Source: Kosakonia oryzendophytica (GTDB lineage Bacteria > Pseudomonadota > Gammaproteobacteria > Enterobacterales > Enterobacteriaceae). Taken from it: a DNA stretch of 64,000 nucleotides. Positions within the stretch are counted from its first letter, which is position 1, and each line of letters opens with the position of its first letter. Positions 1-64,000 of this stretch are shown one piece after another. The notes under the pieces are model-generated. The model was not told the DNA's origin, did not search any database, and was given only the letters and a program-made list of their open reading frames with translations. The translations under genes were made by a program, and so were the position numbers. The stretch spans positions 1 to 64,000 of the forward strand of contig NZ_FMAY01000002.1 of assembly GCF_900094925.1 (NCBI RefSeq), given 5' to 3'.

Positions 1-52
1 GCCGATGGTAGTGTGGGGTCTCCCCATGCGAGAGTAGGGAACTGCCAGGCAT
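1..52 (+). rRNA. rrf: 3' end of 5S ribosomal RNA (partial, runs off the window start)
   Basis: The sequence ends ...GGGAACTGCCAGGCAT, which is the canonical enterobacterial 5S 3' terminus. A strong terminator follows. Confidence 0.85.
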
Positions 53-63
53 CAAATAAAGCA

Positions 64-95
64 GAAGGCCCAGTCGGAAGACTGGGCCTTTTTGC
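64..95 (+). terminator. rho-independent terminator of the rrn operon
   Basis: GC-rich hairpin AGGCCCAGTC-GGAA-GACTGGGCCT followed by TTTTT. Confidence 0.85.
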
Positions 96-144
96 TATTG
101 TTTAGCCTGCACTGACTGCTAAAAAACTGCTAAAGGAAGTCGCC

Positions 145-576
145 ATGGCTGTTCTGTATGTCCAACTTTATAAAAACCGCATGGTTGTACGCAATCTTAA
201 TACCCATCAACACGTTTCCGGCCAGAAAGCTTTCAGCAATCAGCGGATCCTGGTCGCCGATTTCTTCCTCGCCGAAAAACTGTTGCATGACCTCATCCAA
301 CAGTTGATTCCTCGTTCTTTCTGGCAGAGCCTGCTTCCCGGCATGGGGCGCCTCGAAATCCTGTCACATGCGTTAGAAATGAACGAAGGTGGCCTGTCTG
401 CCGTCGAAGAGCGCGCTATCCTTGAAATGACATTTGGTGCATCGCATGGTAAATGTCGCAGCCCGCAGGTCATTGCCAGCCCGACTCCCCTCAGCGATCA
501 ACAAGTACTGGCGGCCCTGAGTCAGGCTAAAAAAACCGTTCCGGCAAGAGGCCGCAACGGTGAAATCATTCGCTAA
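145..576 (+). CDS. yjaA: YjaA-like stress-response protein (small conserved protein between rrnE and metA in E. coli)
   Basis: 143-aa ORF in the position that yjaA occupies in E. coli. It is identified from memory of the family and its position only. Confidence 0.5.
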   Translation: MAVLYVQLYKNRMVVRNLNTHQHVSGQKAFSNQRILVADFFLAEKLLHDLIQQLIPRSFWQSLLPGMGRLEILSHALEMNEGGLSAVEERAILEMTFGASHGKCRSPQVIASPTPLSDQQVLAALSQAKKTVPARGRNGEIIR

Positions 577-702
577 ACCAGCGGGGCGGGACGTGAAAAT
601 TTCTCACCTTCCACTTGCGATCTCGACATTTTGACAATTCCTGGGTATCTTCGGCTATCTGGATGTCTAAACGTTTAAACGTATGCAGTGAGGATATAAG
701 TT

Positions 703-1632
703 ATGCCGATTCGGGTGCAGGACGAGCTGCCAGCCGTCAACTTCTTACGTGATGAGAATGTCTTTGTAATGACGACCTCACGCGCAACAGTTCAGGAAAT
801 TCGTCCGCTGAAGGTGCTTATCCTCAACCTGATGCCGAAAAAAATTGAGACGGAAAACCAGTTCCTGCGCCTGCTGTCGAACTCACCGCTGCAGGTGGAT
901 GTGCGTCTGCTGCGTATCGACTCACGCGAGTCGCGCAATACGCCCGCCGAACACCTGAACACCTTTTATTGCAACTTCGATGAGATCTGCCACGAAAACT
1001 ACGATGGTTTGATCGTCACCGGCGCACCGTTAGGGTTGGTGGAGTTCAACGATGTTGCCTACTGGCCTCAAATTGAGCAGGTTCTGGAGTGGGCAAAAGA
1101 TCACGTCACCTCAACGCTCTTTGTCTGTTGGGCGGTACAGGCCGCACTAAACATCCTCTATGGCATTCCTAAGCAGACCCGCAGCGAAAAACTTTCAGGC
1201 GTATACGAACACCGCATTCTTCATCCTCATGCTTTACTGACCCGTGGGTTTGATGATGTATTTCTGGCTCCCCACTCCCGTTATGCCGACTTCCCGGCCG
1301 TATTGATCCGTGATTACACCGATCTGGATATTCTTGCGGAAACCGAAGGCGGAGATGCCTATCTGTTTGCCAGCAAGGACAAACGTATTGCCTTTGTCAC
1401 GGGGCATCCGGAATACGATGCCAACACACTGGCGAATGAGTACTTCCGCGATGTAGATGCCGGTCTGAGTCCGGAATTGCCGTACAACTATTTCCCGAAA
1501 GACGATCCGCAGAACACGCCGCACGCATCCTGGCGTAGTCATGGTAATTTGCTGTTCATCAACTGGCTTAACTACTACGTCTACCAGATTACGCCATTCG
1601 ATCTGAGTCATATGAATCCGACACTGGATTAA
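703..1632 (+). CDS. metA: homoserine O-succinyltransferase
   Basis: 309 aa, about 90% identical by eye to E. coli MetA ([26 protein letters not shown]...HMNPTLD). An RBS precedes it. Confidence 0.95.
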
Positions 1633-1653
1633 GCGTTTCAGCCCTGCATTCCA

Positions 1654-1682
1654 GGCGCCTTCGGGCGCCTTTTTTATTTCCG
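1654..1682 (+). terminator. metA terminator
   Basis: GGCGCCTTCGGGCGCC hairpin plus a T-run immediately after the metA stop. Confidence 0.7.
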
Positions 1683-1739
1683 AAAATCACTTCACAGCAG
1701 CCTAAAAATATAATTCCAATGTTATCAGCAAGTTAAATT

Positions 1740-1860
1740 CATTTTACATTAAAAATGGAAATTGTTTTTGATTTTGGAAAAAGAATTGGCCAGGATTGAT
1801 CCTGCTGAACGAAAACTGCACACCCGATCTTCGTTCGCATTGGGAAATGTCTTCGATGCA
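1740..1860 (+). promoter_or_regulatory. aceBAK promoter region with a putative IclR operator (TGGAAAttgtttttgattTTGGAAA)
   Basis: AT-rich region upstream of aceB that contains repeated TGGAAA half-sites resembling the IclR box. Assigned by analogy to E. coli aceBp. Confidence 0.45.
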
Positions 1861-1878
1861 TAAATGAGGAGCCGTACC

Positions 1879-3480
1879 ATGACACAACAGGCGACAACAA
1901 CCGATGAACTGGCCTTTACGCAGCCCTATGGCGAGCAGGAAAAGCAGATCCTCACACCCGCGGCGGTGGAATTTCTGAGTGAGCTGGTCACCCGCTTTAC
2001 GCCAAAACGCAATCAGTTATTGGCTGCGCGACTGCGCCAGCAACAGCAGATCGATGCCGGAACGTTGCCTGGTTTTATTTCGGAAACAACTTCCATTCGT
2101 GAAAGCGACTGGACTATCCGGGGTATCCCAGACGATTTGCTCGATCGTCGGGTGGAGATCACCGGGCCGGTTGAGCGGAAAATGGTGATCAATGCACTCA
2201 ACGCGAATGTAAAAGTGTTTATGGCGGATTTTGAAGATTCGCTGGCACCGAACTGGGAAAAAGTGATCGACGGGCAGATCAACCTGCGTGATGCGGTTAA
2301 CGGTACCATCAGCTATACCAACGAGGCAGGCAAAATCTATCAACTCAAGCCCAACCCGGCGGTACTGGTTTGCCGCGTTCGCGGTTTGCACTTGCCAGAG
2401 AAGCACGTCACCTGGCGTGAAGAAGCCATCCCCGGCAGCCTGTTTGATTTTGCACTCTACTTTTTTCACAACCATAAAAACCTGCTCGCCAAAGGCAGCG
2501 GTCCCTATTTCTATCTGCCAAAAACCCAGTCCTGGCAAGAAGCGGCATGGTGGAGTGAGGTCTTTAGCTTTACGGAAGACCGCTTTAACCTGCCGCGCGG
2601 CACAATCAAAGCAACATTGTTGATTGAAACCCTGCCAGCGGTATTCCAGATGGATGAGATCCTGCATGCCCTGCGCGACCATATCGTCGGGCTTAATTGC
2701 GGGCGCTGGGATTATATTTTCAGCTATATCAAAACGTTAAAAAATTACCCGGACCGCGTTCTGCCCGATCGCCAGGTCGTGACGATGGACAAACCATTCC
2801 TGAGCGCTTATTCCCGCCTGCTGATCAAAACCTGTCATCGTCGCGGTGCATTTGCCATGGGCGGCATGGCGGCGTTTATCCCCAGTAAAGATACAGAACG
2901 TAATAACTGGGTACTGAATAAGGTTAAGGCAGATAAAGAACTTGAAGCCAAAAACGGTCATGACGGTACGTGGATTGCCCACCCGGGTCTTGGCGACACG
3001 GTGATGGAGGTGTTTAACGCGGCACTGGGCGACAACAAAAATCAGTTATCGGTGAGCCGTGAAGAGGATGCGCCGATCACCGCTGATCAACTGCTGGCAC
3101 CTTGTGAAGGCGAACGCACAGAAGAAGGCATGCGCGCCAACATTCGTGTGGCGGTGCAGTACATCGAAGCGTGGATCTCTGGTAACGGTTGTGTGCCGAT
3201 TTACGGACTGATGGAAGATGCCGCCACAGCAGAAATCTCCCGTACCTCCATCTGGCAATGGATCCACCACGAAAAAACGCTGAGCAACGGCAAAGCGGTG
3301 ACCAAAGCACTGTTCCGCCAGATGCTGGCTGAAGAGATGCTGGTTATTCAGGAAGAGTTGGGTGAACACCGCTTTAGCAGCGGGCGGTTTGATGATGCCG
3401 CACGCCTGATGGAGCAGATCACTACCTCCGATGAACTGATCGATTTCCTGACGTTGCCTGGCTATCGCCTGTTAGCGTAA
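1879..3480 (+). CDS. aceB: malate synthase A
   Basis: 533 aa ([13 protein letters not shown]...LPGYRLLA), near-identical to E. coli AceB. The ATG at 1879 sits after a GAGGA RBS. The in-frame upstream ATG at 1864 is unlikely to be the start. Confidence 0.95.
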
Positions 3481-3514
3481 TTCACCCACCTGTCACACTA
3501 TGGAGCATCTGTAT

Positions 3515-4819
3515 ATGAAAACCCGTACCCAACAAATCGAAGCATTACAAAAAGAGTGGACACAACCGCGCTGGGAAGGCATTCGCCGCCCCTATACGGC
3601 GGAAGAGGTGGTGAAATTACGTGGCTCGGTAAACCCGGAATGTACGCTGGCGCAACTCGGTGCCGCCAAAATGTGGCGCTTGCTGCATGGCGAGTCGAAA
3701 AAAGGGTATATCAACAGCCTTGGTGCATTGACAGGTGGCCAGGCACTGCAACAAGCGAAAGCGGGTATTGAAGCTGTGTATCTCTCCGGCTGGCAGGTGG
3801 CGGCAGATGCAAACCTGGCCTCTAGCATGTATCCGGACCAGTCGCTGTATCCGGCAAACTCGGTGCCATCGGTGGTGGAGCGCATCAATAACACGTTCCG
3901 CCGTGCGGACCAGATTCAGTGGGCGGCAGGTATTGAGCCCGGTGATCCGCGCTTTGTCGATTATTTCCTGCCAATTGTTGCCGATGCCGAAGCCGGTTTT
4001 GGTGGGGTGCTGAACGCATTTGAACTGATGAAATCGATGATCGAAGCCGGTGCTGCGGCCGTTCACTTCGAAGACCAGCTTGCCTCGGTGAAGAAATGCG
4101 GTCACATGGGCGGGAAAGTGCTGGTACCCACCCAGGAAGCGGTGCAGAAACTGGTCGCCGCACGTCTTGCTGCGGATGTGCTTGGCGTACCAACCTTACT
4201 GGTTGCCCGTACCGACGCCGATGCCGCCGATCTGGTGACCTCCGACTGCGACCCGTATGACAGCGCTTTTATTACCGGTGAACGCACCAGTGAAGGTTTC
4301 TATCGTACCCACGCTGGTATCGAACAAGCCATCAGCCGTGGCCTGGCGTATGCGCCGTACGCCGATCTGGTGTGGTGCGAAACGTCAACGCCGGATCTTG
4401 AGATGGCCCGCCGTTTCGCCGAAGCCATCCACGCGAAATTCCCGGGCAAACTGCTGGCCTACAACTGTTCGCCATCGTTTAACTGGAAGAAAAATCTCGA
4501 TGACAGCACCATCGCGCGTTTCCAGCAGGCGCTGTCGGACATGGGGTACAAATTCCAGTTTATTACCCTCGCGGGCATCCACAGCATGTGGTTCAACATG
4601 TTCGATTTGGCTCACGCTTATGCACAAGGTGAGGGGATGAAACACTATGTTGAGAAGGTGCAACAGCCAGAGTTCGCGGCAGGTAAAGAGGGCTATACCT
4701 TTGTTTCGCATCAGCAGGAGGTCGGTACGGGCTACTTCGATAAGGTGACCACCATTATTCAGGGCGGAACCTCTTCGGTCACCGCGCTGACCGGGTCGAC
4801 GGAAGAAGCACAGTTCTGA
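3515..4819 (+). CDS. aceA: isocitrate lyase
   Basis: 434 aa (MKTRTQQIE...STEEAQF) matching E. coli AceA, including the KKCGHMGGK active-site motif. Confidence 0.95.
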
Positions 4820-4823
4820 TCTG

Positions 4824-4852
4824 TTCTCCCTCTCCCCACCGGGGGGAGGGAC
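4824..4852. repeat. REP-like palindromic hairpin in the aceA-aceK intergenic region
   Basis: CCCTCTCCCCACCGGGGGGAGGG perfect inverted repeat. It is the analogue of the intercistronic REP hairpin known in E. coli aceBAK. Confidence 0.7.
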
Positions 4853-4867
4853 CAATGAGGGAAAACT

Positions 4868-6616
4868 ATGTCGCGTGGCCTGGAACTGCTGATTGCACAA
4901 ACGATCTTACAGGGCTTTGATGCTCAATATGGGCGGTTTCTGGAAGTGACCTCCGGCGCGCAGCAGCGCTTTGAGCAGGCAGACTGGCAGGCCGTCCAGC
5001 AGGCCATGAAACAGCGTATCCACCTCTATGATCATCATGTGGGACTGGTGGTGGAACAGTTGCGCTGCATCACAGACAGCCAAAGCCCGGATGCCGCTTT
5101 CCTGTTGCGGGTAAAAGAGCACTACACTCAATTATTGCCGGACTACCCACGCTTTGAAATTGCCGAAAGTTTCTTTAACTCCGTCTATTGCCGCCTGTTT
5201 GATCACCGTTCACTGACGCCGGAACGCTTGTTTATCTTCAGTTCGCAGCCCGAGCGGCGTTTTCGCACCATTCCACGCCCGCTGGCGAAAGCATTCTGGC
5301 CGGAGCGAGGCTGGGAGGCACTGCTGACCAAAGTCCTGTCTGATTTGCCGTTGCGTCTGCCTTGGCAGGATAAAGCACGTGATGTCGGCTATATCGCGGC
5401 GCATCTGACGGATGCATTTGGCCCGGAAACCCTGAACCAGTCGCATTTGCAGGTCGCAAATGAGCTGTTCTACCGTAACAAAGCGGCCTGGCTGGTCGGT
5501 AAGCTGATCACGCCTGCCGCGACGCTGCCCTTTTTGCTGCCGATTCATCGCAGTGATGACGGGGAACTGTTTGTTGATACCTGCCTGACCACCCACGCCG
5601 AGGCGAGTATCGTGTTTGGTTTCGCCCGTTCCTATTTTATGGTCTATGCCCCGCTGCCTGCTGCTACCGTGGAGTGGTTGCGTGAAATCCTCCCCGGAAA
5701 GACCACCGCAGAGTTGTACATGGCGATTGGCTGCCAGAAACATGGCAAAACGGAAAGTTATCGCGAGTATCTGAACTACATCAACGCCAGCGATGAGCAA
5801 TTTATTGAAGCGCCGGGGATCCGCGGTATGGTGATGCTGGTATTTACACTGCCGGGCTTCGATCGGGTATTCAAGGTGATCAAGGACGTGTTCCCGCCGC
5901 AAAAGGAGATGAGTGCGGCTCATGTCCGCGCCTGCTATCAGTTGGTTAAAGAACACGATCGCGTCGGGCGCATGGCCGATACGCAAGAGTTTGAAAACTT
6001 CGTACTGGAAAAGCGGCAAATTTCACCGGCATTAATGGCGTTATTACAGGAGCAGGCACCGGGCAAGATCACCGATCTCGGCGATCGCATTGCGATAAGC
6101 CATCTCTATATTGAGCGGCGGATGGTGCCGCTCAACCTGTGGTTTGAGCAGGTCACAGGCCAGCAACTGCGCGATGCGGTGGAAGAGTACGGCAATGCTA
6201 TTCGCCAACTGGCCGCCGCCAATATCTTCCCCGGCGATATGTTATTTAAAAATTTCGGCGTCACCCGACACGGGCGGGTGGTGTTCTATGACTACGACGA
6301 AATTTGCTATATGACCGAAGTGAATTTTCGCGATATCCCTGCGCCGCGTTATCCGGAAGATGAGCTCAGCGCTGAGCCCTGGTACAGCGTTGCCCCTGGA
6401 GATGTTTTCCCGGAGGAGTTTCGTCACTGGCTGTGCGCCGACCCGAAAATTGGCCCACTGTTTGAGGAGATGCACGCTGATTTATTACGTGCTGACTACT
6501 GGCGCGGGCTGCAAATGCGCATCCGCAACGGGCATGTGGAAGATGTTTACGCCTACCGCAGGCGTCAGCGCTTTAGCGTACGCTTTGGCGCAACCGCGTT
6601 ACGGCAGGCAGGATAG
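4868..6616 (+). CDS. aceK: isocitrate dehydrogenase kinase/phosphatase
   Basis: 582 aa ([35 protein letters not shown]...), near-identical to E. coli AceK. Confidence 0.95.
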
Positions 6617-6617
6617 G

Positions 6618-6878
6618 TCAGGTAAAGTAGTAACGCACCACATGGAAGAAAATGGGGGCGGCCAAACAGGCGAACAGCAGCAGACCGCGCTGCAGGGTAA
6701 TATTTTCAACCCGCCAGACGGCGAGGAAGCCGAGACAAGAGAGTATCGCAAAGACAATGCTGAACAGCGGAATGGTGTCTGGCGTGCAACCCTTTTGGCG
6801 TAAATACCGGGCAGCGGCCGCCGCCCAGCGTGTATTGTGCGTCCGGACCGGACGGCGCTCGTGAACTTCCCTGGTCAT
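6618..6878 (-). CDS. hypothetical small membrane protein (two hydrophobic helices); the E. coli arpA gene is absent here
   Basis: 86-aa ORF with two clear hydrophobic segments lying between aceK and iclR. No recognisable motif. The call is weak and depends on the start chosen. Confidence 0.3.
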   Translation of the reverse strand: MTREVHERRPVRTHNTRWAAAAARYLRQKGCTPDTIPLFSIVFAILSCLGFLAVWRVENITLQRGLLLFACLAAPIFFHVVRYYFT

Positions 6879-6935
6879 CGGACATATCTCGTAAGACGAG
6901 TAAAAAATGGACGGGCGGTATATAACTTTTTGAAG

Positions 6936-7760
6936 TTAACGCATTCCTCCAAATTCCAGGGTAACCTCTTTTGCCCCGCGGATCACCATCGCGCCCAGTT
7001 CCGTCACACGATCGTCGGTAATGCGCGACAGCGGCCCGGAGATAGAGATAGCCGCAAACGGCTGGCCGTGTTCGTCATAAATACAAGACGCCACGCAGCG
7101 CAGGCCGAGCGCATGCTCTTCATCATCGAACGAGTAGCCCCGTTTGCGCGTCTGGGCGAGATCCTCTTTCAGGTGCACTGGCGAAACCAGCGTCGCATGG
7201 GTGTAAGCATGCAGCCCTTTACGGTGCAGTAAGCTGCTGACCTGTTCATCATTCAGATTGGCTAAAAACGCTTTACCCGCGCCGGAAGCATGCATCGGCA
7301 ATTTACCGCCAATGGGCGCTGACATGCGCATCAGTTGGGTACATTGCACTTGATCGATAATAATTGCCTGATGATCGCTTTGATCCAGTACGGCAAGGTT
7401 GACCGTTTCCCCGGACGCCTCCATTAATTTACGCAGGATCGGGTGCACAATGGCCATCAGGTTGCGGCTTTGCAAAAAGCTGCTGCCAACGATGAACGCA
7501 TGCGCCCCCACCGACCAGTGGCCCAGATCGCCAACCTGGCGAACAAAGCCCAGTTGTTGCATGGTGGTCAGTAAACGGTGGGTAGTGGAGTTCGGCAAAC
7601 CCGCCTGTTGCGCCAGTTCGGTCAGTGCGACGCTGCCGTGGGATTCGGCTATCCATTCCAGCAGTTTCAGGCCGCGGGTCAGTGACTGGACTTGCCCACC
7701 GGCCGGTGCGGCGGGAGTCGTGGCTTTTCTACCCCGTTTAGCGGGAACGGAAGCAACCAT
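6936..7760 (-). CDS. iclR: glyoxylate-shunt transcriptional repressor IclR
   Basis: 274 aa (MVASVPAKRGRK...QSLTRGLKLLEWIAES...), near-identical to E. coli IclR. Confidence 0.95.
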   Translation of the reverse strand: MVASVPAKRGRKATTPAAPAGGQVQSLTRGLKLLEWIAESHGSVALTELAQQAGLPNSTTHRLLTTMQQLGFVRQVGDLGHWSVGAHAFIVGSSFLQSRNLMAIVHPILRKLMEASGETVNLAVLDQSDHQAIIIDQVQCTQLMRMSAPIGGKLPMHASGAGKAFLANLNDEQVSSLLHRKGLHAYTHATLVSPVHLKEDLAQTRKRGYSFDDEEHALGLRCVASCIYDEHGQPFAAISISGPLSRITDDRVTELGAMVIRGAKEVTLEFGGMR

Positions 7761-7954
7761 GGCTGGCTCCTTTTTCTGTATCGTGGAAATAATTTTCGTT
7801 TTAAGTGAGTATAACGCAACTCCGTTGCAGACTGATCGGATGAGTGATGCTGAACATCTCTCATGTTAACCCAGCGCCGCTTTTCCGGTCTGTTACTTTG
7901 TGCCAGTATGTCCTGCTGGCCTTTTGGCCTGATTGAGCGTTGTCGGGAGCACGT

Positions 7955-10900
7955 GTGAGCAGCAAAGTTGAGCAACTGAAACAGCAATTAAACGAAAGAA
8001 TTCTGGTTCTGGATGGGGGCATGGGCACCATGATCCAGAGCTACCGTTTGAGTGAGCAGGATTTTCGCGGCGAGCGCTTCGCCGACTGGCCCTGCGATCT
8101 GAAAGGTAACAACGACTTGCTGGTGCTCAGCAAGCCGGAGGTGATTGCCGCCATCCATGACGCCTACTTTGCGGCGGGTGCCGACATCATCGAAACCAAT
8201 ACCTTCAACTCAACGACCATCGCCATGGCGGATTACCAGATGGAATCCCTGTCGGCGGAGATCAACTTTGCCGCGGCCAAACTGGCCCGTGCCAGCGCGG
8301 ACAAGTGGACTGCACAAACCCCGGACAAGCCGCGTTACGTGGCGGGGGTGCTTGGCCCAACCAACCGCACTGCCTCTATCTCACCGGATGTGAACGATCC
8401 GGCGTTTCGTAACATCTCGTTCGATCAACTGGTCGCTGCTTATCGTGAGTCAACCAAAGCGCTGGTGGAAGGCGGATCGGACCTGATCCTTATCGAAACG
8501 GTGTTCGACACGCTGAATGCCAAGGCGGCGATCTTCGCCGTTAAAGAGGAGTTCGATGCGCTGGGCGTCGAACTGCCGATCATGATTTCCGGCACCATTA
8601 CCGATGCGTCCGGGCGTACGCTCTCCGGTCAGACGACCGAAGCATTTTATAACTCGCTGCGCCACGCCGATGCGCTCACCTTCGGCCTGAACTGCGCCCT
8701 GGGGCCGGATGAATTACGCCAGTACGTGCAGGAACTGTCGCGCATTGCGGAATGCTACGTTACCGCGCACCCGAACGCCGGTCTGCCGAACGCCTTCGGC
8801 GAGTACGATCTGGATGCCGACACCATGGCCACGCAGATCCGAGAATGGGCGCAAGCGGGCTTCCTGAATATTGTCGGTGGCTGCTGCGGCACTACGCCGG
8901 AGCATATCGCTGCCATGAGCCGCGCGGTTGCCGGTTTGCCGCCGCGTAAGTTGCCGGACGTGCCTGTCGCCTGTCGTCTGGCGGGGCTCGAACCGCTGAA
9001 CATTGGTGACGACAGCTTGTTTGTGAACGTGGGCGAACGTACCAACGTCACCGGTTCCGCTAAATTCAAACGTCTGATTAAAGAAGAAAAATACAGCGAA
9101 GCGCTGGACGTGGCGCGTCAGCAGGTGGAAAGTGGCGCACAAATCATCGACATCAACATGGATGAAGGGATGCTCGACGCGGAAGCGGCGATGGTGCGTT
9201 TCCTCAACCTGATTGCCGGTGAGCCGGATATTGCCCGGGTGCCGATCATGATCGACTCCTCCAAATGGGAGGTGATTGAAAAAGGGCTGAAATGCATTCA
9301 GGGCAAAGGCATCGTCAACTCCATCTCGATGAAAGAAGGGGTTGAGTCCTTTATTCACCATGCGAAGCGGGTTCGCCGCTACGGCGCGGCGGTGGTGGTG
9401 ATGGCGTTTGACGAAGTAGGTCAGGCGGATACTCGCGAGCGCAAAATCGAAATCTGCCGCCGCGCTTACCACATCCTCACTGAAGAGGTGGGCTTCCCGC
9501 CGGAAGACATTATCTTCGACCCGAACATTTTTGCTGTCGCAACCGGTATCGAAGAGCATAACAACTACGCACAGGACTTTATTGGCGCATGTGAAGATAT
9601 CAAGCGCGAACTGCCGCATGCACTCATCTCTGGCGGCGTCTCTAACGTGTCGTTCTCTTTCCGTGGTAACGATCCGGTGCGTGAGGCGATCCACGCCGTG
9701 TTCCTTTATTACGCCATTCGCAACGGTATGGACATGGGTATCGTCAACGCCGGGCAACTGGCTATCTACGACGATCTCCCTGCGGAACTGCGTGATGGCG
9801 TAGAAGATGTGATCCTCAACCGCCGCGACGATGCGACGGAACGTATGCTCGAACTGGCAGAGAAATACCGCGGCAGTAAAGCCGCCGACGACGGCGCTAA
9901 TGCGCAACAAGCGGAATGGCGTAATTGGGATGTGAAAAAACGCCTCGAATATTCGTTGGTAAAAGGCATTACGGAATTTATTGAACTGGATACCGAAGAA
10001 GCCCGCCAACAGGCTGCGCGCCCGATTGAAGTGATCGAGGGGCCGCTGATGGATGGCATGAACGTGGTCGGCGATCTGTTCGGTGAAGGGAAAATGTTCC
10101 TGCCGCAGGTGGTGAAATCTGCCCGCGTGATGAAGCAAGCGGTCGCGTATCTGGAGCCGTATATCGAAGCCAGCAAAGAGCAGGGTAAGAGCAACGGCAA
10201 GATGGTGATCGCCACAGTGAAGGGCGACGTGCACGATATCGGGAAAAACATCGTTGGTGTGGTGCTGCAATGTAACAACTACGAGATTATCGATCTTGGC
10301 GTGATGGTGCCTGCCGACAAGATCCTGAAGACCGCGCGTGAAGAAAACGCTGACCTGATTGGTCTCTCCGGTCTTATCACTCCGTCGCTGGACGAAATGG
10401 TTAATGTGGCGAAAGAGATGGAACGCCAGGGCTTTACCATTCCGCTACTGATAGGTGGTGCGACCACCTCGAAAGCGCACACGGCAGTGAAAATCGAGCA
10501 AAACTATAGCGGGCCGACGGTATATGTGCAGAACGCGTCGCGCACCGTGGGCGTGGTGGCTTCCCTCCTGTCCGACACCCAGCATGATGATTTTGTGGCT
10601 CGCACCCGGAAAGAGTATGAAACCGTGCGCATCCAGCACGCGCGTAAAAAACCGCGTACACCGCCGGTGACTTTGCAGGCAGCGCGGGAGAACGACCTGG
10701 CTTTCGACTGGGCAAGCTATACGCCGCCAGTGGCGCACCGGCTGGGCGTGCAGGACGTGACCGCCAGCATTGAGACGCTGCGCAACTATATCGACTGGAC
10801 GCCGTTCTTTATGACCTGGTCGCTGGCAGGGAAATACCCGCGCATTCTGGAAGATGAGGTGGTGGGTGAAGAGGCAAAACGCTTGTTTGCCGATGCGAAT

Positions 10901-11641
10901 GAGATGCTCGATAAACTGAGTGCGGAAAAACTGCTCAATCCACGCGGAGTGGTGGGGCTGTTCCCGGCGAATCGCGTGGGCGATGACATTGAAATTTATC
11001 GCGACGAAACCCGCACACAGGTTCTGACAGTGGGTTGTCATCTGCGTCAGCAAACAGAAAAAGTGGGCTTTGCTAACTACTGTCTGGCGGATTTCGTTGC
11101 GCCAAAACAGAGCGGCAAAGCGGATTACATCGGTGCGTTCGCGGTGACTGGTGGGCTTGAGGAAGATGCGCTGGCAGAGGCCTACGATGCGGCGCATGAC
11201 GATTACAACAAAATCATGGTGAAAGCCGTCGCCGATCGTCTGGCTGAAGCGTTTGCCGAATATTTGCACGAGCGGGTACGTAAAGTGTACTGGGGCTATG
11301 CACCCACTGAAAACCTCAGCAATGACGAACTGATCCGTGAAAATTATCAAGGGATCCGCCCGGCTCCCGGCTACCCCGCTTGTCCGGAACACACTGAGAA
11401 AGGGACGATTTGGCAACTGCTGGATGTGGAAAAGCATACCGGCATGAAGCTGACGGAGTCTTTTGCGATGTGGCCTGGCGCGTCCGTTTCCGGATGGTAT
11501 TTCAGCCACCCGGACAGCAAGTATTTTGCTGTGGCGCAGTTGCAGCGGGATCAGGTTGAAGATTATGCACGGCGCAAAGGCATGTCGGTGGCGGAAGTTG
11601 AACGCTGGCTGGCACCCAATTTAGGCTACGATGCGGACTGA
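7955..11641 (+). CDS. metH: cobalamin-dependent methionine synthase
   Basis: About 1228 aa ([24 protein letters not shown]...APNLGYDAD), collinear with E. coli MetH. GTG start at 7955 after a GGGAG RBS, as in E. coli. The ORF-track start at 7940 is a TTG. Confidence 0.95.
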
Positions 11642-11647
11642 TTCCAG

Positions 11648-11676
11648 AAGGGCATTTTTTAATGCCCTTTTTCATT
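11648..11676 (+). terminator. metH terminator
   Basis: GAAGGGCATTTTTTAATGCCCTTTTTC hairpin followed by a T-run. Confidence 0.8.
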
Positions 11677-11869
11677 GTTATTTCATTTGTGCGAAACAAT
11701 TGTGAAGCAAACATAATACAAATTGAAACTAAGAACATTCTTAAAAGTGGATATTTTCTTAGACCCTTGTTCACCTTCATGCGTATGATAGTCGTTCGGC
11801 TAAAAGGCAAGATTGCTTACTCTTTTGCGCTTCATTTAATTGTCATAAATTTAACTTAGGTGTTATGAA

Positions 11870-12679
11870 ATGGATATTTATGATATAAGGAAAAGAAATC
11901 TATTGCCGAAGGATTTTGAAAACATCCTGGCCCCGGATATCGCGAAAAATATAATCAAAAAGGAATATTTTATTGAGAGCAGCCCGAATAATATTTTGGG
12001 CAGCATCGACGGTTATACCATAAAGCGACATCACGGTTTTAAATATGGATTGCCGCACGATCCGTTAGGTCATCAAAAAGAAAAACATATTGATAGTCTG
12101 GTGGATAAAGGCGTGGTGGTAGTCGCGCGACCGAATGTTAGTACGCGTAGCCGCTTCTATTATCCTTTCTTTATTGCCGAGAATGGTGATCTGTTTTGTG
12201 TGCAACCTCTGTCGTTTAACGCCGTGTTTATCAGAACGATTCTGAACGGTTTTAAAGACAGCGTGGCGATGCATGGCCGCCCGGCGCCAACGCGTAGCGG
12301 CTTTGCGCCAGTGACGCCGGAGTATGGGCCTGGCTACTGGAAAAATAGTGAAAATGATTACCCTGGCGTGAAAAACGCGGCGATGATGATGATCAACCGG
12401 GCAACCAGCATGGCTGATGAAGGGCGGGTATTTGGCTCCGAGGGTAAGGATTATATGAATACCGCGCGTAACAGCGTTCAGTTATGGACGCCCATCCCGG
12501 ACAGCGTGACATCGGATACTCGCGAAATCCTCTTTACCCGTTCGGTTATCCGGCGTTATGGCGAGAAGCGCACAGTATCCCAGAAATATCCACAAGGGGA
12601 GGATGCCAGGGCGCAATCGGGCCAATCATGGCAATGGATTCCAGGTGTATGTGATGAGGATTATGAGTTTAAAAAATAA
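11870..12679 (+). CDS. hypothetical cytoplasmic protein of unknown function (269 aa) in an AT-rich island
   Basis: Intact ORF (MDIYDIRKRNLLPKDFENIL...EDYEFKK) with AT-rich upstream DNA, AT-rich codon usage, no signal peptide and no motif I can recognise. The island is absent from the E. coli K-12 metH-yjbB interval. Confidence 0.6.
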   Translation: MDIYDIRKRNLLPKDFENILAPDIAKNIIKKEYFIESSPNNILGSIDGYTIKRHHGFKYGLPHDPLGHQKEKHIDSLVDKGVVVVARPNVSTRSRFYYPFFIAENGDLFCVQPLSFNAVFIRTILNGFKDSVAMHGRPAPTRSGFAPVTPEYGPGYWKNSENDYPGVKNAAMMMINRATSMADEGRVFGSEGKDYMNTARNSVQLWTPIPDSVTSDTREILFTRSVIRRYGEKRTVSQKYPQGEDARAQSGQSWQWIPGVCDEDYEFKK

Positions 12680-13130
12680 CGTATTGGTCTTTTGGGGAAT
12701 TATGGATGGGCTGGCATTAGTCAGTTATTTCTACTTTTCGCTGCAAAGTGGCAATGTCCCTTTTTATTCCGATATAAGCAGTTTTTATACCCATTTTTCA
12801 CAGTTGGGTGCCAGTGGTTTGATGGGGGTAATTATTCAGGTGATGTTTTTTATAAATATCGCACTGATCGTCTCATTGTTTTTTTCATGCTGGTCGTTGA
12901 TTGTGAAAAAAGATATTCATAGTATCTTCTTTATTGGGCAGGAAATAGCCCGTTTATTGTCGTTAAAATGTTCGTTAGCGTTGATCCCGTTGTTTATGCA
13001 CTTCACTGGTTATAGTGCCGCGTGGGGAGCATTCCTGCTGTTTTTTGTGTCGGAAGCGTTGAAAATTGGTTCGGTGGTATGGGCCAAACGCCATCCCGTT
13101 CCGCACGCTGATTCCATGATTACCGGCTAA
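12654..13130 (+). CDS. hypothetical integral membrane protein (about 158 aa, about 4 TM helices), overlapping partner of the upstream ORF
   Basis: The ORF-track frame runs 12558..13130. The most plausible start is ATG 12654 (MRIMSLKNN...), which gives a 26-nt overlap with the upstream ORF. It has four hydrophobic segments and AT-rich codon usage. Confidence 0.5.
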   Translation: MRIMSLKNNVLVFWGIMDGLALVSYFYFSLQSGNVPFYSDISSFYTHFSQLGASGLMGVIIQVMFFINIALIVSLFFSCWSLIVKKDIHSIFFIGQEIARLLSLKCSLALIPLFMHFTGYSAAWGAFLLFFVSEALKIGSVVWAKRHPVPHADSMITG

Positions 13131-13295
13131 ATCTCCGTTTCTGTCACAAAATTGTCATTTTCCCTTACAACTCAGAGGGCGTCAGCTCGGCGTCCTGCGT
13201 TTTTCCCGGCTTTAACGCCTTATACTTACTTCATAATGTTGACGTTATCTTCGTGGGTAACACGCAACGCATAACGATAAGGAGGACCGGACCCT

Positions 13296-14927
13296 GTGTT
13301 GACTTTGCTCCATCTGCTTTCCGCTGTGGCCCTGCTGGTATGGGGGACCCATATTGTCCGTACTGGTGTGATGCGCGTGTTCGGCGCGCGTTTACGCACG
13401 GTTCTCAGCCGAAGTGTTGAAAAAAAACCGCTCGCGTTCTGTGCGGGCATCGGTGTTACCGCGCTGGTGCAAAGCAGTAACGCCACCACGATGCTGGTGA
13501 CCTCGTTTGTGGCGCAGGATCTGGTGGCGCTTACCCCGGCATTAGTGATCGTGCTCGGCGCGGACGTCGGGACCGCCTTAATGGCGCGTATTTTAACGTT
13601 CGATCTCTCCTGGCTGTCGCCGCTGCTGATTTTTCTCGGCGTGATTTTCTTTCTCGGACGTAAGCAAACCCGCGAAGGGCAACTGGGTCGCGTCAGTATC
13701 GGCCTAGGGTTGATCCTGCTGGCGTTGGAACTGATTGTGCAGGCGGTCACGCCAATTACGCAGGCGAATGGCGTACAGGTTATTTTTGCGTCGTTGACGG
13801 GCGACATCATGCTCGACGCGCTGATTGGCGCAGTCTTCGCCATCATCAGTTACTCCAGCCTGGCGGCGGTGTTGCTCACGGCGACGCTGACCACCGCCGG
13901 TATTATCTCTTTCCCGGTGGCACTGTGCCTGGTGATCGGCGCAAATCTCGGCTCCGGTTTGCTGGCAATGCTGAATAACAGTGCCGCCAATGCTGCGGCT
14001 CGCCGTGTAGCGCTCGGCAGCTTGCTGTTTAAGCTGGTGGGGAGCCTGATTATTCTGCCGTTTGTGCATATGTTGGCGACGTCGATGCAAAAACTGCCGC
14101 TACCGGAAGCGGAACTGGTGATCTACTTCCACGTTTTCTACAACCTGATCCGTTGCCTGGCGATGGTGCCGTTTGCCGGACCGATGGCGCAGTTCTGTAA
14201 ACGGATCATCCGCGAAGAACCGGAACTGGATACGCGTCTTAAACCGAAGCATCTCGACAGTTCCGCGCTGGATACCCCAACCCTTGCGTTGGCCAATGCC
14301 GCCCGGGAAACGCTGCGTATGGGCGATGCGATGGAGTTGATGCTGGAAGGGCTGCATAAGGTAATGCACGGTGAACCGCGACAGGGAAAAGAGCTGCGCA
14401 AACAGGCCGATGACGTCAACGTGCTGTATACCGCGATCAAGCTTTATCTGGCGCGCATTCCTCAGGGAGAACTGGCGGAGGAGGAGTCAAAGCGCTGGGC
14501 GGAAATTATCGAAATGTCGCTCAACCTTGAGCAGGCCGCCGATATTGTCGAGCGAATGGGCAGTGACATTGCGGACAAATCACTGGCGGCGCGGCGTGCT
14601 TTCTCCCTTGAGGGGCTGAAAGAACTGGATGCGCTGCACGAACGGCTGGTGGGGAATCTGAAACTGGCGATGTCGGTATTTTTCTCCAGCGATATCTCCA
14701 GTGCTCGCCGCCTGCGCCGCAGCAAGCACCGTTTCCGCATTATGAATCGCCGTTTCTCACATGCGCACGTTGAGCGTCTGCATCAGCAAAACGTGCAGAG
14801 CATTGAAACCAGTTCGCTGCACCTTGGCTTGTTGGGTGACATGAAACGCCTGAACTCCCTGTTCTGTTCCGTGGCCTACAGTGTGCTGGAACAACCGGAT
14901 GAAGACGACGAACGCGACGAGAATTGA
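13296..14927 (+). CDS. yjbB: Na+/Pi-cotransporter family protein YjbB
   Basis: 543 aa, almost identical to E. coli YjbB. GTG start after an AAGGAGG RBS. Confidence 0.9.
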   Translation: MLTLLHLLSAVALLVWGTHIVRTGVMRVFGARLRTVLSRSVEKKPLAFCAGIGVTALVQSSNATTMLVTSFVAQDLVALTPALVIVLGADVGTALMARILTFDLSWLSPLLIFLGVIFFLGRKQTREGQLGRVSIGLGLILLALELIVQAVTPITQANGVQVIFASLTGDIMLDALIGAVFAIISYSSLAAVLLTATLTTAGIISFPVALCLVIGANLGSGLLAMLNNSAANAAARRVALGSLLFKLVGSLIILPFVHMLATSMQKLPLPEAELVIYFHVFYNLIRCLAMVPFAGPMAQFCKRIIREEPELDTRLKPKHLDSSALDTPTLALANAARETLRMGDAMELMLEGLHKVMHGEPRQGKELRKQADDVNVLYTAIKLYLARIPQGELAEEESKRWAEIIEMSLNLEQAADIVERMGSDIADKSLAARRAFSLEGLKELDALHERLVGNLKLAMSVFFSSDISSARRLRRSKHRFRIMNRRFSHAHVERLHQQNVQSIETSSLHLGLLGDMKRLNSLFCSVAYSVLEQPDEDDERDEN

Positions 14928-15098
14928 CCCGTGTTGTGCCGTGCCCACGGGCACGGCTTGTCTGGTTTTTATCGCTCATTGTGTTGAGCTAAAAACCCCA
15001 CTTTTACTGCGGTAGTGCACAAATTCGATTATATGGCGTAAAAATCCATTTTTATCTCTCCCGGAAGCCAGTTATATTCCGCTTTTACAGGAGAATGT

Positions 15099-15962
15099 AT
15101 GCTGCCAATCCAATCAACACGTTTAAACAAATACATCAGCGAAAGCGGGATTTGCTCACGCCGCGAGGCTGACCGTTACATCGAACAGGGCAATGTCTTT
15201 ATTAACGGCAGGCGCGCCGGTATTGGCGATCAGGTTGTCGCCGGAGACGTTGTAAAAGTGAATGGTCAACTTATCGAGCCGCGAAACGAAGAAAATCTGG
15301 TGTTTATCGCGTTGAATAAGCCCGTTGGCATTGTCAGTACGACGGAAGATGGCGAAAAAGACAATATTGTTGATTTCGTTAATCACAGCAGCCGAATCTT
15401 CCCTATCGGTCGGTTAGACAAAGATTCTCAGGGGCTGATTTTTCTCACGAACCACGGCGATCTGGTGAATAAAATCCTGCGTGCCGGCAATGACCATGAG
15501 AAAGAGTATCTGGTCACGGTAAATAAGCCGGTTACCGATGAGTTTGTGCGCGGTATGGGGGCAGGTGTGCCGATCCTCGGCACGGTAACCAAAAAGTGCA
15601 AGGTGAAGAAAGAAGCACCGTTTACCTTCCGCATCACGCTGGTTCAGGGGCTGAACCGCCAGATCCGTCGTATGTGCGAACACTTTGGTTATGACGTCAC
15701 TAAGCTGGAACGCACGCGCATTATGAACGTCAGCCTGACCGGGTTGCCGCCAGGGGAGTGGCGCGATCTTACGGATGATGAGCTGATTACGCTGTTTAAG
15801 CTGATTGAAAATTCAACCTCAGAAGCGAAGCCGAAAGCAAAAGCGAAACCGCAGGCGGCGAAAAAACCTGCGGTGAAAGTGGCAAAGCCCGAAGAGAAAA
15901 GCCGGGCCAAACCGGCGGGCAAACGCTTTACCCAACCGGGGCGAAAAAAGAAAGGGCGCTAA
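15099..15962 (+). CDS. rluF: 23S rRNA pseudouridine(2604) synthase RluF
   Basis: 287 aa with an S4 domain followed by an RsuA-family catalytic domain (…[20 protein letters not shown]…) and a Lys/Ala-rich tail. Matches RluF (YjbC). Confidence 0.9.
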
Positions 15963-16235
15963 TCAGCGTCTGCCGCGCGTTGAGGTGTTCGCAGACCAGG
16001 AAAACGTTGTATTTTCGTCCGGTTTATAAGCCTGCTGTTTTTTCACCTGGCGGGCTTTCTTCGCAGCCACTTCACGCTGCGCCATCAGTTTATCGATGTA
16101 CTCTTTCTTTACGTGATTCGCTTCAGAGTTGCTGAGCGGGCGCCCGTGTGCGATGCGCGCGCGGTCGAGCAGCGTTTTCAACTCCCGCTGCTCACTCTCT
16201 GTCATCTCTTTTTGCGTCAATCTGGTCAGTGCCAT
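15963..16235 (-). CDS. yjbD: DUF3811 protein YjbD
   Basis: 90 aa (MALTRLTQKEMTESEQRELKTLLDRARIAHGRPLSNSE...), same size and sequence character as E. coli YjbD. Confidence 0.8.
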   Translation of the reverse strand: MALTRLTQKEMTESEQRELKTLLDRARIAHGRPLSNSEANHVKKEYIDKLMAQREVAAKKARQVKKQQAYKPDENTTFSWSANTSTRGRR

Positions 16236-16393
16236 AAGACTCTCTCCCTAGGATGTATTTCGAGTGTACGCGATGTCCAGGTATTGTCTATGTGCGGGGC
16301 GCACAACTCTCGAAAGCGCCCCCACGTTGCCGATAAACGGTCATTTTACACGTGATGCGCAGAGCACCGTATCGGACAAGCCTGGCAGATCGG

Positions 16394-17338
16394 TTATTCG
16401 TGCTCTGTCACCACTTCTGTTTTCCGCCCTTCCACCGGTTTACCAGACCAGTAACCCGCCAGCAGCGAGCCGGAAAGATTGTGCCAGACGGAGAACAGTG
16501 CGCCAGGCAGTGCCGCGAGCGGCGAGAAGTAAATTTTCCCGAGTGCGGCCGCAAGGCCGGAGTTCTGCATCCCCACTTCAATGGCCAGCGTGCGGCAGGT
16601 AGACTCGTCAAACCCGAACAGACGCCCGCCCCAGTAACCCCCGAGCAGACCGATGCTGTTATGCAGGATCACCGCGGCGATAACCACCAGACCTACCGAT
16701 GCAATATACGCGGCGGAACCAGCAACCACTGCGCTGATAATCGCCAGAATGCAGACCATCGAGAACGCAGGCAGCCAGGGTTCCACGGCCTTGACCAGGC
16801 GTGGGAACAGGTGGTGGATTGCCAGCCCAAGGCCAATCGGGATCACTACAATTTGCAGGATGCTTAGCAGCATTCCCATCACATCCACCTGAATATGCGC
16901 ATCCACATACAACCGCGTCAGTAGCGGCGTCGCAATCACGCCAACCAGGGTGGAAACCGACGAGATAGTCACGGATAGCGCCACGTCGCCTTTTGCCAGA
17001 TAAATCATCACGTTTGACGCTGTTCCGCTGGCGACGCTACCGACCAGTACCATTCCGGCGGAGAGATCCGGCGGCATTTTAAAGAGTAACGCTAATAGCC
17101 ATGCCGCCAGTGGCATCACCAGATAGTGCAGGAAAATCCCTGCTGCGACCGGTGCCGGGCGTGCCAGAACGCGTTTGAAGTCATCGATTTTCAGGTGCAC
17201 GCCCATACCCAGCATGATCAGCATTAGCAGCGTGGTTACCCACGGGCCGATGGCGATAAAGGTCGGTGGGAAGTAATAGGCGAGAACAGAGAGCAGCAGT
17301 GCCCATAACGGGAACAGCCGCGTGAGAGTTGCGAGCAT
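16394..17338 (-). CDS. bile acid:sodium symporter (BASS/SBF) family transporter
   Basis: 314 aa, highly hydrophobic and multi-helical, with BASS-type motifs (…[12 protein letters not shown]…). Not present at this locus in E. coli K-12. Confidence 0.75.
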
Positions 17339-17470
17339 GTATCTATTCCTTGCGATTGTTATGTCGTGTCGTGTTGTCTTTTTTGTAATAAGGGTCGGGA
17401 TCGGGCCCGACCATAGTTATTGTTTATCGTGCTAAGGAATATTATTCAAACGAATTATGATGAAGATGTT

Positions 17471-19057
17471 TTATGTTGCGCTGCGCACGCTTTCCCAGCT
17501 TAACCCGAAGCGGGCAAGGTATTTGCGCAGGCGATCCGCATCATTTGGGTTCGCCTTTTTCTGCCGGGAAACCGCAAACAGTTCGCGCCCGGCTTCCGAC
17601 AGCGTCTGACTGCGGCGGCAAATGTCGATCACGGTTTCCAACTGGCGTTGATCAAAGAGATCAAGCGTGCTGAGATCCAGCGGCAGCGTGGAAGAGACCG
17701 GTGTGCCGCGCCAGTGATGCTCCAAGCGCTGTAGTTCTTCATCGACCAGCGCGAGCGTAATGCGCCCTTGCTCGGCCAGCGTGGCCATGCGCGCAATCGA
17801 CGTACTGAGTTCGCGGAAATTTCCCCGCCATGCCGCATGTGGTGAACAGGCGAAAGCCAGGTAGCGCTCACGGGCATCTTTATCGAAACGGATTTGTGTC
17901 TGTTGCTCCAGCGCAAAGCGTTGCAGCTCATACTCAATATTGGGGGCAATATCCTCCCGGCGATCCGCCAGCCCCGGCAGCGCGAACGTCCACATATTGA
18001 TACGCGCATAGAGATCTTCACGAAAGCGCCCTTCATCCACCCACTGCTGCATATTCCGGTGGGTTCCGGCAATCAACTGGAAGTCGCTGTGTACTTCTTT
18101 ATCGGCACCGAAGGGAAAAAAGGTTTTCTCTTCAATCGCTTTTAGCAGCATGGCCTGCTCATCCAGCCCTAATTCGGCGATTTCGTCGAGAAACAGTACG
18201 CCGCCATCTGCTTCACGCAGCAGGCCAGTACGTGCCTGTTGTGCGCCCGTAAAGGCACCTTTCACATGACCGAACAGCGTCGACATGGCGTTATCGCCGC
18301 GCAGCGTCGCGCAGTTCACCGCCACCAGTCGCCCCGGCACCAGATGGCGTGACTGGCGTAGCTGGAAAATACGCTTTGCCAGAAACGATTTGCCCGCACC
18401 GGTGGGGCCTGTGAGCAGAATGGGTGCCGTTGAACGCAGCGCGACGCGTTCAATCTGATCGATAAGCCGGTTAAAGGTGGTGTTGCGGGTATCAATGCCG
18501 GATTTGAGAAACGACACCGATTGCTGTTGTTCACGCTGGAAACGGCTGGTTAACGTGGCGTAACGGCTTAAATCGAGATCGATCACCGAACAGACGCCAG
18601 CGGCGATCGCCTCATCAGACGAACCTTTTGCCGCCGGGCCGGTTTGCAACAGGCTGGCGGGCAGATAACGCGCTTCCGTCAGCAAAAACCAACAGATTTG
18701 TGCGACGTGCGTCCCGGTGGTGATATGCACCAGATACTCTTCGTTATCCGTATCGAACGGATAGTGCGTGGCGAAATCGAGAAAGGCGGCATACACCTCT
18801 TCAAAATCCCAGGGATCTTTAATCGTCACCGCATGCATGCGAACGCGGGTATGGGGGGAGAGTTGCGCAATATCGTCCGCAGCCTGTTGCGCCAGCCCTT
18901 TATCCCGCGGTTGATGCAGCAGTTCGAGACGATCGACAGGAAAATCTGGCTGCTGACATAGCCCTACCGTTGGCCGCCATTTGCGAAAGCGGTTTTGCCG
19001 CTTTCCCCGTTTATCCAGCACCGTACCCAGGACACCAATCACCACCCGACGTTTCAT
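17471..19057 (-). CDS. rtcR: sigma-54-dependent transcriptional activator RtcR (CARF - AAA+ - HTH)
   Basis: 528 aa. The N-terminal region aligns with E. coli RtcR (…KWRPT.GLCQQ…DRLELLH…EVYA.L.DFA…ITTGTHVAQICWFLL.EARYLPA.L.Q…). It carries a Walker A GPTGAGKSFLAKRI, the GAFTGA sigma-54 contact motif and the C-terminal NDADRLRKYLARFGLSWE motif. Confidence 0.9.
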   Translation of the reverse strand: MKRRVVIGVLGTVLDKRGKRQNRFRKWRPTVGLCQQPDFPVDRLELLHQPRDKGLAQQAADDIAQLSPHTRVRMHAVTIKDPWDFEEVYAAFLDFATHYPFDTDNEEYLVHITTGTHVAQICWFLLTEARYLPASLLQTGPAAKGSSDEAIAAGVCSVIDLDLSRYATLTSRFQREQQQSVSFLKSGIDTRNTTFNRLIDQIERVALRSTAPILLTGPTGAGKSFLAKRIFQLRQSRHLVPGRLVAVNCATLRGDNAMSTLFGHVKGAFTGAQQARTGLLREADGGVLFLDEIAELGLDEQAMLLKAIEEKTFFPFGADKEVHSDFQLIAGTHRNMQQWVDEGRFREDLYARINMWTFALPGLADRREDIAPNIEYELQRFALEQQTQIRFDKDARERYLAFACSPHAAWRGNFRELSTSIARMATLAEQGRITLALVDEELQRLEHHWRGTPVSSTLPLDLSTLDLFDQRQLETVIDICRRSQTLSEAGRELFAVSRQKKANPNDADRLRKYLARFGLSWESVRSAT

Positions 19058-19192
19058 GTTTATCCTAAAAGATAAAAATAGATATTAAAGGATAAAAAAT
19101 ACCTTCCTGATGCGCAACCGCTCTGCACGTTGTTAAAAATAAAATATTTATTTATCAATGAATTAAAAATTTATCTGGCGGATTTTTTATGT

Positions 19193-19208
19193 TGGCACGT
19201 ATCTGGCA
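19193..19208 (+). promoter_or_regulatory. sigma-54 (-24/-12) promoter of the RtcR-controlled operon
   Basis: TGGCACGtatcTGGCA matches TGGCACG-N4-TTGCA with one mismatch and correct GG/GC spacing. It lies in the rtcR divergent intergenic region, facing the + strand operon. Confidence 0.75.
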
Positions 19209-19319
19209 ATAACTACCCATGTCAGCATGCTGGGTCCGCAGGGGGTAACACTCCCCGCCGGCGCACCGGGAACGGCGTAAGTCGTTATCCAGGGGGCGTT
19301 CCGTCAGCAGAAAGACATG

Positions 19320-19363
19320 TGCGAAAAGTCGGTTTTCTATCGGGTTCGACTCCCGAATTCGCA
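19320..19363 (+). ncRNA. tRNA-like minihelix (acceptor stem plus a canonical T-arm) embedded in the roughly 310-nt leader of the RtcR-regulated operon
   Basis: TGCGAAA … TCGGG-TTCGACT-CCCGA-ATTCGCA. The 5-bp T-stem closes a 7-nt TTCGACT loop (T54-T55-C56-R57-A58 pattern) and is flanked by a 6/7-bp acceptor-like stem. It resembles the tRNA-like modules of bacterial Y RNAs encoded next to rtcB in Salmonella. Confidence 0.45.
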
Positions 19364-19534
19364 ACTCATTATCCCTTGAGATAACCATGATGCAGTACCC
19401 GGTAGCCAGCTGTACATGGCTACCCCCAACGACCGCCGGTAACGGCGCCGGGCGGCAGGCAAAACACCGTTTCCCCTGTGGTTTCGCCCCTGCATCCGCG
19501 GTCGTTAAGGCAAAACACGATTAAGGAGAGAGTC

Positions 19535-20677
19535 ATGACCAATAAAATCACAATACGTAAAGGTCAGTTAGGTCTGCTGGCAAGAGAGGGCGACTATTAT
19601 CAGGTGCTGGAAGCCGGTGAGCACCGCCAGCCATGGTTCAACAAGCCCGAGCTGCTGGTGGTGAATATTGACGGCAGCGACGTGGCGGAAGGCCTGGCGG
19701 AGTACCTGCGTCGTTTTCAGCCGCAATGGGTTGAGCGTTACTGCCTGGTGGCCGATATGGATACGCATGAAGCGGGCGCGCTTTACCGGGATGGCGTATT
19801 GCAGGAGATCCTGCCGCCCTCTACGCGCCGCCTGTACTGGAAAGCGGATGAAACGCTGAAACTGGTGCGCATGGACACGCGTGACGTGAGCGTGCCGACA
19901 GAGATCCTCAATGCGGTGTTACAGCCGAAGCGCGGTGCAACGGTAAAAGGTCGCGATAACATTCTGGCGGTGCAGGTACCGGCATGGCATGTGGGTGTTT
20001 TAAAAGTGGATGGCGCAACACAGGGACTCTTACCGGCAGGTTTAAGCGGTTACTGGAAAGTGAACCACCTGGTCGAAGCGGACGTGGTGGATCTGCGCTT
20101 GCAGGTGCTTGAGGTGAGCGGCCAGGAGATCCTCACCAAAGACAAAGTGACGCTGCGCCTGAACCTGGCGGCGAACTGGCGTTATACCGATGTCCTGAGC
20201 GCGTTTGCGCAGTTAAGCAAACCGCTGGAGCACCTTTATCGTGAGTTGCAGTTTGCCCTGCGTGAAGCGGTGGGAACGCGCACCCTTGATGAGCTGCTGG
20301 AAGATAAGCAAATCATTGATGAAGCCGTTAGCGCGCAGGTGGCGGGTCGTATGGCGGCGTTTGGGATTGAGGTGGCATCGCTGGGTGTTAAGGACATCAT
20401 TTTACCCGGTGAGATGAAAACCATTCTGTCGCGTTTAGTGGAAGCGGAAAAATCGGCGCAGGCCAACGTGATCCGCCGCCGGGAAGAAACTGCCGCGACC
20501 CGTTCGTTACTGAACACAGCAAAAGTGATGGAAAGCAACCCGGTAGCATTGCGCCTGAAAGAGCTGGAAACCCTGGAACGTGTAGCGGAACGCATCGATA
20601 AGATCTCGGTCTTCGGTGGTCTGGATCAGGTATTACACGGCCTTGTGAACATCAAAGGAAGCCATGATGCAAAATAA
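19535..20677 (+). CDS. SPFH/band-7 (stomatin/prohibitin/flotillin-like) domain protein
   Basis: About 380 aa from ATG 19535 (AAGGAG RBS; MTNKITIRKGQLGLL…). It has a long coiled-coil-like SPFH C-terminal part (…LRLKELETLERVAERIDKISVFGG…). First gene downstream of the sigma-54 promoter. Confidence 0.7.
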   Translation: MTNKITIRKGQLGLLAREGDYYQVLEAGEHRQPWFNKPELLVVNIDGSDVAEGLAEYLRRFQPQWVERYCLVADMDTHEAGALYRDGVLQEILPPSTRRLYWKADETLKLVRMDTRDVSVPTEILNAVLQPKRGATVKGRDNILAVQVPAWHVGVLKVDGATQGLLPAGLSGYWKVNHLVEADVVDLRLQVLEVSGQEILTKDKVTLRLNLAANWRYTDVLSAFAQLSKPLEHLYRELQFALREAVGTRTLDELLEDKQIIDEAVSAQVAGRMAAFGIEVASLGVKDIILPGEMKTILSRLVEAEKSAQANVIRRREETAATRSLLNTAKVMESNPVALRLKELETLERVAERIDKISVFGGLDQVLHGLVNIKGSHDAK

Positions 20678-21893
20678 CGATTATCAGTTGCTGGCGCAGG
20701 AGAACACCGCGCCGGTGAAAATGTGGACCCACGGCGTACCGGTAGAACCGGAAGCGCGTGAGCAACTGCTGAAGACGGCAAAAATGCCATTTATCTTCAA
20801 ACACCTGGCGGTGATGCCAGATGTACATCTGGGAAAAGGCTCGACCATCGGCAGTGTGATCCCGACCAAAGGGGCGATTATCCCGGCGGCGGTTGGCGTG
20901 GATATTGGCTGCGGCATGATTGCGGTACGCACCTCGCTGTTGGCGGGGGATCTACCGGACAACCTGAGCGGATTGCGGAGCGCCATCGAGCGGGCCGTAC
21001 CGCATGGCCGTTCGGTGAACCGTGCGAAGCGTGATAAAGGCGCCTGGGAAAATCCGCCCCAGGAAGTGAATAACCACTGGGCTTTGCTGGCACCGCGTTT
21101 TCAGCGTTTAACGGAGAAATACCCCCAATTGTTGAAAACCAATAATCATCAGCATCTGGGTACATTGGGAACCGGTAACCACTTTATTGAAATATGTCTG
21201 GATGAACAGCAGCGTGTATGGGTGATGTTGCACAGCGGGTCGCGTGGTGTCGGGAACGCCATTGGTAATGTGTTTATTACTCTGGCGCAGCAAGATATGC
21301 AGCAGCATATTGCGAACCTGCCGGACAGAAACCTGGCTTACTTTCAGGAAGGTAGCAAACACTATGATGACTATCTGGAAGCGGTGGAGTGGGCGCAGGA
21401 TTTTGCCCGCCATAACCGTGAAGTGATGATGGCGCGGGTACTGTCTGTACTGTCGAAGACCGTCACCAAACCCTTTATGACGCAGCAGGAAGCCGTAAAT
21501 TGTCATCACAACTATGTGCAAAAAGAGACGCACTTTGGTGAAGCGGTATGGGTCACGCGTAAAGGTGCGGTTTCGGCGCAAAAAGGGCAGATGGGGATCA
21601 TTCCTGGTTCGATGGGGGCGAAAAGCTTTATTGTCCGCGGGCTGGGTAATGAAGATAGTTTCTGTTCCTGTAGCCACGGCGCCGGACGGACCATGAGCCG
21701 TACGGCGGCGAAAAAACGTTTTACGGTGGATGATCAGATCCGCGCCACTGCGCATGTGGAGTGCCGTAAAGACAGCGATGTGATCGATGAGATCCCGATG
21801 GCTTACAAAGATATTGATGCCGTGATGGCGGCGCAGGCCTCGCTGGTGGAAGTGGTGCATACCTTGCGTCAGGTGGTGTGTGTAAAAGGATAA
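20664..21893 (+). CDS. rtcB: RNA-splicing ligase RtcB (3'-phosphate/2',3'-cyclic phosphate RNA ligase)
   Basis: 409 aa, strongly similar to E. coli RtcB throughout (…MPFIFKH.AVMPDVHLGKGSTIGSVIPTKGAIIPAAVGVDIGCGM…NHFIEICLDE…CHHNYV…SCSHGAGR…RQVVCVKG). Its start overlaps the SPFH stop by 14 nt. Confidence 0.95.
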   Translation: MMQNNDYQLLAQENTAPVKMWTHGVPVEPEAREQLLKTAKMPFIFKHLAVMPDVHLGKGSTIGSVIPTKGAIIPAAVGVDIGCGMIAVRTSLLAGDLPDNLSGLRSAIERAVPHGRSVNRAKRDKGAWENPPQEVNNHWALLAPRFQRLTEKYPQLLKTNNHQHLGTLGTGNHFIEICLDEQQRVWVMLHSGSRGVGNAIGNVFITLAQQDMQQHIANLPDRNLAYFQEGSKHYDDYLEAVEWAQDFARHNREVMMARVLSVLSKTVTKPFMTQQEAVNCHHNYVQKETHFGEAVWVTRKGAVSAQKGQMGIIPGSMGAKSFIVRGLGNEDSFCSCSHGAGRTMSRTAAKKRFTVDDQIRATAHVECRKDSDVIDEIPMAYKDIDAVMAAQASLVEVVHTLRQVVCVKG

Positions 21894-21910
21894 AAAGAAG
21901 GATAACCAGT

Positions 21911-22702
21911 ATGGAATATCAAGGGGTTGACACCGCCATGCGAGAACGCGTGCGGCAAACGTTATGCGAGGTGGAGCGGAAATACCGCATAAAAGTGCTG
22001 TATGCCTGCGAGTCCGGGAGTCGTGGCTGGGGGTTTGCGTCGCCAGACAGTGACTACGATGTGCGGTTTTTGTATGTTCATGAACCCCAGTGGTATCTGC
22101 GGGTTGAACCGCAGCGCGATGTCATAGAACTGCCCATAGACGATGAGCTGGATGTGTGTGGTTGGGAGTGGCGCAAAGCGCTGGGGTTGCTGAAAAGCGC
22201 TAACCCGACCTTAATCGAATGGCTGGATTCACCGGTGGTTTATCAGCAGGAGGATGCCACGCTGGCGGCGCTGCGTACGCAGGTGCCGCACTGGTTTTCA
22301 CCGGTCAGAGCACGCTGGCATTACTATTCGATGGCGAAGAAAAACTTTCATGGTTATTTGCAAGGGGAAGCGGTGCGGCTGAAGAAATATTTCTATGTGC
22401 TGCGCCCGTTGCTGGCAGTGCGCTGGATAGAAGCCGGCAAAGGAATGCCGCCGATGCGTTTTGCCACTCTGCTGGAGGGCAGCAACCTGGGCGCTCCCCT
22501 GCGTGCGGAAATCGATGAATTGCTAGTGTTAAAACAGCGGGCGGGAGAAGCGCAATACGGCCCGCGACGCCCTGTATTGCACGACTTTATCAAAACGGAA
22601 CTGGCGCGCGGTGAAGTACCGGACGTGCTGCCGGAGAGCCGTAGCGGTAAGATGAGCGATCTCGATCAGTTGTTGTACCAGACCGTGTTGTCTTCTTCGT
22701 GA
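21911..22702 (+). CDS. Pol-beta-superfamily nucleotidyltransferase (GS…DxD motif), of the kind often encoded beside rtcB
   Basis: About 263 aa from ATG 21911 (RBS AAGAAGGA). It carries an NTase signature (…YACESGSRGWGFASPDSDYDVRFLYV…). It replaces rtcA in the operon. No rtcA or rsr ORF exists before the convergent lysC. Confidence 0.65.
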   Translation: MEYQGVDTAMRERVRQTLCEVERKYRIKVLYACESGSRGWGFASPDSDYDVRFLYVHEPQWYLRVEPQRDVIELPIDDELDVCGWEWRKALGLLKSANPTLIEWLDSPVVYQQEDATLAALRTQVPHWFSPVRARWHYYSMAKKNFHGYLQGEAVRLKKYFYVLRPLLAVRWIEAGKGMPPMRFATLLEGSNLGAPLRAEIDELLVLKQRAGEAQYGPRRPVLHDFIKTELARGEVPDVLPESRSGKMSDLDQLLYQTVLSSS

Positions 22703-22788
22703 ACGTTGCCGGAGAGTGCTGCACTTACCCAGCCTGCTTACTCCCGCAGGCTGGGTAACGCGAAGTCACCCTCCGGCAGCATCGCCTG

Positions 22789-24138
22789 TCACTCAAAGAG
22801 ATTATGGTGCAGTTTCTGCACCACTTGCTCGGCTTCTGCGCCCGGCACCAGGAAGCAGAGGTTATGGCTGGATGCACCGTAACAAATCATGCGGATGTTG
22901 AACGGATCCAACACGCCAAACACCTCTTTACCCACGCCGCACGCTTTCGACAAATCGTTGCCAATCAGCGCGACCAGCGCCAGGTTCTCTTCCACTTCCA
23001 CGCGGCACAGTGATGAGAGTTCTGTCAGCAACCCCTGCGTGAGTAATGTATCGCCCGTAGACGTTGAGCCAGTGGTATCCAGCGTCAGCGCCACGCTCAC
23101 TTCGGAAGTGGTGATCAAATCGACGGAGATGTTATGCCGCGCCAGAATGCCGAATACTTCCGCAAGGAAACCGCGGGAGTGCAGCATATTCAGGCTGTGC
23201 AATGTCAGCAGCGTTTGTTTGCGGCGCAGCGCCAATGCACGGAACAGCGGCGGGTTGTTGGTTTTATTGCACACCAGCGTGCCACCGGCTTTAGGCTCTT
23301 TGCTGGACCCCACAAATACCGGGATATCACTGCGTACCGCAGGCAGCAGTGTGGCAGGATGCAGCACTTTCGCACCAAAGGTCGCCATTTCTGCCGCTTC
23401 TTCAAAGGCGATTTCATCAATACGTTTTGCCGCTGGCACGACACGCGGATCGGTGGTGTAAATACCGGGGACGTCGGTCCAGATGTCGACACGCGTTGCG
23501 TGCAACGCTTCACCGAGAAGCGCGGCGGTGTAGTCGCTGCCGCCACGGCCCAGCGTAGTGGTGCGACCTTTGGCCTCGCTTCCGATAAAGCCCTGAGTGA
23601 TCACCAGACCGTCGGTAAGGCGAGGTGCAAGCTGCTGCGCAGTCAGTTCCGCCAGCGCAGGGACATCCGGCTCGGCGCGGCCAAAACGATCGCTGGTACG
23701 CATGACTTTACGCACATCAAACCACAGCGCCTGTACACTGCGTTCACGCAGCACTTCAACAAACAGCAGGGTCGACATCAACTCGCCGTGGCTAACCAGT
23801 TCATCGGTCAGGGCGGTGGAGGTAGCAAGCGAGGCAGCTTCTGCAAGCGTGCTGATGTTTTCCAGCAGGCGTTCAATCTCTTCGCGGATCACGTCCGGGT
23901 TGGACATCCGCTCCAGAATATCGAACTGAATTTTACGAATAGCATCGAGTTTGACGAACCGTTCACTGGCCTCCAGTCCTTCTGCCAGCGCGACCAGCAG
24001 ATTGGTCACGCCCGCAGAGGCGGAGAGCACCACCAGGCGAACATCGGAATCGGAAAGCACCACGTCCGCACTACGGTTCATGGCATCATAATCGGCAACG
24101 CTGGTGCCGCCGAATTTGGCGACAACTAAATTAGACAT
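22789..24138 (-). CDS. lysC: lysine-sensitive aspartokinase III
   Basis: 449 aa (MSNLVVAKFGGTSVADYDAMNRSADVVLSDSDVRLVVLSASAGVTNLLVALAEG…), near-identical to E. coli LysC. Confidence 0.95.
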   Translation of the reverse strand: MSNLVVAKFGGTSVADYDAMNRSADVVLSDSDVRLVVLSASAGVTNLLVALAEGLEASERFVKLDAIRKIQFDILERMSNPDVIREEIERLLENISTLAEAASLATSTALTDELVSHGELMSTLLFVEVLRERSVQALWFDVRKVMRTSDRFGRAEPDVPALAELTAQQLAPRLTDGLVITQGFIGSEAKGRTTTLGRGGSDYTAALLGEALHATRVDIWTDVPGIYTTDPRVVPAAKRIDEIAFEEAAEMATFGAKVLHPATLLPAVRSDIPVFVGSSKEPKAGGTLVCNKTNNPPLFRALALRRKQTLLTLHSLNMLHSRGFLAEVFGILARHNISVDLITTSEVSVALTLDTTGSTSTGDTLLTQGLLTELSSLCRVEVEENLALVALIGNDLSKACGVGKEVFGVLDPFNIRMICYGASSHNLCFLVPGAEAEQVVQKLHHNLFE

Positions 24139-24214
24139 AACAACCTCGTGTCAGGGGATCCACTATTTCAGCCATGGCACAAGGGAAGAGCGAAAAACGG
24201 GGTGGGCGCAGATA

Positions 24215-24425
24215 ACAAAACAACTACGATTTCCCCAGAAGTGCTCCACCTTGCGAAACGCCCGACTGGGAACGTTTCTGGTGACAACCCAGAGGATTCA
24301 GCCTCTGTAGCCGATAACAAACGCTGCCAGGCGTTTTGCTATCTCGGCGTTGCTCCCCCTCAGGTGTTTTCTTCAGTTTGGCTCTTCCAACACCGTGTAC
24401 CTGGGCAACGCGCCTCTTCTGGCTA
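24215..24425 (-). ncRNA. lysine riboswitch (L-box) in the lysC leader
   Basis: The minus-strand sequence …AGAGGCGCGTTGCCCAGGTACACGGTGTTGGAAGAGCC…CTACAGAGGCTGAATCCTCTGGGTTGTCACCAGAAACGTTCCCAGTCGGGCGTTTCGCAAGGTGGAGCACTTCTGGGG… matches the E. coli lysC L-box aptamer nearly base for base. Confidence 0.85.
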
Positions 24426-24427
24426 TT

Positions 24428-24700
24428 ACCTTCGCCTTTCGCGCCGCAGCGGTGTTGGCTGCCTTCACTTACCCCGGTCACTTACCTGTGTAAGCTCCCG
24501 GGGATGCGCTCAGTTGCCGCCTTGCTGCAACGCGAAATGCGTTGGTAATAAATACCTTCGCTTTCACACCGCAGCGGTGTTGGCTGCCTTCACTTACCCC
24601 GGTCACTTACCTGTGTAAGCTCCCGGGAATGCGCTCAGTTGCCGCCTTGCTGCAACGCGAAATGCGTTGGTAATAAATACCTTCGCCTTTCACGGCTCGG
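24428..24700. repeat. two tandem copies (about 128 bp each, plus a partial third start) of an ERIC-family intergenic repeat
   Basis: A unit TACCTTCGC…GCAGCGGTGTTGGCTGCCTTCACTTACCCCGGTCACTTACCTGTGTAAGCTCCCGG(G/A)ATGCGCTCAGTTGCCGCCTTGCTGCAACGCGAAATGCGTTGGTAATAAA is repeated head-to-tail. Its core CACTTAC…GTAAGCTCC matches the ERIC consensus. Confidence 0.8.
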
Positions 24701-24967
24701 TAGTACAACACAATCGACTCCACGCGCACGCGGAGCGTGTCGTTATAAATAAAGCGTCAGCGGGTGCGCTGTCAACGACGGGATTATGCGGATTTTTCAT
24801 GCTGCTTTGGTGATCAGTAAAATGCCTTATGTTGTGCGCAAATGTACCGTTTTTTGCTGGCGTTTTGCGCATTGCGCACCGGGTGCGAAACAAAAACCAT
24901 CACAATTTTCCCTGGCAGGCGCTACAATCGACCGCAGTCACAATTCTCAAATCAGAAGAGTATTGCT

Positions 24968-26617
24968 ATGAAAAACATCAATCCAACGCAGACCTCTGCC
25001 TGGCAGGCATTACAGAAACATTACGCTGACATGAAGGACGTTACTCTCGCGGAGTTGTTCGCGAAAGATGGCGACCGTTTTGGCAAGTTTTCCGCAACGT
25101 TCGACGATTTGATGCTGGTGGATTTTTCTAAAAACCGTATCACCGAAGAAACCCTGAACATCCTGTTGTCGCTGGCGAAAGAGACGGAACTGGCTGGCGC
25201 CATTAAATCCATGTTCTCTGGCGAGAAAATTAACCGTACGGAAGATCGCGCGGTTCTGCACGTCGCGCTGCGTAACCGTAGCAATACGCCGATTGTGGTT
25301 GATGGCAAAGATGTCATGCCGGAAGTGAACGCAGTTCTGGAGAAAATGAAAGCTTTCTCGGAAGCGATCATTTCTGGTGCCTGGAAAGGTTACACCGGAA
25401 AACCTATCACCGACGTGGTGAACATTGGTATCGGTGGTTCCGACCTTGGCCCGTTCATGGTCACCGAAGCACTGCGCCCGTACAAAAATCACCTCAACAT
25501 GCACTTTGTTTCTAACGTCGATGGTACCCACATCGCTGAAGTGCTGAAAAAAGTGAACCCGGAAACCACGCTGTTCCTCGTGGCCTCCAAAACCTTCACC
25601 ACCCAGGAAACCATGACCAACGCCCACAGCGCGCGCGACTGGTTCCTGAAAACTGCCGGTGATAATAAACACGTAGCGAAACACTTTGCGGCGCTTTCCA
25701 CCAACGCCAAAGCAGTTGGCGAGTTCGGTATCGACACCGCGAATATGTTCGAATTCTGGGATTGGGTAGGTGGTCGTTACTCTTTGTGGTCCGCTATTGG
25801 TCTGTCGATCATTCTCTCTGTAGGCTACGACAACTTTGTGGAACTGCTCTCCGGCGCCCATGCGATGGACAAGCACTTCTCCACCACTGAGCTTTCGAAA
25901 AACCTGCCGGTATTGCTGGCGTTGATCGGCATCTGGTACAACAACTTCTTCGGTGCTGAAACCGAAGCGATCCTGCCGTATGACCAGTACATGCATCGTT
26001 TTGCCGCTTACTTCCAGCAGGGCAACATGGAATCCAACGGCAAATATGTTGATCGTAATGGCAACGCGGTGGATTACCAGACAGGCCCTATCATCTGGGG
26101 TGAGCCGGGCACCAACGGTCAGCACGCGTTCTACCAGCTGATCCATCAGGGGACAAAAATGGTGCCGTGTGACTTTATCGCACCGGCTAAAACCCACAAT
26201 GCGCTCTCCGATCACCATCAGAAACTGCTGTCTAACTTCTTTGCCCAGACCGAAGCGCTGGCGTTCGGTAAATCCCGTGACGTGGTTGAACAGGAGTATC
26301 GCGATCAGGGTAAAGATCCGGCGACGCTGGAAAACGTTGTGCCGTTCAAAGTGTTCGAAGGCAACCGTCCGACCAACTCCATTCTGCTGCGTGAAATCAC
26401 GCCATTTAGCCTCGGTGCGTTGATTGCGCTCTATGAGCACAAAATCTTCACCCAGGGTGCCATTCTCAACATCTTCACTTTTGACCAGTGGGGCGTTGAG
26501 TTGGGTAAACAATTGGCGAACCGCATTCTGCCGGAGCTGGGCGATGCCAGCGCAGTGTCGAGCCACGATAGCTCCACCAACGGCCTGATTAACCGCTATA
26601 AGTCCTGGCGCGCTTAA
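24968..26617 (+). CDS. pgi: glucose-6-phosphate isomerase
   Basis: 549 aa from ATG 24968 ([19 protein letters not shown]…RYKSWRA), same length as E. coli Pgi. The ORF-track extension upstream to 24842 is an artefact. Confidence 0.95.
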
Positions 26618-26618
26618 T

Positions 26619-26652
26619 CCGGAAAGCGTCGCTTCGGCGACGCTTTTTTTTC
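26619..26652 (+). terminator. pgi terminator
   Basis: CCGGAAAGCGTCGCTTCGGCGACGCTTTTTTTT directly after the stop codon. Confidence 0.85.
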
Positions 26653-27060
26653 CTCTGCATTTATTACGTCCGGGTTTTATATATTGGTGCCCCGAACTTG
26701 CCGATATATAAGTAATGGCAATATTGATATTTTCATTATGGAAAGATTATAAAGAATAATCTGATTCGGTAATGTCGTAATGAACGATCAGGTTTATCCG
26801 AAAATGTCGTCAACGCCGTCGACCCTTGCTATAAATTTTAGGACTAGCCTCATTGTGTCACCTTTTTGAAATTATTTAATTGTTTGATAAATATCACATT
26901 TATTTTTTATTCATTTTCTTCCCAACCGCTAAATACCCGTTTTCCTAAAACTCACTCACCTATTTCCCGGGGCGTAATTCATCTGCTTTAGTTGTGTATA
27001 CTCGATCTCGCCTGAGTTTTTTCAGGTAAATCTCCATTCATTCAATGAAGGGATATTGAT

Positions 27061-27303
27061 ATGAAAAAAGTCCTGTATGGCATTTTTGCCATATCCGCAC
27101 TTGCGGCGACCTCTGCCTTTGCAGCACCGGTATTAGTCGGTGAAGCAGCAGGGTCAGCAGCGACCTCTGTCTCTGCGGGCAGTTCTGCAGCGACGGGCGT
27201 TAGCACCGTAGGCTCTGCGGCGGGTGTCGCTCTGGCGGCAGTCGGTGGCGGTGATGGCTCCAACACTGGAACCACGACCACCACAACAACAAGTACCCGG
27301 TAA
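27061..27303 (+). CDS. yjbE: secreted Ala/Ser/Gly/Thr-rich protein YjbE (yjbEFGH exopolysaccharide locus)
   Basis: 80 aa with a signal peptide and a low-complexity body ending in a poly-Thr tail. Same size and position as E. coli yjbE. Confidence 0.8.
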
Positions 27304-27367
27304 TAGCGGGTGCATTAACTATAACCACACTTCGGTGTGGTTATTTCGCCCCTTTCGGAGAAGAGTC

Positions 27368-28021
27368 GTGAAGCGACCTGGAATCATTTTGCTTTGCCTG
27401 CTCCTTCAGGCATGTTCTGGCCCGATCAAAGGCCTGGGAACGTCGCTTTGGAATAGTGTGTTTGGTACCCCTGGTGCGCATCTGACAGATGACGAACTGC
27501 TCAATATGCCTTATGCCAGTCAGTACGTGCAGCTTAATGACGGCCCACAACTGTTTGTGGTGCTCGCTTTCGCGGAAAACGGGCAGCAGAAATGGGTGAC
27601 CCAGGATCAGGCTGTCATCGTCACACAGAATGCCCGCATTGTGAAAACCCAGCTTGGCGGCGACAAGCTCGGCGGCGATAACCTCATTGAAGTGAATAAC
27701 TTAAGCGCCGATCCGTTGGCCAAACCGAATCAGATTATTGATGGCACCCGTTGGACGCGCGTTATGGGCTGGTCACAGCATAAGCAGGTGCGCTATGCCG
27801 TCGCGCAGTCAGAGTTCCATTGGAACGGAACGGACACGATAAAACTGGCCGGTGATGAAACGGTTGTTCGCGTGCTGGATGAAGAGGTCACCACCGAAGA
27901 GAAAAACTGGCGTAACCGTTACTGGGTAGATGATGAAGGGCTTATCCGCCAGTCGGTACAGTCTCTCGGCGCGGGATTCTTCCCGGTGAAAATGACCCTG
28001 ATTAAGGCGGCGAAAGAATGA
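27368..28021 (+). CDS. yjbF: lipoprotein YjbF
   Basis: GTG start after a GGAGAAGA RBS, lipobox LLQAC. The ORF-track frame extends further upstream, which is not credible. Confidence 0.75.
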   Translation: MKRPGIILLCLLLQACSGPIKGLGTSLWNSVFGTPGAHLTDDELLNMPYASQYVQLNDGPQLFVVLAFAENGQQKWVTQDQAVIVTQNARIVKTQLGGDKLGGDNLIEVNNLSADPLAKPNQIIDGTRWTRVMGWSQHKQVRYAVAQSEFHWNGTDTIKLAGDETVVRVLDEEVTTEEKNWRNRYWVDDEGLIRQSVQSLGAGFFPVKMTLIKAAKE

Positions 28022-28755
28022 AAACGTACGCGTTGCTTCCGCTATTACTCACACTCTTTTCCCCGCTGGTGCTGGCGACAGGGACCGTCGATGTGTATGT
28101 CGCAGGCGATGCGACACCGAAAAAGCTCACCAATGCTGAGCATTTAGTCGACCTGGTTGGGCAACCCCGACTGGCGAACAGCTGGTGGCCTGGCGCGGTC
28201 GTCAGCGAACGACAGGCTACCATTGCACAGCAGGCGCGGCATCAGGCACTGCTGGAGCGCCTGAGTCGTCTTGCCGCTGACGAAGACGGTGATGCTGCCG
28301 CGGCCATTAACGCTCTGCGTCGGCAATTGCAGGCGATAAAAGTAACCGGTCGGCAAATCGTGCCGCTCGACCCGGACTATATCCGTCTACACCGCCTTTC
28401 TAACCGCCCTTTGCAAGGGGAATACACCCTGTGGGTTGGGCCGCAGCCTGACACGATTAGTGTGGTGGGATTGATCAGTAGCCCTGGCAAGAAGCCGTTC
28501 ACACCCGGGCGGGATGTGGTGAGCTATCTGGATGATATGGACCTGCTAAGCGGGGCGGAACGTAGTTATGCCTGGGTGATTTATCCCACCGGTCAAACAC
28601 AGAAAGTGCCGGTGGCGTACTGGAACAGACGCCACGTCGAGCCGATGCCCGGTAGCGTGATTTTCGTGGGTTTTGCGCCGGGTCTGTGGAGCAACGTTTA
28701 TGACGAGCTCAATGCCGACATTCTTGAGTCCCTGACGCATCGGATACCGGAATAA
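28018..28755 (+). CDS. yjbG: periplasmic protein YjbG
   Basis: 245 aa with a signal peptide. ATGA start/stop overlap with yjbF. Conserved operon position. Confidence 0.8.
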
Positions 28756-28757
28756 TA

Positions 28758-30854
28758 ATGAAAAAATCGTTTGTAATAAGCCTGTTGGCGCTTGGAGTAA
28801 GCGCGGCCTGTCACGCAGAAACGTTTCCGGACCCGGTTGGCCCGTCCCAGTCTGATTTTGGCGGTGTGGGTCTGCTGCAAACCCCAACGGCACGTGTAGC
28901 ACCAGAAGGCGAGCTAAGCCTTAACTACCGCGACAACAAGCAATACCGCTTCTACTCCGCTTCAGTGCAACTGTTGCCGTGGCTGGAAACGACGCTGCGT
29001 TATACCGATGTGCGTACGCGCAAATACAGTTCCGTGGAGGCGTTCTCCGGCGATCAATCTTACAAAGATAAAGCGTTTGATTTGAAAGTGCGGTTGTGGG
29101 AAGAGGGCTACTGGTTACCGCAAGTGGCCGTGGGTGCACGTGACGTGGGCGGTACCGGTTTGTTCGATGGTGAATATCTGGTGGCGAACAAAGCCTGGGG
29201 ACCGTTCGATTTCTCACTCGGTATCGGCTGGGGCTATCTGGGTACCAGCGGCAATATCAAAAACCCGCTCTGTACCTACGACACGAAGTTCTGTACCCGT
29301 GATACCCGTTATAAAGCCGCAGGCTCAACGGATACGTCACAAATGTTTCGCGGTCCGGCCGCGCTGTTTGGTGGGGTGGAGTACCAGACGCCCTGGCACC
29401 CGCTGCGTCTGAAGCTGGAATACGAAGGCAACAACTATCAGCAGGATTATGCCGGTAAACTGCCGCAGCGCAGCAGCGTTAACGTCGGTGCTATTTACCG
29501 CGTTGCCGATTGGGCCGACATTAACCTGAGTTATGAGCGCGGTAACACCTGGATGTTCGGCTTTACCTTGCGCAATAACTTCAACGATCTGCGCCCTGCT
29601 TATATCGATAACTCACGCCCGAGATATCAGCCAGAGCCGCAGGACGCCATTTTGCAGCACTCCGTGGTGGCGAATCAGCTTACTCTGCTGAAATACAATG
29701 CCGGTTTCGCAGACCCGCAAATTCAGGTAAAAGGCGATACGCTGTATGTCACCGGCGAGCAGGTGAAGTACCGCAATACCCAGGAGGGGATCGAGCGGGC
29801 TAACCGCATTATTATGAATGACCTGCCTGACGGTATTCGTACCATTCGTATTAACGAAAACCGGCTGCACTTGCCACAGGTGACCACCGAAACGGATGTC
29901 GCCAGTCTGAAGCGCCATCTTGAAGGCGAACCGTTGGGGCAAGATACGGAACTGGTGCAAAAACGCGTGACGCCAATCGTGCCGGAAAGTACCGAGCAGG
30001 GATGGTATATCGACCGACCGACGTTTGACTTCCATATCGATCCGGTACTTAACCAGTCGCTTGGCGGCCCGGAAGGGTTCTACATGTACCAGATCGGCGT
30101 GATGGCGACAGCGGATTGGTGGTGGACGGATCATCTGCTGACCACAGGAAGCCTGTTTGGTAACCTGGCCAATAACTACGACAAATTTAACTATACCAAC
30201 CCGCCAAGGGACTCAGCGCTGCCGCGCGTTCGTACTCGCGTGCGTGAATATGTGCAGAACGATGTCTACGTGAACAACATGCAGGCGAACTACTTCCAGT
30301 ATCTGGGCAATAACATTTATGGCCAGGTGTATGCAGGGTATCTGGAAACCATGTATGGCGGGGCCGGTGCAGAACTGATGTGGCGTCCCGTAGACAGTAA
30401 CTGGGCGTTTGGCGTAGATGCCAACTACGTGAAACAGCGTGACTGGCGCAGCGCGCAGGACATGATGAAATTTACCGATTACAGCGTGAAGACAGGGCAT
30501 TTCACCGCCTACTGGACGCCGTGGTTTGCACAGGATGTATTGGTGAAAGCCAGCGTCGGGCAGTATCTGGCGGGGGATAAAGGCGGCACGCTGGACATCT
30601 CCAAACACTTCGACAGCGGCGTTGTGGTTGGTGCCTACGCCACGATCACCAACGTGTCGGCAGCACAGTACGGGGAAGGGGACTTCACCAAAGGGGTTTA
30701 TATTTCAGTACCGCTGGATCTCTTCAGTATCGGTGCCACTCGCAGTCGTGCTGGCATCGGCTGGACGCCGCTGACGCGTGACGGTGGCCAGAAACTGGGG
30801 CGTAAATTTGAGCTGTACAATATGACCAACGATAAAACGCTGAACTTCCAGTAA
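28758..30854 (+). CDS. yjbH: outer-membrane beta-barrel protein YjbH (polysaccharide export, GfcD/YmcA-like)
   Basis: 698 aa with a signal peptide, Tyr/Gly-rich beta-strand pattern and C-terminal …TLNFQ. Fourth gene of yjbEFGH. Confidence 0.85.
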
Positions 30855-30904
30855 GCATTTCTTTCGCTGAACGTTACCGGACACCCCTCTCTCAGGAGAG
30901 GGGG

Positions 30905-31363
30905 TTATAGCTGGCGCAGCAACCGCGCCGGGTTTCCCGCATAAACCCCTTTCGTGGTAATCGATTTGGTCACTACGCTGCCTGCGCCGATAACTGCACC
31001 GTCGCAAATGGTCACCGCCAGAATCGTTGCGCCGCTGCCAATCGACACATCATTGCCAATCACAATGCGTCCCCAGCTTTCGCGGTCCGGATTGGGTTTG
31101 CCTTCGCGGAACATGTCGTTCGCAAACATCACCCCATGGCCGATAAAGCAGCGCTCGCCCACGGTCACGTATTCACAGATAAAGGTGTGTGACTGAATTT
31201 TGCTGCCGTTACCAATCTGCGTATTCCCCTGAATTTCCACAAATGGCCCGACGAAAACGCCCTCACCCAGCGTACAGCCATACAAATTGGCGGGTTCGTA
31301 AATCACCACATTCTCACCGCAGGTGACGTTACGTACCCCGGTCTGGCGGACTTCCATTCTCAC
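30905..31363 (-). CDS. hexapeptide-repeat (left-handed beta-helix) acetyltransferase
   Basis: 152 aa with repeated [LIV]G.N..IG hexapeptides (…VIGNDVSIGSGATILAVTICDGAVIGAGSVVTKSI…). Not at this locus in E. coli K-12. Confidence 0.75.
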   Translation of the reverse strand: MRMEVRQTGVRNVTCGENVVIYEPANLYGCTLGEGVFVGPFVEIQGNTQIGNGSKIQSHTFICEYVTVGERCFIGHGVMFANDMFREGKPNPDRESWGRIVIGNDVSIGSGATILAVTICDGAVIGAGSVVTKSITTKGVYAGNPARLLRQL

Positions 31364-31366
31364 TCC

Positions 31367-31891
31367 TTAAATCGATTTGCCCAGAATATGCAATAGGCTC
31401 TGCTGAGAGGGGGTACTGAACACGGTATCCTTGAGATGCGTGAACCCCTGGCGGAGATAAAAACGGTATGCCTGTGGGTTGGCATCCAGCACTTCCAGCC
31501 AGAAAAAGGTTTCGCCCCGGCTTTTCGCCCTCCGTTCTATTTCCGCAATCATCTGTTCTCCATAACCTTTACCGGTTTTGCCGGGAAGCAGATAGAGCTT
31601 ATGCAGCAGCGTACCCGCAAGGCTATCGCCCTCTCCGGTATAGTGCCAGGAGACTTTGGCGAATCCTACCGGCGCGTGATCCTGCGCGATAAACCAGTCA
31701 CTGACATCACTTTGCAGGCTCTGCTGTAATGTGTTCAGGGAATACTCTTGCTGCAAAAAAGCCTGCAACTCATGCTGCTGATGCCACAGATGAGCAAAGT
31801 GGTGGGAATAACTGGCATAACCCATCTCGCTCAATAATGCGGCGTCATCCGGGCCTGCTTTACGTATTGTCAGCACTCTTTGGACCTCCAT
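31367..31891 (-). CDS. GNAT-family N-acetyltransferase
   Basis: About 175 aa from MEVQRVLTIRKAGPDDAA… with an acetyl-CoA-binding motif (…GKTGKGYGEQMIAEIERRAKSRG…). The N-terminal extension to 31966 in the ORF track is doubtful. Confidence 0.7.
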   Translation of the reverse strand: MEVQRVLTIRKAGPDDAALLSEMGYASYSHHFAHLWHQQHELQAFLQQEYSLNTLQQSLQSDVSDWFIAQDHAPVGFAKVSWHYTGEGDSLAGTLLHKLYLLPGKTGKGYGEQMIAEIERRAKSRGETFFWLEVLDANPQAYRFYLRQGFTHLKDTVFSTPSQQSLLHILGKSI

Positions 31892-32013
31892 GCGTGAACG
31901 TTGACGATGCAACATGTCATCACGCGGTGTCACAAAATATAAGTAAATAATGTAGATCCAGATCACATTTCTGCGTTATACAGGAGGCTCGCCACTAAGC
32001 ATGAGGTGCTGAT

Positions 32014-32424
32014 ATGACGTCGCTAACGCGTCCGCGCGCTGAGTATATTTCGACCATTTTGCAGACCGTGCTTAACCTCGGCCTGCTGAGCCTCGGCCTG
32101 ATTCTGATTGTCTTTCTGGGGAAGGAGACGCTGCATCTGGCGGATGTGCTGTTCGCCCCTGTGCAAACCAGCAAATATGAGCTGGTGGAAGGGCTGGTGG
32201 TTTACTTCCTCTACTTCGAATTCATCGCGCTGATTGTAAAGTACTTTCAGTCCGGTTTTCACTTCCCGCTACGCTATTTCATCTACATTGGCATTACTGC
32301 GATTGTGCGCCTGATTATCGTCGATCATCAGTCGCCTATGGATGTTCTGATCTACTCGGCGGCGATCCTGCTGCTGGTTATCACGCTGTGGTTGTGTAAC
32401 TCCAAACGGCTGAAGCGAGAATAA
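32014..32424 (+). CDS. psiE: phosphate-starvation-inducible inner-membrane protein PsiE
   Basis: 136 aa, conserved PsiE (YjbA) sequence and position upstream of the mal operon. Confidence 0.9.
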
Positions 32425-32464
32425 AAAAAGGGCGGCTGATTAAGCCGCCAAACAACAGTCACAA

Positions 32465-32605
32465 GTTACTCGTCATACTTCAGTCTGCTGCAGGGGCGTT
32501 GACTGCGCTTACTCATCACAGTCACTTACTCGGGTAAGTTCTGGGATGTTCTCGCTTGCCGCCTTGCTGCAACCTGAATTATTTAGAGTGTCGGGTCATA
32601 CAAGT
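32465..32605. repeat. ERIC-family repeat copy
   Basis: …CACAGTCACTTACTCGGGTAAGTTCTGGGATGTTCTCGCTTGCCGCCTTGCTGCAACC… shares the CACTTAC/GTAAG core and the GCCGCCTTGCTGCAAC tail with the copies at 24428-24700. Confidence 0.7.
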
Positions 32606-32637
32606 TGAGGGTGCAGTGGCAATAACAACGATGAAAC

Positions 32638-33528
32638 TTAACCTTTTACACCGCCTGCGGTCAGGCCGTTAACCAGCCAGCGCTGCGCAAGCAGGAAGAC
32701 AACCGTAATCGGAATGGCGGACAATACCGCCGCTGCGGCAAAATCCCCCCACAGGTAGTTTTGCGGGTTGAGATACTGCTGCATACCCACCGCCAGCGTG
32801 TAGCTGTTTACATCACGCAGCAACAGCGAAGCGACCGGCACTTCGGTGATGGCAGCAATAAACGACAGAATAAACACCACCGCCAGGATCGGCACCGACA
32901 GCGGCAACAACACCAGACGGAACGCCTGCCACGGGGTGGCACCATCCAGCGCGGCGGCCTCTTCCAGCGAACTGTCGATGGTTTCGAAATACCCTTTAAT
33001 CGTCCATACATGCAGTGCAATGCCGCCCATATAGGCGAAGATCACCCCACCATGCGTGTTCAGACCAATAAACGGAATGTACTGGCCCAACCGATCAAAC
33101 AAGGCATAGAGCGCCACCAGTGACAGCACAGCCGGGAACATCTGGAAAATCAGCATGCCTTTCAACAACGTCGCTTTGCCACGAAAACGCATACGGGCAA
33201 AAGCGTACGCACAGGTCGTGGAGAGCGCGACAATCCCGACGGCGGTGATCCCGGCGATCTTCACCGAGTTCCACAGCCAGAGCAGCACCGGGAAGGGCGG
33301 CGGTGTCACGCGACCGTCCGCGTGTTCAACGCTAAAGCCCAGCGCCAGTCGCCAGTGCTCCCAGGAGATGGTCTCCGGGAGCAAGCTGCCGGTGGCAAAG
33401 TTGCCTTCACGCAGCGAAATGGTGATCACCATCAGCAGCGGGAACATAATGGCGGCAATAAACACCAGCAATAACAGGTGAGTGACCAACAATCTCAGCT
33501 TTTGCGATTTCGCTTGCACCATAGCCAT
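32638..33528 (-). CDS. malG: maltose ABC transporter permease MalG
   Basis: 296 aa ([10 protein letters not shown]…), near-identical to E. coli MalG. Confidence 0.95.
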
Positions 33529-33542
33529 ACTTTTCGTCCTCC

Positions 33543-35087
33543 TTAATCGAATTTCATGCGTGTGGCTTTCAGGTTGACGATAGCCAGCAGACCGACCAGC
33601 AGGAAAATCAGCGTGGCGATGGCGGCAGCAAGGCCAAAGTCCTGACCGCCGCCGCCTTCAAAGGCGATGCGGTAGGTATAGCTCACCAGCAGGTCGGTAT
33701 ACCCCGCAGGCGTGGTGGTGCCGATGCGGTCCGGCCCACCGTTGGTCAGCAACTGGATCAATACGAAATTATTAAAATTAAAAGCAAAACTGGCGATCAT
33801 CAGCGGTGTGAGCGGTTTGATCAGCAGGGGAAAAGTGATGCGGAAAAAGTTCTGCAACGGCCCGGCACCATCCATTGCCGAGGCTTCGTACAGATCGTCC
33901 GGGATCGCTTTTAACAGCCCCATGCAGAGGATCATCATGTAGGGGTAACCGAGCCAGGTATTGACGATCACGATCATCGTCCGGGCCGTTGTTGGATCGC
34001 TGAACCAGGCCGGTTTGATGCCGAACAGCGTACTGAGCATCATGTTAATTTCGCCGAAGCTCTGGTTAAACAGACCCTTGAAAATCAGGATCGAGATAAA
34101 CGACGGTACGGCATAGGGCAGGATCAGCAGCACGCGATAAATCGCTTTGCCTTTCAGCGATTCCCATTGCACCAGGCAGGCCAGCACCATCCCTACCGCC
34201 ACCGTCAGCACCACGGTGAGGACAGAGAACACCACCGTCCAGATGAAAATGGCGACAAACGGTTTCTGGATGCCCTCATCGGTGAACACCCGTGTGAAGT
34301 TATCCCAGCCAATGGTGACGGTATAACCGGGGCTCAACTTTTCATTGCCCCAACTGCCATCGGCATTCACAGACTGGAAGAAGCCAATGTTGTTATTGGC
34401 CCGGTATTTCACGCCGTTCTGGTTATTGGTTAATGTGCCATCCTGCGCCAGCTGATAGAGCGGGCGGGTGCCAGAAAACTGGCGCAGCGAGCTCATGGCA
34501 ACTTTGCTCTCATCCGGCAATATGGCGGTGAGCTGGTTCAGGGCCTGGCGCTGTTGGGTGATCACGCGCAGGTTGGCGCGCTCGCCAGCGGGCAGAGCCG
34601 TGACCTCTTTTAAGGTAATTTTCTGTTCTCCGCCGGGTTTAAACGCGTCGGAGAGGTAATTTTTTCCGGTGTCGCCATCAGTCAGCGCCAGTTGCCATTT
34701 GTCACCCACCGGGTACAGACCAAAATTGTAGGCTTTTCCTGCCTGGTAAGAGCGGTCAAGCAGGACTTGTTGGGCGCGCTCCTGGGTAAGCTGGTTGGTG
34801 CTGCTGTAGTTAGTAAAGGCAATGGCGATAGTGCAGATCAGGGGAAACAGCACAAACAGCCCCATCCCCGCCAGACCCGGATAGACATAACGCCAGGCAT
34901 AGGCTTTACGGTTGGCGAAAATATAGAGACCCGCTGAACTCAGGATCAGCGTTGTTATGGCAAAAAGGTATTCCCCTTGGGCATACATCAAAACAACAAG
35001 GTATCCCACCAGTAATCCCATAAGGGCAATGGCCGCCCATGCGAGCTGCGGGCTTTGCCACCAGTGGCGTTTTCTTACAACATCCAT
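33543..35087 (-). CDS. malF: maltose ABC transporter permease MalF
   Basis: 514 aa, conserved MalF. Confidence 0.95.
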
Positions 35088-35172
35088 GGGAAGTCCTTTT
35101 ACAACGTTGAAAACGAATGTCAGGTGGCGCTGCGTTTACCTGATTTGTGCGTAGCGCCACCCGACATATTGC

Positions 35173-39293
<4,121 letters not shown>

Positions 39294-39313
39294 GGGCTTT
39301 ACTCGCGTAAACA

Positions 39314-39340
39314 GAAGAGGGGCGCAAGCCCCTCTGATTC
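39314..39340 (+). terminator. hairpin after lamB
   Basis: AGAGGGGC-GCAA-GCCCCTCT perfect stem-loop. Confidence 0.6.
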
Positions 39341-39398
39341 TTACAAACAGCGCGCTATTGCCTGGCCAACGCTGTTTTGCATCCTGAAGGTGATTAAA

Positions 39399-40340
39399 AT
39401 GAAAAAAAACCTCATTGCCCTGTGCCTCTCCGCGGGTATGTTGGCGGGTGTACCGGGTTTTGCACTGGCTGATGTGAATATCGTGCCACAGAACACAACA
39501 GCAGCGCCGTCGATCCCGGCATCTGCACTCCAGCAACTCACCTGGACGCCGGTCGACACGTCCAAAAGCCAGACAGTTCGGCTTGCTACCGGCGGACAGC
39601 ATCTGAATGTGCCGGGTATTACCGGGCCAGTTGCGGCATTTAGCGTGCCAGCTAACATTGGTGAGCTTTCGCTGACGCTGTCAAGCGATGTCAATAAAAA
39701 CACTGGGGTATTTGCGCCGAACGTGCTGGTATTTGATCAGAATATGTCGCCTGCGGCCTATTTCCCCAGCAACTATTTTACCTACCAGGAACCGGGAGTG
39801 TTAAGCGCAGATCGACTCGAAGGGGTTATGCGCCTGACGCCTGCGCTGGGTCAGCAGAAGCTCTATATCCTTGCATTCACCACCGCGAGCGATTTGCAAA
39901 AAACCACCACACTGCTTGATCCGGCTAAAGCCTATGCTAAAGGCGTGGGTAATGCGATCCCTGATATTCCCGATCCGATAGCGCGTCATGTTGCGGAGGG
40001 TGTGGTGAACCTGAAAGTGAAAAACAGTAGCAACTCCAGCATCCTGGTAGGCCCGCTGTTTGGTTCCTCGGGCCCCGGCCCGGTCACCGTGGGCAATACC
40101 GCCGCGCCGGCTTATAGCACGCAACCAGCTCCGGCTGCCGCGCCCGCTGCGGCTCCTGCTCCAGTGGCGAAAAGCGAACCGATGCTTAACGATACGGAGA
40201 GCTATTTTAACCAGGCCATCAAACAAGCTGTTGCGAAAGGTGACGTTGATAAGGCATTGAAATTATTGGATGAAGCAGAGCGCCTCGGGTCGAAAACCGC
40301 CCGTTCCACTTTTATCGGCAGTGTAAAAGGCAAGGGGTAA
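39399..40340 (+). CDS. malM: periplasmic maltose-regulon protein MalM
   Basis: About 313 aa with a signal peptide (MKKNLIALCLSAGMLAGVPGFALA) and a conserved C-terminus (…LDEAERLGS…VKGKG). The ORF-track frame starts at GTG 39390. Confidence 0.9.
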   Translation: MKKNLIALCLSAGMLAGVPGFALADVNIVPQNTTAAPSIPASALQQLTWTPVDTSKSQTVRLATGGQHLNVPGITGPVAAFSVPANIGELSLTLSSDVNKNTGVFAPNVLVFDQNMSPAAYFPSNYFTYQEPGVLSADRLEGVMRLTPALGQQKLYILAFTTASDLQKTTTLLDPAKAYAKGVGNAIPDIPDPIARHVAEGVVNLKVKNSSNSSILVGPLFGSSGPGPVTVGNTAAPAYSTQPAPAAAPAAAPAPVAKSEPMLNDTESYFNQAIKQAVAKGDVDKALKLLDEAERLGSKTARSTFIGSVKGKG

Positions 40341-40372
40341 CAGTCTCCCCACAATGCTGATATTTGCAGCAA

Positions 40373-40400
40373 CTGGTGCGTCGCCTGACGCACCCTTTTT
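40373..40400 (+). terminator. malM terminator
   Basis: GGTGCGTC-GCCT-GACGCACC hairpin plus TTTTT. Confidence 0.8.
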
Positions 40401-40520
40401 CCGGCGCAGCGGTGCGCTGTTGCACACCTGTTGCGCTGATGAAAACCGAATGAACTTTCCCCGCCCGTAAAGCCTGTTCTGCGATACAATAATCCTACGT
40501 TATGTACCGGAGAGTAAGGC

Positions 40521-41018
40521 ATGTCTCACCCCGCGCTTACGCAATTGCGTGCGCTGCGCTATTTAGACGCGATTCCTGCGCTTGAACCGCAACTGCTGGA
40601 CTGGCTGTTGCTGGAAGATTCCATGACGAAACGTTTTGAGCAGCAGGGCAAAACGGTCAGCGTGATGCTGATTCGGGAAGATTTTGTCACCGCAGACGAG
40701 ATAACGCAGGAGCACGGCCTGTTGCCGGAGGAGTCGCGTTATTGGTTGCGCGAAATCATTCTTTGTGCGGATGGTGAACCCTGGCTTGCCGGGCGCACCG
40801 TGGTGCCGGAGTCCACTCTAAGTGGTCCGGAGCTGGCGCTGCAACAGTTGGGAACAACGCCGCTTGGGCGTTATCTCTTTACCTCTTCTACGCTTACGCG
40901 TGACTTTATTGAAATTGGTCGTCATGAGCAGCTCTGGGGACGCCGTTCCCGCCTGCGTCTGGGCGGGAAACCGTTGATGCTGACCGAACTGTTTTTGCCT
41001 GCGTCGCCGTTGTATTAA
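40521..41018 (+). CDS. ubiC: chorismate pyruvate-lyase
   Basis: 165 aa ([15 protein letters not shown]…LFLPASPLY), near-identical to E. coli UbiC. The E. coli yjbI gene is absent upstream. Confidence 0.95.
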
Positions 41019-41030
41019 GAGGAATCGAAA

Positions 41031-41900
41031 ATGGAGTGGAGTCTCACGCAGAATAAGCTGTTGGCCTTTCACCGGCTGATGCGTACGGACAAGCCGATTG
41101 GTGCGTTGCTACTGCTGTGGCCGACGCTGTGGGCGTTATGGGTGGCGACGCCGGGAGTGCCGCCGCTGTGGATTTTACTGGTCTTTGTGGCGGGCGTCTG
41201 GCTGATGCGCGCCGCCGGATGCGTGGTGAACGATTACGCGGATCGTAAGTTTGATGGCCATGTTAAGCGCACCGCGAACCGTCCGTTGCCCAGTGGTGCC
41301 GTGACGGAGAATGAAGCGCGAACCCTGTTTGTGGTGCTGGTATTGTTAGCGTTTGCGCTGGTGCTGACGCTCAACATGATGACCATTCTGCTGTCGGTGG
41401 CTGCACTGGCGCTGGCATGGGTCTATCCGTTTATGAAGCGCTACACGCATCTGCCGCAGGTGGTGTTGGGCGCGGCGTTTGGCTGGTCGATTCCGATGGC
41501 GTTTGCCGCGGTCAGCGAGTCAGTACCGCTGAGTTGCTGGATCATGTTCCTTGCCAATATTTTGTGGGCTGTGGCTTACGACACGCAATACGCAATGGTC
41601 GACAGGGACGACGATGTCAAAATTGGTATCAAATCGACAGCGATCCTGTTTGGCCGTTTCGACACGCTGATTATTGGTATTTTGCAGGTTGCGGTGATGG
41701 TGCTGATGGCATCCATTGGCTGGTTGAACGGGTTAAGTTGGGTCTATTACGCGACGGTGTTGATAGCGGGGGGGCTGTTTGTCTACCAGCAGGTGCTGAT
41801 TGCAGGCCGTGAACGCGACGCCTGTTTTAAAGCCTTTATGAACAACAACTACGTGGGCCTGGTGCTGTTTTTAGGCCTGGCGTTCAGTTACCTGCATTGA
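41031..41900 (+). CDS. ubiA: 4-hydroxybenzoate octaprenyltransferase
   Basis: 289 aa UbiA (…[10 protein letters not shown]… and …[13 protein letters not shown]… prenyltransferase motifs). Confidence 0.95.
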
Positions 41901-41905
41901 TGTTT

Positions 41906-41940
41906 CTCACCCCTCTCCTTTCGGGAGAGGGGTGTCTTAC
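41906..41940. terminator. bidirectional terminator between ubiA and plsB
   Basis: CACCCCTCTCCTTTCGGGAGAGGGGTG inverted repeat between convergent genes. Confidence 0.75.
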
Positions 41941-41942
41941 CT

Positions 41943-44366
41943 TCACGCTTCTGCTTGCGTTGCGCTCTCAATCGTTAAACGCACATCCGACGTAATCAGC
42001 TCCGCCAGCATCTGGTACACGCTTAATGTCTGCGCGGGTTCCGCATCGCCAGTATCGCTAATATAGCCTTCGTCACGCAGTGTCAGCACCAGCGTACTGA
42101 AGACCGCCTTATCGAAGAACTCCGGTGCGTTGATACCGTGCAGCACCGACAGACGTTGTGCCAGCGTACGGCTCTCTTTTTCCAGCGTACTGCGGTTCAT
42201 CGACGGGTTCGCACTCAGCAGCCAGAAAGTAATGGCGTAACGTTGCAGCGTTTCGCGCGCGCCTGCGGCGAGCAATTGCAGCGTGCGCGAGTGCGCCGGG
42301 TTAATGCTCACACGATCGTCTTTCACCGTTAGCAGCCCCTGGCGCAGCAGCTCCTGGGTCAGGTTTTCCAGCACCTGCGCCAGCTCTGCTTTCTCCCAAC
42401 GCAGGAACAACTCCGCTTTCAGCATCGGGTAGAGTAGCTCTACATGACGCAGAATTTCCTGTTGGGAAATGGCGCGATGCTGGGTCACGATAGCCGCCAG
42501 CAACGACGGCAGCATCAGCATATGCGCAATGTTGTTGCGGTAATAGGTCATCAACACGGCCTGTTCGCGCGGCAGAATGATGATATCGCCGATAGTATCT
42601 TTCTCGACTTCAAACTTGTTCATCTGCAACGCGTGATCGATAAGCTCACTGGCGCTGGCGGACGGCGTGGTTGAATCCGGCGAATAGGGCACATTACGCA
42701 TGAGCTCAAGGTAGCAACTCAACTGCTCGGTTAACTGCTCCCGCGTCAGAGAGCGCTGACGCGATGCCAACAGTGCTGTACAGCACAAGTTCATGGCGTT
42801 AGCCGCACCCGCGTTGTTAATTCGCACCATCAGATCGGCGGCAATGCCGTTCACCGTCGGCGTTAACCATGCCGGACGGATAGCTTCAATCGGATCGATC
42901 GACTCGCGCCACTCCGGCACATGATGGTTCAGGTAGTTCATCAGCGAGATAGGCTCACCGAAATTCACATACCCCTGGCCCAGATTGCGCAGCTTGCTCA
43001 GGCCTCGCACCATCTGCAACAGACTCTCTTTCTCTTTCGTCGCCCCGCGCAGCTCTTTAGCGTAGGTGCCCACTTCCATCACGTGCTCATACCCGATGTA
43101 AATCGGCACCAGCGTGATAGGACGCGTACCGCCGCGCAGCATTGCCTGAATGGTCATCGACAGCGTACCGGTTTTGGGGTCCAACAAACGCCCGGTGCGG
43201 GAACGGCCGCCCTCGACAAAATATTCGACGGAATAACCGCGGCTAAACAGCTCACCCAGGTATTCACGAAACACGGTGGAATAGAGCTTATTGCCCTTAA
43301 AGGTACGGCGAATAAAGAACGCGCCCAGGCGGCGGAAAATCGGCCCGGCGGGCCAGAAATTCAGGTTAATGCCTGCGGCGATATGCGGCGGCACCAGCCC
43401 CTGGTGATAGAGCACGTACGACAGCAGCAGGTAGTCCATATGGCTGCGGTGGCAGGGCACATAGACAATCTCGTGACCATCATGGGCCAACTGGCGCACG
43501 CGCTCGGCGTTGTGCACATTAATGCCCTGATAGAGACGGTTCCAGGTGAAGCCGAGGATGCGGTCAGTCAGGCGGATCATCTCGTATGAGAAGTTCGCCG
43601 CGATCTCTTCCATCAATGCGATAGCATTTTGCTGCGCCTTATCGTGGGAGATTTTCTTGCTGCGCGCCTCATCTTCGACTGCTCGGGCAATTGCTTTGGA
43701 TGAGAGCAGCTTATTAAACAGATCCTGACGCGCAGGCAGGCGCGGGCCCACTGCGGCAAGGCGTTGGCGGGCGAAGTGCATACGCGCGACGCGCGCCAGT
43801 TTTTGCGCGATAATTTTGTCTGTGCCGTGTTCTGTCGCCATGCGACGCAATGAAACCGGCGGTGAAAAACGCACAAAGCTGTCGCGACCAAGCCAGGACA
43901 CCGCGAAGAATTTCTGGATGCCGTTGAGCATGCGCAAAGGCGGGTTGACTTCGCCCTTCTCACGCCCGGGGGAGCGACCAAACATCACCGATACCGGTAC
44001 CATTTGCACATCCAAATCCGGATGACTGCGGTGGAGATCCAGGTAATCATGGAACAGTTTGATGGATTCTTCTTTTGGCGTGTAATAGGTAAATACACGC
44101 GGCCCGCCGTGGATAAACACGTAACGCGGTAGCAGTGCGCCGTCGATTTCCAGCGGTTCCAGTGGGTCTGGCAACTCATGCGCCAGACACTGAGCGCGCA
44201 GCGTCATCAAGTCTGCCTTGGAGTTGTAAGGCAGCACATACATGATGGGACGTGAGGTATCGAGACCCAGTTCCTGTGCAGGTTCTGCGGGGATCGATTT
44301 ACTTTTTACCAGCACGCTTAATGGTAAATTCAGTAATTTGTAGTAAATTCGTGGCCAGCCGGACAT
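41943..44366 (-). CDS. plsB: glycerol-3-phosphate 1-O-acyltransferase
   Basis: 807 aa ([27 protein letters not shown]…) with the HRSHMDY acyltransferase motif. Confidence 0.95.
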
Positions 44367-44496
44367 AAAGGATGTAAAGCCTCTGGGTTAATAGTGCCAT
44401 TGCGCCGCAAGAATATCAGAAAGCGCGCATAATTTCTGTTGTACCTCTTCGTGCTTACATAGACATTGATGCTCATTAGATAAAAAGGTTCTTTTC

Positions 44497-44865
44497 ATGG
44501 CCAATAATACCACTGGATTAACCCGGATCATTAAAGCGGCGGGCTATTCCTGGAAAGGCGTTCGTGCCGCATGGATAAATGAAGCGGCGTTTCGCCAGGA
44601 GGCCGTCGCGGTCGTGCTGGCCATTATTATTGCCTGCTGGCTCGATGTGGATCCCATCACGCGCGTACTGCTGATTGGTTCGGTATCGCTGGTAATGATC
44701 GTTGAAATCCTCAACAGTGCAATTGAAGCGGTGGTGGATCGGATTGGCGCGGAATTTCATGAACTTTCCGGGCGAGCGAAGGATATGGGGTCGGCAGCGG
44801 TGCTGATGTCTATCCTGCTGGCGCTGTTTACCTGGATCTCACTGCTCTGGTCGCATTTTCGATAA
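44497..44865 (+). CDS. dgkA: diacylglycerol kinase
   Basis: 122 aa (MANNTTGLTRIIKAAGYSWKGVRAAW…), matches DgkA. Confidence 0.95.
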   Translation: MANNTTGLTRIIKAAGYSWKGVRAAWINEAAFRQEAVAVVLAIIIACWLDVDPITRVLLIGSVSLVMIVEILNSAIEAVVDRIGAEFHELSGRAKDMGSAAVLMSILLALFTWISLLWSHFR

Positions 44866-44928
44866 CGCTTCCAGAATTCGATAACACTCTGGTTATTTGC
44901 TTAAATTTGGTTCCAAAATCACCTTTGA

Positions 44929-44965
44929 CTGTATATACTCACAGCATAACTGTATATACACCCAG
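44929..44965 (+). promoter_or_regulatory. two LexA operators (SOS boxes) of the lexA promoter
   Basis: CTGTATATACTCACAG (44929-44944) and CTGTATATACACCCAG (44950-44965) both fit CTGT-N8-ACAG. They sit immediately upstream of lexA, as in E. coli. Confidence 0.9.
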
Positions 44966-44973
44966 GGGGCGGA

Positions 44974-45588
44974 ATGAAAGCATTAACGGCCAGGCAACAA
45001 GAGGTGTTCGATCTTATCCGCGATCGCATCTCCCAAACAGGTATGCCGCCGACACGTGCGGAAATCGCGCAACAATTGGGGTTCCGTTCCCCAAATGCGG
45101 CTGAAGAACACCTCAAAGCGCTGGCGCGCAAAGGGGTTATCGAAATCGTATCCGGCGCATCACGCGGTCTTCGCTTGCTGCTTGAAGAAGAAGACGATCT
45201 CGGACTGCCGCTGATCGGCCGCGTGGCCGCTGGTGAGCCGCTGCTGGCGCAGCAGCATATCGAAGGGCATTACCAGGTCGATCCTGCACTCTTCAAACCG
45301 CATGCGGATTTCCTGTTGCGCGTGAGCGGAATGTCAATGAAAGACATCGGCATTATGGACGGCGACCTGCTCGCGGTGCATAAAACGCAGGATGTACGCA
45401 ACGGCCAGGTCGTTGTGGCGCGTATTGAAGACGAAGTGACCGTTAAACGTCTGAAAAAACAGGGCAACACAGTTGAACTGTTACCGGAAAACAATGAGTT
45501 TTCCCCGATTGTTGTTGATCTGCGCGATCAAAACTTCACCATTGAAGGACTGGCGGTAGGCGTCATTCGCAATGGCGAGTGGCTGTAA
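44974..45588 (+). CDS. lexA: SOS repressor LexA
   Basis: 204 aa ([58 protein letters not shown]…). Confidence 0.97.
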
Positions 45589-45665
45589 CGCCTCCCTTAT
45601 TCGCTGCGGTGCTGTTTTACGCTCCGCAGCGTTAATGCCTTTCCCCGATCGATTCTGACACTGCT

Positions 45666-47000
45666 ATGCCGCTGCTGACTGCATCCGACAAAGCGCTGTG
45701 GCGACTTGCCCTGCCAATGATCTTCTCCAATATCACTGTCCCGTTGCTGGGGCTGGTGGATACGGCAGTGGTCGGGCATCTGGATAGCGCAGTCTATCTG
45801 GGTGGTGTGGCCATCGGCGCGACAGCGACCAGCTTCCTGTTTATGCTGCTGCTGTTTCTGCGAATGAGCACCACCGGGCTCACGGCTCAGGCATACGGTG
45901 CGAAAAATGCGCCTGCGCTGGCTCGGGCGTTAGTGCAGCCACTGCTGCTGGCGCTGGGCGCTGGCGTGCTGATTACACTCTTACGCGTGCCGCTTATCGA
46001 TCTGGCTTTGCATATTACCGGCGGCAGCGCTGCGGTGCTGGAGCAGGCGCGGCGCTTCCTTGATATCCGCTGGTTAAGTGCTCCGGCATCGCTCGGTAAC
46101 CTGGTGCTGCTGGGATGGCTTTTGGGCGTGCAGTATGCCCGCGCACCGGTGATCTTGCTGGTGGTGGGCAACGTTCTCAATATTGTGCTTGATGTCTGGT
46201 TGGTGATGGGGCTGGGCATGAACGTTCAGGGAGCGGCATTAGCAACGGTGGTGGCGGAGTACGCGACCTTTGCGCTCGGCCTGTTGATGGCACGACGTGT
46301 GCTGCTTATGCGCGGTATCACCTTGGCGGTGCTGAAGAAGGCCTGGCGTGGCGGCCTTGGACGCTTGTTGGCGCTTAATCGGGACATCATGCTGCGCTCG
46401 TTATTGCTACAGCTCTGCTTCGGTTCGATAACCGTGTTCGGCGCGCGTCTTGGCGCTGAAACCGTGGCGGCGAATGCGGTGCTGATGATGTTTCTGACGT
46501 TTACTGCTTATGCGCTGGACGGGTTCGCTTACGCAGTGGAAGCCCATTCCGGGCACGCTTATGGCGCGCGTGACGACACGCAGCTTAAGCTCATCTGGCA
46601 CGCGGCATGCCGGCAGGCTGGTCTGGTGGCGCTGGTGTTCTCAGCGGTGTATGCGCTGGCCGGGGAGTCAATTATCGCGTTACTCACCTCACTGCCAGCC
46701 TTGCAAAACATGGCCGGGCACTACCTTATCTGGCAGGTGATCCTGCCGGTGGTGGGCGTGTGGTGTTATTTGCTGGATGGCATGTTTGTGGGCGCGACGC
46801 GCGGTGCAGAAATGCGCAACAGCATGGCGGTTGCCGCTGGAGGATTTGCCCTGACGTTGTTGACGGTGCCGACGCTGGGCAACCATGGCCTGTGGCTGTC
46901 GCTGACGGTGTTTCTGGCGCTGCGAGGGCTGACTTTAGCATGGGTGTGGCGTCGTCACTGGCGCAATGGCACCTGGTTTTCCGGTATTGGCCACCCCTGA
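45666..47000 (+). CDS. dinF: MATE-family efflux protein DinF
   Basis: 444 aa (MPLLTASDKALWRLALPMIFSNITVPLLGLVDTAVVGHLDS…), in an operon with lexA. Confidence 0.9.
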   Translation: MPLLTASDKALWRLALPMIFSNITVPLLGLVDTAVVGHLDSAVYLGGVAIGATATSFLFMLLLFLRMSTTGLTAQAYGAKNAPALARALVQPLLLALGAGVLITLLRVPLIDLALHITGGSAAVLEQARRFLDIRWLSAPASLGNLVLLGWLLGVQYARAPVILLVVGNVLNIVLDVWLVMGLGMNVQGAALATVVAEYATFALGLLMARRVLLMRGITLAVLKKAWRGGLGRLLALNRDIMLRSLLLQLCFGSITVFGARLGAETVAANAVLMMFLTFTAYALDGFAYAVEAHSGHAYGARDDTQLKLIWHAACRQAGLVALVFSAVYALAGESIIALLTSLPALQNMAGHYLIWQVILPVVGVWCYLLDGMFVGATRGAEMRNSMAVAAGGFALTLLTVPTLGNHGLWLSLTVFLALRGLTLAWVWRRHWRNGTWFSGIGHP

Positions 47001-47170
47001 CCCCTCTCTTTTCTTATACTTCTTTCTCCCGCCTCGTTAATACTGCTTTCTTTGTCGTAAATGGTTAAAGATTCCGAATGTAAACCAACTGGCAGTATTC
47101 CTGACTACAATGATTAGTACGTTCAGCGTAACAGGAACGTAACTTTTAACCGAACGATAAGGAGTCAACG

Positions 47171-47380
47171 ATGAACAAAGACGAAATCGGCGGTAACTGG
47201 AAGCAGTTTAAAGGTACTGTGAAAGAGAAATGGGGCAAGTTGACCGATGACGATATGACCGTCATCGAAGGCAAACGTGACCAACTGGTGGGTAAAATCC
47301 AGGAGCGTTACGGTTACGCAAAAGATGAGGCAGAAAAGGAAGTTACGGATTGGGAAAGCCGTAATGATTACCGCTGGTAA
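47171..47380 (+). CDS. yjbJ: CsbD-family stress protein YjbJ
   Basis: 69 aa (MNKDEIGGNWKQFKGTVKEKWGKLTDDDMTVIEGKRDQLVGKIQERYGYAKDEAEKEVTDWESRNDYRW). Confidence 0.9.
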   Translation: MNKDEIGGNWKQFKGTVKEKWGKLTDDDMTVIEGKRDQLVGKIQERYGYAKDEAEKEVTDWESRNDYRW

Positions 47381-47444
47381 CGGACATTGACCCTCAATGT
47401 GTTGATTTTGTGAGCGTTACCCTGCCCAAGTGGTACACGGATGT

Positions 47445-47650
47445 ACCCTCCCTTTATCTTTCACGTTTTACCGGTGTTGGCTGCGCTTTCTCGCCCGGGT
47501 CACATACTGATGTATGCTCCCCGGAACGCGTACGCTTGCCGCCTGGGTAAAACGCGAAATCTTTCGGGATGTCCCTTTATCTTTGATGTGTTGCCGGTGT
47601 TGGCTGCGCTTTTTCGCCCGGGTCACATACTTATTCCCCGGAACGAACTA
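47445..47650. repeat. two tandem ERIC-family-related repeat copies (about 80 bp units separated by a spacer)
   Basis: CCTTTATCTTT.A.GT.TT.CCGGTGTTGGCTGCGCTTT.TCGCCCGGGTCACATACT…CCCCGGAACG occurs twice. The core CCGGTGTTGGCTGC…CCCGGGTCACATAC…GCTCCCCGG parallels the ERIC unit at 24428. Confidence 0.7.
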
Positions 47651-47659
47651 TCAGCGCTA

Positions 47660-48175
47660 TTAACGCGGTTTTTTCTTTACCAGAATGCTGTGATCGTGAT
47701 GGCAGTGCTCATGATGACGGCAGGCCTCCACTTCCACACAGGCGGCGCATAAACCGTGTGCTTCAATCACGTTATGGCGCAGGGCAAAACCCATCTTCGC
47801 CGCCAGCGCGTGCATAATATCTTCCACGCCTTCCGCCTGCTCTTCTTTCACCGACCCGCAGCGATCGCAAATAAACATGGCGGACGTGTGCGTCGGTTGA
47901 TCAAACAAATGGCACAGCACATAGCTGTTAGTCGACTCTACCTTATGAACAAACCCTTGCTCCAGCAGGAAATCCAGCGCGCGGTAGACGGTTGGCGGCT
48001 TAGCCTGCGGCTCGCTGACGCGTAATAAGTCGAGCAGATCGTAAGCGCTGATTGCCCCTTGCTGCAGGCTCAGTAATCGCAGCACTTCAAGACGCTGGGG
48101 AGTCAGGCGCACATTGCGCTGCGCGCACAGCTTTTCAGCCTGCACTAACATCTCTTGCGAAGTGGTCTTATCCAT
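47660..48175 (-). CDS. zur: zinc uptake regulator Zur
   Basis: 171 aa from MDKTTSQEMLVQAEKLCAQRNVRLTPQRLEVLRLLSLQQGAISAYDLLDLLR… with a Fur-family fold and a C-terminal Cys/His cluster. Confidence 0.92.
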   Translation of the reverse strand: MDKTTSQEMLVQAEKLCAQRNVRLTPQRLEVLRLLSLQQGAISAYDLLDLLRVSEPQAKPPTVYRALDFLLEQGFVHKVESTNSYVLCHLFDQPTHTSAMFICDRCGSVKEEQAEGVEDIMHALAAKMGFALRHNVIEAHGLCAACVEVEACRHHEHCHHDHSILVKKKPR

Positions 48176-48463
48176 GGGCGCTCTCTGTTTCGGGGGAAGC
48201 AATAAACCCGTACTTTACCATGTCCGGCGCGAAACGCCGAGATCGCGTCCTGGGATCCGTTTTTCGCCGATATATCCACGAACTCATCAGCGTCTTCTAT
48301 AAATAATGAGTGTCATTAATCACAAAAATCACTTCTGTCGATTATTTTTCGTTCAGAAGATTTAGCTACTTTTTCCTATGTTATTCGCAGCAATAGAGCC
48401 TTCCTGTTTAGCAAATACTAATCAGGTTTAAAAAAAACTCATTCTGACTACGAGACGCATACT

Positions 48464-49780
48464 GTGAAAAAAAATCTCAAATTTTCGGTGGTCGCGATAG
48501 CTGTCTCCTTCGTTGTGGCAAATCAGGCGGGAGCAGCCAATACCTGGGCGGAAGCACGTAATGATGCAATGGGGGGAACCGGTGTTGCCTCCGCAAACTA
48601 TGGCAGCGGCGCCCTTATTAACCCGGCACTGCTGGCAAAAGCCAAACCGGAAGACGATATCACCGTTATTCTGCCTAGTGTGCAGGCGCAAATTACCGAT
48701 AAGGACAATCTGCGCGACGAAATCGACAATATCAGTGACAAAATCGACAGCTATCGCGATGTCGTTGATAACCTCACCGCCGCGCAATTTCTCGCTAACC
48801 CTCTGGGTACCATCGGTCAATTCCAGAGTGCTGCCAAAGACCTGGCGGATGAACTGACTTTCCTGAACGGGAAAACCGCGCGGGCCAAAGCGGCGGCGGG
48901 TATTGCTGTCAGCATTCCAAACGATGTGCTCTCGGTGGCTTTTGTCACCAAAGCCTATGCGCATGCCATTGTTAGCTCGTCGGTTGATCAGCAGGATATT
49001 ACCTATTTACGCAGTATTCAGAACAGTACAACGGTTGCAGCAACTGAAGCGCTAAATGCCGTTGTGTCGCCAAATGGCAGCAATGAGATCACCAAAAATC
49101 TCAACTCCACGGCATCCGGTCGTGCGGCTGTTGTATCGGATTACGGCGTTGCGGTTGCCCGGCAGTTCGAGGTGGGCGGCATCCCTTTATCTCTGGGCGT
49201 GACGCCAAAGCTCCAGAAAACCTGGGTCTGGAACTACACTACCTCTATTTATGACTATCACAGCAGTGAGTGGAGCAATAGCCGCTATCGTACCGATGAC
49301 ACCGGCTTTAACGTGGATGTGGGTGCGGCGGCAGATTTAGGGGAAAACATCTCTGTTGGTCTGACCGGTACAAACCTGATTTCCCGTGATATCGACACCA
49401 AAGATGTCCTGATCCGCAACGGCAGAACCGGGCAGACGGTCAATTATAAAGACACTTACCAGATTAGCCCGGTGGTGACGGCCGGGGTGTCATGGCATAA
49501 CGATCTGGTGACGTTAAGTGCCGACGGTGATTTAACCGAAACCAAAGGCTTTAAGAGCGAGAAGGACTCCCAGTATGTGGGCGTCGGCGGTGAAATTCGT
49601 CCGCTGAGTTGGCTGGCGGTTCGGGCCGGTTATCGCGCTGATGTGAAAGGCGATGACAAAAACGTCTTTACGGGTGGTGTCGGTTTCGCGCCGTTTAACC
49701 GGGTTCACGTCGATTTAATGGGGCTGGTAGGCGAAGACAAAACATGGGGTGCTGGTGCGCAACTTAGCGTGACATTCTAA
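48464..49780 (+). CDS. outer-membrane beta-barrel protein of unknown substrate (TraF-like/FadL-like family)
   Basis: 438 aa with a signal peptide (…VVANQAGAANTW), alternating amphipathic beta-strand pattern and a C-terminal …LSVTF aromatic terminus. Absent from this locus in E. coli K-12. Confidence 0.6.
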   Translation: MKKNLKFSVVAIAVSFVVANQAGAANTWAEARNDAMGGTGVASANYGSGALINPALLAKAKPEDDITVILPSVQAQITDKDNLRDEIDNISDKIDSYRDVVDNLTAAQFLANPLGTIGQFQSAAKDLADELTFLNGKTARAKAAAGIAVSIPNDVLSVAFVTKAYAHAIVSSSVDQQDITYLRSIQNSTTVAATEALNAVVSPNGSNEITKNLNSTASGRAAVVSDYGVAVARQFEVGGIPLSLGVTPKLQKTWVWNYTTSIYDYHSSEWSNSRYRTDDTGFNVDVGAAADLGENISVGLTGTNLISRDIDTKDVLIRNGRTGQTVNYKDTYQISPVVTAGVSWHNDLVTLSADGDLTETKGFKSEKDSQYVGVGGEIRPLSWLAVRAGYRADVKGDDKNVFTGGVGFAPFNRVHVDLMGLVGEDKTWGAGAQLSVTF

Positions 49781-49800
49781 GGTACAACCAGACGAAGACA

Positions 49801-49832
49801 AAACCGGCGGCGCGTGGCCTCCGGTTTTTTTA
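49801..49832. terminator. bidirectional terminator between the OMP gene and the isochorismatase gene
   Basis: AAACCGG-CGGCGCGTGGCCT-CCGGTTTTTTT between convergent genes. Confidence 0.6.
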
Positions 49833-49837
49833 CACGG

Positions 49838-50461
49838 TTATTTGTTGCTCAACGTATTAAAACTGGTCATCAGGTTACGGTAATCCGGAATATGGTTCGA
49901 AAACAGGTTACCCAGGCCTTCAATATCATTACGCCAGTCACGGTGTAACTCGCAGGCGATGCCAAACCAGGTCATCAACTGTGCGCCGGCTTTTGACATC
50001 CGATCCCAGGCCGAATGCCGCGTAATATCGTTGAATGTCCCGGATGCGTCGGTGACGACAAATACCTCAAAACCTTCTTCCAGCGCCGATAGTGCAGGAA
50101 AGGCCACACACACTTCCGTTACAACACCGGCAATGATCAACTGTTTTTTACCGGTCGCTTTTACCGCTTTAACAAAGTCTTCATTATCCCAGGCGTTGAT
50201 ATTGCCAGGACGAGCAATATACGGCGCATCAGGAAATTGCGCTCTTAGCTCAGGAACGAGAGGACCATTAGGGCCAGTTTCGAAGCTGGTGGTGAGAATG
50301 GTGGGAAGCTTAAAATATTTAGCGAGATCGCCTAATGCCAGAACGTTATTTTTAAATTTGTCTGGATCGATATCTCTCACTAATGACAGTAAACCCGTCT
50401 GGTGGTCAACGAGGAGAACAGCAGCGTTATTTTTATCGAGGCGAACATACGGTGTAGTCAT
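49838..50461 (-). CDS. isochorismatase-family hydrolase (YcaC-like)
   Basis: 207 aa (MTTPYVRLDKNNAAVLLVDHQTGLL…VTEVCVAFPALSALEEGFEVFVVTDASG…) with the Asp-Lys-Cys triad context of the cysteine hydrolase family. Confidence 0.8.
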   Translation of the reverse strand: MTTPYVRLDKNNAAVLLVDHQTGLLSLVRDIDPDKFKNNVLALGDLAKYFKLPTILTTSFETGPNGPLVPELRAQFPDAPYIARPGNINAWDNEDFVKAVKATGKKQLIIAGVVTEVCVAFPALSALEEGFEVFVVTDASGTFNDITRHSAWDRMSKAGAQLMTWFGIACELHRDWRNDIEGLGNLFSNHIPDYRNLMTSFNTLSNK

Positions 50462-50733
50462 CTTCTTTAACTCCTTTTACCCGTTACGGTGGTTAATAGC
50501 GTCAGGCTATTGACGAACATTTCCTATGCCTACCAAAAATGATAGGTGTCGATCGTGTTTTGTACAAGTTCATGCCGGTTATTGCGCTATCGGGTTGTAC
50601 TGAATGCCATCGGGTTTAAGGTGTTCCATTATGCTAGAATGACGCCCCGCTATTTCAGGTGCCGTTATTTGCCTGACCTGGGCGGGCCTGATACCTCTAT
50701 TTTTTAACTGCCAAAATTGCACGGTAATCCTAC

Positions 50734-51753
50734 ATGACAAAAAACCAGCAAACCCGCCTGATGCCCACCGATTCTGCTTATCACTGGCCTGGCAGGTTTA
50801 GCGTGGCGCCGATGCTCGACTGGACGGACAGGCACTGTCGTTACTTTCTGCGACTGTTGTCGCGTCAAACGCTGCTGTACACCGAGATGGTGACCACCGG
50901 TGCGATTATTCATGGTAAAGGCGATTACCTGGCGTATAGTGAAGAAGAGCACCCGGTCGCATTGCAGCTTGGCGGCAGCGATCCGGCGCAGCTTGCCCAT
51001 TGTGCGAAGCTGGCTGAAGCGCGCGGCTATGATGAAATTAATCTCAATGTCGGCTGCCCGTCCGATCGCGTGCAGAACGGTCGCTTTGGTGCTTGCCTGA
51101 TGGGAGAAGCGCAACTGGTTGCCGATTGCGTCAAAGCGATGCGCGATGTGGTCTCTGTTCCGGTGACGGTGAAAACGCGTATTGGTATCGACGATCAGGA
51201 CAGTTACGAATTTCTCTGCGACTTTATCGGTACGGTTGCCGGTAAAGGTGAGTGCGAGTCCTTTATTATTCATGCCCGTAAAGCCTGGCTCTCCGGTTTA
51301 AGCCCGAAAGAAAACCGTGAGATCCCACCGCTGGATTACCCGCGTGTCTATCAGCTGAAGCGCGATTTCCCGCAGTTGACGATGTCGATTAATGGCGGGA
51401 TTAAGTCGCTGGCGGAGGCCAAAGCTCATCTGGAACATATGGATGGCGTGATGGTGGGCCGCGAAGCCTACCAGAACCCGGGGATTCTGGCGTCGGTTGA
51501 TCGGGAAATTTTTGGCGCGGAGGTCGGCGATGCCGATCCGGTGGCGGTTGTTCGCGCGATGTATCCCTACATAGAGCGTGAACTCAGCCAGGGGGCTTAC
51601 CTGGGGCACATCACCCGCCACATGCTGGGCCTGTTCCAGGGGATCCCTGGGGCGCGCCAGTGGCGCCGCTACCTGAGTGAGAATGCTCACAAGGCCGGCG
51701 CAGATGTTGAGGTTGTTGAGAAAGCGCTCAGTCTTGTTGCTCAGGCGCGTTAA
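50734..51753 (+). CDS. dusA: tRNA-dihydrouridine(20/20a) synthase DusA
   Basis: 339 aa (…[24 protein letters not shown]…[21 protein letters not shown]…). The exact start is uncertain. Confidence 0.9.
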
Positions 51754-51783
51754 AAGTTCACTAAAACCTGGTCAAATTCACTA

Positions 51784-51812
51784 AAACCTGCACACCAGTG
51801 CAGGTTTTTTTA
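51784..51812 (+). terminator. dusA terminator
   Basis: AAAACCTGCACACCAGTGCAGGTTTTTTT. Confidence 0.85.
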
Positions 51813-51835
51813 TTGCTGAATCAGTAAGTTAAGGT

Positions 51836-51851
51836 TGGCATATTTCTTGTA
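51836..51851 (+). promoter_or_regulatory. sigma-54 promoter of pspG
   Basis: TGGCATatttcTTGTA with correct -24/-12 spacing, about 35 nt upstream of the pspG start. pspG is PspF/sigma-54-dependent in E. coli. Confidence 0.65.
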
Positions 51852-51887
51852 ATAGAAGAATGAGTTACCTGGTTTGTGGAGAGCGCT

Positions 51888-52130
51888 ATGTTGGAACTAC
51901 TGTTTATTATCGGCTTCTTTATTATGTTGTTGGTGACCGGCGTGTCGCTGCTGGGTATTGTGGCGGCGCTGGTTGTGGCAACCGCAGTGATGTTTTTAGG
52001 CGGGCTTTTTGCTTTGATGATCAAACTGTTGCCCTGGCTATTGTTGGCTGTTGCCGTGGTCTGGATCATTCGCGCTATCAAAGAACCGAAGCTCCCACGT
52101 TATCAACGCAATAACCGTTGGCGTTACTAA
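51888..52130 (+). CDS. pspG: phage-shock protein G
   Basis: 80 aa (MLELLFIIGFFIMLLVTGVSLLGIVAALVVATAVMFLGGLFALMIKLLPWLLLAVAVVWIIRAIKEPKLPRYQRNNRWRY). Confidence 0.9.
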   Translation: MLELLFIIGFFIMLLVTGVSLLGIVAALVVATAVMFLGGLFALMIKLLPWLLLAVAVVWIIRAIKEPKLPRYQRNNRWRY

Positions 52131-52319
52131 AGTATTGAGTGGTGCGTCACAACCCTGAAACATTTAGTGGCGCATTGCTTAGAACCGCATAGGATTTGCT
52201 TATCAAATCTGTCACTATCGCGACGTTAACGAATTCATCGCGCTGTACCCTACAATGCAGCCGAACTAAAAAAAGAAAGGGCTTCCTGCGGGAAGCCCTA
52301 ATTCTTTCCGGCGATGAAC

Positions 52320-53303
52320 TCAAGGGATCAATAAGCTTGAGCCCTGGGTTGCACGGCTTTCCAGCACCGCATGTGCGCGCTGTGCATCCTTTAAAGCAAA
52401 TTTCTGGCTCTCTGCCACATCCACTTTAATGACGCCGCTGGCAATCAATGAGAACAACTCATTGCTGGCTTCCTGCAACTCTTCCCGCGTGGTGATGTAG
52501 CCATTAAGGGAAGGGCGCGTGGCATAGAGCGAACCTTTCTGGTTGAGAATACCGAGGTTCACGCCGGTAACCGGACCGGAGGAGTTACCAAAGCTGACCA
52601 TCAGGCCACGGCGACGCAGGCAATCGAGCGAGATCTCCCAGGTATCTTTCCCGACCGAGTCATACACCACGCCCACCTTTTTGCCGCCGGTAAGTTCTTT
52701 CACGCGTTCGACCACATTCTCTTCGCTGTAGTTGATCACCTGCCAGGCACCGGCCTGCAATGCACGCTGCGCCTTTTGCGCTGACCCCACGGTGCCAATC
52801 AGTTTCGCGCCGAGCGCTTTCGCCCATTGGCAGGCAATAAGCCCAACGCCGCCCGCCGCCGCGTGAAACAGGAATACCTCGTCGGGTTTGATCTCCCAGG
52901 TTTTGCGCAGTAGGTAGAAGACCGTCAATCCCTTCAGGTAAGCGGCTGCGGCTTGTTCGAAAGAGATGGCATTCGGCAGGATCGCCGCTTTATCGGCAGG
53001 GACATTGTGTACCGAGCTGTAAGCGCCCAGCCCTGATTGCGCGTAGACCACGCGATCGCCCACCTTAATGTGCGTCACGCCGCTGCCCACTTTGCTGACG
53101 ACGCCGGCTGCTTCGGTGCCCAGCCCGCTCGGCAAAGACGGCGGCGGGTAAAGTCCGCTGCGGATATAGGTATCAATGTAGTTGATACCTATGGCTTTGT
53201 TTTCCACCTGGATTTCGTTTTCCGCTGGTGCTGTGGGGGTAAACTCCACGGCTTTCAGCACGTCAGGGCCGCCATGCTTGTGAAATTCTATTCGTGTCGC
53301 CAT
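52320..53303 (-). CDS. qor: NADPH:quinone oxidoreductase
   Basis: 327 aa from MATRIEFHKHGGPDVLKAVEF… (AGGAGG RBS), a zeta-crystallin-type MDR. The ORF-track N-terminal extension is rejected. Confidence 0.92.
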   Translation of the reverse strand: MATRIEFHKHGGPDVLKAVEFTPTAPAENEIQVENKAIGINYIDTYIRSGLYPPPSLPSGLGTEAAGVVSKVGSGVTHIKVGDRVVYAQSGLGAYSSVHNVPADKAAILPNAISFEQAAAAYLKGLTVFYLLRKTWEIKPDEVFLFHAAAGGVGLIACQWAKALGAKLIGTVGSAQKAQRALQAGAWQVINYSEENVVERVKELTGGKKVGVVYDSVGKDTWEISLDCLRRRGLMVSFGNSSGPVTGVNLGILNQKGSLYATRPSLNGYITTREELQEASNELFSLIASGVIKVDVAESQKFALKDAQRAHAVLESRATQGSSLLIP

Positions 53304-53366
53304 GCTTCCTCCTGAACTCTGTGATAATCTTTCGAACCATTCATTACCTTGGTAGCTCCATTCACT

Positions 53367-54773
53367 ATGGCAGGAAATAAACCCTTCAACAAACAGACTG
53401 AATCCCGCGACGTACAGCTTGAGGGGATGAAAGTGCCTCCGCATTCCATTGAAGCGGAGCAGTCAGTGTTGGGCGGTTTAATGCTGGATAACGAACGCTG
53501 GGATGACGTCGCCGAGCGTGTTGTCGCGGATGATTTTTACACGCGTCCGCACCGCCATATTTTCACCGAAATGCACCGCCTGCAGGAGATGGGCAAACCC
53601 ATTGACCTGATTACGTTGGCGGAATCGCTGGAGCGTCAGGGGCAACTGGAGATCGTTGGTGGTTTCGCTTACCTGGCGGAACTGTCCAAAAATACGCCAA
53701 GTGCGGCGAACATCAGCGCCTATGCGGATATCGTGCGTGAACGGGCCGTGGTCCGTGAGATGATCTCGGTGGCGAATGAAATCGCCAATGCCGGTTTCGA
53801 TCCGCAGGGGCGCACCAGTGAAGATTTGCTCGATCTGGCGGAGTCGCGGGTCTTCAAAATTGCAGAAAGCCGCGCGAATAAAGACGAAGGCCCGAAGAAT
53901 ATCGCCGATGTTCTTGAAGCGACCGTCTCGCGTATCGAGCAGCTTTTCCAGCAACCCCATGATGGCGTAACCGGGGTCAATACCGGCTATGACGACCTCA
54001 ATAAGAAAACGGCGGGTTTGCAGCCGTCAGATTTGATTATCGTCGCGGCGCGTCCGTCGATGGGTAAAACGACATTTGCAATGAACCTCGTCGAAAATGC
54101 GGCAATGTTGCAGGATAAACCAGTGCTTATTTTCAGCCTGGAGATGCCATCTGAGCAGATTATGATGCGTTCCCTGGCGTCATTGTCGCGGGTTGATCAG
54201 ACACGCATTCGTACCGGTCAGCTCGACGATGAGGACTGGGCGCGTATCTCCGGCACCATGGGTATCCTGCTGGAAAAACGCAATATCTATATTGATGACT
54301 CCTCCGGTCTGACCCCGACGGAAGTCCGTTCCCGTGCCCGACGTATCGCCCGCGAACATGGCGGCATCGGGCTTATCATGATTGACTACCTTCAGTTGAT
54401 GCGCGTGCCGTCGTTGTCCGACAACCGTACGCTGGAAATCGCCGAAATCTCCCGCTCACTGAAAGCGCTGGCCAAAGAGTTGCAGGTACCGGTGGTGGCG
54501 CTGTCGCAGCTTAACCGCTCTCTGGAACAACGTGCCGATAAACGTCCGGTTAACTCCGACCTGCGTGAGTCCGGCTCCATTGAGCAGGATGCGGACTTGA
54601 TCATGTTTATCTATCGTGATGAGGTTTATCACGAAAACAGTGACTTAAAAGGCATTGCGGAAATCATTATTGGTAAACAGCGTAACGGCCCTATCGGGAC
54701 GGTGCGCCTGACATTTAACGGGCAGTGGTCGCGCTTTGATAACTATGCGGGGCCTCAATATGATGACGAATAA
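53367..54773 (+). CDS. dnaB: replicative DNA helicase DnaB
   Basis: 468 aa from MAGNKPFNKQ… with Walker A ARPSMGKTTFAMN, near-identical to E. coli DnaB. Confidence 0.97.
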   Translation: MAGNKPFNKQTESRDVQLEGMKVPPHSIEAEQSVLGGLMLDNERWDDVAERVVADDFYTRPHRHIFTEMHRLQEMGKPIDLITLAESLERQGQLEIVGGFAYLAELSKNTPSAANISAYADIVRERAVVREMISVANEIANAGFDPQGRTSEDLLDLAESRVFKIAESRANKDEGPKNIADVLEATVSRIEQLFQQPHDGVTGVNTGYDDLNKKTAGLQPSDLIIVAARPSMGKTTFAMNLVENAAMLQDKPVLIFSLEMPSEQIMMRSLASLSRVDQTRIRTGQLDDEDWARISGTMGILLEKRNIYIDDSSGLTPTEVRSRARRIAREHGGIGLIMIDYLQLMRVPSLSDNRTLEIAEISRSLKALAKELQVPVVALSQLNRSLEQRADKRPVNSDLRESGSIEQDADLIMFIYRDEVYHENSDLKGIAEIIIGKQRNGPIGTVRLTFNGQWSRFDNYAGPQYDDE

Positions 54774-54799
54774 ATTTCCGTCATCCTTCGTGCCGCAGG

Positions 54800-54890
54800 T
54801 GCGTTGACGGAGCCCGCTCACCCGGTCACTTAGTTTACTAAGCTCCCGGCGATCCCCGGGTTTATCTCCCTCCTGCGACACGAATGATTC
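54800..54890. repeat. ERIC-family repeat fragment after dnaB
   Basis: …CACCCGGTCACTTAGTTTACTAAGCTCCCGGCGATCCCCGGG… has the ERIC core palindrome. Confidence 0.6.
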
Positions 54891-54917
54891 AGGAAATTCT
54901 TTTAGTAAGGAATTGAA

Positions 54918-55997
54918 ATGCAAGCGGCAACCGTAGTAGTGAACCGCCGCGCTCTGCGACACAATCTGCAACGCCTGCGCGAACTGGCCCCCGCCAGTCG
55001 ACTGGTTGCAGTCGTGAAAGCGAACGCCTATGGACACGGTCTTCTTGAGACCGCGCGAACGCTCCCTGATGCCGACGCTTTTGGCGTCGCCCGTCTCGAA
55101 GAAGCCCTGCTCCTGCGTGCAGGCGGCATAACGCAACCGATCCTGCTGCTGGAAGGTTTTTTCAATGCCGAAGCGTTGCCGCTGGTCGCTGAACATCAGC
55201 TACAGACCGTCGTCCACAGCGAGGAACAGCTTAAGGCGCTGGAAACGACCCCTCTGAACGCGCCAGTCACCGTGTGGATGAAACTCGATACCGGCATGCA
55301 CCGTCTTGGGGTGCACCCCAATGAAGCGGAGGCCTTTTATGCCCGCTTGTCGCAGTGTAAAAACGTCCGCCAGCCAGTGAACGTCGCCAGCCATTTTGCC
55401 CGTGCCGATGAGCCGGAGTGCGGCGCGACGGAACGCCAGCTCGATATTTTCACCACCTTTACCGACGGTAAGCCAGGCCTGCGCACGATTGCTGCCTCCG
55501 GCGGCACGTTGCTTTGGCCGCAATCGCACTTCGACTGGGTACGTCCGGGCATTATTCTGTATGGCGTATCGCCGCTGGAAGACAAACCCTGGGGTGCAGA
55601 TTTCGGTTTTCAGCCCGCTATGACCCTGACTTCACAGCTTATTGCTGTGCGCGAACATAAAGCAGGTGATGCTGTAGGGTATGGTGGCACCTGGCAGAGC
55701 GAACGCGACACCCGCCTGGGCGTGGTCGCGATGGGTTACGGCGATGGCTATCCTCGTGCTGCGCCTTCCGGTACGCCGGTGCTGGTTAACGGGCGTGAAG
55801 TGCCGATTGTGGGGCGGGTAGCGATGGACATGATTTGCGTCGACCTGGGGCCGGAAGCAGAAGATCGCGCCGGTGATAGGGTCGTGTTATGGGGCGCAGG
55901 GTTACCCGTTGAACGCATCGCTAAAATAACGAAGGTAAGTGCTTACGAACTTATTACGCGCCTGACCGCCAGGGCGACCCTGACCTACATCGACTAA
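54918..55997 (+). CDS. alr: alanine racemase (biosynthetic)
   Basis: 359 aa ([25 protein letters not shown]…[10 protein letters not shown]…) with the PLP-binding lysine motif. Confidence 0.95.
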
Positions 55998-56010
55998 AAA
56001 GGATTGTCCT

Positions 56011-56568
56011 TTGTCTCCAATGGAAATCGCCGCCTGCCTGGCCTATGCCCTCTCTGTATGGCTTGCCGCGCGCAATAACATGCACACCTGGTGGACAGGG
56101 ATTATTGGCTGTGTGCTGTATGGCTGGGTGTTTTACTCGGTGCAGTTGTATGCGGATGTCACCCTGCAAGTGTTCTTTATCGCCAGCAGTATTGCCGGGT
56201 GGGTCAACTGGTTAAAAGGGAATCATGGCAGTGAACTGGCGGTGCGCAAAACGCCGATCGGTCGGCTGTTGCCCATGCTGGCTGGCGCGCTGCTGGTGGC
56301 GGGCGGTTATGCGTGGTTGCTGCACCGTTTTACCAACGCGTGGTCGCCGTGGCTGGATTCCGCCATCATGGTGTTCAGCGTGCTTGCGCAGTTCATGCTG
56401 ATGGGGCGCAGGCTCGAGAGCTGGTATTTCTGGCTACTGGTCAACACCATTGCCGTACCGCTTTATGCGGCGCGCGATCTCTGGCTGACCGCCGGGTTGT
56501 ATCTCGTTTTTTGGTGTAACGCATGGCACGGTCTGTACCAGTGGCGCAAGGCGCTGGTCGCGCGATGA
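56011..56568 (+). CDS. pnuC: PnuC-family nicotinamide riboside transporter (short form)
   Basis: 185 aa. …VQLYADVTLQVFFIASSIAGWVNW… and …WYFWLLVNTIAVPLYAARDLW… align with E. coli PnuC conserved blocks (QLYASLLLQVFFFAANIYGWYAW; NWLLWVIINVISVVIF). The start (TTG 56011 or ATG 56020) is uncertain. Confidence 0.7.
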   Translation: MSPMEIAACLAYALSVWLAARNNMHTWWTGIIGCVLYGWVFYSVQLYADVTLQVFFIASSIAGWVNWLKGNHGSELAVRKTPIGRLLPMLAGALLVAGGYAWLLHRFTNAWSPWLDSAIMVFSVLAQFMLMGRRLESWYFWLLVNTIAVPLYAARDLWLTAGLYLVFWCNAWHGLYQWRKALVAR

Positions 56569-57569
56569 CACGTTTCGCCAGTGGACTGGTGGTGGGGAAG
56601 TTCGCCCCGCTGCATTGTGGTCATGAGCGGCTGATCAATGCCGCGCTGGCCCAGTGTGACCGCGTCTGGCTGATTAGCTATTCGCAACCGGAAATGCCGG
56701 GTTGTGAGCCAGAAAAACGCGAACGCTGGCTGCGGGAGCGGTTTCCGCAATGTGAAATCGTTGTTCTGACCCCGGAGCGCGTTGCAAGCTGGGGGCTCGG
56801 TGCGTTGCCGCATAACGATGCTCCCGGTGACCAGCATCGGCATTATATGGCCGACCTCTGTTTGCAGGTTCTGAACTGCTGCCCACAAGCGGTCTTCACC
56901 GCTGAAGATTACGGCGACGGCTTTGCCCGCGTGCTCTGTGAACGTTTTGCTCAGCCTGTGGTGCATGTACGCTTACAGCGTGAGCAGGGCGCACAGGCAC
57001 CTTCCGGCACGCTGATCCGGAGCGATGTCCACCGTTGGCGGCAGATGCTCTCGCCCAGTGTCTATCGGGATTTTGTTCAACGCATTTGCCTGCTGGGAGG
57101 TGAATCCACCGGTAAAAGCACTCTGAGCGCAGCCCTGGCGCAGGCGCTGGAGACGGTTTACGTGGCGGAATATGGCCGGGAGCGCTGGGAAGAAAAGGGC
57201 GGTGAACTGGCGTACGATGATTTGCTGATTATTGCGCAGACACAGGTAAGGCGTGAAGACGCGGCGCTAGCGGCCCGTTGGCTGGTATGCGATACCTCGC
57301 CACTCACGACGTTGTTCTATACGCTGGAGATGTTCGGCAAGGCGCCGGATGAGCTATACACACTGGCAGAGCGGCACTATCACTGGGTGGTGCTGTGTGA
57401 AGATGATTTTCCTTTTGTGCAGGACGGCACGCGGCAGGATGAAACGTTCCGCCAGCGTCAGCAGGCATGGTACGTTGACCAATTGACACAGCGCGGCATC
57501 CCTTTTCTTCGCGTGCGGGGTTCGGTAAACCAGCGCGTGGCACAAATCCTTACGGCTCTTCGCGGCTAA
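56565..57569 (+). CDS. nadR: NadR/NadM-like bifunctional NMN adenylyltransferase / ribosylnicotinamide kinase lacking the N-terminal HTH
   Basis: About 334 aa. It has an HxGH nucleotidyltransferase motif ([14 protein letters not shown]) and a P-loop kinase domain ([17 protein letters not shown]). The ATGA start/stop overlap with the upstream pnuC-like gene suggests translational coupling. Confidence 0.75.
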
Positions 57570-57669
57570 CACGCTTATTTTTCGCCACTATCATTGCTGC
57601 TCTCGACCTTCCCTGACTTCCGGTTTATTGTGTGAGTTCATGCCTACTGTAAACCTGGAGAATACACGC

Positions 57670-58863
57670 GTGTTTCAGAAAGTTGACGCCTACGCTGGCG
57701 ACCCGATCCTCTCTCTTATGGAGCGGTTTAAAGACGATCCGCGTAGCGACAAAGTTAACCTCAGTATCGGGCTCTATTACAACGAAGACGGCATCATTCC
57801 ACGCTTGCAGGCTGTCGCCGAAGCAGAAGCGCGCCTCAATGCGCAGCCGCACGGCGCGTCTCTGTACCTGCCGATGGAAGGGTTGAACAGTTACCGTATG
57901 GCGATTGCGCCGCTGCTGTTTGGCGCGGACCATCCCGTGCTGGAACAAAAACGTGTTGCGACAGTACAGACGTTGGGCGGTTCCGGTGCGCTGAAAGTGG
58001 GTGCAGATTTTCTGAAACGTTACTTCCCCGACTCGGGCGTATGGGTGAGCGATCCGACCTGGGAAAACCACGTTGCCATTTTTGAAGGTGCCGGTTTTGT
58101 AGTAAGTACTTACCCCTGGTACGACAATGAGACCAATGGCGTGCGTTTCTCTGCTTTCCTGGAAAAACTGAATACGCTGCCGGCACAAAGTATCGTTCTG
58201 CTCCATCCTTGCTGCCATAACCCGACCGGCGCGGATTTAACCAACGCGCAATGGGATGACGTGGTTGAGGTTGTAAAAGCACGCAATCTGATCCCCTTCC
58301 TTGATATCGCGTATCAGGGCTTTGGCGCAGGCATGGAAGAAGATGCCTACGCGATTCGCGCAATGGCCCGTGCCGGGTTGCCAGTGTTAGTCAGCAACTC
58401 CTTCTCCAAGATTTTCTCCCTGTATGGCGAGCGTGTCGGTGGCCTCTCCATTGTGTGTGAAGACGCAGCTGCCGCCGATCGCGTACTCGGTCAGTTAAAA
58501 GCCACCGTTCGCCGTAACTACTCCAGCCCGCCGAATTTTGGTGCGCAGTTGGTAGCGACCGTGCTGGGCGATGCGGGGTTGAAAGCCTCATGGCTGGCGG
58601 AAGTGGAAACGATGCGCACCCGCATTCTGGCAATGCGCCAGGAACTGGTAAAGGTTCTGAAAGAGGCGGTACCGGGCGGTAATTTTGATTATCTGATCAA
58701 GCAACGCGGCATGTTCAGCTATACCGGTCTGAGCGCACAGCAGGTAGAAAGATTGCGTGAAGAGTTCGGTATTTACCTGGTGGCCAGCGGGCGTATTTGT
58801 GTTGCCGGTCTGAATAGTCGCAATGTGCATCGTGTCGCGCAGGCTTTTGCATCAGTGATGTAA
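57670..58863 (+). CDS. tyrB: aromatic-amino-acid aminotransferase
   Basis: 397 aa from GTG 57670 ([25 protein letters not shown]…) as in E. coli, with the …[16 protein letters not shown]… PLP-lysine region. Confidence 0.95.
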
Positions 58864-59051
58864 GTACTTGCTCACATTTTCATCCTGATCCCCTGCTTTT
58901 CAGCAGGGGGTTATTCCCCCGTATTCTCTTATTCTATGGCTAATCCGCAGAAAATCCTTTGTTTCACCTGCCGCTGGGGTTATGGTCGGGTAGACTTTTG
59001 ACCGTTCGCACCATTTATAAAACATAACGAGCTGATAATTTAGGGATAAAT

Positions 59052-59762
59052 ATGCGAAAGTTCACACTTGCCCTTGGCGCTGCCTGTCTGTGGTTTACGC
59101 TGGGAGGCGCTGCGGTTTATGCCTCCGCCCCCACACCCTCTTCTGATGGCACCAATGTGGCCAAACTGGCGGAACAGGCACCCATTCATTGGGTTTCCGT
59201 CGCACAAATTGAACGTTCGCTGGTTGAACGCCCACCGATGGCGGTAGGGTTTGATATTGATGATACCGTGCTCTTTTCCAGCCCTGGTTTCTGGCGCGGG
59301 AAGAAAACCTGGTCGCCAGACAGCGAAGCGTATCTGCATAACCCGGCATTCTGGGAAAAGATGAATAACGGATGGGATGAGTTCAGTATTCCCAAAGAGG
59401 TGGCGCGGCAGCTTATCGCCATGCATGTGAAGCGCGGCGACAGCATCTGGTTCATCACCGGACGCAGCCAGACAAAAACCGAAACCGTCAGCAAAACCCT
59501 GCAGGACGATTTTCTGATCCCGGCGGCGAATATGAATCCGGTGATTTTCGCCGGTGACCAGCCCGGGCAAAATAGCAAAACGCAGTGGCTGAAGGCGAAG
59601 CAGATCCGCATCTTCTATGGTGACTCAGATAGCGACATCACGGCCGCTCGCGAAAGCGAAGCACGGCCGATCCGCGTATTACGTGCCTCCAACTCAACAT
59701 ATCGCCCGCTACCGCAGGCGGGAGCAATGGGTGAAGAGGTGATCGTCGATTCCGAATATTAG
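59052..59762 (+). CDS. aphA: class B acid phosphatase / phosphotransferase
   Basis: 236 aa with a signal peptide and a DDDD-superfamily motif (…[18 protein letters not shown]…). Confidence 0.95.
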
Positions 59763-59831
59763 CCGGGGTTTACCTTTCGGCGCTATGCTGCACACTTAAG
59801 CAACATCATCTTTTCGGCTAAGGAGCAGTGA

Positions 59832-60248
59832 ATGTGGTATCAACAAACTATTACGCTTGGCGCAAAGGCGCGCGGGTTTCACCTGGTCACGGAGGAAGTG
59901 CTCGGGCAAATCCGCGATCTTTCCCGTGTGCGGATCGGTTTGTTGCATCTATTGCTTCAGCATACTTCGGCCTCTCTCACGCTGAATGAAAACTGCGACC
60001 CGACTGTGCGTTACGACATGGAACAGCACTTTCTGGACAGTGTGCCGGATAACGCCCCCTATAAGCATGATTATGAAGGGCCGGATGATATGCCATCGCA
60101 TATCAAGTCTTCTCTGCTTGGCGTATCACTATTACTGCCTGTGCAAAACGGGCGGGTACAGTTAGGTACCTGGCAGGGGATCTGGCTGGGGGAGCACCGC
60201 ATTCACGGCGGCGCGCGGAACATTATCGCCACGCTACAAGGGGAGTAG
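59832..60248 (+). CDS. yjbQ: UPF0047 (YjbQ) family protein
   Basis: 138 aa ([27 protein letters not shown]…). Confidence 0.9.
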
Positions 60249-60384
60249 CGCCGTTCTCCCGGTAATTACTGCTTCTATCGTCAGGATTTGTAACGATCGC
60301 CGTTTTTTTCATCAATACACTACGCTTAAATAAGTCAACCGGGCCGATCGGACGATCCATCGCAACACGACGAGGAGAATCAAC

Positions 60385-60738
60385 GTGACAATTTCGGAGT
60401 TACTGCAATATTGCATGGCGAAGGCGGGCGCTGAACAGAGCGTACATAGCGACTGGAAGGCAACGCAAATCAAGGTCGCCGATGTGCTGTTTGCGATGGT
60501 GAAGGAAGTTGAGGGTCGCCCTGCGGCGTCGCTAAAAACCAGTCCGGAACTGGCGGAACTGTTGCGTGAACAGCATCAGGATGTACGCCCCAGCCGCCAC
60601 CTGAATAAAGCGCACTGGAGCACGGTGTATCTGGATGGTTCGTTACCGGACTCGCAGATTTACTATCTGGTGGATGCGTCCTACCAACAGGCGATGGAAC
60701 GGGTGCCGGAACAGGTCCGGCACCAGCTGTCAGTGTGA
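60385..60738 (+). CDS. yjbR: MmcQ/YjbR-family DNA-binding protein
   Basis: 117 aa ([31 protein letters not shown]…). Its 3' end overlaps the convergent uvrA by 9 nt, as in E. coli. Confidence 0.9.
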
Positions 60739-63573
60739 CGATTTCAGCATCGGCTTAAGAAACCGCGCCGTGTGTGAGGCTTCGCATTCGGCAACGGTTT
60801 CCGGTGTGCCGGAGACGAGGATTTCGCCGCCACCGCTGCCGCCTTCCGGGCCGAGATCGACTATCCAGTCCGCAGTTTTAATCACGTCCAGGTTATGCTC
60901 AATGACCACAATGGTATTGCCCTGATCGCGCAATTGGTGCAGCACGTCCAGTAACTGCTGGATATCGGCGAAATGCAGGCCGGTAGTGGGTTCGTCGAGA
61001 ATATAGAGCGTCTGCCCGGTTCCGCGTTTTGACAGCTCACGCGCCAGTTTCACACGCTGGGCTTCGCCGCCGGAGAGCGTGGTCGCTGACTGACCAAGAC
61101 GGATATAGGTCAGCCCAACATCCATCAGCGTTTGCAGCTTACGCGCCAGCGCGGGCACGGCATCAAAGAACTCACGTGCTTCTTCGATGGTCATATCCAA
61201 CACTTCATGGATAGTTTTGCCCTTGTATTTGATCTCCAGCGTTTCGCGGTTGTAGCGTTTGCCTTTGCACTGGTCGCACGGCACGTAAATATCCGGCAGG
61301 AAGTGCATCTCTACTTTGATCACCCCGTCACCCTGACAAGCTTCACAGCGGCCGCCGCGCACGTTAAAACTGAAGCGCCCTGGCGTATAGCCGCGCGAGC
61401 GGGATTCTGGCACGCCGGCAAACAGTTCACGCACCGGCGTGAATACGCCGGTATAGGTCGCCGGGTTGGAACGCGGCGTACGGCCTATCGGACTTTGGTC
61501 AATATCGATCACTTTATCGAAATGCTCCAGCCCGTGGATATCGCGGTATGGCGCTGGCTCGGCAATCGTCGCACCGTTTAGCTGGCGCTGCGCGATGGGG
61601 AACAGTGTATCGTTGATCAGTGTGGATTTACCCGAACCGGACACGCCGGTAATACAGGTAAAGAGACCGACCGGCAGCGTCAGCGTCACGTCTTTCAGGT
61701 TGTTGCCGCGTGCGCCGGTGAGTTTCAGTACTTTACTCGGATCGGCCGGAACACGCCGTTTCGGGATATCAATTTTGCGTTTGCCGCTCATGTATTGCCC
61801 GGTCAGCGACTCCGGCACTGCCATAATCGCGTCCAGCGTGCCTTCCGCCACAACCTGACCGCCATGTACACCCGCGCCCGGCCCAATATCGATCACATGA
61901 TCCGCTGCGCGAATGGCGTCTTCGTCATGTTCGACGACAATCACCGTGTTACCCAGATTACGCAGATGGATTAATGTGCCAAGCAGGCGCTCGTTATCGC
62001 GCTGGTGCAGACCGATTGAGGGTTCATCCAGCACATACATCACACCTACCAGACCTGCGCCAATCTGGCTTGCGAGACGGATACGCTGTGCTTCGCCGCC
62101 GGAGAGTGTTTCAGCAGAGCGTGACAGCGTCAGGTAGTTCAGTCCGACGTTAACAAGGAATTTCAGGCGGTCGCCGATCTCTTTCAGCACTTTTTCGGCA
62201 ATTTTTGCCCGCTGACCAGAGAGTTTCAGGTTGTTGAAGAAGTCCATCGCATGACCGATGCTCATATCCGAGATGGTCGGCAGCGGCGTGTTTTCAACGA
62301 AGACATGGCGCGCTTCGCGGCGCAGACGGGTGCCCTCGCAGGCGGCGCATGGACGGTTGCTGATAAACTTCGCCAGTTCCTCGCGCACCGCGCTGGATTC
62401 CGTCTCTTTATAGCGGCGCTCCATATTATGCAGCACGCCTTCAAACGGATGACGGCGCACCGAGGTGTCACCGCGATCGTTCATGTATTTGAACTCAATC
62501 GATTCTTTACCCGAACCGGAGAGGATCACTTTCTGCACGCTGGCGCTCAGGCTTTCCCATGGCGCTTCAACGTCGAATTTATAGTGTTCCGCCAGTGACT
62601 TCAGCATCTGGAAATAGTAAAAATTGCGGCGATCCCAGCCGCGGATTGCACCGCCAGCCAGCGACAGTTCCGGGTTCTGAATCACGCGGTCCGGGTCGAA
62701 ATATTGCTGCACGCCCAGACCGTCACAGGTCGGGCAAGCCCCGGCCGGGTTGTTGAAGGAAAACAGGCGCGGTTCCAGCTCGCGCATGCTGTAGCCGCAA
62801 ATGGGGCAAGCGAAGTTGGCGGAGAACAACAGCTCCTCGGCGTTGGCATCGTCCATATCGGCAACCACCGCCGTGCCACCGGAAAGCTCCAGTGCGGTTT
62901 CAAACGATTCCGCCAGGCGCTGGGCCAGATCGCTGCGGACTTTAAAACGGTCAATCACCACTTCAATGGTGTGTTTCTTTTGCAGCTCCAGTTTCGGCGG
63001 ATCGGAGAGGTCGCAGACTTCGCCATCAATACGCGCCCGGATATAGCCCTGGCTGGCGAGGTTTTCCAGCGTTTTGGTGTGTTCGCCTTTACGCTCTTTT
63101 ATCACCGGAGCCAGCAGCATCAGGCGTTTGCCTTCCGGTTGCGACAGCACGTTATCGACCATCTGGCTGACGGTTTGCGCCGCCAGCGGCACATCGTGAT
63201 CCGGGCAGCGCGGTTCGCCTACACGCGCGAAGAGCAGACGCAGATAATCGTGAATTTCAGTGATGGTCCCGACGGTGGAGCGCGGGTTATGCGAGGTCGA
63301 TTTTTGTTCGATGGAAATAGCCGGCGACAGCCCTTCAATATGGTCGACGTCCGGTTTTTCCATCAACGACAGAAACTGGCGGGCGTAGGCGGAAAGCGAT
63401 TCAACATAGCGGCGCTGCCCCTCCGCGTAAAGCGTGTCGAAAGCCAGTGAGGACTTGCCAGACCCCGACAGCCCGGTGACAACGATCAGTTTGTCGCGAG
63501 GGATGACGAGGTTGATGTTTTTGAGATTGTGGGTGCGGGCGCCCCGAACTTCTATCTTATCCAATCCATTCAC
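60730..63573 (-). CDS. uvrA: excinuclease ABC subunit A
   Basis: About 940 aa (…[39 protein letters not shown]…) with duplicated ABC ATPase modules and zinc fingers. The start codon is uncertain (GTG 63573 or TTG 63564). Confidence 0.95.
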
Positions 63574-63658
63574 CTTTTACCCGGAGGAACGCTATTTTGC
63601 CTGGTATGTTTGAAGGACAACCGGCGGTCAGAAACGGCTAATTATGACACAATTTAAC

Positions 63659-63674
63659 CTGAATGAATATACAG
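63659..63674. promoter_or_regulatory. shared LexA operator of the divergent uvrA / ssb promoters
   Basis: CTGAATGAATATACAG (reverse complement CTGTATATTCATTCAG) is the known uvrA-ssb SOS box. Confidence 0.9.
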
Positions 63675-63821
63675 TATTTGCATGCATCCTGGCAGCGAAT
63701 ATGTAAAAATGCGCTGCCGCGAGAGATCTCTGGAACCTGCTTCGCAGCTATCAATAAGCCATATGGAAATGGTACACTCGCGCGTTTACACTACTAAGAA
63801 ACGTTTTCAGGAGACACGATC

Positions 63822-64000
63822 ATGGCCAGCAGAGGCGTAAACAAGGTGATTCTCGTCGGTAATCTGGGCCAGGACCCGGAAGTACGCTATATGCCGAGTG
63901 GTGGCGCAGTGGCCAACATTACGCTGGCTACTTCCGAATCCTGGCGTGATAAGCAGACCGGCGAAATGAAAGAGCAGACCGAATGGCACCGCGTTGTGCT
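63822..64000 (+). CDS. ssb: single-stranded DNA-binding protein (5' part, truncated by the window end)
   Basis: [59 protein letters not shown]. Confidence 0.95.

Follow-up and report, generated by a model that had tools for sequence, protein, structure and literature searches.

A probable RtcR/sigma-54-inducible RNA-repair operon of the Band-7/tRNA-like RNA/RtcB/RlaP class in Kosakonia oryzendophytica

Background

Several described systems come close to the Kosakonia locus presented here. In E. coli, rtcR accompanies rtcBA, while the rsr-yrlBA-rtcBA operon of Salmonella is also RtcR-controlled and pairs a scaffold-type protein, Ro60, with operon-encoded RNAs bearing tRNA-like T-arms. Salmonella RtcR senses tRNA fragments via its CARF domain (PMC7790460). 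The P. aeruginosa locus rtcR(PA4581)-PA4581.1-PA4582-rtcB-PA4584-rtcA is an example of the Band-7/b7a-tRNA/RtcB/RlaP systems attributed to Burroughs and Aravind (NAR 2016), whom later papers credit with the occurrence of RtcB beside Band-7 and a "band 7-associated tRNA" (bioRxiv 10.1101/312249; PMC12776372). The PA4582-PA4585 proteins of this locus rise together, and its intergenic "tRNA-Arg4" PA4581.1 is without CCA. In vitro, the RlaP proteins of Pseudomonas extend RNA 3'-OH ends by 1-2 NMP (PMC12776372). No phenotype was seen on deletion of PaFlo8, the P. aeruginosa homologue of the Band-7 protein, in standard assays of growth, virulence, motility, biofilm and oxidative stress (PMC13086221). 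The closest known systems also include the enterobacterial "slipin family protein + nucleotidyltransferase" islands and, counted together, the membrane SPFH scaffolds (stomatin, HflK/C, QmcA) and the eukaryotic major vault protein.

Organisation and control of the locus

With a probability of about 0.72, the stretch holds an RtcR/sigma-54-inducible RNA-repair operon of the class Band-7/tRNA-like RNA/RtcB/RlaP, situated on the variable yjbD-lysC island. A minus-strand rtcR diverges from a sigma-54 promoter, which is followed by a leader of ~315 nt, the Band-7 gene, rtcB, rlaP, a hairpin and the convergent lysC (Table 1).

Table 1. Positions of the features within the window, the whole 64-kb stretch of DNA that was analysed
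Feature	Position	Strand	Basis
rtcR, CARF-domain sigma-54-dependent AAA+ transcriptional activator, 528 aa	17471..19057	-	Pfam, NCBIfam, PADLOC
TTATC/GATAA repeats adjoining rtcR start, putative RtcR upstream activating sites	19060..19097	.	conservation
IHF-like site TATCAATGAATTA, fits WATCAANNNNTTR, between repeats and promoter	19153..19165	+	consensus match only
Predicted sigma-54 promoter TGGCACGTATCTGGCA	19193..19208	+	GG 19194-95, GC 19206-07, GG-N10-GC spacing
Leader 5' domain: H1 19229-33 / 19304-08, P1 19238-44 / 19253-58, P2 19259-76 / 19281-19303	19229..19308	+	RNAalifold, pair counts
tRNA-like minihelix: acceptor-like stem TGCGAA / TTCGCA 19320-25 / 19358-63, 14-nt linker, T-arm 19340-44 / 19352-56, loop TTCGACT	19320..19363	+	
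Conserved hairpin GGTAGCCA / TGGCTACC, 3' of conserved GCAGTACCCG block	19401..19424	+	Enterobacterales comparison
Leader 3' domain: outer helix 19431-40 / 19494-19503, inner helix 19447-63 / 19471-87	19431..19503	+	RNAalifold, 11 Enterobacterales
Band-7/SPFH ("slipin") protein, 380 aa	19535..20677	+	Band_7 profile match
rtcB, 3'-phosphate / 2',3'-cyclic phosphate RNA ligase, 409 aa	20664..21893	+	PF01139
rlaP, RNA-ligase-associated Pol-beta nucleotidyltransferase, 263 aa	21911..22702	+	PF10127
Probable operon end: GC-rich hairpin, 12 bp, rlaP/lysC gap	22726..22757	.	RNAfold

The regulator matches the Pfam families RtcR (2.8e-82), Sigma54_activat (2.1e-49) and AAA_lid_14, reaches 832 bits against the NCBIfam equivalog RNA_repair_RtcR (cutoff 650 bits) and 5.9e-265 against the PADLOC model RtcR--CARF_AAA_HTH, and is 61% identical to E. 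coli RtcR. In regard to the control region, the TTATC, GATAA and GATA positions are unchanged across a six-species alignment, and comparable repeats occupy the equivalent position at loci of Pseudomonas and Burkholderia; E. coli has them in both the rtcBA intergenic region and the island that lacks rtcR. The TCA positions of the IHF-like site are invariant in the enterobacterial alignment, and E. coli rtcBA has AACAATGAATTAA at the corresponding location. The bare sigma-54 pattern within the window is not above chance (3 matches vs 2.1 expected); it is conservation that supports the predicted promoter, as its TGGCACG and TGGCAA are invariant in enterobacterial alignments, TGGCACGTATCTGGCA is alignable with the E. 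coli rtcBA promoter CTGGCACGACGGTTGCA, and the same pattern precedes the Band-7 gene in 33 of 41 rtcR-linked loci. Transcription is predicted to start at ~19218-19220.

The Band-7 stop (20677) and the rtcB ATG (20664) overlap by 14 nt, or by 11 nt if an alternative ATG at 20667 is used, and 17 nt separate the rtcB stop from the rlaP start. The hairpin beyond rlaP, in a segment (22695-22795) folded by RNAfold at -55 kcal/mol, is the probable operon end; it has no T-run and was not called by a consensus terminator scan, so that its role as a terminator is putative. The flanking features were confirmed as an SBF/BASS transporter, yjbD (DUF3811) and lysC with its lysine riboswitch. A tblastn search with E. 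coli RtcA over the whole window returned a best E of 0.22, with no detectable rtcA homologue, and the ORF layout leaves no coding space for an rsr gene within the unit. The original prediction of a tight operon with a 14-nt SPFH/rtcB overlap, controlled by a divergent rtcR orthologue and a sigma-54 promoter, lying beside a BASS transporter at the variable yjbD-lysC site and devoid of rtcA and rsr, therefore holds.

The encoded proteins

Profile searches agreed with the SPFH, RtcB and nucleotidyltransferase assignments made beforehand. RtcB (PF01139, 2.5e-132; 73% identity to E. coli RtcB) keeps the metal-binding and guanylylation residues, with equivalents of D75/C78/H168/H185/H281/H337. Since RtcB takes 3'-P and 2',3'>P ends directly, RtcA is dispensable for ligation. 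The 263-aa protein matches positions 1-248 of the 249 in PF10127 (4.5e-93), named in Pfam "RlaP, RNA repair pathway DNA polymerase beta family", and carries the GS and DxDxD motifs (ESGSRGWG...DSDYD); the PDB contains no sequence relative of it.

The 380-aa protein matches Band_7 over residues 147-318 (2.2e-27). Its supposed nature as a membrane scaffold, and with it the membrane association of the module, was not supported, as no membrane segment is predicted (top 19-residue Kyte-Doolittle mean 1.34) and three five-strand beta modules (2-44, 70-114, 143-186) stand before the SPFH core (~190-290), where membrane SPFH proteins have an anchor. A long C-terminal helix (292-353) follows the core.

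The leader RNA

The structured leader, predicted at about 310 nt, measures ~315 nt, and its comparison among 11 Enterobacterales gave 53 pairs with 95.5% of cells paired and compensatory changes in 35 pairs, against 11.9+-2.5 in shuffled alignments (0/500) and 5-11 in slid controls. The entire leader is a covariation-supported structured RNA, a finding that may be new. Its 5' domain, built of a closing helix H1, a hairpin P1 and a long hairpin P2, is paired in 89% of cells over 28 gamma- and beta-proteobacterial sequences, with double changes in 116 cells vs 41.7+-5.6 shuffled (0/500) and at most 64 in slid controls. A covariance model of this domain, R1, had the window among its training rows (55.3 bits there), and independent matches were obtained at 19 held-out loci (E 2e-10 to 6e-5). 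These include loci without rtcR, which argues that the 5' domain goes with the RNA and is not specific to RtcR regulation; the two hairpins recur across Proteobacteria with or without rtcR. No Rfam family matches this domain.

Downstream of it, the sequence GGTTCGAnTCC is invariant in 28/28 sequences and the T-stem covaries. The window has the 6-bp acceptor-like stem; among the Enterobacterales it does not covary and is deleted in 4/11, its 5' strand being lost in Klebsiella, Citrobacter and E. coli. In minihelix-type elements of other lineages the stems are 6-8 bp long, differ in sequence and lie 10-27 nt from the T-stem, and a stem of at least 6 bp occurs in 64/112 elements vs 15/112 in the control. 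In most related loci ARAGORN finds tRNA-like genes 240-420 nt 5' of Band-7, on the same strand. The Kosakonia leader was not called as a tRNA by ARAGORN (default settings) or matched by the Rfam tRNA and YrlA models, YrlA giving no match at E<=10, and it lacks the cloverleaf unit that other lineages possess. What had been described as a tRNA-like leader is therefore an acceptor/T-arm minihelix only, not a full tRNA.

Further downstream, the conserved hairpin forms in 11/11 enterobacterial leaders from differing stem sequences, such as GGUCAUCG/CGAUGACC and GCCACCG/CGGUGGC. The 3' domain has compensatory changes in 7/9 outer and 7/13 inner pairs, with 95-97% of cells paired in the 11 Enterobacterales. 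Its register is not alignable across bacterial classes.

Distribution and relation to known systems

Among 80 related loci fetched for comparison, rtcR is divergent from an adjoining Band-7 gene in 41, and in 29 of these rtcB follows Band-7. In the rtcR-linked loci, rtcB, rlaP and rtcA occur downstream in varying combinations: the full set rtcR, leader, Band-7, rtcB, rlaP and rtcA is present in L007, L008, L013, L018, L028, L036 and L038, while L012 and L017 have rtcB and rlaP without rtcA. The exact arrangement of the window was also found in Enterobacter sp. BIGb0383.

The Pseudomonas-type systems share with Kosakonia the Band-7 clade (58-59% identity to the proteins of Pseudomonas sp. 21, L007, and P. 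peli, L008), the divergent rtcR, the sigma-54 promoter, the leader 5' domain and the downstream RtcB and RlaP. However, their leaders are 450-700 nt long, and Kosakonia is without rtcA and without the cloverleaf b7a-tRNA unit, retaining only the upstream minihelix-type element. E. coli rtcR-rtcBA has similar RtcR and RtcB proteins and an alignable promoter and IHF-like region, but its leader is ~45 nt long and unstructured, rtcA is present, there is no Band-7/RlaP gene at that locus, and an R1 search there did not find the 5' domain. Compared with the Salmonella operon, the Kosakonia locus has no TROVE/Rsr gene, and its protein partner is SPFH instead of Ro60. The slipin/nucleotidyltransferase islands of Citrobacter, Klebsiella and E. 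coli have the same yjbD-lysC site, leader, RlaP and a Band-7 protein of 77-83% identity, yet they lack rtcB, and those of E. coli also lack rtcR in cis.

The reading of this locus as an uncharacterised module does not hold: the combination of Band-7, tRNA-like RNA, RtcB and RlaP is a class that later papers attribute to Burroughs and Aravind (2016), PA4581.1-PA4585 of P. aeruginosa is the same locus type, and recurrence across the fetched loci makes it largely a common, already annotated arrangement. The proposed role in RNA damage and repair in conflict biology agrees with the prediction published for the class.

Proposed mechanism and alternatives

Ribotoxin or stress damage would release tRNA fragments with 2',3'-cyclic phosphate ends, which at this locus may be sensed by the CARF domain of RtcR. 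Bound to the TTATC/GATAA repeats, with the DNA bent by IHF, RtcR would switch on sigma-54 polymerase at the predicted promoter, giving a single transcript of the structured leader, Band-7, rtcB and rlaP. RtcB would join 3'-P or 2',3'>P ends to 5'-OH ends, the established activity of its family, and RlaP, judging by its Pseudomonas homologues in vitro, would re-add 1-2 nucleotides at trimmed 3'-OH ends, making over-damaged tRNAs functional again. Apart from induction by RtcR, ligation by RtcB and 3'-end extension by RlaP, the mechanism is one that we infer: Band-7 may act as a soluble, probably ring- or cage-forming scaffold or cofactor, and the leader, with its two-hairpin 5' domain, tRNA top-half minihelix, hairpins and long 3' helix, could be its cognate non-coding partner, much as Y RNA is to Ro60 in Salmonella.

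Alternatively, the leader could be a 5' UTR that works purely in cis and adjusts transcription elongation, stability or translation of the operon, possibly through the binding of a protein or of pieces of damaged or uncharged tRNA, a reading that we consider unlikely but worth keeping in mind. The leader begins after the promoter and ends before the first start codon, and no terminator-like element follows it. Since it is contiguous with the mRNA, with no internal terminator or processing site evident, its action could be confined to cis; moreover, Enterobacterales do without the cloverleaf unit, and P. entomophila and P. soli (L017, L032) without any T-loops. On the other hand, the 5' domain and tRNA-like units are also present at loci that have neither rtcR nor a recognisable sigma-54 promoter, and weak cyanobacterial R1 matches lie ~20 nt before tRNA-like genes that are 1-3 kb from Band-7, unlike a UTR. 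The predicted fold also keeps the Shine-Dalgarno sequence unpaired, and YrlA and YrlB of the analogous Salmonella operon are stand-alone RNAs (bioRxiv 10.1101/312249).

Quite improbable is an anti-phage or abortive-infection system, in which RtcR would sense infection and the SPFH protein and nucleotidyltransferase would be effectors instead of repair factors. CARF domains are typical of defence signalling, RtcR has a model in PADLOC, and the yjbD-lysC island also holds toxin-antitoxin genes (HigB/Gp49-HTH in Citrobacter and Enterobacter, zeta toxin in E. coli); however, PADLOC models match none of the Band-7, RtcB and RlaP proteins, the catalytic residues of RtcB are intact, RlaP homologues repair RNA ends in vitro (PMC12776372), the SPFH protein has no membrane segment, and relatives are rare in viral contigs (4 loci). 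A decaying remnant of the full rtcR-Band-7-rtcB-rlaP-rtcA system, with little present function, would fit the loss of rtcA and the cloverleaf unit here and of rtcB in sister lineages, but is very hard to reconcile with four intact reading frames with full-length profile matches, with leader pairs kept by compensatory changes, which require selection, and with widespread, conserved reduced forms, one of which is carried by 1625 E. coli genomes.

An RNA-repair operon therefore remains the preferred reading, and the locus belongs to a class of RNA-repair cluster that is common in bacteria and was foreseen by comparative genomics in 2016. Leader, Band-7 and RlaP occupy the yjbD-lysC site in ~30% of complete E. 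coli genomes, and close relatives keep rtcR, Band-7 and RlaP without RtcB, so Band-7 and RlaP cannot depend on a cis-encoded ligase. In Kosakonia, the missing RtcA may narrow the range of signals able to activate RtcR.

Relation to known repair cassettes

The cassette is a further member of a known, recurrent class that has been described computationally, and as a protein cassette it is no discovery; novelty may lie in the extended RNA architecture that covariation supports around its tRNA-like element. The original prediction stands as an observation, while its interpretation is supported in part: the module, not recognised there as characterised, belongs to a class described computationally since 2016 and recurring across related loci. 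According to a 2025 preprint (PMC12776372), RlaP was named by Burroughs and Aravind for its linkage to RNA ligases, and the 2016 analysis of these authors is also summarised by Wang et al. (bioRxiv 10.1101/312249). In the preprint, two RlaP proteins from Pseudomonas extend RNA 3′-OH ends by one or two NMPs, and aminoacylation of over-damaged tRNA is restored only with RlaP (PMC12776372). The P. aeruginosa locus has the order rtcR (PA4581), PA4581.1, PA4582 (Band-7, PaFlo8), rtcB, PA4584 (RlaP) and rtcA, where PA4581.1 is an odd, CCA-less "tRNA-Arg4"; its four proteins PA4582-PA4585 rise jointly under stress, and deletion of PaFlo8 gave no phenotype in standard assays.

[quoted passage not shown] Compared with the RtcR-regulated Rtc operon, it shares RtcR, the predicted sigma-54 promoter and RtcB, but not rtcA. 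In comparison with the Ro60/Y RNA system (rsr-yrlBA-rtcBA), it is devoid of rsr, and its leader has no Rfam YrlA match at E<=10. With the Band-7/b7a-tRNA/RtcB/RlaP system it shares the Band-7 protein, RtcB and RlaP, but the cloverleaf unit is absent.

Gene content of the operon and its flanks

The ORF listing and profile searches upheld all gene calls made earlier (RtcR, Band-7/SPFH, RtcB and a nucleotidyltransferase), and the coordinates agree with the tight packing then described, with a 14-nt overlap between the Band-7 stop and the rtcB ATG and 17 nt between the rtcB stop and the rlaP start. RtcR, encoded divergently from the operon, is an activator combining CARF, sigma-54 AAA+ and HTH parts according to profile searches, and it scored 832 bits against the NCBIfam RtcR equivalog (cutoff 650). 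PF10127, which bears the Pfam name "RlaP, RNA repair pathway DNA polymerase beta family", marks a nucleotidyltransferase gene sharing the operon with the RtcB ligase gene; a sequence search of RlaP against PDB returned no relative.

The reported absence of rtcA and rsr also holds, as tblastn with E. coli RtcA against the whole 64-kb window gave nothing (best E 0.22), and the ORF listing showed no coding space for a TROVE-domain rsr gene within 17471-22702; neither did it contain an NfeD gene in the operon. RtcR and RtcB share 61% and 73% identity with their E. coli counterparts, respectively. The RtcB residues for metal binding and guanylylation, corresponding to D75, C78, H168, H185, H281 and H337 of the E. 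coli protein, are all kept, and the active site is, judging from them, intact. A decaying remnant is a less likely explanation of the locus.

The flanks, composed of an SBF/BASS transporter, yjbD (DUF3811) and lysC with its lysine riboswitch, agree with the proposed insertion of the block between yjbD and lysC, a site that is variable in relatives. The riboswitch (RF00168, 92.8 bits, 24231-24426, minus strand) precedes lysC, a gene for which it is expected. The hairpin between rlaP and lysC was not called by a consensus terminator scan.

Features of the operon and its leader RNA in the window
Feature	Position	Strand	Evidence or remark
rtcR	17471-19057	-	Pfam RtcR 2.8e-82, Sigma54_activat 2.1e-49
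sigma-54 promoter (predicted)	19193-19208		TGGCACGTATCTGGCA; TGGCACG-N4-TGGCA, GG-N10-GC spacing; conserved across loci
H1, closing two hairpins	19229-33 / 19304-08		RNAalifold
P1 hairpin	19238-44 / 19253-58		RNAalifold
P2 hairpin	19259-76 / 19281-19303		RNAalifold
Acceptor-like stem, 6 bp	19320-25 (TGCGAA) / 19358-63 (TTCGCA)		14-nt linker; flanks T-arm
T-arm	19340-44 / 19352-56		loop TTCGACT; perfect stem
Hairpin	19401-24		in 11/11 enterobacterial leaders, stem sequences differ
3′ domain outer helix	19431-40 / 19494-19503		RNAalifold
3′ domain inner helix	19447-63 / 19471-87		RNAalifold
Band-7 protein, 380 aa	19535-20677	+	Band_7/SPFH over residues 147-318, 2.2e-27
rtcB	20664-21893	+	PF01139 2.5e-132
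rlaP, 263 aa	21911-22702	+	PF10127 over whole profile, 4.5e-93
12-bp GC-rich hairpin	22726-22757		between rlaP and convergent lysC; folding

The Band-7 protein

The assignment of the 380-aa product to SPFH was borne out by its profile match, and its description as a membrane-scaffold-type protein was not: the 19-residue hydropathy maximum is 1.34, the N-terminus is beta-rich and soluble-looking, and, although the protein has the SPFH fold and coiled-coil helix of membrane scaffolds such as stomatin, HflKC and QmcA, it is devoid of their N-terminal transmembrane or hairpin anchor and of an NfeD partner. The confident AlphaFold model (pLDDT 89) predicts three five-strand beta modules (2-44, 70-114 and 143-186) with short helices between them, then the SPFH core and a helix of about 60 residues. 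Likeness of the N-terminal modules to vault/MVP was weak once the modules were tested alone. The protein belongs to an RtcB-associated clade characterized by N-terminal beta modules and SPFH, and the family counts 548 representatives of full-length architecture at E<=1e-30 in a 50%-clustered library. Full-length homologues in the related loci share 42-82% identity with it. The closest Band-7 homologue is that of Kosakonia sp. WA-90 (99%).

Distribution and organization of related loci

Related loci (80, numbered with the prefix L) were obtained by a profile-guided scan with one genome per species and then compared by tblastn. The trio presented in the original prediction as unfamiliar proved to be largely a common arrangement: of the 80 loci, 41 have rtcR and the Band-7 gene in divergent orientation, with rtcB following Band-7 in 29 of these 41, and an arrangement identical to that of the window is present in Enterobacter sp. 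BIGb0383 (L085). Altogether, rtcB lies at most ~1.2 kb downstream of the Band-7 gene in 39/80 fetched loci. The full form, comprising rtcR, leader, Band-7, rtcB, rlaP and rtcA, occurs in Pseudomonas and many Betaproteobacteria, and window-like forms without rtcA and with both rtcB and rlaP are found in Burkholderia (L012) and P. entomophila (L017). In Klebsiella, Superficieibacter, Mangrovibacter, Lonsdalea and Citrobacter (L002-L005, L047, L083, L084, L086), rtcR, leader, Band-7 and rlaP occur without rtcB. An RtcR-controlled "repair" operon can therefore be devoid of any ligase gene.

Additional genes are sometimes situated between Band-7, rtcB and rtcA (L007 6169-6567; L033 8239-9009 and 6158-6904), namely a treble-clef zinc finger (zf_Tbcl, 1.1e-10), DUF5677 (8.2e-19) and one ORF without a Pfam match. 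In an Acidovorax MAG (L033 2213-2648, minus strand), an RNase P RNA gene (RF00010, 194.8 bits) directly adjoins rtcR, with the tRNA-like leader a few hundred bases away. Relatives in viral contigs are rare, and a phage-borne module was ruled out because only 4 such loci were found.

Among complete E. coli genomes, 1625 of 5426 (~30%) hold, between yjbD and lysC, the leader with genes annotated as "slipin family protein" and "nucleotidyltransferase domain-containing protein", as exemplified by the leader, slipin (Band-7) and RlaP of O145 RM9872 (L082 5147-7599). Although neither rtcR nor rtcB is present in cis, this island keeps its TTATC/GATAA repeats as well as the sigma-54 promoter CTGGCACGCTTCTCGCA, and it may be controlled in trans by the RtcR encoded at the distant rtcBA locus. 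As relatives of several species hold the module at yjbD-lysC, this site is a shared variable island, which also contains toxin-antitoxin genes and IS elements varying by species. Among these are a Gp49/HigB-type toxin paired with an HTH antitoxin and a zeta toxin with a frameshift (L083 1259-1950; L085 124-857; L082 7632-8560). The SBF transporter occupies the toxin-antitoxin place in the window, and IS1 stands in place of the module in E. coli strain 14EC033.

Promoter region

The sigma-54 pattern itself is not rarer than chance in the window (3 matches with one mismatch, 2.1 expected). Despite this, the proposed sigma-54 promoter divergent from rtcR is supported, because TGGCACG and TGGCAA are invariant in the alignment of enterobacterial loci, the same pattern precedes the Band-7 gene in 33 of the 41 rtcR-linked loci, and the predicted promoter aligns with that of E. 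coli rtcBA and with an IHF-like ATCAATGAATTA box. TTATC/GATAA repeats, conserved and abutting the rtcR start codon, are likely RtcR binding sites.

Structure of the leader RNA

The single-sequence fold of the leader was not distinguishable from shuffles (z -1.46), and its structure was therefore approached by covariation. RNAalifold on 11 enterobacterial leaders gave 53 pairs with 95.5% of cells paired, and both sides changed in 35 pairs, compared with 11.9+-2.5 in shuffles (0/500) and 5-11 when partners were slid by 1-3 columns; the slid controls are the safer comparison, since many of the compensatory changes come from one divergent Providencia sequence and the leaders are phylogenetically related, so that shuffle statistics overstate independence. 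In the P1+P2 domain of 28 gamma- and betaproteobacterial sequences, 89% of cells are paired, double-change cells number 116 vs 41.7+-5.6, and the covariation score is 0.556 vs 0.224 (0/500), with slid controls <= 0.186. On this analysis the whole leader, and not the tRNA-like piece alone, is under selection for structure. MAFFT aligned the 3′ domain too poorly across bacterial classes for that alignment to be used.

A covariance model of this 5′ domain (R1), with the window as one training row, finds it in held-out loci (E 2e-10 to 6e-5), some of them without rtcR, and the domain is covered by no Rfam family. Weak matches (E 0.01-0.95) consistently located ~20 nt upstream of the first tRNA-like gene in cyanobacterial loci are hints that the domain may extend to Cyanobacteria. 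In these loci (L057, L058, L061, L066, L069, L070, L072, L081, L051), the tRNA-like genes lie 1-3 kb from Band-7.

The tRNA-like element

In the leader, described earlier as tRNA-like, only a T-arm and a 6-bp acceptor-like stem are present, and no full tRNA or cloverleaf: ARAGORN at default settings found no tRNA in the window, and Rfam gave no match on the leader at gathering or E<=10, tRNA and YrlA included. An 87-nt "tRNA-Leu" called with ARAGORN thresholds lowered to 80% was rejected, its acceptor and D-arm being broken. The window element (19320-19363) amounts to a "top-half" minihelix of tRNA.

In most of the other loci, ARAGORN defaults detect one tRNA-like gene, or two, 240-420 nt upstream of Band-7, often with aberrant anticodon loops and without CCA, and cloverleaf units in the related loci are matched by RF00005 only. 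Sequence inspection revealed a typical order of a minihelix-type unit followed ~70 nt on by a cloverleaf unit, the window element being the positional and structural homologue of the first. It belongs to a minihelix class with varied stem sequences 10-27 nt from the T-stem. Thus, in the window as in all Enterobacterales, the first unit is kept and the cloverleaf b7a-tRNA is absent; both T-loops are lost in P. entomophila and P. soli. An acceptor-like stem of at least 6 bp accompanies 64/112 T-loop elements and 15/112 in a displaced control. Its importance is uncertain because it shows no covariation within Enterobacterales, where 4 of 11 sequences have it deleted.

A sub-threshold Rfam YrlA match (L013 4610-4660, 20.6 bits, E 0.09) covers the T-arm of the minihelix together with the D-arm of the next cloverleaf unit; it arises from T- and D-loop motifs, and the tandem units therefore mimic YrlA, in which the order of T-arm and D-arm is permuted. 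Many proteobacterial genomes and MAGs also have arrays of 4-19 canonical-looking tRNA genes immediately upstream of, and in the same orientation as, the b7a RNA and the Band-7 gene (L010, L021, L027, L029, L031, L035, L040, L042, L052, L054, L077, L079), which suggests a link between tRNA gene arrays and the repair module.

Discussion

In the most likely mechanism, RtcR would sense 2′,3′>P tRNA fragments, as Salmonella RtcR does (PMC7790460), and sigma-54 activation would yield a single operon transcript, followed by RtcB ligation of RNA and then RlaP 3′-end extension as repair activities. These steps rest on established family properties. From the conserved linkage and a published prediction we infer that the Band-7 protein and the leader RNA could form a Ro/Y-RNA-like cofactor for repair. 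More specifically, and tentatively (a probability of roughly 0.3), the leader could be a member of a large uncatalogued family of structured ncRNAs, which combine a 5′ domain of two covarying hairpins with one or two tRNA-derived units and a long 3′ helix, and which are distributed from Enterobacterales to Betaproteobacteria, perhaps Cyanobacteria. Together with a soluble SPFH protein that forms a cage or ring, the leader RNA would make up a Ro/Y-RNA-like or vault-like RNP organising RtcB/RlaP repair of damaged tRNA.

Alternatively, the leader could be a purely cis-acting UTR, lying as it does between the promoter and the Band-7 start codon; with its tRNA-like units and a 5′ domain found also in loci without rtcR, this is considered less likely. 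A defence or abortive-infection module is likewise less likely: in PADLOC-DB 2.0, RtcR alone matches, through CARF-protein models, and the Band-7 protein, RtcB and RlaP have no matches, so that no model fits a defence-system assignment of the three cargo proteins.

Reduced versions of the module, which lack rtcA, the cloverleaf unit and sometimes rtcB or a cis-encoded rtcR, occur in easily manipulated enterobacteria, including the window, Enterobacter, Citrobacter, Klebsiella and ~30% of E. coli. The defined 5′ RNA domain outside Rfam offers concrete helices to mutate and an RNA to seek in RIP/CLIP or cryo-EM. If the ncRNA family proposed here is real, the enterobacterial minihelix-only form, including that of E. 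coli, would be its minimal, genetically tractable version.

Follow-up and report, generated by a model that had tools for sequence, protein, structure and literature searches.

A conserved tRNA-like module, in all likelihood homologous to b7a-tRNA, in the leader of a sigma-54-controlled SPFH-rtcB-rlaP operon

What kind of RNA lies between the sigma-54 promoter of an SPFH-rtcB-rlaP operon and its first gene, and is it related to any RNA already described beside RtcB? The operon was found in the 64-kb stretch of DNA analysed here (henceforth the window), downstream of a divergently oriented rtcR (see Table 1), and a preliminary description of the locus had placed a tRNA-like minihelix inside a long sigma-54 leader of about 310 nt. 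The sigma-54 element agrees well with such a leader: from the usual -12 spacing, transcription is predicted to start near position 19219, which would give a leader of ~316 nt up to the ATG at 19535, with the element beginning ~100 nt into it. We looked for a terminator-like site in the leader and found none. The genes flanking the operon are those for RtcR and an SBF transporter, and lysC. A Ro60/Rsr (TROVE) gene was not detected among the operon or flanking genes using Pfam, in line with the absence of Ro60 remarked upon earlier, the operon consisting of SPFH, RtcB and RlaP. Inspection of the SPFH/Band-7 translation revealed no obvious transmembrane segment.

The element itself spans 44 bases (19320-19363), and inspection of the window sequence returned exactly the segments and coordinates first proposed for it: TGCGAAA, a 13-nt linker, TCGGG-TTCGACT-CCCGA and ATTCGCA. 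The T loop has the canonical U54 U55 C56 R57 A58 pattern (here with G57, i.e., U54 U55 C56 G57 A58 N U) and is closed by the pair G53-C61, and the acceptor-like stem has six pairs plus an A.A mismatch adjoining the T stem. Within the linker, a GG at 19331-19332 forms part of AGUCGGUU, which resembles the D loop AGUCGGGUA of the full tRNA-like units described below; we propose that this GG may be the equivalent of G18-G19 and dock on the T loop. As judged from its sequence, the element can thus be read as the top half of a tRNA, in which the acceptor-like stem continues the helix of a canonical T arm and a linker GG might complete the elbow.

Table 1. Features of the rtcR-SPFH-rtcB-rlaP locus and its leader (positions in the window)
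Feature	Position	Strand	Basis or detail
rtcR, sigma-54 activator with CARF-type RtcR domain, divergent	17471-19057	-	Pfam RtcR and Sigma54_activat; NCBIfam RNA_repair_RtcR, 832 bits
Sigma-54 promoter TGGCACGTATCTGGCA, TGGCACG-N4-TGGCA	19193-19208	+	GG 19194-19195, GC 19206-19207
5' leader domain	19229-19308	+	Outer helix GCUGG 19229-19233 / UCAGC 19304-19308 (RNAalifold)
Hairpin inside 5' domain, GGGG/CCCC	19238-19258	+	
Hairpin inside 5' domain, GGAACG/CGUUCC	19269-19302	+	
Acceptor-like stem, 5' strand UGCGAAA	19320-19326	+	Sequence; compensatory changes in relatives
Linker AGTCGGTTTTCTA = AGUCGGUUUUCUA, 13 nt	19327-19339	+	Occupies the place of D arm, anticodon arm and variable loop
T arm (5-bp stem UCGGG/CCCGA, 7-nt loop UUCGACU)	19340-19356	+	5' strand TCGGG 19340-19344; loop TTCGACT 19345-19351; 3' strand CCCGA 19352-19356
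Acceptor-like stem, 3' strand AUUCGCA	19357-19363	+	Followed by ACUC; CCA not encoded
Conserved motif GCAGUACCCGG	19392-19402	+	
Hairpin GGUAGCC/GGCUACC	19401-19424	+	RNAalifold columns 201-206 with 216-221
Long 3' domain	19430-19504	+	Closed by CGACCGC 19430-19436 / GCGGUCG 19498-19504
Shine-Dalgarno AAGGAG of the SPFH gene	19523-19528	+	
SPFH/Band-7 (slipin, stomatin-like), first operon gene	19535-20677	+	Pfam Band_7; Stomatin match residues 181-377
rtcB, RNA ligase	20664-21893	+	Pfam RtcB, 442 bits
rlaP, PF10127 nucleotidyltransferase	21878-22702	+	Pfam RlaP, 312 bits

Taken alone, this single sequence makes a case for a tRNA-like element that is only suggestive. The 64-kb window contains a single T arm combined with an acceptor of at least 6 out of 7 pairs, where 0.075 would be expected, and at least one such combination was present in 15 out of 200 shuffles. 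The isolated 49-mer folds as proposed, with a stability no better than that of its shuffles (z = -0.36), and the whole leader (z = -1.61) does not stand out from shuffled sequence either. On these counts, the initial claim that a T arm stacked on an acceptor-type helix has a low probability of arising by chance is suggestive; it is the comparative data on conservation and covariation which settle the reality of the element.

We also examined how the element fares with existing RNA detectors. Rfam, run on the whole 64-kb window at gathering score, returned nothing relevant at the element and no YrlA. The covariance-model search that the preliminary description had recommended (Y RNA-like and tRNA-like models) found no match in the leader either: within 19050-19600 neither YrlA (RF02553) nor tRNA (RF00005) was matched even at E<=10. 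ARAGORN predicted neither a tRNA nor a tmRNA in 19000-19700. By these Rfam and ARAGORN tests the element is not a YrlA, an authentic tRNA or a tmRNA domain, and the Y-RNA-like identity once considered for it is disfavoured, as it lies outside the YrlA family. The conserved leader domains likewise matched no Rfam family when the leader and the leaders of relatives were searched. By contrast, a covariance model of the full b7a unit (R1) gave a single match in the 64-kb window, namely the T arm (19338-19356; 15.1 bits, E 0.02), which is a local match to model positions 47-65, i.e., to the T arm only.

To place the element among its relatives, we carried out a search with the SPFH protein using one genome per species. 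The comparison covers the 80 loci listed out of more than 563 matches (from Enterobacterales, Pseudomonas, Burkholderia and many betaproteobacteria), which together with a rare E. coli variant make 81. Searching these for a T-arm motif (NNNNN-TTCRANN-NNNNN with at least 4 stem pairs), we found that ~70 of the 81 have a T arm in a syntenic position between a conserved sigma-54 promoter and the SPFH gene, at a distance of 185-320 nt from the latter. The sigma-54 element was found upstream of the tRNA-like unit or units in 68/81 related loci, and the order rtcR - leader RNA - SPFH - (rtcB) - (rlaP) is kept in most of the 81. The T stem occurs in several compensatory variants (UCGGG/CCCGA, UCAGG/CCUGA, GCGGG/CCCGC, GUAGG/CCUAC and AUAGG/CCUAU), and G.U pairs are tolerated in the stems, which fits an RNA read from the + strand. 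The tRNA-like module in the sigma-54 leader is thus genuine and conserved, and a structural alignment with related leaders, the other check put forward at the outset, did reveal compensatory stem changes and covariation. Two further explanations were considered and discarded, namely small open reading frames (19130-19384 on the + strand and 19155-19388 on the - strand) and a tRNA-gene remnant or att site: conservation tracks RNA helices with compensatory changes, and the indels are not multiples of three.

In the loci outside Enterobacterales (Pseudomonas, Burkholderia and betaproteobacteria), we found the T arm to be part of one or two complete tRNA cloverleaves. ARAGORN reports these units as tRNAs, but the anticodons which it assigns are unrelated to one another (Ser, Leu, Pro, Met, Thr, Val, Asn) or the loops are abnormal; the Rfam tRNA model scores them at 33-60 bits, and model R1 gave 56-87 bits in 52 of 55 non-enterobacterial loci. 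In a cloverleaf alignment of 48 sequences, 93% of cells were paired and covariation reached 0.423, compared with 0.165 in shuffles (none out of 500 reaching 0.423) and at most 0.12 in slid controls. All five pairs of the anticodon-like stem show covariation, yet the loop that it closes lacks conservation, with varying triplets and, in many cases, a UUCG or GAAA tetraloop. At the acceptor end, CCA is not encoded and the outermost one or two pairs are as a rule open. On this pattern, the full units are non-decoding tRNA mimics. Many loci carry a second unit immediately upstream of the first. In Pseudomonas, where the examined loci carry one or two units, the second is a full cloverleaf which abuts the first with no spacer. 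In betaproteobacteria the distal unit is a minihelix composed of a 7-bp acceptor, a GG-containing linker of 13-26 nt and a T arm; it matches the design seen in the window, including a 13-nt linker in several cases.

All Enterobacterales that we examined carry the reduced form only, without the D stem and without the anticodon arm. Specifically, model R1 gave no full-length match at any enterobacterial locus, with a best score of 22 bits. The minihelix form is present in the window as well as in Superficieibacter, Franconibacter, Siccibacter, Mangrovibacter, Erwinia, Brenneria, Lonsdalea, Proteus and Providencia. A T-arm-only form (3-4 bp, no upstream acceptor strand) was found in Citrobacter, Klebsiella, Phytobacter, Enterobacter and three E. 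coli strains, and in these leaders the strand downstream of the T arm pairs into a separate hairpin. We found no correlation between the form (minihelix or T-arm-only) and the presence of rtcB. There are two ways to read this distribution: either only the T arm is strictly required in Enterobacterales, or the element is decaying there. The T-arm core GGGTTCGAnTCCC is invariant in 17 enterobacterial leaders, save for one compensatory change of a stem pair from G-C to A-U in three sequences, and is among the best conserved intergenic blocks, even though the SPFH proteins are only 63-83% identical. Among minihelix-type units, GG(U/T) is kept in the linker of 26 out of 27. Acceptor pairing in enterics is short (4-6 bp).

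How well the acceptor stem is supported within enterics depends on how the 5' strands are aligned. In an unadjusted MAFFT alignment of 11 enterobacterial sequences, in which 5 of the 11 5' strands were out of register, acceptor covariation was 0.239 vs 0.241 for the +1 slid control. As this score equals that of the control, support for the enteric acceptor stem rests on register-aware tests, and the unadjusted covariation count was replaced with register-free permutation tests and an alignment in which the stems of 26 minihelix-type units were compared with the linkers left out. In the latter, for which the 5' register of the betaproteobacterial units was chosen by hand, 89.1% of cells pair (vs 64.4% when shuffled); covariation, read with the same hand-chosen register, was 0.694 vs 0.210 (0/500 shuffles) and did not exceed 0.166 in slid controls. 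Free of any choice of register, perfect 7/7 acceptors were found in 9 out of 27 units, all of them with different sequences, against 0.97 expected (maximum 6 in 2000 shuffles), and within Enterobacterales at least 5 contiguous acceptor pairs occurred in 9 out of 11 sequences against 2.0 expected (0/5000 shuffles). In-register compensatory acceptor changes include GCAAA/UUUGC (locus L010) and GCGAAG/CUUCGC (locus L017), and close relatives show a change from G-C to A-U in Siccibacter and from A.A to G-C in Erwinia. We thus consider support for the acceptor stem within enterics to be moderate, and support for the T stem to be solid.

An RNAalifold consensus structure of 16 enterobacterial leaders, in which the T arm was recovered, shows that the minihelix forms a single module within a conserved, structured leader of several helices. 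Upstream of it, the 5' domain has a homologous three-helix counterpart in Pseudomonas and betaproteobacterial leaders. Downstream, the motif GCAGUACCCGSCGG (window 19392-19402) lies 3' of the tRNA-like unit or units in minihelix-bearing enterics, Pseudomonas, Burkholderia and betaproteobacteria, and is missing in T-arm-only enteric leaders. Of two further hairpins described previously, the GTAGCC hairpin is real, conserved and covarying (compensatory changes in up to 7 of the 16 sequences per pair), but it is located at 19401-19424 and not at 19411-19432. The other, CCGG-TAACGGCG-CCGG (19436-19451), is absent from the consensus, in which CGACCGC pairs with GCGGTCG instead and closes a long, covarying 3' domain (RNAalifold columns 230-262 with 300-332). 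A long-range helix between 19285-19297 and 19374-19388, which had appeared in a single-sequence fold, was dropped as it is not conserved in the alignments.

With these features in hand, we compared the window element with known tRNA-like RNAs. In the tRNA-like domain of tmRNA, as in acceptor/T-arm minihelices generally, the acceptor stacks on the T arm, the D loop is represented by a short analogue and the anticodon arm is missing. The window element has this same arrangement; however, tmRNA also has an encoded or added CCA, a G3.U70 alanine pair and an mRNA-like domain, none of which is found here.

A much closer parallel in genomic context is b7a-tRNA. The preprint of Wang et al. 2018 (bioRxiv 10.1101/312249, citing Burroughs & Aravind 2016) describes this RNA as predicted adjoining Band-7 and RtcB, strongly tRNA-like and not validated experimentally. 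The same text states that b7a-tRNA occasionally swaps places with YrlA/Rsr, and treats SPFH/Band-7 with a tRNA-like RNA as the counterpart of Ro60 with YrlA beside RtcB; the analogy to the Salmonella Y RNA (YrlA) made in the preliminary description is therefore one that the literature has drawn as well. The window element resembles b7a-tRNA in that it adjoins SPFH/Band-7 and RtcB downstream of RtcR, is tRNA-like and non-decoding, and has a T arm which is homologous to and syntenic with the full units of relatives, besides being the only R1 match in 64 kb. By contrast, the RNA described in the preprint 'strongly resembles an authentic tRNA', whereas in the window element both the D stem and the anticodon arm are missing, and neither the tRNA detectors nor model R1 recognise anything in it beyond the T arm. 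Because it does not resemble an authentic tRNA while sharing both genomic context and homology with b7a-tRNA, we classify the element as a variant rather than as a plain member. It is, in other words, a relative of an already predicted tRNA-like RNA and not a new class, and we regard its identity as a conserved tRNA-like module with homology to b7a-tRNA as highly likely.

Two RNAs from better-studied loci complete the comparison. According to a 2026 paper, PA4581.1 of P. aeruginosa PAO1 (annotated as 'tRNA-Arg4') lies between rtcR (PA4581) and the SPFH gene PA4582 and has no CCA; in qRT-PCR it was roughly half as abundant as ordinary tRNAs, and this level was unchanged when Rtc proteins were induced. 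The SPFH protein of this locus is known in the literature as PaFlo8. The window element occupies the same intergenic position in the same type of operon and likewise does not encode CCA, but PA4581.1 is a full cloverleaf annotated as a real tRNA. YrlA (RF02553), according to the literature, has a tRNA-like domain, binds Ro60/Rsr and belongs to the Salmonella rsr-yrlBA-rtcBA operon, and its functional equivalence has been proposed. YrlA and the window element have in common control by RtcR and sigma-54, linkage to RtcB and the nature of a non-decoding tRNA mimic, the conserved part of YrlA being its T arm, D arm and elbow. They differ in that YrlA has a Ro-binding stem and a permuted layout, while the window operon is without Rsr and gives no YrlA match. 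When compared with the YrlA model, a Pseudomonas relative gave a partial, sub-threshold match (33.6 bits vs a gathering score of 69).

What could such a module do? The family keeps the T arm everywhere, the GG and a short acceptor often, and a conserved anticodon loop never. Such a pattern suggests that it is the elbow or top half which a protein recognises, and it argues against both decoding and mimicry of an anticodon-nuclease target. Our preferred explanation as a whole, which we regard as probable by a modest measure, is that the element is the enterobacterial reduced form of b7a-tRNA, i.e., an elbow mimic that would be co-transcribed with the operon and serve as a protein or processing handle. 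RNase P, TruB, TrmA and the CCA-adding enzyme all recognise a tRNA by its acceptor and T arm, and the proposed course of events would be as follows. Fragments of damaged tRNAs would activate RtcR, for which the literature reports activation by tRNA fragments with cyclic phosphate ends, and sigma-54 polymerase would then transcribe leader and operon from the promoter located upstream. The T arm and elbow might next be recognised by tRNA-reading proteins, such as TruB and TrmA, which accept an isolated T arm, and possibly RNase P, acting at ~19319/19320; judging from tRNA enzymology and gene association, the foremost candidate for a reader would be the operon's own SPFH protein. Finally, the module, whether released or still attached, may be the RNA partner or handle of an SPFH oligomer in RtcB/RlaP repair, much as YrlA is for Ro60. 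This last, protein-partner mechanism is built by analogy, and we offer it as a tentative proposal that may well turn out otherwise.

Several observations weigh against the reading as a reduced b7a-tRNA handle. The window element fails the tRNA and Y-RNA detectors and its stability is ordinary (z = -0.36, as above), and T-arm-only forms exist in Citrobacter, Klebsiella, Phytobacter, Enterobacter and the three E. coli strains. The flat level of PA4581.1 upon Rtc induction is at odds with simple co-expression. Moreover, without a CCA and with the outer 1-2 pairs often open, the module would be a poorer substrate for RNase P and the CCA-adding enzyme than a real tRNA.

The main rival, in our view rather unlikely but still the strongest of the alternatives, is that the module works exclusively in cis, as a signal for processing or stability: the leader would be cut by RNase P (or RNase E/Z), which would remove the 5' domain and leave the mRNA with a structured, protected 5' end, and neither a trans-acting RNA nor an RNP would be involved. 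An acceptor/T-arm minihelix is the classical minimal substrate of RNase P, and tRNA-like signals serve in the processing of mRNAs elsewhere (e.g., MALAT1/mascRNA). The layout of the leader is compatible with this scenario, given that the module always lies within the leader, downstream of the promoter, ahead of the first gene and with no terminator after it, that other conserved leader helices flank it, and that the tandem Pseudomonas units abut without a spacer, as in processed tRNA operons. However, the D arm and anticodon-like arm covary outside Enterobacterales, which exceeds the needs of a cleavage signal, and the open outer acceptor pairs and missing CCA do not favour it either; in addition, the preprint (bioRxiv 10.1101/312249) presents the RNA as interchangeable with YrlA, which is a trans-acting, protein-bound RNA.

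Two other scenarios are less likely than a cis-acting signal. In the first, which we consider improbable, the module would be a decoy or sensor, cut by or titrating a tRNA-damaging nuclease, and its 2',3'-cyclic phosphate fragments or their repair by RtcB would feed back on RtcR. A substrate mimic or cleavage sensor of this kind had been suggested in the preliminary description, and it would suit an operon which encodes RtcB along with RlaP, an enzyme reported in the literature to add nucleotides to cleaved tRNA 3' ends in vitro. The comparative data weaken the idea: the window element has no anticodon arm, and the anticodon-like loop of its relatives, being unconserved and often a tetraloop, therefore cannot mimic the target of an anticodon nuclease. 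Furthermore, YrlA, although proposed in the literature as a possible nuclease inhibitor, was not cleaved in Salmonella. Speculatively, only toxins acting on the T loop or the acceptor could be decoyed.

The second, more improbable still, is that the element is an evolutionary relic, i.e., that Enterobacterales inherited a full b7a-tRNA which is decaying, so that the minihelix seen here has no function other than as a piece of the leader. Such decay would agree with the stepwise reduction from a cloverleaf outside the order, via a minihelix in some genera, to a T arm of 3-4 bp (Citrobacter, Klebsiella, Enterobacter, E. coli), as well as with the shortness of enteric acceptor pairing. It is difficult to reconcile with the near-invariance of the T-arm core across 17 leaders despite the divergence of the SPFH proteins, with compensatory changes that maintain both stems and with the retention of the linker GG. 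That the element resembles a tRNA by chance, or is the 3' end of a tRNA gene left behind by an integrating element (att site), has a negligible probability even though the combined motif is only modestly unlikely in shuffled windows: the comparative data exclude chance, given that the module is syntenic in ~70 loci from three proteobacterial classes, has its 5' acceptor strand, shows covarying stems and lies downstream of a conserved promoter.

Going beyond the reading as a reduced b7a-tRNA, one could imagine that the 44-nt elbow module is the functional core of a new class of RNP, in which a soluble, stomatin-like SPFH ring or cage would pair with an elbow mimic in parallel to Ro60 and Y RNA. 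The ~316-nt leader would then be a multi-domain regulatory RNA, coupling this RNP, and possibly remodelling of the module's ends by RlaP/RtcB, to expression of the operon. This extension is drawn by analogy with the Ro60 system, and we think it unlikely as it stands.

A prediction from 2016 pairs SPFH/Band-7 proteins with a tRNA-like RNA in RtcB repair operons, and the searchable literature contains no test of it. In Enterobacterales, the reduced forms amount to a natural deletion series which shows what selection retains: the T arm in every case, the GG-containing linker and a short acceptor in many, and the anticodon arm in none. This series argues that the elbow, rather than decoding or anticodon mimicry, is the functional core. 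The element in this way delimits the smallest part of the SPFH-associated tRNA mimic that is conserved, and the reduced forms place it in genetically tractable relatives of E. coli, where the 2016 prediction can be tested directly. There is also a consequence for genome annotation: standard tools miss the reduced forms, and the full forms are labelled as ordinary tRNA genes with arbitrary anticodons, as in the case of the 'tRNA-Arg4' of PA4581.1.

Among the related loci that we compared with the window (L001–L081), several keep the order rtcR, leader, SPFH gene and rlaP while lacking rtcB, namely L002, L003, L005, L006, L007 and L013–L016. This form of the operon was found in Citrobacter, Klebsiella, Superficieibacter, Mangrovibacter, Brenneria and Lonsdalea. 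What stays constant is a core of RtcR, the leader RNA and the SPFH protein, to which the ligase does not belong. A further element, the motif GCAGUACCCGSCGG, lies just 3' of the tRNA-like unit or units and is kept across three proteobacterial classes, being found at the equivalent position in the leaders of Pseudomonas, Burkholderia and betaproteobacteria as well as in those of the loci listed in the table; in consensus folds it is partly single-stranded.

In the SPFH protein encoded in the window, the stomatin-like domain is confined to residues 181–377. Searches of Pfam, NCBIfam and PDB sequences gave no match for residues 1–180, and no obvious membrane segment was seen in these N-terminal ~180 residues. 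The protein may be soluble, with an uncharacterised N-terminal domain that possibly binds RNA. There is a 14-nt overlap between the stop and start regions of SPFH and rtcB, and one of 16 nt between those of rtcB and rlaP, which suggests that the three genes are translationally coupled.

In the leaders of Pseudomonas loci (e.g., L027 and L031), two tRNA-like cloverleaves abut without a spacer, such that the acceptor 3' strand of the distal (upstream) unit continues directly into the proximal unit. Because the units abut and their ARAGORN calls overlap by 3 nt, neither can accommodate a discriminator base or CCA. The L027 leader also gave a sub-threshold match to the Rfam model of YrlA, the bacterial Y RNA with a tRNA-like domain (33.6 bits vs. 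a gathering score of 69; E = 1.6e-5), extending across the junction of the two units from the distal T arm to the proximal D arm. The order of elements at this junction (T arm, acceptor strands, D arm) mimics the permuted layout of YrlA.

A different setting was found in six betaproteobacterial loci, in which canonical tRNA genes (Asp, Phe, Arg, Pro, His, Glu and Gln) are clustered 0.9–2.6 kb 5' of the tRNA-like units and on the same strand. Both rtcR and the sigma-54 promoter are absent in five of the six, the sixth (L043) having too little upstream DNA to judge. At such rtcR-less loci the tRNA array and the tRNA-like RNA may be parts of one transcript.

Among 5426 complete E. coli genomes, just 3 have a cut-down version of the window's SPFH locus, which there adjoins lysC. 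Its representative here, L001, carries a slipin gene and a gene for an RlaP-like nucleotidyltransferase, with a zeta-toxin gene as neighbour; neither rtcR nor rtcB is adjacent. The L001 leader is homologous to that of the window, has a T arm of 3 bp and is accompanied by a sigma-54-like promoter (TGGCACGATTCTCGCA). For its expression, this locus might rely on RtcR acting in trans from the usual rtcBA locus.

In the window itself, lysC (lysine-sensitive aspartokinase) is preceded by a lysine riboswitch, an arrangement that is ordinary and already known.

Coordinates of features in the window and in related loci
Feature	Location	Strand	Score or remark
SPFH gene	window 19535-20677	+	
SPFH/rtcB overlap	window 20664-20677		
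rtcB/rlaP overlap	window 21878-21893		
Motif GCAGUACCCGSCGG	window 19392-19402		equivalent position in L006, L009, L010
lysC	window 22789-24138	-	
Lysine riboswitch RF00168	window 24231-24426	-	92.8 bits
Tandem cloverleaves, Pseudomonas	L027 2571-2716		
Tandem cloverleaves, Pseudomonas	L031 2572-2716		
YrlA match	L027 2617-2668	+	
tRNA-cluster locus, betaproteobacterial	L042 1142-1702		
tRNA-cluster locus, betaproteobacterial	L051 1237-1697		
tRNA-cluster locus, betaproteobacterial	L075 1460-1801		
tRNA-cluster locus, betaproteobacterial	L081 1491-1753		
tRNA-cluster locus, betaproteobacterial	L077 80-384		
tRNA-cluster locus, betaproteobacterial	L043 104-176		
L001, E. coli ABW_A19	NZ_CP067307.1 162350-172516		leader at about 5056-5370 of L001
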